DNA from: a virus | Direction: 5' to 3' (one strand) | DNA length: 5,525 nt | IMG/VR virus record: IMGVR_UViG_3300025641_000002 | Coordinates: 1-5,525 of that record | Shown: piece after piece, positions 1 through 5,525 of the stretch | How positions within the stretch are numbered: the first letter of the stretch is position 1 | Layout of the letters: each line of letters starts with the position of its first letter | Notes under the pieces: generated by a model | Told to the model about the DNA's origin: nothing | The model's input: the letters and a program-made list of their open reading frames with translations, nothing else | The model's database searches: none | Program-made: the position numbers and the translations under genes

Positions 1-46
1 AAAAATAGACGATTTTGATTATCTTGATGCATATTTTGGAAAATAA
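1..46 (+). CDS. Partial CDS: duplicated C-terminal 14 codons plus stop of the pilot/VP2-like protein (KIDDFDYLDAYFGK*)
   Basis: Same sequence and frame as 5399-5444; TAA at 44-46. Present only because of the circular wrap-around. Confidence 0.8.
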   Translation, partial: KIDDFDYLDAYFGK

Positions 47-47
47 A

Positions 48-116
48 ATGTGCGCCAAGTGTAAAAAAATACGAAAAATTATAACCAAAATCATTGCAAG
101 GAGAAAACGCAAATGA
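48..116 (+). CDS. Candidate 22-aa polybasic mini-protein MCAKCKKIRKIITKIIARRKRK (second copy at 5446-5514), possibly a J-like DNA-condensing peptide
   Basis: ATG at 48 lies 1 nt after the VP2-like stop (TAA 44-46). Its TGA (114-116) overlaps the capsid ATG (113-115) as ATGA. 11 of 22 residues are K or R. Caveat: the spacer is A-rich, which gives Lys codons for free, and the SD is weak. Confidence 0.25.
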   Translation: MCAKCKKIRKIITKIIARRKRK

Positions 117-1792
117 GAATGACTGAATTAATACCAAACAGCCCGATTGCTGTACAGAAATCGCGCCGATCTGCAAAAGGTCGAGTATTGACGTCAGGCG
201 ACGCAGGTAAAATCCTGCCGTTGAAATACGAATGGCTACACCGTGAAGACGGCGTGCAAAGCGGTAAAATCCGTATGAACGTTGAAATGATGGAAACATC
301 AGAAATGTTAATGAACGGTGTTGGCGTAACACTTTACGCACATTTTGTCCCAATGCTTGCATTTGACCGATTTAACGGATCAATGGACGAATTGAACCGA
401 TCATATAAAAAAGAAAATGGTGCCGCAGGAAGTGTAGTACCATTTTTTGAAACGAATAAATATTTTGATTATTCTACAAATAGTCAAGGTCAATCATCAG
501 GTACAAGTGGTTGGGATACACTTCAACCTACTCCATCAATAGGTATAGCCCAATTTTATCAAACAATGGGTATGCATTTTGAAACACAAAATTTAAACAC
601 AACAGTTGTTGAAGCATATAATGCAATTGTTAACCATAGACGCAAAGCGAGATCAAAATCATTACCATTAAGAAACGCATATGATCATACTTTAGCTGAT
701 GCGTTTTGGATTAATAATGGAATGCAAAATATCGTACCAGATTACGATCAATCATTGATTGACGGACAAGTAACACTTGCCGGATTGACATTCCAAGCGC
801 CAATAAAAGCACCATTTATGACACGTGATGGATATAATAATTCAGCTGCTGCAAATAACACAACTGGATTACCATCAAGTCAAGGATTTGCACCTGCAAT
901 GGCAGGAAGCGATATCATTGACCAAGGTGATATGTATTTATTTGAAGATATATACGCTGAGTTATCAACAGGCGGAAACGCAACAATGTCATTAGCTGAC
1001 ATTGAGCAAGCACGTAAAACAGCGGCATTTGCTAAATTAAGAGCAAAGTACGATGGAATAGATTCAGAGCATATTATTGACTTACTTATGAGCGGAATAC
1101 GTGTTCCAGAAGAAGCATTAAAACAACCAATATTATTGGGTCGTCAACGTGCAATGATAGGATTTAACCAACGTTATGCAACAGACGGCGCAAACTTGGA
1201 TAAGTCAGCAACAAACGGTATGGCAACAATTGACATGTCAATTAGAACACCGGCTATGAATACCGGCGGCGTTATAATGATAACTGCCGAAATAGTGCCA
1301 GAACAACTTTGGGAACGTAAGAAAGATTATTTCTTATACACAACAGACCCAGATACGTTACCTAACTATCTGTCTGATGTATTAGACCCAGAAAAAACGG
1401 CAGTTGTAAAAAATGACCACGCTGATGTAAACCATGCAACACCAGATGGAACATTTGGTTATGCACCATTAAACCATGAATGGCAAAGAGATGCGGTAAA
1501 TGTAGGTGGTAAATATTACCGCCCTGCAAATGACGCATTTGACGAAGACCGTGCAAAAATTTGGACGGCTGAGTCAATAAACCCATCGCTAAATGAAGAC
1601 TTTTATTTATGTTCAGGTTTGCACAAAAAAGTATTTGCCGATCAAGTATCAGACAGTTTCGAAATCACATGTCTTACAGATATGTCGATTGTAGGAAACA
1701 CCGTATTCGGTGCGGGACTACAAGAAACTGATGCAACATCTGATTACGACACAATCACTTCACAAGTCGATTCCTCGCGTATCGTTAAGTGA
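113..1792 (+). CDS. Major capsid protein, Microviridae F/VP1 family (559 aa)
   Basis: Longest ORF. AAGGAG at 98-103, 9 nt before the ATG. The size is typical of gokushovirus-type VP1. The N-terminal block AGKILPL...(about 35 aa)...LYAHFVPMLAF resembles the conserved G.l.P ... fFVP.R block of F/VP1 jelly-roll capsid proteins, as I recall it. The genomic context (Rep plus pilot protein in a 5.4-kb circle) fits. Confidence 0.88.
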   Translation: MRMTELIPNSPIAVQKSRRSAKGRVLTSGDAGKILPLKYEWLHREDGVQSGKIRMNVEMMETSEMLMNGVGVTLYAHFVPMLAFDRFNGSMDELNRSYKKENGAAGSVVPFFETNKYFDYSTNSQGQSSGTSGWDTLQPTPSIGIAQFYQTMGMHFETQNLNTTVVEAYNAIVNHRRKARSKSLPLRNAYDHTLADAFWINNGMQNIVPDYDQSLIDGQVTLAGLTFQAPIKAPFMTRDGYNNSAAANNTTGLPSSQGFAPAMAGSDIIDQGDMYLFEDIYAELSTGGNATMSLADIEQARKTAAFAKLRAKYDGIDSEHIIDLLMSGIRVPEEALKQPILLGRQRAMIGFNQRYATDGANLDKSATNGMATIDMSIRTPAMNTGGVIMITAEIVPEQLWERKKDYFLYTTDPDTLPNYLSDVLDPEKTAVVKNDHADVNHATPDGTFGYAPLNHEWQRDAVNVGGKYYRPANDAFDEDRAKIWTAESINPSLNEDFYLCSGLHKKVFADQVSDSFEITCLTDMSIVGNTVFGAGLQETDATSDYDTITSQVDSSRIVK

Positions 1793-1796
1793 TAAA

Positions 1797-1825
1797 ATGC
1801 GGGGTAGCTCTCCCCTACCCCGCAT
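1797..1825 (+). terminator. GC-rich stem-loop 5 nt after the capsid stop (11-bp stem, 7-nt loop)
   Basis: ATGCGGGGTAG (1797-1807), loop CTCTCCC, CTACCCCGCAT (1815-1825): a perfect complement. It is followed by AAATTT rather than a clean T-tract, so it is either a weak or partial terminator or a structural hairpin. Confidence 0.5.
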
Positions 1826-1846
1826 AAATTTAAAAAGGAAAATGAA

Positions 1847-2371
1847 ATGAATAGAATTAAACACGGCAATATAAGCAAATGGTCACAAGCAAAAGCGGGC
1901 GACGTAATTGAATTTGCATCAAGCAAACCAAGACATGTAAAGTTTGAAGTAACTGCAAACAGCAACATCGAAGTTTGGGTAGCAAACGATAATAAAATGT
2001 CTGACGCCGTATTGGTGGGAACATCAAACGGAAAAACAGAAATTCAATACACAGCAACCGCAACAACGTATGTGCAAATTAAAGCTGAAAAATCAGCGGC
2101 AGTATTTGTAAATATACCAGATATCGATCAATCAGTACAAAATAGCGATGAACCAAGTTTCACGTCTATTGAGCCACGTGTAAACAACAGCACTGAATTT
2201 GATCGTATGGTTGCATTTATGAAACACAACGAAACGCAACGTAATGCACAATTAGAAGCTGAAAGATCAGCTCTAAGAGCAGAAGTAGCAAAAATTAAAG
2301 CAGAAGCTGAAACAGTAGTTGAAGCGCCACAAGAGGCAGAAACAGAAGATGCAGGAGAAACCCCCGAGTAA
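1847..2371 (+). CDS. Hypothetical protein (174 aa): beta-rich N-terminal half plus acidic, helical E/A/K-rich C-terminal tail. Possibly a scaffold or other structural protein.
   Basis: ATG at 1847 with AAGGA at 1835-1839. It fills the capsid-to-peptidase gap with no competing frame. The C-terminus is NAQLEAERSALRAEVAKIKAEAETVVEAPQEAETEDAGETPE. I recognise no family motif. Confidence 0.7.
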   Translation: MNRIKHGNISKWSQAKAGDVIEFASSKPRHVKFEVTANSNIEVWVANDNKMSDAVLVGTSNGKTEIQYTATATTYVQIKAEKSAAVFVNIPDIDQSVQNSDEPSFTSIEPRVNNSTEFDRMVAFMKHNETQRNAQLEAERSALRAEVAKIKAEAETVVEAPQEAETEDAGETPE

Positions 2372-2885
2372 GTTTCTACGCTGGATACGGTTTATTGACC
2401 GTATCCAGTTTTGGCACCGCGATGAGCTGGTGCATAAAACACACGTAGAAGCGGCAAGATCATTAGCAGAACCTAATGCATCAAAATCACTCTGGGTTAA
2501 AATTCAGCAAACAGAAAACGATTATAGAGGGGTACACCCTGAAATAATTGAGTTTTGGAAAGCATTTTCCAAAGCAATGAAGCGACGCAATATACCATTG
2601 CGAGCGTTTGAATTTGTACGATCTGCAGAACGACAACAAGAGTTATACGATAAAGGCAGAAGCAAAGCATCTGCCGGATTTGGTGCGCACCAATATGGAA
2701 TGGCTGTGGATGTAATCCACGCCACACGCGCATGGCAATTAAGCAAAAAAGAATGGGACTGTATAGGAGCAGTCGGCAAAGAAATAGCGCGTAAAAGAAA
2801 CATAAAATTAGATTGGGGCGGAGATTGGAATTTCTACGATCCCGCACACTGGGAACTAGACAATTGGCAAGACCAAATCAAATAA
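2349..2885 (+). CDS. Zinc metallopeptidase family M15 (VanY / D-Ala-D-Ala carboxypeptidase-like, phage L-Ala-D-Glu endopeptidase-like): putative peptidoglycan hydrolase
   Basis: Motifs RSAERQQELYDKGRS, AHQYGMAVD (His codon 2688, Asp codon 2709) and DWGGDWNFYDPAHWE (His codon 2847) match the H-x6-D...H zinc site and WGG.W...D..H.E signature of M15 enzymes. The start is uncertain. The ORF-track start at 2319 is TTG. I prefer ATG 2349 (AAGAGG at 2331-2336). GTG 2430, downstream of the 2381-2412 hairpin, is also in frame. Confidence 0.85.
   Translation: MQEKPPSKFLRWIRFIDRIQFWHRDELVHKTHVEAARSLAEPNASKSLWVKIQQTENDYRGVHPEIIEFWKAFSKAMKRRNIPLRAFEFVRSAERQQELYDKGRSKASAGFGAHQYGMAVDVIHATRAWQLSKKEWDCIGAVGKEIARKRNIKLDWGGDWNFYDPAHWELDNWQDQIK
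2381..2412 (+). terminator. Intrinsic-terminator-shaped hairpin (10-bp perfect stem, 8-nt loop, TTTT) 10 nt after the 1847-2371 stop
   Basis: CTGGATACGG (2381-2390), loop TTTATTGA, CCGTATCCAG (2399-2408), then TTTT (2409-2412). It lies inside the 5' part of the peptidase ORF if that ORF starts at 2319 or 2349. Confidence 0.55.
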
Positions 2886-2891
2886 AAAACA

Positions 2892-2909
2892 GTAAGTTGA
2901 ATAACTTAC
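2892..2909 (+). other. Stem-loop GTAAGTT-GAAT-AACTTAC in the peptidase-Rep spacer
   Basis: 7-bp perfect stem with a 4-nt loop. The same arm sequences recur in the hairpin at 3138-3160. Confidence 0.5.
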
Positions 2910-2912
2910 ATA

Positions 2913-2955
2913 GGCAAACGGAACGGAAACTCCAAGTATTGGAGTTCCGTTTGCC
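2913..2955 (+). other. Long bulged stem-loop (11 bp + 6-nt bulge + 6 bp, 3-nt loop) in the peptidase-Rep spacer
   Basis: GGCAAACGGAA (2913-2923) pairs with TTCCGTTTGCC (2945-2955). CTCCAA (2930-2935) pairs with TTGGAG (2939-2944). The bulge is CGGAAA (2924-2929). There is no downstream T-tract, so it is not a classical terminator. Confidence 0.6.
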
Positions 2956-3025
2956 GACTAGATATCCCCTACCCTTGTTAAGATATGCATTTAGTGACAC
3001 CAAACGACAGGAACAGCAGTAAATT

Positions 3026-4060
3026 ATGTGCATCGCACCAGTAAAATTAGATGATGGGACGGAAGTTGGGTGTCGCGAATGCTGGCAATGCCGAAAACGT
3101 AGAGTTAACGATTACGTTGGAAGATGCATTGCCGAAAGTAAGTTTTCGAAAAAAACTTACGCTGTAACATTAACGTATGACGGAGACCAAGGCGTTAATG
3201 CAGTAACGTTAATTTATAAAGACGTTCAGGATTTTCTTAAAAGACTGCGTAAAAAACATAAATGTCGTTACATCGTTACTGGAGAATACGGTAGCGCAAA
3301 AGGACGTTCACATTGGCATATAATACTATTCTTTAAGGATAGTTGGCCAGAAGTGACGTCAAACAAAAGGGTAGATTGGAAATATTGGAAACATGGTTTT
3401 AGTTATTTTCAAGAACCGGACTGGAAGGGTTTTGAATATTGCCTAAAATATGTTCTGAAAGATCAGACATCAAGGCAAAGTGATAGCCACTTGGCTATGA
3501 GCAAAAAACCACCACTAGGACACGAGTTTTTTCAACAATTAGCAAAGCAATATGTTGAACAAGCCCTCGTCCCACAAACATATTTCTATAAGTTTGGAGA
3601 CGTCAGGGATTATAAAAACAGAGAAAAGGGGTTTATGATGCAAGGAAAAACAAGAGAAAATTTTATGGAAACTTTTGTCAACCAGTGGGAGGATACATAC
3701 TCTCACGAACCGTTATCGGAATTAGTAACAGACTATTACGACGATATAACGGAAATAGAGTACACGGACGAAGAACTGTACGAAAGATTGCATTATCAAC
3801 CTGTAAAATATGTAGAACCATGGATTGAAGGACAAGGAGACGGAATATTTAAAGATATAGAATTAGTAGAAGCAACGTATGACGGAATACCAATATGTTA
3901 TTGGGATAATAAAAACAAAACAGGCATACATATAGTGACGGAGAATGACGAATGGCACGAAAAAAGACCCGAAGTAATACAAACAATAAAACAAGGACAA
4001 CAAATACAACGACGGCGAACCTACGCCGAAGTACAGTACGCGGAATTGGACGAGGTATAG
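3026..4060 (+). CDS. Rolling-circle replication initiation protein (HUH endonuclease; Microviridae VP4 / gpA-like), 344 aa
   Basis: N-terminal Cys cluster MCIAP...GCRECWQC. Motif I AVTLTY. DFLKRLRKK...RYIVTGEYG. HUH motif HWHIILF (His codons 3311 and 3317). Tyrosine motif YCLKYVLK (Tyr codons 3437 and 3449). This arrangement is the classic gokushovirus-type VP4 layout as I know it. Confidence 0.93.
   Translation: MCIAPVKLDDGTEVGCRECWQCRKRRVNDYVGRCIAESKFSKKTYAVTLTYDGDQGVNAVTLIYKDVQDFLKRLRKKHKCRYIVTGEYGSAKGRSHWHIILFFKDSWPEVTSNKRVDWKYWKHGFSYFQEPDWKGFEYCLKYVLKDQTSRQSDSHLAMSKKPPLGHEFFQQLAKQYVEQALVPQTYFYKFGDVRDYKNREKGFMMQGKTRENFMETFVNQWEDTYSHEPLSELVTDYYDDITEIEYTDEELYERLHYQPVKYVEPWIEGQGDGIFKDIELVEATYDGIPICYWDNKNKTGIHIVTENDEWHEKRPEVIQTIKQGQQIQRRRTYAEVQYAELDEV
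3138..3160 (+). other. Stem-loop GTAAGTTTT-CGAAA-AAAACTTAC inside the Rep gene
   Basis: 9-bp perfect stem with a 5-nt loop. It shares the GTAAGTT/AACTTAC arms with 2892-2909. It lies in codons for ESKFSKKTY. Confidence 0.45.
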
Positions 4061-4254
4061 AAATATACAGTCCACCCGTTGAACAACGGGAGCGAACAGC
4101 CGAACCACCTCCCGAACGGGATCTAGCGAAGCGGAAAAAATCCCCGAAAAACTTTACGGTCAGAGATCTGCGGATAAGGTGTAAGGACAGACCTAAGAAA
4201 AACACCCCTACTGGGGGGTCAGGGTCTAAAAAAACATTTGTACCTTGGTGTTAA
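3952..4254 (+). CDS. Overprinted, highly basic 100-aa ORF (27 K+R, 8 D+E), possibly a DNA-binding or packaging protein
   Basis: ATG at 3952 with GGAG at 3940-3943 (8-nt spacer). It overlaps the last 109 nt of Rep in the -1 frame and then is the only open frame across 4061-4254. The C-terminal part is KRKKSPKNFTVRDLRIRCKDRPKKNTPTGGSGSKKTFVPWC. There is no internal canonical start after the Rep stop. Confidence 0.45.
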   Translation: MARKKTRSNTNNKTRTTNTTTANLRRSTVRGIGRGIEIYSPPVEQRERTAEPPPERDLAKRKKSPKNFTVRDLRIRCKDRPKKNTPTGGSGSKKTFVPWC

Positions 4255-4288
4255 AAGTAAAAAAATGATACATTTTTAAAAAAAGTGC

Positions 4289-4318
4289 TTTACATTCCCA
4301 AATGTACAAAGCTATAAA
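4289..4318 (+). promoter_or_regulatory. Candidate sigma70-type promoter TTTACA-18 nt-TATAAA in the largest noncoding region
   Basis: TTTACA at 4289-4294 and TATAAA at 4313-4318, in the AT-rich 4255-4415 spacer upstream of the mini-ORF / VP2 / capsid gene block. Pattern match only. Confidence 0.3.
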
Positions 4319-4415
4319 AACGTATGGGTCAACACAACGAGTCTCATCATGGTATCATAATATATATTATCGGCCATTGAGCGTTTTGACCCTTCTATAA
4401 AAGAAGGAGTAAAAA

Positions 4416-4595
4416 TTGCAATTACTACTAATCAAGCAAATTCTAAAACCGATTATCACAAGATGTGGTACTATGCTTGGCGCATCGCTTGCGGGCGCAG
4501 GAATAGCAGTTGGTACAACGGAAAGTATCGTTTTGGGATTTACCGCACTAGCGGGAGTATCGATCGACCTCATAACACGGAGGTGGATCAAATGA
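4416..4595 (+). CDS. Unannotated 59-aa small membrane protein (two Gly/Ala-rich hydrophobic segments, basic C-terminus), holin-like candidate
   Basis: TTG at 4416 preceded by AAGGAG (4404-4409, 6-nt spacer) and an in-frame TAA at 4410. Hand translation gives M(TTG)QLLLIKQILKPIITRCGTMLGASLAGAGIAVGTTESIVLGFTALAGVSIDLITRRWIK. The TGA at 4593-4595 overlaps the next ATG (ATGA). Confidence 0.5.
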   Translation: MQLLLIKQILKPIITRCGTMLGASLAGAGIAVGTTESIVLGFTALAGVSIDLITRRWIK

Positions 4596-4687
4596 AATTA
4601 AAAGACATCATTATAGCAACAGTAGCGGGAATAGTAATGGGTTTAGCCTTATTCTCGGATACGTTGTTAAACGCGGGAGTAATATAA
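4592..4687 (+). CDS. 31-aa single-pass membrane mini-protein MKLKDIIIATVAGIVMGLALFSDTLLNAGVI
   Basis: ATG at 4592 with GGAGG at 4579-4583 (8-nt spacer). It is ATGA-coupled to the upstream mini-ORF, and its stop at 4685-4687 is 1 nt before the VP2-like ATG. It is the C-terminal part of the 74-aa track ORF 4463-4687, whose N-terminal part looks non-coding. Confidence 0.5.
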   Translation: MKLKDIIIATVAGIVMGLALFSDTLLNAGVI

Positions 4688-4688
4688 T

Positions 4689-5444
4689 ATGCCATTTGGA
4701 TTAACATTTGGAAAACTTGCACAAGTAGCACTTGGAGCTTATGGCGCAAAAAAGAGTGCTAAAGCAATGAAAGGCGCAAACGATCTTGATTTGAAAAAAT
4801 TAAGACGTGAAGCAGAAGAAAATGGGTTTAACCCATTAACAGTACTACGAGCCACAGGCGGACAAGGTAGTACAAAAGGCCCATCTGGCGGTTTAGCTAG
4901 TGGGGCATTTTTTAGTACATTTGCACAAGGAATACCAAGTATTCTTGAATCAAATTACGATAAAAAAATGAAAGATGCACAGTTAGCAAGTACAATTGCT
5001 AACACACGTTATACGGGTGCATTAACACATGATTTATTAACAAATCCAAATAAAGGCGGACGAAGAATTGATCCATTAAGTGGATTAGAAATTAAAGACG
5101 CTTTTATACAAGTAATGGGTGATGATGGGAAATTAACAAAAGTTCCCAACAACGAAATTACAGAAGGTAACAATCCAATTGAATTAGCAACAGCTGCAGG
5201 TATGCAAATAACATCAGAAGTTGCAAATAAATTAGGAGTGCCATTACCTACCCCAACATCTTATGTTGATATGGGTGCAAAGGTTTGGAATAAAATTGGA
5301 TTATTATCAAAAGGTGCTTTTGATAAATTAAAATCCAAAGCAACTAAAAGTTATCAAGAAAATCACGGAGCTTTAGCAAGTGATACAATCATAACGTCAA
5401 AAATAGACGATTTTGATTATCTTGATGCATATTTTGGAAAATAA
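4689..5444 (+). CDS. Minor capsid / DNA pilot protein (VP2 / H-like), 251 aa
   Basis: GGGAG at 4675-4679, 9 nt before the ATG. It has a Gly/Ala-rich hydrophobic N-terminus (MPFGLTFGKLAQVALGAYGA) and then a basic helix. The EENGFNPLTVL motif resembles the G(L/I)NP motif I associate with gokushovirus-type VP2. It sits directly upstream of the capsid gene on the circle. Confidence 0.7.
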   Translation: MPFGLTFGKLAQVALGAYGAKKSAKAMKGANDLDLKKLRREAEENGFNPLTVLRATGGQGSTKGPSGGLASGAFFSTFAQGIPSILESNYDKKMKDAQLASTIANTRYTGALTHDLLTNPNKGGRRIDPLSGLEIKDAFIQVMGDDGKLTKVPNNEITEGNNPIELATAAGMQITSEVANKLGVPLPTPTSYVDMGAKVWNKIGLLSKGAFDKLKSKATKSYQENHGALASDTIITSKIDDFDYLDAYFGK

Positions 5445-5525
5445 AATGTGCGCCAAGTGTAAAAAAATACGAAAAATTATAACCAAAATCATTGCAAGGA
5501 GAAAACGCAAATGAGAATGACTGAA
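5399..5525. repeat. Terminal direct repeat, copy 2 (includes the duplicated capsid start codon at 5511)
   Basis: Identical to nt 1-127, offset 5,398 nt. ATG 5511 corresponds to ATG 113. Confidence 0.97.

Follow-up and report, generated by a model that had tools for sequence, protein, structure and literature searches.

The gene at 2349-2885 of the analysed window, a 5,525-nt stretch of DNA, probably encodes the soluble endolysin of a microvirus of the subfamily Occultatumvirinae, which would reach the cell wall via a membrane lesion made by the candidate holin TMa. Judged by sequence and by model, its product is a zinc peptidase of family M15 (Peptidase_MD clan, Hedgehog/DD-peptidase fold), for which hydrolysis of peptidoglycan is predicted. 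The gene as such is a conserved, published and ordinary feature of Occultatumvirinae/Family 7. The lytic role is suggested by the fold and its catalytic residues, by the purifying selection on the gene and its conserved position, by its co-divergence with core genes, and by its co-occurrence with TMa. The features of the genome are collected in Table 1.

Table 1. Genes and elements in the 5,525-nt window (residues of the M15 protein are counted from ATG 2349)
Feature	Position	Strand	Basis
VP1, major capsid protein	113-1792	+	75-77% identity to CRPss-152/153/155 capsids
ORF174, conserved 174-aa gene between VP1 and M15	1847-2371	+	present in 80/80 related loci
Putative endolysin, M15 (subfamily C-like) zinc peptidase, 178 aa	2349-2885	+	Pfam, PHROG, PDB, Foldseek
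N-terminal basic amphipathic helix, residues 6-19, PSKFLRWIRFIDRI	2364-2405	+	hydrophobic moment
VRSAERQQEL, 'RS..Q' motif	2616-2645	+	R91, Q96 invariant; aligns with vRSletQ of 8q2g
AHQYGMAVD, H-x6-D zinc-ligand motif	2685-2711	+	H114, D121; invariant, n = 55 homologues
DWGGDWNFYDPAHWE, catalytic Asp D164 and third zinc ligand H167	2811-2855	+	conservation, alignment to solved enzymes
Two stem-loops, M15-Rep intergenic	2892-2955 (2892-2909, 2913-2955)	+	DNA fold
VP4, rolling-circle replication initiator (Rep)	3026-4060	+	PF23343 E 5e-19; PHROG 942 E 1.6e-39
Highly basic 100-aa protein overprinted on Rep 3' end	3952-4254	+	conserved in relatives
TMa, 59 aa, two predicted membrane helices, basic C-terminus; candidate holin	4416-4595	+	inference
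TMb, 31 aa, single membrane helix	4592-4687	+	conserved in relatives, dN/dS 0.10
VP2, DNA pilot protein	4689-5444	+	47% identity to CRPss-153 same-slot protein
Terminal redundancy	5399-5525	.	100% direct repeat of 1-127, spacing 5398 nt

The genome is a circle of 5398 nt, which is regarded as circular and complete because the last 127 positions of the window duplicate the first. VP1, VP2 and VP4 are all encoded on one strand of this small circle, and together with the peptidase gene they show the order VP1-peptidase-VP4-VP2 that has been described for Family 7/Occultatumvirinae (PMC9239249). Membership in the subfamily has been defined by a VP1 identity of at least 30% across at least 80% of the length to members (PMC11499846), and the VP1 protein exceeds this value not only with the capsid proteins of the CRPss phages, but also with those of Rhizobium microviruses (40-41% identity across 98-100% of the length). 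Pfam gave no capsid-family match for VP1 at E values up to 0.1, and the capsid assignment therefore rests on tblastn matches to annotated microvirus capsids. The phage is a microvirus of Occultatumvirinae/Family 7; the microviral origin claimed in the original prediction is in agreement with the circular genome, the similarity to Roseobacter microvirus capsids, and the Rep assignment. The nearest cultured relatives are the Roseobacter phages CRPss-151/152/153/155, in which the gene has the same location and the annotation 'M15 family metallopeptidase', while much closer uncultured relatives in IMG/VR encode M15 proteins that are 96-99% identical. The peptidase gene occupies 537 of the 5398 nt (9.9%), in accordance with the earlier estimate of about 10 percent.

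The longest open reading frame spans 2319-2885 (+), but TTG 2319 is merely the longest possible start. The true start is almost certainly ATG 2349, as had been supposed, because the homologues begin there with MQ..EK.P.KFLRW and because the M15 gene of CRPss-153 likewise overlaps its upstream gene. The previously quoted M15 signature was found in full. The zinc ligands H114 (codon 2688-2690) and D121 (codon 2709-2711) lie in a motif that aligns with srHlhGlavDv of the solved peptidase 8q2g, and D164 (codon 2838-2840) and H167 (codon 2847-2849) match the D..H of 8q2g, RB49 and ChiX. These four residues as well as R91 and Q96 are invariant in an alignment of 55 homologues, and G157 and D159 of DWGGDWNFYDPAHWE are also unchanged. 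R91 and Q96 belong to the 'RS..Q' motif, which is typical of M15 substrate-binding sites.

The Pfam profiles Peptidase_M15_4 (PF13539) and VanY (PF02557) matched the protein with 31.1 and 25.9 bits, respectively, a small margin over the curated cut-off of 25 bits for both. This narrow margin is backed by a match to PHROG 465 'endolysin' with an E value of 4.9e-21, and the top PHROG matches are endolysin families; NCBIfam gave no match for any protein encoded in the window. The sequence match to the solved L-Ala-D-Glu peptidase 8q2g had an E value of 1.7e-10 and that to ChiX of 2e-9, and in these alignments H, D and D..H coincide. The AlphaFold2 model had a mean pLDDT of 85.8, with values of at least 90 over most of residues 61-178, and the leading Foldseek matches were ChiX, LysECD7 and Ply500 (target-normalised TM 0.64-0.78). 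The Foldseek probability was 1.00 for these three as well as for LdcB and VanY, and hedgehog N-domains followed lower in the list. Both the family profile and the fold that the original prediction had expected were thus recovered, and the match is well outside the reach of chance. The best five sequence matches and the best five structure matches are enzymes with proven L-Ala-D-Glu specificity, and the protein appears closest to the L-alanyl-D-glutamate endopeptidases (subfamily C, T5/Ply500/ChiX type), whose specificity it would presumably share. This agrees with the earlier view of a muralytic-type M15 zinc peptidase encoded by a microvirus; the enzyme is of the T5/Ply500 kind and most plausibly an endolysin. 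Although the VanY profile just exceeds its threshold, VanY and LdcB structures are among the Foldseek matches, and prophage relatives exist, it is highly improbable that the protein is a VanY-type D-Ala-D-Ala carboxypeptidase, which would remodel peptide stems without lysis, e.g., as a superinfection block or as a wall change in a carrier or prophage state. The VanY matches are 3-4 orders of magnitude weaker than the best sequence and structure matches, all of which are L-Ala-D-Glu endopeptidase endolysins, the best PHROG families point in the same direction, and the gene is retained by strictly lytic isolates (PMC11499846).

No transmembrane or hydrophobic segment was found across the M15 protein (maximal 19-residue Kyte-Doolittle mean 0.52), and its N-terminus is charged and lacks a secretion signal, as is expected of a soluble endolysin. 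Because it has neither a signal peptide nor a membrane anchor, the enzyme would have to reach the wall via a membrane lesion. It would build up in the cytoplasm, pass through a lesion made by TMa, possibly with the help of TMb, and cut the peptide stems of the host peptidoglycan late in infection, which would free the progeny. Such a holin-endolysin lysis would differ from that by protein E of phiX174, which inhibits wall synthesis; which bond is cut, when this happens and that TMa acts as a holin are the parts that we infer. The nearest solved structures act as endolysins or, like ChiX, exit via a holin-like protein. Published work regards the peptidase gene as the probable lysis gene in the subfamily (PMC11499846, PMC9239249, PMC9512667, PMC3394797).

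The N-terminal region might point to a different role. Its amphipathic helix has a hydrophobic moment of 0.77, the top value within the protein, and the AlphaFold2 model places a helix at residues 8-19, with low pLDDT. The PDB alignments begin at about residue 53, and the preceding approximately 50 residues with the basic helix are present in the microviral M15 protein, but absent from the solved tailed-phage endolysins. Proteins that are packaged together with ssDNA typically contain basic segments. The extension would therefore fit a virion-associated entry enzyme, a few packaged copies of which would make a local opening in the peptidoglycan for the passage of the VP2 pilot conduit through the periplasm, in the manner of PRD1 and phi6, tailless phages with muralytic proteins, with a possible second role at lysis. 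The translational link of M15 to the conserved gene after the capsid gene, the last 23 nt of which overlap the beginning of M15, would also fit. The peptidoglycan hydrolase of phage Ebor has been detected in purified virions, but in trace amounts only, and the significant virion proteins are VP1, VP2 and the basic Gp10 (PMC11980548). An entry function is nevertheless unlikely, because other microviruses, including the M15-less CRPss-154 and Ciona microviruses, manage entry without an enzyme of this kind, and because a lysis pair would better explain why M15 strictly co-occurs with a small membrane protein.

The small membrane protein is TMa, the most constrained gene of the genome (dN/dS 0.035), with the invariant residues P12, R16, G18, L25, G29 and D51 and the C-terminal residues TRRWIK. 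It is present in 61 of 62 M15-bearing loci, the lone exception being a contig that is cut through TMa, and it is missing from all five M15-less relatives. These five genomes, which include CRPss-154 and the Ciona microviruses, span two lineages, and the co-occurrence therefore represents at most two independent losses. The set stayed at five, because a VP1-based search of IMG/VR for close relatives of CRPss-154 found none. TMa has 196 database relatives, which are without a Pfam family, and all among the 120 listed reside on contigs of at most 12.5 kb. It had no match in Pfam, PHROG or NCBIfam, and thus none to a recognised holin family, and a tblastn search of the GenBank phage collection yielded two weak microvirus matches only and no tailed-phage holin.

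The ATG of TMb overlaps the TMa stop (ATGA), and TMb ends 1 nt ahead of the VP2 start. TMb is 81-100% identical among close marine relatives and 68-71% identical in two relatives at a greater distance, counterparts of equal size and position are encoded by CRPss-153 and CRPss-251, and it is missing from the Rhizobium phage. TMa, with two hydrophobic segments and a charged C-terminus, and TMb, with one segment, are small membrane proteins as holins are, features that are permissive and not holin-specific. Holin and endolysin genes are usually, although not obligatorily, adjacent; TMa follows M15 at a distance of about 1.5 kb, on the far side of Rep. Because of this distance and its location directly upstream of VP2, TMa could instead serve in entry or assembly. 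A split holin-endolysin system throughout this widespread marine and soil subfamily, with M15 and the previously unannotated TMa gained and lost together and TMb as a partner in the marine lineages, is therefore put forward tentatively, as a possibility that falls somewhat short of an even chance.

The E protein of phiX174 is a small overprinted membrane protein that inhibits MraY, without enzymatic degradation of the wall. Among the + strand open reading frames of 25-110 codons no transmembrane-like segment was found besides those of TMa and TMb, and there is thus no overprinted E-like candidate; TMa and TMb are genes of their own, and the phage encodes a muralytic enzyme. That TMa or TMb alone would lyse the host in an E-like manner, with M15 as an accessory that speeds wall breakdown or widens the host range, is quite improbable. 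Single-gene lysis is the sole experimentally established mechanism in Microviridae (PMC3394797), and the constraint on TMa would be in accordance with it. So would CRPss-154, a relative of the same subgroup without M15 and TMa, which was enriched on the same host by the same lysis-monitored procedure, though in a mixed, never purified culture (PMC11499846). However, the absence of TMa from CRPss-154 and the Ciona microviruses indicates that it does not serve the group as a general lysis protein, and M15 is constrained as strongly as Rep, which is a poor fit for a dispensable accessory. For the preferred endolysin reading, CRPss-154 implies that M15 and TMa may not be strictly required for lysis in the group. 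In the M15-less genomes, the proteins encoded at the site of the peptidase (CRPss-154 5145-5720; Ciona microvirus ORFs) had no family match and revealed no replacement lysis enzyme.

The dN/dS values of M15, VP4 and VP1 are 0.13, 0.14 and 0.19, respectively, and the purifying selection on M15 thus equals that on Rep in strength. The order VP1-ORF174-M15-VP4 is kept in all 80 IMG/VR relatives, and it is also found in the cultured Roseobacter and Rhizobium phages, in tortoise microviruses and in a Devosia prophage. The M15 distances follow those of VP1 (Spearman 0.78) and VP4 (0.84; Mantel p 0.001). The selection and the co-divergence point to an old inherited component and not to a recent acquisition. 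The horizontal acquisition that had been proposed can stand only as an event of the distant past. A recent one was rejected because of the co-divergence and because the gene, with a G+C content of 0.43, falls within the span of 0.35-0.47 that the remaining genes cover, and a bacterial donor was rejected because the 'bacterial' homologue that was checked, from Devosia pacifica, sits inside an integrated microvirus. The original prediction had also taken the gene to be rare in microviruses and its role to be uncharacterised, and both views have to be revised. Microviral M15 peptidases were first reported in 2012 (PMC3394797), most genomes of Occultatumvirinae/Family 7 encode the peptidase (PMC11499846), and it occupies a fixed slot between VP1 and VP4 (PMC9239249). 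In cultured relatives the gene is annotated as M15 metallopeptidase or endolysin, and the peptidoglycan hydrolase Gp7 of Ebor is active in zymograms (PMC11980548).

ORF174 (dN/dS 0.20) had no family match in Pfam, PHROG or NCBIfam. The stem-loops between M15 and Rep have a folding energy of -22.7 kcal/mol (z -5.7), and none of 200 shuffled sequences was equally stable; the region 2921-2999 shares 78% identity with non-coding DNA of CRPss-251. The basic protein overprinted on Rep is probably a DNA-charge-neutralising virion protein, by analogy to Gp10 of Ebor, which it resembles in position and character and which was found in virions (PMC11980548). The VP2 slot carries the annotation 'DNA pilot protein' in CRPss-154. 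A promoter scan found 8 sites versus 15.3 expected by chance and gave no transcription map. Terminator-like matches are nearly all on the non-coding strand.

The M15 gene, its family, its constant location and the lysis role presumed for it have already been published for the subfamily, and to this the finding adds little. The co-occurrence with TMa, in turn, offers a concrete and cheap way to ask how the cytoplasmic endolysin of a 5.4-kb phage meets the wall. If the proposal is true, some of the commonest ssDNA phages of the ocean would lyse their hosts by a holin-endolysin system and not according to the phiX174 model, and microviruses would span both known lysis strategies. TMa would then define a new, microvirus-specific holin family, the annotation of lysis genes in microvirus metagenomes would be affected, and a very small lysis cassette for alphaproteobacteria would be at hand.

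The closest known systems are CRPss-151/152/153/155 (PP558214-PP558218; subgroup 11), which have the same architecture and the same slot, i.e., VP1, conserved ORF, M15 and Rep, and also counterparts of TMa and TMb upstream of VP2. Their M15 proteins are 59-60% identical over 86% of the ORF counted from TTG, but the sequences have diverged, and the G+C content is 39% here versus 44% in the CRPss genomes. The Rhizobium microviruses (e.g., RHph_Y2_19, MN988489; chaparro/chicoviruses) belong to the same subfamily and share the gene order, including a TMa homologue directly upstream of VP2, and their M15 protein, annotated as 'endolysin protein', is 33% identical. In contrast, they are devoid of TMb, have an extra 66-aa ORF after the endolysin gene, infect soil bacteria, and have a high G+C content.

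With LysECD7 (8q2g), RB49 (23ri), EndoT5 (2mxz), Ply500 (2vo9), LysB4 (6akv) and ChiX (5opz) the M15 protein shares the predicted fold, the zinc ligands and the catalytic residues. The sequence E values against solved endopeptidases range from 1.7e-10 to 3.7e-5, although the identity is only 20-27%, and the Foldseek E values are about 1e-8 to 1e-6 for the nearest five and 8e-3 for EndoT5 of T5. Unlike Ply500 and LysB4, the microviral enzyme has no cell-wall-binding domain, and its gene is part of a ssDNA genome of only 5.4 kb. The Peptidase M15_3 genes of human-gut Gokushovirinae and Alpavirinae belong to the same clan and have been proposed to be endolysins obtained by horizontal transfer (PMC3394797). 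However, they represent a different Pfam family (PF08291), are sporadic, occupy variable positions and were acquired independently, whereas the M15 gene described here is a stable element of an entire subfamily and diverges in step with the core genes.

In Ebor, an alphaproteobacterial microvirus of a different subfamily (Tainavirinae), the gene of a muralytic enzyme likewise lies between those of the capsid protein and Rep. The VP2 gene is preceded there by one for a small membrane protein, and Rep is overprinted with a gene for a basic protein. The best HHpred template of its Gp7 is 6SSC according to the authors, and the likeness drawn here follows their published description (PMC11980548); the activity has been shown by experiment for Gp7 and is predicted for the M15 protein. 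Protein E of phiX174 likewise fulfils a lysis function in a microvirus, but by an entirely different mechanism.

The exact repeat of positions 1-127 at 5399-5525 marks an assembly overlap: the window covers an entire circular genome, 5398 nt in length, and all credible genes are located on the plus strand (see table). The designation as a microvirus was correct: VP1 shares 75-77% identity with the capsid protein of the cultured Roseobacter microviruses CRPss-152/153/155 and 40-41% with that of Rhizobium microviruses, and Rep matches known profiles. Pfam capsid models gave no match to VP1 at E values up to 0.1; despite this silence, VP1 is clearly a microvirus capsid protein as judged by tblastn. 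HMM screens that rely on Pfam would overlook Occultatumvirinae.

Predicted genes of the circular genome and their positions in the window
Feature	Position	Strand	Evidence
VP1, major capsid protein	113-1792	+	tblastn to microvirus capsids
ORF174, conserved 174-aa gene of unknown function	1847-2371	+	
M15 peptidase	2349-2885	+	
VP4, Rep protein	3026-4060	+	PF23343 and PHROG 942 matches
Very basic 100-aa protein, overprinted on the Rep end	3952-4254	+	
TMa, small membrane protein	4416-4595	+	
TMb, small membrane protein	4592-4687	+	
VP2, pilot protein	4689-5444	+	

All relatives, also those lacking M15, have ORF174 in the place between VP1 and M15, and its end shares 23 nt with the start of M15. 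It matches no protein family; its N-terminal part is probably beta-rich, and its acidic tail is probably helical. The ORF of the basic protein runs beyond the 3' end of Rep and is conserved in relatives; its relaxed dN/dS of 0.42 is as expected because the frame overlaps Rep. In position and charge it resembles Gp10 of Ebor, a microvirus of another subfamily (Tainavirinae), a virion protein thought to neutralise the charge of the DNA. The intergenic region between M15 and Rep contains two stable stem-loops (2892-2955, z -5.7), and a motif ending in CCCCTACCC lies just past the second one (2952-2974), with a second copy just past the VP1 stop (1798-1820). These elements could serve in termination, as an origin for the complementary strand or in recognition by Rep.

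The ORF 2319-2885 and both quoted M15 motifs are present in the window. TTG at 2319 is merely the longest possible start; ATG at 2349 agrees with the N-termini of homologues and yields the same short overlap with the upstream gene as in CRPss-153. Counting from this ATG places the zinc ligands at H114, D121 and H167 and the catalytic base at D164. Profile searches and structure prediction bore out the predicted family. The Pfam scores are slightly above the cut-off of 25 bits for both models (Peptidase_M15_4 31.1, VanY 25.9), PHROG 465 "endolysin" was matched with an E value of 4.9e-21, and a phmmer comparison with PDB sequences retrieved LysECD7 (8q2g, 1.7e-10), the RB49 peptidase (7e-10) and ChiX (2e-9), followed by weaker matches to LysB4 and Ply500, with the H, D and D..H residues aligned. 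The AlphaFold2 model, based on 55 homologues, has a mean pLDDT of 85.8 (at least 90 over most of the catalytic domain), and the top Foldseek matches are ChiX, LysECD7, Ply500, RB49 and LysB4. The VanY/LdcB carboxypeptidases rank three to four orders of magnitude lower, and this order of the sequence and fold matches disfavours a non-lytic role as a VanY-like carboxypeptidase. R91, Q96, H114, A119, D121, G157, D159, D164 and H167 are invariant across 55 homologues, and the median dN/dS versus IMG/VR relatives is 0.13, compared to 0.14 (Rep) and 0.19 (VP1). This is a genuine, intact gene under enzyme-like constraint, and on the basis of sequence and model its assignment to the M15 peptidase family is sound. 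Residues 6-19 (2364-2405) form a predicted basic amphipathic helix, KFLRWIRFIDRI, with a hydrophobic moment of 0.77, which is kept in close relatives; distant relatives have other Arg/Lys-rich segments instead.

The original prediction had regarded such genes in microviruses as rare and uncharacterised. Neither holds for this clade, because the literature already covers the gene. A whole-window nucleotide search of GenBank phages retrieved CRPss-151/152/153/155, each with a gene annotated "M15 family metallopeptidase" in the equivalent place. In a protein search the gene also turned up in microviruses from tortoises (18), bats (11) and Rhizobium (27, annotated as "endolysin protein"). Scanning IMG/VR with a single peptide pattern revealed 193 relatives (the best 96-99% identical), and the order VP1-ORF174-M15-VP4 was kept in 80/80 retrieved loci, wherever the contig was long enough. 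The CRPss phages have been placed in Occultatumvirinae/Family 7, and most Occultatumvirinae genomes encode a peptidase or endolysin-like protein, exceptions being subgroups 6 and 7 and CRPss-154 (Zhang et al., 2024, PMC11499846). The order VP1-peptidase/amidase-VP4-VP2 in Families 7 and 14 and conserved lysis-associated genes between VP1 and VP4 have been described (Kirchberger et al., 2022, PMC9239249), "lysis" has been counted among the usual proteins of such genomes (Zucker et al., 2022, PMC9753089), and mcp, rep and lys were named as the basic gene set of Rhizobium microviruses (PMC9512667). M15_3 peptidases were first reported, and an endolysin role proposed, for gokushoviruses and alpaviruses (Roux et al., 2012, PMC3394797), and the Ebor peptidoglycan hydrolase is active by zymogram (Bardy et al., 2025, PMC11980548). 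The M15 gene is thus already known and typical of the subfamily.

A horizontal acquisition had also been suggested. An external origin at some time is reasonable, because the enzyme family is common to tailed phages and bacteria, but a recent event was rejected: over 48 genomes and the window, M15 distances track those of VP1 and VP4 (Spearman 0.78 and 0.84, Mantel p 0.001) nearly as strongly as VP1 and VP4 track each other (0.88), and the G+C content of the M15 gene, 0.43, is inside the range of the remaining genes. Devosia pacifica, the one bacterial homologue checked for context, was rejected as donor, as its copy resides in an integrated Occultatumvirinae-like microvirus (positions 4498-9818 of locus L090, taken from GCA_014652635.1, BMZE01000001.1). 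This prophage has the order TMa-VP2-VP1-ORF-M15-x-x-Rep, with two small ORFs between M15 and Rep, and is flanked by mazG and a metallo-beta-lactamase-fold gene on a 1.4-Mb chromosomal contig.

Among plus-strand ORFs of 25-110 codons, only TMa and TMb have transmembrane-like segments. TMa (59 aa) has two and ends with TRRWIK, TMb (31 aa) has one. Both are free of overprinting, have low dN/dS values (0.035 and 0.10) and are real genes. The two genes occupy the stretch from the basic protein to VP2. In the sequence ATGA the TMb start codon overlaps the TMa stop codon, and TMb terminates 1 nt short of VP2. TMa homologues, with invariant P12, R16, G18, L25, G29 and D51, occur in CRPss-153, CRPss-251, one Rhizobium phage, tortoise microvirus 81 and the Devosia prophage. 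Searching 5.8 billion proteins with a TMa profile yielded 196 relatives; all of the 120 listed are on contigs of at most 12.5 kb, and these carry neither Pfam domains nor informative names. The family is unannotated and apparently restricted to microviruses. TMa is present in 61 of 62 sampled M15-bearing loci, the lone exception being a contig cut inside TMa, and profile search and tblastn did not find it in 5/5 M15-less relatives (CRPss-154 and four Ciona microviruses). The two papers checked for this co-occurrence do not mention it, and it is the one useful lead of the analysis. In nine loci (L038-L043, L051, L056, L057) TMa and TMb are 88-90% and 77-87% identical to the window, versus just 54-66% for VP1, M15 and VP4; nucleotide identity is 78-86% in 4416-4687 versus about 65% elsewhere. 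The difference points to a module that is exceptionally constrained or else has been exchanged between lineages by recombination.

The characterised enzymes nearest to M15 cleave peptidoglycan stem peptides between L-Ala and D-Glu, and by analogy we infer that M15 would cut the same bond. As M15 has neither a signal peptide nor a hydrophobic segment (maximum 19-residue Kyte-Doolittle mean 0.52), it would need a route across the inner membrane. We propose TMa as a candidate holin that would give M15 passage, possibly together with TMb. This stays a proposal because M15 was lost independently at most twice among the genomes that lack it, TMa does not adjoin M15, and its fixed site just upstream of VP2 would be compatible with an entry role too. 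Single-gene lysis by TMa or TMb alone is unlikely as a general explanation, since CRPss-154 lacks both, yet was obtained in the same type of enrichment, which was monitored for lysis (it was never purified). Its slot after the ORF174 homologue (locus L082, 5145-5720) encodes a 191-aa protein without M15 motifs or family matches, possibly a lysis protein of another, unrecognised type. That M15 is a virion-associated entry enzyme appears improbable: the basic amphipathic N-terminal region of microviral M15 proteins, which tailed-phage endolysins lack, would fit such a role, but relatives without M15 infect nonetheless, and the Ebor hydrolase is present in virions in trace amounts only (Bardy et al., 2025, PMC11980548). 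The gene layout around TMa has a similar counterpart in Ebor, in which a 45-aa membrane protein is encoded upstream of VP2.

Follow-up and report, generated by a model that had tools for sequence, protein, structure and literature searches.

A conserved gene overlapping the 3' end of Rep in an Occultatumvirinae-like microvirus, and its relationship to virion protein Gp10 of Rhodobacter phage Ebor

Introduction

The closest described counterpart of the gene presented here belongs to Rhodobacter phage Ebor. LC-MS/MS of purified Ebor virions found Gp10 to be the sole protein present in significant amounts besides VP1 and VP2 (PMC11980548). Gp10 is 145 aa long, has a pI of 11.3, and is encoded by a gene that overlaps the 3' end of Rep; the Ebor authors, who regard it as an analog of VP8/J, named it a "putative charge-mitigating virion protein" (PMC11980548). 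The same authors noted that in location and size it resembles scaffolding protein B, whose gene is overprinted on gene A, and their report of Gp10 conservation concerns "Tainavirinae" only (PMC11980548). The icosahedral maps of Ebor showed no density for Gp10 (PMC11980548), and docking on the capsid is thus putative.

The present work concerns an ORF at positions 3952-4254 of a microvirus genome, which an earlier sequence-only reading had flagged as a candidate overlapping gene for a basic DNA-binding or packaging protein, perhaps born de novo by overprinting. We compare the locus with related genomes, place its product in a protein family, and weigh the functions that might be proposed for it.

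Results

The window, that is, the whole 5,525-nt stretch of DNA analyzed, holds one entire circular microvirus genome, 5,398 nt in length; positions 5399-5525 repeat bases 1-127, and all genes are on the + strand. The gene for VP1, the major capsid protein (113-1792), is followed directly on its 3' side by a gene for a 174-aa orphan with an acidic helical tail (1847-2371), and then by an M15 peptidase (2319-2885), Rep/VP4 (3026-4060; PF23343 at 5e-19, phrog_942 at 1.6e-39), whose 3' end hosts the overlap, the target ORF (P0001, 3952-4254) for a 100-aa basic, apparently disordered protein that is a homolog of Ebor Gp10, two small membrane ORFs (4416-4687), and a pilot-like protein (4689-5444). 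VP1 matched neither Pfam Phage_F nor any PHROG at E<=1; in several JGI records its close homologs go under the name "predicted Rdx family selenoprotein", apparently a mis-annotation. The closest isolates, with Rep about 65% identical, are Roseobacter phages CRPss-151 through CRPss-155, which have been assigned to "Occultatumvirinae" (PMC11499846). The window phage is an Occultatumvirinae-like marine single-stranded DNA microvirus.

The ORF begins at ATG 3952-3954, with a Shine-Dalgarno GGAG (3940-3943) placed 8 nt upstream within Rep codons T-E. The ATG is itself embedded in Rep codons GAA-TGG (E-W), and most relatives retain this Rep Trp. The ORF lies in the -1 frame relative to Rep, since (3952-3026) mod 3 = 2, overlaps it by 109 nt up to the Rep stop at 4058-4060, and continues for another 194 nt to its own stop at 4252-4254. 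The Rep-tail overlap (3952-4060) encodes residues 1-36, an N-terminal arm rich in Arg, Lys, Thr, and Asn. The non-overlapping part (4061-4251) encodes residues 37-100, among them a conserved PPE-x-x-[LI]-A-K-R-K-K box (residues 52-63, 4105-4140) and the family-defining C-terminal signature C77-K-x-R-P...G-rich...F-V-P-W-C100 (4180-4251). The product, 100 aa with 27 K+R against 8 D+E, has a pI of 11.5, a net charge of +19, a Pro-rich middle (residues 41-54), and FVPWC at its end. In its start signal, its overlap, and its composition, the ORF is as the sequence-only reading had described it.

That reading had also called this the only open frame past Rep. The statement holds for the + strand, where 4061-4254 contains no other ORF of at least 40 aa, but not for the complement, where two antisense ORFs, 3849-4205 (118 aa) and 3863-4108 (81 aa), are open in the window and largely open in relatives too. 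T is scarce on the + strand (AT skew 0.44-0.52); the complement therefore has few A and few stops, and stop codons become less frequent on either strand. When 3952-4254 is shuffled by mononucleotide, 0.55% of the shuffles retain 100 stop-free codons. An open frame by itself is thus only moderately unlikely, and it is comparative evidence that lifts the ORF above chance. The 118-aa antisense ORF was considered as a gene in its own right and rejected: it shares its wobble positions with the sense frame, its pN/pS of 0.52 exceeds the 0.34 of the sense frame, and it lies opposite a T-poor strand. Both antisense ORFs are best explained by composition and wobble sharing, not as genes.

Comparative evidence came from 38 related IMG/VR loci gathered via Rep, plus CRPss-151 and CRPss-155; 31 related loci cover the ORF region. 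In every one of these 31, the frame and its stop are intact, encoding 100-114 aa, down to 36% protein identity. All 31 products start with MAR[R/K]K, and the end is F[VI]PWC, sometimes plus K, even at 36-44% identity. An ACGGAG sequence stands upstream in 31 of 32 genomes, including CRPss-151 and CRPss-155; the exception, L032, has ACGGAA. Length differences among relatives are in-frame indels, restricted to the middle of the protein. Residues P53, P54, E55, A59, R61, K62, and K63 are invariant in an alignment of ten homologs (A1).

Diversity tests used 21-25 close genomes; the pooled pairwise values ignore phylogenetic non-independence, yet the contrasts are large and consistent. Synonymous diversity in Rep is 0.062 across codons 310-344, the overlap, against 0.175 elsewhere, which places the overlap below all 275 other 35-codon windows of Rep (minimum 0.101). 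Third-position diversity in Rep falls likewise to 0.058 in the overlap, from 0.20-0.26 upstream. Past the Rep stop, diversity by codon position of the ORF is 0.071/0.067/0.169; the ORF frame there has a pooled pN/pS of 0.29, whereas the remaining + frames have values of 2.07 and 1.04. Suppressed synonymous variation in the Rep tail and purifying selection in the second frame, the two signals that the sequence-only reading had proposed looking for, are both present. ORF 3952-4254 is a genuine conserved gene under purifying selection, and it is correctly delimited; translation would start from its own GGAG/ATG within the Rep tail.

A second trough in Rep synonymous diversity, 0.056-0.076 against about 0.175, occurs at codons 97-115 (3314-3370). 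It coincides with a DNA stem-loop at approximately 3325-3343 (ACTATTCTTTAAGGATAGT; fold z-score -2.76). This stretch, inside the HUH-motif region, may act in cis, for example as the nick site of Rep or as an origin.

Sequence searches of Pfam, PHROGs, and the PDB with the ORF product and 36 family members found no family, and the best score in the ESM Atlas, 0.77, fell short of a usable level. A tblastn search of phages with the C-terminus of P0023 returned no match, probably as a result of low-complexity filtering. When the profile built from alignment A1 was searched against 1.84 billion representatives (E<1e-3), it matched 38 representative clusters. The description that follows covers 36 of them, two matches inside very long proteins having been left out. 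Members are 65-246 aa in length, with basic low-complexity bodies and pI of about 10-12. The sole clearly conserved element is C-K-x-R-P-x-x-N-x-P-x-G-G-G-G-x-K-x-F-[VI]-P-W-C, at most a few residues from the C-terminus, with 27-57% identity to the C-terminus of the window protein. In the alignment of the 36 representatives (A2), columns C27, P31, P48, and W49 are invariant, and the K, R, G, and last C are nearly so.

A short form of the motif, C-K-x-R-P-(12-16 residues)-F-[VI]-P-W-C, was searched in IMG/VR as a degenerate DNA pattern and found in 104 stretches, where by our own estimate about five would be expected by chance. Nearly all lie on contigs of 4-7 kb, or on contigs of about 11 kb with two copies. 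They encode 93 distinct proteins, mostly 100-190 aa with net charges mostly of +20 to +40, and most of these begin with MA[RK][RK]. A same-strand Rep was detectable for 78 of the motif ORFs, and positions were counted for these. The start lies no more than 400 nt from the Rep stop in 75 of the 78; 68 overlap Rep, by 1-386 nt and in either alternative frame (48 versus 20), while seven start 21-122 nt downstream. Several GenBank records show the same arrangement, namely those of Rhizobium phages, Flyfo and Tortoise microviruses, CRPss-154, CRPss-251, Ciona-associated microviruses, and an Eel River pequenovirus; most of them leave the site un-annotated.

The relationship to Ebor emerges from the same motif. 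In the Ebor record (PP754850.1), the gene for Gp10 (XAV39057.1) occupies 5719-6156 and Rep 4776-6065, and the Gp10 translation ends with the family motif, ...CKMRP...KGGGSRPFVPWCKKV. Comparison of alignment A2 to Gp10 by hhalign gives a probability of 96.8% and an E-value of 2.5e-10, limited to Gp10 residues 117-144 of 145. The window protein itself matches Gp10 in BLASTP at an E-value of 2e-5, and a tblastn search started from Gp10 finds the same microviruses again. By these comparisons, the C-terminus of the ORF product is homologous to that of Ebor Gp10, with the homology resting on a motif of about 28 residues and the rest being low-complexity.

The distribution bears directly on the proposal of de novo birth by overprinting, which fails for the gene as a whole. 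The family spans Roseobacter, Rhizobium, and Rhodobacter phages and pequenoviruses, its relation to Rep varies in frame and ranges from an overlap of 386 nt to a gap, at most 122 nt wide, and its most conserved part (residues 52-100) is located outside Rep. Nor does the basic N-terminal stretch appear to be "simply" the A-rich Rep tail read in another frame, as had been suggested, given that a start of the MA[RK][RK] type recurs whatever the length or frame of the overlap. The gene occurs in several lineages with its conserved core outside Rep; its overlap with Rep is a flexible N-terminal arrangement, not the origin of the gene. With its C-terminal motif present in 104 IMG/VR stretches, nearly always at the 3' end of Rep, the ORF is no lineage-specific de novo orphan. 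Judging from this distribution, the Gp10-like gene appears to be an old Rep-linked core gene of several microvirus lineages.

Database records reflect the gene incompletely. Hypothetical proteins of CRPss-151, CRPss-152, and CRPss-153 (e.g., XAO36503.1) are orthologs at the same locus, that of CRPss-151 being 44% identical over the full frame, but the GenBank start at 1008 is too late, the conserved ATG being at 915. In Rhizobium phage RHph_TM1_7A, likewise, the ortholog at the same locus (QIG67577.1, a hypothetical protein) is given a GTG start at 1264 that is too late, the likely start being ATG 1150. GenBank gives no function to any of these orthologs. The gene is un-annotated in CRPss-154, CRPss-155, CRPss-251, and many Tortoise and Flyfo microviruses. 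Records in which it is missing or started late are GenBank PP558214-PP558219, MN988476, OL617027, and MK7656xx. In CRPss-154 (L046), an HNH endonuclease gene (1130-1669) is inserted right behind the Gp10-like ORF (end 1142), overlapping its last codons.

Discussion

The ORF product, a homolog of Gp10 in sequence, is probably its counterpart in function too: an internal, disordered, basic virion protein that neutralizes the charge of DNA. This reading as a virion protein follows from the C-terminal motif, genomic position, and charge that the product has in common with Ebor Gp10, which has been detected in virions by mass spectrometry, and the earlier suggestion of a DNA-binding or packaging protein stands, on the same similarities, as the likeliest interpretation. 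The Arg/Lys-rich N-terminal arm and the basic body would bind and partly neutralize the single-stranded DNA genome during packaging, a role like that of J/VP8. The C-terminal module (CK-RP...FVPWC) would retain the protein in the particle by docking on a conserved partner, for which the inner face of VP1 is the most probable candidate.

Structure prediction by AF2 with the family alignment gives a pLDDT of 55 and a disordered chain with only two 4-residue helices, as would be expected of an extended J-like peptide. Net charge is +19 for the window protein, +19 for Chp2 ORF8/VP8 (44 aa), and +22 for Ebor Gp10. For the ORF product, we infer DNA binding, capsid anchoring, and copy number alike; with 60 copies per virion assumed, about 20-25% of genome phosphates would be neutralized in all three phages. 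Among 34 circular genomes, net charge showed no correlation with genome length (rho -0.15, p 0.40). A complex prediction that paired the last 50 residues (A2) and VP1 (alignment A3) scored 0.00, a result that is neutral as evidence.

A different small basic product is encoded just upstream of VP1. The mini-ORF at 5446-5514 (equivalent to 48-116) has 22 codons, is basic, carries a CxxC motif (M-C-A-K-C-K-K-I-R-K...), and ends in an ATGA shared with the VP1 start. Its DNA is almost invariant in about 30 close relatives, with few changes, mostly synonymous, and just upstream of it the sequence of relatives differs completely, in what looks like a recombination boundary. The mini-ORF could be the true J analog, which would count against the Gp10-like ORF in that role. 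The viable isolate CRPss-151 lacks its ATG and CxxC, L032 lacks it entirely, and the VP2-VP1 gap of Ebor, only 28 nt, has no room for it; the mini-ORF is therefore less universal than the Gp10-like gene.

Other explanations for ORF 3952-4254 differ in what they make of its C-terminus, its position, and its openness. We regard as unlikely the explanation that the product is an internal scaffold, or a bifunctional scaffold and DNA-binding protein, like phiX174 B, whose C-terminal aromatic residues bind coat protein and which is expelled on packaging. The C-terminus would bind coat protein in procapsid assembly, and the protein would then stay inside, with no separate J. The strongest constraint does fall in the C-terminal module and not in the basic arm, the window genome has no match to VP3 or to a scaffold family, and the Ebor GenBank record calls Gp10 a "putative bifunctional structural protein"; the resemblance to B in location and size (PMC11980548) is a positional analogy only. 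The window genome does, however, offer a separate scaffold candidate in the 174-aa protein at 1847-2371, with its acidic helical tail. Retention in the mature virion, moreover, would be unlike the internal scaffolding proteins of characterized microviruses, which are not known to stay in mature virions. The scaffold explanation and a charge-neutralizing virion protein are partly compatible, not exclusive.

Position gives rise to a quite improbable alternative, that of a non-structural factor like VP5 or protein C, acting with Rep to switch from double-stranded DNA replication to single-stranded DNA synthesis and packaging. Chp2 ORF5 does directly follow ORF4/Rep, and linkage to the Rep 3' end is near-universal in the family, so that the analogy to VP5 drawn in the sequence-only reading survives as far as position goes. 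It does not extend to the proteins: Chp2 ORF5 is acidic and looks non-repetitive, with no profile similarity (hhalign 0.4%), while the window protein is predicted to be disordered with its net charge of +19, and the Ebor homolog is a component of the virion (PMC11980548). The last alternative denies the gene altogether, attributing the open frame to the composition of a T-poor + strand and treating 4061-4254 as a non-coding cis element. The fraction of shuffles that stay open, the open antisense frames, and a pS in the ORF-only part (0.22) somewhat below that of Rep (0.34) are all in keeping with it, but a codon periodicity that fits the ORF frame, the low pN/pS in that frame, indels that preserve it, a protein motif recurring in 36 clusters at 27-57% identity, and a homolog verified by mass spectrometry leave it with negligible probability, and we consider it effectively refuted.

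With the product read as a charge-neutralizing virion protein, a broader proposal can be put forward tentatively, although we would sooner bet against it. The CK-RP...FVPWC protein may be an unrecognized core gene product of Tainavirinae, Occultatumvirinae, pequenovirus-like phages, and others, replacing J/VP8 and perhaps the scaffold; its two invariant Cys residues and Gly-rich loop would form a capsid- or DNA-anchoring module, or one dependent on metal or disulfide, unlike anything in phiX174 or the gokushoviruses. Whatever the merits of that proposal, the results assign a likely structural role to a gene that most database records of these abundant marine and soil microviruses omit or cut short, and show that the Ebor Gp10 family reaches well beyond Tainavirinae. 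The compact C-terminal motif provides a searchable family signature. The locus also provides a worked example of a long-lived Rep-tail overlap: the gene endures even as the overlap changes in length and frame.

Among the known systems, gokushovirus VP5 (Chp2 ORF5) and phiX174 C resemble the window protein in position right after Rep only. The likeness to phiX174 J and gokushovirus VP8 goes further, taking in a basic N-terminus, a Gly-containing hydrophobic/aromatic C-terminus, an unfolded chain, and, by analogy, the presumed role of neutralizing packaged single-stranded DNA. J and VP8, however, are about 25-45 aa, so that the 100-aa window protein is 2.5-4 times longer; they are encoded at another genomic position; and they are without the Cys...Cys motif. 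The J/VP8 family (PF04726) gave no Pfam match at E<=1, and hhalign against Chp2 ORF8 gave 0.5%. The ORF product is best read as analogous to J/VP8, without detectable homology.

Ebor Gp10 is the closest match. Both proteins are low-complexity, are encoded in a same-strand overlap with the 3' end of Rep, and end in CK-RP...GGG...FVPWC, and they agree in pI (11.3 for Gp10, 11.5 here) and in net charge (+22 and +19). They differ in length (145 versus 100 aa) and in the extent of Rep overlap (347 versus 109 nt), are not alignable outside the last 28 or so residues, and come from different groups, Tainavirinae for Ebor and an Occultatumvirinae-like group here. Presence in the virion, documented by LC-MS/MS for Gp10, is predicted for the window protein. 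Rather than representing a new kind of system, the ORF joins the published Ebor Gp10 family.

Follow-up and report, generated by a model that had tools for sequence, protein, structure and literature searches.

The interval between the Rep gene and the pilot protein gene in the 5,525-nucleotide stretch analysed here (the window) contains two small genes, ORF-A and ORF-B, which are genuine genes under purifying selection; that both encode membrane micro-proteins is well supported. For the missing holin, by which the M15 peptidase of this phage would leave the cell, ORF-A is the best candidate, a reading to which we give a probability of about one half. The window derives from a circular microvirus of the Occultatumvirinae, a marine ssDNA phage of roughly 5.4 kb whose nearest relatives are the Roseobacter phages CRPss-151 to -155. 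The gene order Rep, ORF-A, (ORF-B), VP2, MCP is common to all of its relatives. The features discussed are listed in Table 1.

Table 1. Coordinates of the features under discussion, numbered along the window
Feature	Position	Strand	Remarks
Putative endolysin, M15 (Peptidase_M15_4 / VanY-type, L-Ala-D-Glu endopeptidase-like)	2349..2885	+	Pfam PF13539, 31.1 bits against a cut-off of 25
Shine-Dalgarno AAGGAG of ORF-A	4404..4409	+	6 nt, then TTG 4416; read from the sequence
ORF-A	4416..4595	+	TTG start, TGA stop 4593-4595, 59 aa, MQLLLIKQILKPIITRCGTMLGASLAGAGIAVGTTESIVLGFTALAGVSIDLITRRWIK; predicted two-helix membrane protein, candidate holin
Upstream part of the listed 74-aa ORF	4463..4591	+	Non-coding in this frame: pN/pS 4.6; stops or lost ATG in most relatives
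Shine-Dalgarno GGAGG of ORF-B	4579..4583	+	Within the 3' end of ORF-A, 8 nt before ATG 4592; read from the sequence
ORF-B	4592..4687	+	ATG start, TAA stop 4685-4687, 31 aa, MKLKDIIIATVAGIVMGLALFSDTLLNAGVI; predicted single-pass membrane peptide
Pilot protein VP2 gene	4689..5444	+	Chained by translation to ORF-B; VP2 of CRPss-154 is annotated as DNA pilot protein

Two coupled genes ahead of the pilot protein gene

The listed open reading frames of the region include a 74-aa ORF (4463-4687), which is the ORF-B frame prolonged upstream. The preliminary description had preferred two coupled mini-ORFs: one of 59 aa opening at TTG 4416 with AAGGAG 6 nt upstream, and one opening at ATG 4592 with a GGAGG of its own, overlapping the stop codon of the first (ATGA) and ending 1 nt before the pilot gene. 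Both gene models are confirmed directly by the sequence, in which a single base lies between the ORF-B stop and the pilot ATG. The preference for these frames over the 74-aa reading is upheld by frame-specific pN/pS values and by the disruption of the 4463 frame in most relatives.

Constraint was assessed within the closest clade, from which 33 distinct sequences were compared. In the ORF-A frame the counts of variable sites at first, second and third codon positions were 28/9/45, and in the ORF-B frame 15/4/23. The pN/pS ratio was 0.14 for ORF-A, against 1.3 and 4.6 in its other frames, and 0.17 for ORF-B, against 1.2 and 2.8; these values are equal to or below those of M15 (0.17), Rep (0.18), the 174-aa protein (0.26) and MCP (0.28) in the same clade. 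The possibility that a cis-acting DNA element (an origin or a promoter) is the source of the high conservation was rejected because substitutions cluster at the third codon positions of the proposed frames. Conservation of the 4463 frame in place of the two others had been named as the outcome that would speak against the two-gene model. The opposite was found: of 52 loci only about 4 retain the upstream ATG that gives an extension of 40-43 codons, and stops interrupt this frame in many.

The AAGGAG motif occurs four times in the window (1.85 copies expected) and is not rare by itself; a chance occurrence of the ORF signals is dismissed because of their conservation, not because of the rarity of the motif. 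Every one of the 34 loci in the closest clade has AAGGAG or a one-base variant ahead of ORF-A, and other clades have GAAGGGA or GAGGTG ahead of a TTG or ATG start. As anticipated in the preliminary description, the combination of TTG and AAGGAG recurs in related microviruses, as does the ATGA overlap; so does the abutment of ORF-B on the pilot ATG. Where ORF-B is absent, ORF-A is coupled directly to VP2.

Predicted membrane proteins encoded by ORF-A and ORF-B

The ORF-A protein opens with an N-terminal amphipathic stretch bearing the motif KPII(T/R)R. A Gly/Ala-rich helix 1 follows, then helix 2, in which Asp51 is invariant, and the protein closes with the basic tail RRWIK. Its two hydrophobic segments span residues 17-33 (KD 1.4-1.5) and 38-54 (KD about 1.95) on the KD-15 scale, a hydropathy comparable to that of the lambda S transmembrane domains when the same crude scales are applied. 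The AF2 model is a helix-loop-helix hairpin with a pLDDT of 75. Membrane insertion and topology are predictions for both proteins, and bitopic insertion of ORF-A is uncertain because helix 1 is short and weakly hydrophobic, with charged residues ahead of it. The C-terminal tail (TRRWIK in the window; ...SHLERTK, ...SYKDRQK and ...RRRRK in relatives) is much shorter than that of many holins.

Homologues of ORF-A form a family of 166 matches and 404 cluster representatives, which belonged to a microvirus in every context checked and always lay between Rep and the pilot gene. The IMG/VR relatives were reached with an alignment query, three distant capsid proteins scanned singly against IMG/VR having returned no match; blastn of the window region against GenBank phages gave no match. 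Searches of Pfam, PHROG and NCBIfam with the window's own ORF-A and ORF-B peptides yielded no significant match, and the best PHROG holin match (E=0.16) was obtained with the spurious 74-aa reading only. Foldseek comparison of the ORF-A model with the PDB retrieved generic helical hairpins only (E above 3), and a PDB sequence search with the ORF-A family profile found nothing.

ORF-B has a basic N-terminus (MKLK), a transmembrane segment, IIIATVAGIVMGLALF, with a KD-15 mean of 2.65 and a summed Hessa dG of -1.9, and the family motif ALF(G/S)(P/D). A homologue of 29-32 aa, recognized by position and sequence, was present in all marine clades checked, including those that the HMM missed; in some clades the ORF-B transmembrane segment is the C-terminal anchor of a 75-91-aa protein. 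The peptide was also considered as a spanin or disruptin, and this was rejected: it has no Cys or lipobox, about 7-9 residues past the transmembrane segment and a net charge of 0.

A peptidase lacking an export signal and its candidate holin

Lysis in the Microviridae is classically the work of one small protein, which blocks cell-wall synthesis. A peptidoglycan hydrolase is found instead in many environmental microviruses, as has been known since 2012, and the activity was verified for phage Ebor in 2025: purified Gp7, the lytic enzyme of this sister-group phage, degrades peptidoglycan (PMC11980548). The searchable literature holds no account of how a signal-less microvirus enzyme crosses the membrane. 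ORF-A is a concrete candidate for filling this gap, as a conserved, microvirus-specific two-helix family that tracks M15 and faintly resembles putative holins partnering the same enzyme family. Cultured relatives (CRPss-151 to -155, Rhizobium phages and Ebor) make the candidate open to a direct test.

The M15 protein of the window matches the PHROG endolysin family phrog_465 (5e-21), has relatives in the PDB (8q2g; 5opz, which is ChiX, E=2e-9; 2vo9, which is Ply500) and retains intact Zn-ligand motifs; its relatives are L-Ala-D-Glu endolysins of phages. It contains no signal peptide or SAR segment, the maximum KD-15 value being 0.69 in a segment that is not N-terminal, and would therefore need a membrane lesion. 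All M15-bearing genomes in which the Rep-VP2 interval is present have in that interval either ORF-A or, in three cases, another small transmembrane ORF. Conversely, ORF-A is missing from the four genomes without M15, namely CRPss-154 and those of three Ciona microviruses, all of which keep VP2; this joint absence represents about two independent lineages only. No M15-less genome with ORF-A was found among the genomes compared. Two of the subgroups of Zhang et al. 2024, numbered 6 and 7, lack the peptidase.

Further evidence comes from the likeness of the ORF-A family to Phage_holin_10 (PF23987), the family of gp28 from the Pseudanabaena myophage Pam3. Matches to PF23987 were obtained with 12 of 21 ORF-A family members at E<=5 and with 19 of 148 family representatives at E<=0.01, the latter mostly at a sub-threshold 12-19 bits. 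The alignments are co-linear and nearly full-length (model positions 1-52), and one microvirus member reaches 27.5 bits, against a gathering cut-off of 27. None of ten reversed sequences matched, so the similarity is not compositional. The window's own ORF-A gave no match to PF23987 at E<=5 and lies below the 27-bit gathering cut-off. By the curated test the window protein is thus no member of PF23987; judged from sequence similarity, its family is probably a remote relative. In a profile-profile comparison, hhalign of the ORF-A family against the Pam3 gp28 alignment gave a probability of only 8.5-9% (pairwise E 0.004, 50-54 columns), cross-family HMMs reached 13 bits at most, and the PHROG holin family phrog_565 was matched weakly by 5 of the 21 members.

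PF23987 proteins share with ORF-A their small size, a pair of hydrophobic helices and, after these, a basic cluster; what ORF-A lacks is their conserved C-terminal extension of about 35 aa (AGLVASAAALPEV...). They occur in tailed phages beside a lysin, whereas ORF-A belongs to a 5.4-kb ssDNA microvirus and lies away from the lysin, from which Rep separates it in the window and in all relatives. In Pam3 and in metagenomic tailed-phage contigs the PF23987 gene directly follows a lysin with PG_binding_1 and Peptidase_M15_4 domains; in a third context the gene upstream carries PG_binding_1 only, and on the Bosea chromosome no lysin adjoins. Peptidase_M15_4 is thus the enzyme family both of these neighbouring lysins and of the window M15, which is encoded in the same genome as ORF-A and does not adjoin it. 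The window M15 and Pam3 gp27 are linked by their common Pfam domain only, a direct BLASTP comparison of the two having given no significant match. Pam3 gp28 bears the UniRef name 'putative phage holin' and, as far as could be found, is a holin by annotation only; we know of no experimental proof of holin activity for the PF23987 reference family.

Class II holins, or pinholins, such as S68 of phage 21, act with SAR endolysins. S68-type proteins resemble ORF-A in having about 60-70 aa, two transmembrane domains (presumably N-in/C-in), a Gly/Ala-rich, weakly hydrophobic first helix and a short charged C-terminus. They differ in that there is no sequence similarity between the two, the window has no dual-start motif and its M15 has no SAR segment, so that the N-terminal SAR endolysin expected with a pinholin is missing here. 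The ChiW/ChiX holin-endopeptidase pair of Serratia offers a second parallel. ChiX, which as noted above resembles the window M15, has L-Ala-D-Glu endopeptidase activity and requires a holin-like partner; this pair belongs to a bacterial secretion system, unlike that of the phage. Among the properties by which Young/Wang define holins, ORF-A shows a small size with at least one transmembrane segment (59 aa and two predicted hydrophobic segments, where under about 150 aa is usual) and a hydrophilic, charged C-terminal tail. Its gene is not beside that of the endolysin, and co-occurrence at the level of the genome takes the place of adjacency. A dual-start (holin/antiholin) motif is likewise absent from the window, where ORF-A has a single TTG; M-S-M or M-M starts appear in some clades, inconsistently.

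Hole formation, timing and release of M15 are the steps that we infer for ORF-A. Translated from a weak TTG start, the protein would form a two-helix hairpin in the cytoplasmic membrane, build up there gradually and, at a critical level, might oligomerise through its Gly/Ala-rich helix 1 and Asp-containing helix 2, permeabilising the membrane. Through the resulting lesion the signal-less cytoplasmic L-Ala-D-Glu-type endopeptidase would gain the peptidoglycan. The arrangement would amount to a holin-endolysin system with its two genes about 1.5 kb apart on a 5.4-kb circle. Such a system had been proposed in the preliminary description for both small proteins. For ORF-A the proposal stands on indirect grounds (the signal-less M15, the co-occurrence, the likeness to Phage_holin_10 and its M15_4 neighbours); for ORF-B it does not, since co-conservation and coupling are all that connects the peptide with a holin or antiholin role and neither is specific evidence. 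ORF-B, produced in concert with ORF-A and the pilot protein, would most likely modulate or assist ORF-A as a co-holin or antiholin-type partner; this is the weakest part of the model.

Alternative roles, possible origin and annotation

The position of the two genes suggests another function. ORF-A and ORF-B could be membrane partners of VP2 and be unrelated to M15. They would serve the insertion, chaperoning or dosing of VP2 at the inner membrane, while particles assemble or DNA is delivered, or else superinfection exclusion. The invariant synteny directly upstream of VP2 agrees with this, and the coupling chain from ORF-A through ORF-B to VP2 (ATGA, then TAAnATG) fits a VP2-related role equally well, as does the direct coupling of ORF-A to VP2 where ORF-B is missing; moreover, VP2 N-termini are themselves Gly-rich and hydrophobic. 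We nevertheless regard the idea as unlikely. VP2 is universal, yet ORF-A is gone from the four M15-less genomes that keep VP2, and ORF-A is 85-98% conserved where VP2 drops to 35-60% identity, which would be odd for a tight physical partner. The similarity to Phage_holin_10 would also be left unexplained.

Phage Ebor, of the sister subfamily Tainavirinae, bears on the same question. Its layout is that of the window: one or more genes for small membrane proteins precede the pilot gene, a peptidoglycan hydrolase is encoded at another place on the circle, and the 3' end of Rep is overlapped by the gene of a basic virion protein (PMC11980548). Ebor Gp1, encoded upstream of VP2, is a 45-aa predicted membrane protein to which the authors give no function, without mention of a holin, and it was undetected in virions by LC-MS/MS (PMC11980548), a result that argues against a VP2 partner. 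By analogy, ORF-A would be no virion protein either.

It is quite unlikely, in our estimation, that the two micro-proteins have some other role, such as membrane anchoring of rolling-circle replication or of procapsid assembly, or host take-over, with the holin likeness of ORF-A reflecting convergence of short two-helix proteins. The hhalign probability of only about 9%, the lack of an informative structural match and the placement of the gene after Rep and a non-coding region are compatible with such a role. Against it, the reversed-sequence control tells against compositional matches to Pfam, one family member lies above the curated cut-off, and co-occurrence with M15 is not predicted.

An E-like single-gene lysis protein had also been entertained in the preliminary description. 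On this reading ORF-A or ORF-B would be an 'amurin' of the phiX174 E type that blocks an enzyme acting on peptidoglycan precursors, for instance MraY, MurJ or MurA, and M15 would have an auxiliary part or a part in entry. Protein E is, like ORF-A, a small microvirus membrane protein implicated in lysis; it is encoded out of frame inside gene D, has one N-terminal transmembrane domain and, as an inhibitor of MraY, works without a muralytic enzyme. By contrast, ORF-A and ORF-B are strongly conserved stand-alone genes, not young ORFs embedded in another gene, and they share their genome with an endolysin-type muralytic peptidase whose Zn-ligand motifs are intact and which lacks an export signal. 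ORF-A, furthermore, resembles a holin family and not E. Thus the single-gene alternative has become less likely and we consider it improbable, even though single-gene lysis, by a small protein with an N-terminal transmembrane domain, has its paradigm in the Microviridae (PMC3394797), ORF-B is a short peptide with a single such domain, and the M15-less relatives hold other short, strongly hydrophobic ORFs that could fill this part.

Returning to ORF-A as a holin, its origin allows a speculative and rather doubtful extension. An ancestor of the Occultatumvirinae may have captured an entire tailed-phage lysis cassette, comprising a Peptidase_M15_4 lysin and a Phage_holin_10-type holin, from an alphaproteobacterial phage. 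The cassette would then have been split, and the holin wired, together with a new 30-aa ORF-B, into the coupling chain of the pilot gene, ORF-B representing a new class of micro-regulator (antiholin or co-holin). If this were true, a timed holin-endolysin lysis programme of several components would operate in an ssDNA microvirus, the textbook example of lysis by a single gene.

The revised gene models also allow better annotation of hundreds of abundant marine microvirus genomes. Both ORFs had been described as unannotated, which is not wholly so: the annotation of CRPss-151 to -155 includes ORF-A homologues as hypothetical proteins, and that of CRPss-251 includes both ORFs. Gene callers usually miss the 31-aa gene and often extend the two genes wrongly (to 74 aa and 90 aa). 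The 90-aa matches to ORF-A were considered as fusions of ORF-A and ORF-B (59+31) and proved instead to be gene calls extended upstream.

Gene model of ORF-A and ORF-B

The window comprises one full circular genome (~5.4 kb), its first ~125 bases being repeated at 5401-5525, with every gene on the + strand. Its major capsid protein (MCP) shares 75-77% identity with its counterparts in Roseobacter phages CRPss-151, -152, -153 and -155 and 41-47% with those of Rhizobium, tortoise, bat and rat microviruses. These identities place the genome in the proposed subfamily Occultatumvirinae (PMC11499846).

Positions of genes and sequence elements in the window
Feature	Position	Strand
MCP	113-1792	+
GC-rich hairpin, immediately 3' of MCP gene	1797-1825	
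174-aa acidic-tailed protein	1847-2371	+
M15 peptidase	2349-2885	+
GC-rich hairpin, 3' of M15 gene	2888-2955	
Rep	3026-4060	+
Very basic 100-aa ORF, over Rep 3' end in another frame	3952-4254	+
Non-coding, AT-rich interval 5' of ORF-A	4255-4403	
Promoter-like TTTACA-18 nt-TATAAA (by eye)	~4289-4318	
Promoter-like TCAACA-18 nt-TATCAT (scan)	4329-4358	
AAGGAG	4404-4409	
ORF-A (59 aa)	4416-4595	+
GGAGG	4579-4583	
ORF-B (31 aa)	4592-4687	+
VP2 pilot protein	4689-5444	+
22-aa highly basic micro-ORF, 5' of MCP gene	5446-5514 (= 46-116)	+

The preliminary description had proposed two translationally coupled mini-genes in place of a mechanically listed 74-aa ORF (4463-4687), and the signals it named were all read from the sequence as described: AAGGAG 6 nt upstream of the ORF-A TTG codon, a TGA stop (4593-4595) overlapping as ATGA the ORF-B start with its own GGAGG, and a TAA stop (4685-4687) next to the pilot ATG at 4689. 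AAGGAG occurs four times in the window against 1.85 expected. Since the motif alone is statistically unremarkable, the case for the ORFs rests on comparative data.

The relatives compared included 80 IMG/VR genomes recovered by capsid protein, 36 by capsid alignment, and GenBank relatives. The closest clade comprises 34 loci including the window, and its 272-nt region occurs in 33 distinct versions. Among these sequences, variable sites fall 28/9/45 at codon positions 1/2/3 of ORF-A and 15/4/23 in ORF-B. Pooled Nei-Gojobori pN/pS in this clade is 0.14 for ORF-A (1.3 and 4.6 in the other two frames) and 0.17 for ORF-B (1.2 and 2.8), compared to 0.28 for MCP, 0.26 for the 174-aa protein, 0.17 for M15 and 0.18 for Rep. 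Thus, the two mini-genes are among the most constrained of the genome, and it is the protein, rather than the DNA, that is under constraint. The 74-aa reading places its upstream 43 codons in the frame with pN/pS 4.6; that frame is interrupted by stops in many relatives, and a long ATG-initiated extension is found at ~4/52 loci. The model of two coupled ORFs is confirmed and improves on the mechanical call.

In the closest clade, ORF-A starts with TTG at each of the 34 loci, with AAGGAG or a single-base variant of it upstream; other clades use TTG with GAAGGGA, or ATG with GAGGTG. Across clades, ORF-B starts 1, 5, 10 or 11 bases ahead of the ORF-A end and stops at the pilot ATG or 1-2 nt from it. 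The ORFs had been described as unannotated, which holds only in part: in GenBank, CRPss-151 to -155 list the ORF-A homologue as 'hypothetical protein', and CRPss-251 lists both ORFs. The promoter-like hexamers in the interval preceding ORF-A suggest that this gene heads an ORF-A/ORF-B/VP2/MCP transcription unit. Elsewhere, strong hairpins follow the MCP gene (GCGGGGTAG...CTACCCCGC) and the M15 gene (~20 bp stem, GGCAAACGGAAC...GTTCCGTTTGCC). A simple terminator scan called neither on the + strand; roles as terminators, attenuators or structural elements of the ssDNA are conceivable.

The ORF-A family and its possible relation to putative tailed-phage holins

ORF-A has the family consensus MxKFLLxEIAKPIIRRxGTxMGAxLxGxGVAxxQAxxIETAxxxLxLVxxDLILSxxxRxx. 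An amphipathic stretch, a basic pair and a Gly/Ala-rich, weakly hydrophobic helix are followed by a short polar loop, a more hydrophobic helix with an invariant Asp and a short charged tail. Ten sequences aligned across the clades share P12, R16, G18, L25, G29 and D51 without exception, and near-invariance of P, R, G, G, D and L extends to 148 cluster representatives. AlphaFold2 (21-sequence alignment) predicts a helix-loop-helix (H2-26, H32-57, mean pLDDT 74.7; the model begins at ORF-A residue 2). In a rough comparison by Kyte-Doolittle and Hessa sums, the two segments are about as hydrophobic as the lambda S transmembrane domains. Topology is uncertain, helix 1 being short and of weak hydrophobicity.

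When 5.8 billion proteins were searched with a family profile, 166 matched; none of the 120 matches listed has a Pfam domain, nearly all are named 'hypothetical', and all lie on contigs of ~12 kb or shorter. Exhaustive HMMER analysis of 1.84 billion cluster representatives yielded 404 family representatives (E<=1e-3), almost all of 57-100 aa. The contigs of three distant members, when inspected, were all microvirus genomes or fragments: two, full genomes of 5.8 kb, have their genes arranged Rep, ORF-A, VP2, MCP, M15; on the third, ORF-A has VP2 directly 3'. The family is large and old and, in every context checked, confined to this group of microviruses.

When 21 family members were compared with Pfam, the one recurrent family was PF23987 (Phage_holin_10, 'Bacteriophage holin Pam3 gp28 family'), matched by 12 of them at E<=5 in co-linear alignments covering model positions 6-52 of 52 (12-19 bits). 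At E<=0.01, 19 of 148 representatives match; one (P0233), from a 5.8-kb microvirus contig that also bears a Peptidase_M15_4 gene, scores 27.5 bits against a gathering cut-off of 27. Reversed sequences of ten members, nine of which match forwards, gave no PF23987 match, hence the signal is not merely compositional. Weak matches to PHROG holin family 565 came from 5/21 members. The window ORF-A itself has no PF23987 match, hhalign of ORF-A alignments against the Pam3-gp28 alignment gives 8.5-9% probability, and local cross-family HMMs reach <=13 bits. PF23987 proteins differ from ORF-A in having a conserved C-terminal extension. Pam3 gp28, 'putative phage holin' in UniRef, is a holin by annotation only as far as we found, the Pam3 literature searched containing no holin experiments.

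In Pam3, gp28 lies immediately 3' of gp27, a PG_binding_1+Peptidase_M15_4 lysin, and two metagenomic tailed-phage contigs (L147, L148) show the same pairing, which is thus recurrent in tailed phages. In two others (L143, L144) the gene upstream of the PF23987 gene has PG_binding_1; one chromosomal PF23987 locus has no adjoining lysin. The Peptidase_M15_4 lysin and the two-helix protein thereby form an adjacent cassette in tailed phages, whereas in microviruses their genes are separated. Just 3' of the Pam3 holin gene, the 70-aa gp29 (21183-21392) has a sub-threshold match to XhlA (PF10779, 22 bits, cut-off 34.7); a further small membrane protein associated with lysis, a loose counterpart of ORF-B, may thus belong to the cassette.

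Candidate roles of ORF-A

The M15 protein matches Peptidase_M15_4, VanY and PHROG endolysin families as well as solved L-Ala-D-Glu endopeptidases (8q2g, ChiX (5opz), LysB4, Ply500). A hydropathy scan found no hydrophobic segment fit for a signal peptide or SAR anchor; the enzyme therefore needs a partner. Gp7, the lytic enzyme of phage Ebor in the sister group, has peptidoglycan-degrading activity when purified (PMC11980548). Presence of M15 and ORF-A was scored in complete or sufficiently covered genomes only. All but three M15-positive genomes have ORF-A in the Rep-VP2 interval, and the three exceptions, all divergent (L007, L138, L140), have other small hydrophobic ORFs there. None of the four genomes without M15 (CRPss-154 and three microviruses associated with Ciona) has ORF-A. 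This pattern fits a holin role; about two independent lineages underlie the co-absence, which makes the pattern suggestive and not strong evidence.

On its tight coupling to VP2, ORF-A could just as well have a pilot-related role. Against this, it is absent from M15-less genomes that retain VP2, and its identity is 85-98% at loci where VP2 varies from 35 to 95%. Mass spectrometry easily misses small hydrophobic peptides. With this proviso, the 45-aa Ebor membrane protein analogous to ORF-A was not detected in virions (PMC11980548).

The preliminary description had presented both ORFs as candidate holin-type partners of the peptidase. This proposal is partly supported. For ORF-A, the signal-less enzyme, the phyletic pattern, the remote PF23987 link and the shared partner enzyme make a holin role credible and the best reading, with a probability of roughly one half; for ORF-B, nothing specific to lysis was found. 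A true holin would imply holin-endolysin lysis in an ssDNA microvirus, with genes dispersed and chained to the pilot gene. Roux et al. 2012 (PMC3394797) proposed that microvirus M15 peptidases act in lysis and noted that homologous peptidases in bacterial or prophage genomes are accompanied by holin genes. Zhang et al. 2024 (PMC11499846) described the CRPss phages and their M15 gene with no mention of holins or membrane proteins, and Bardy et al. 2025 (PMC11980548) listed the Ebor 45-aa protein without assigned function. Among the open-access and bioRxiv full texts searched for holin together with microviruses, Microviridae or Occultatumvirinae, none proposes a microvirus holin. For endolysin-bearing microviruses, the finding makes the route by which the enzyme leaves the cell readily testable in phages already in culture.

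M15-less relatives have different short, strongly hydrophobic ORFs, for example the 34-aa MVLVTRARKDFMFVSGLDFFIVAILILIAASLSD, and CRPss-154 has at the M15 position a 191-aa protein that is unrelated and matches no family. Such genes (L133 3992-4096; L139 3936-4403; L006 1657-1761 and 5145-5720) may provide other means of lysis.

ORF-B and other small genes

In ORF-B, a basic N-terminus precedes one clear transmembrane segment (KD-15 2.65, summed Hessa dG -1.9) and a 7-9-residue tail. Each marine clade examined, even one that the HMM missed (MWIKEIISGLSFGVIGGFILFVLPIIMEI), carries at the same position a 29-32-aa homologue (motif ...G..hG.hh..ALFGP...). Three clades have the segment as the C-terminal anchor of a longer protein of 75-91 aa. 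Such proteins (L088 2086-2361, L119 4709-4984, L111 4732-4959) have the conserved soluble N-terminal domain DLPSDFD.KFAEQTIEAY.AIYE.TGEF. One clade has an additional 93-aa ORF between ORF-A and ORF-B; in L086 (213-494) the soluble domain is a separate ORF at that place. ORF-B is missing from the Rhizobium, tortoise and bat relatives, which do carry ORF-A, and several of these, including RHph_Y2, couple ORF-A straight to the pilot gene. The ORF-B distribution is a subset of that of ORF-A, always chained ORF-A/ORF-B/VP2 where present. ORF-B is not cationic; as a spanin it is too short and has no lipobox. The most economical guess, a doubtful one, would be a holin accessory (co-holin or antiholin).

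VP2 (that of the window and its homologues in L009-L088) is hypervariable, with 35-95% identity among loci that share 80-100% identity in capsid, Rep, M15, ORF-A and ORF-B. Such divergence amid conserved neighbours suggests modular exchange or diversifying selection. The basic ORF over the Rep 3' end (109-171 aa in relatives) keeps the C-terminus ...R(C)KDRPK...G.G.K.FVPWC in all of them, and some CRPss records in GenBank annotate just a part of it; by position and charge it resembles Ebor Gp10, a virion-associated 'charge-mitigating' protein (PMC11980548). Several IMG/VR contigs of 8-12 kb (L013, L031/L123, L040, L033) are ~2x genome length with the gene set doubled or permuted, and are probably concatemeric assemblies of circular genomes, not prophages. 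The micro-ORF in the VP2-MCP interval (MCAKCKKIRKIITKIIARRKRK, with a C-x2-C-KKIR motif) keeps its position across relatives as 34 distinct sequences of 20-36 aa, usually without annotation, and may encode a J/VP8-like DNA-condensing peptide.
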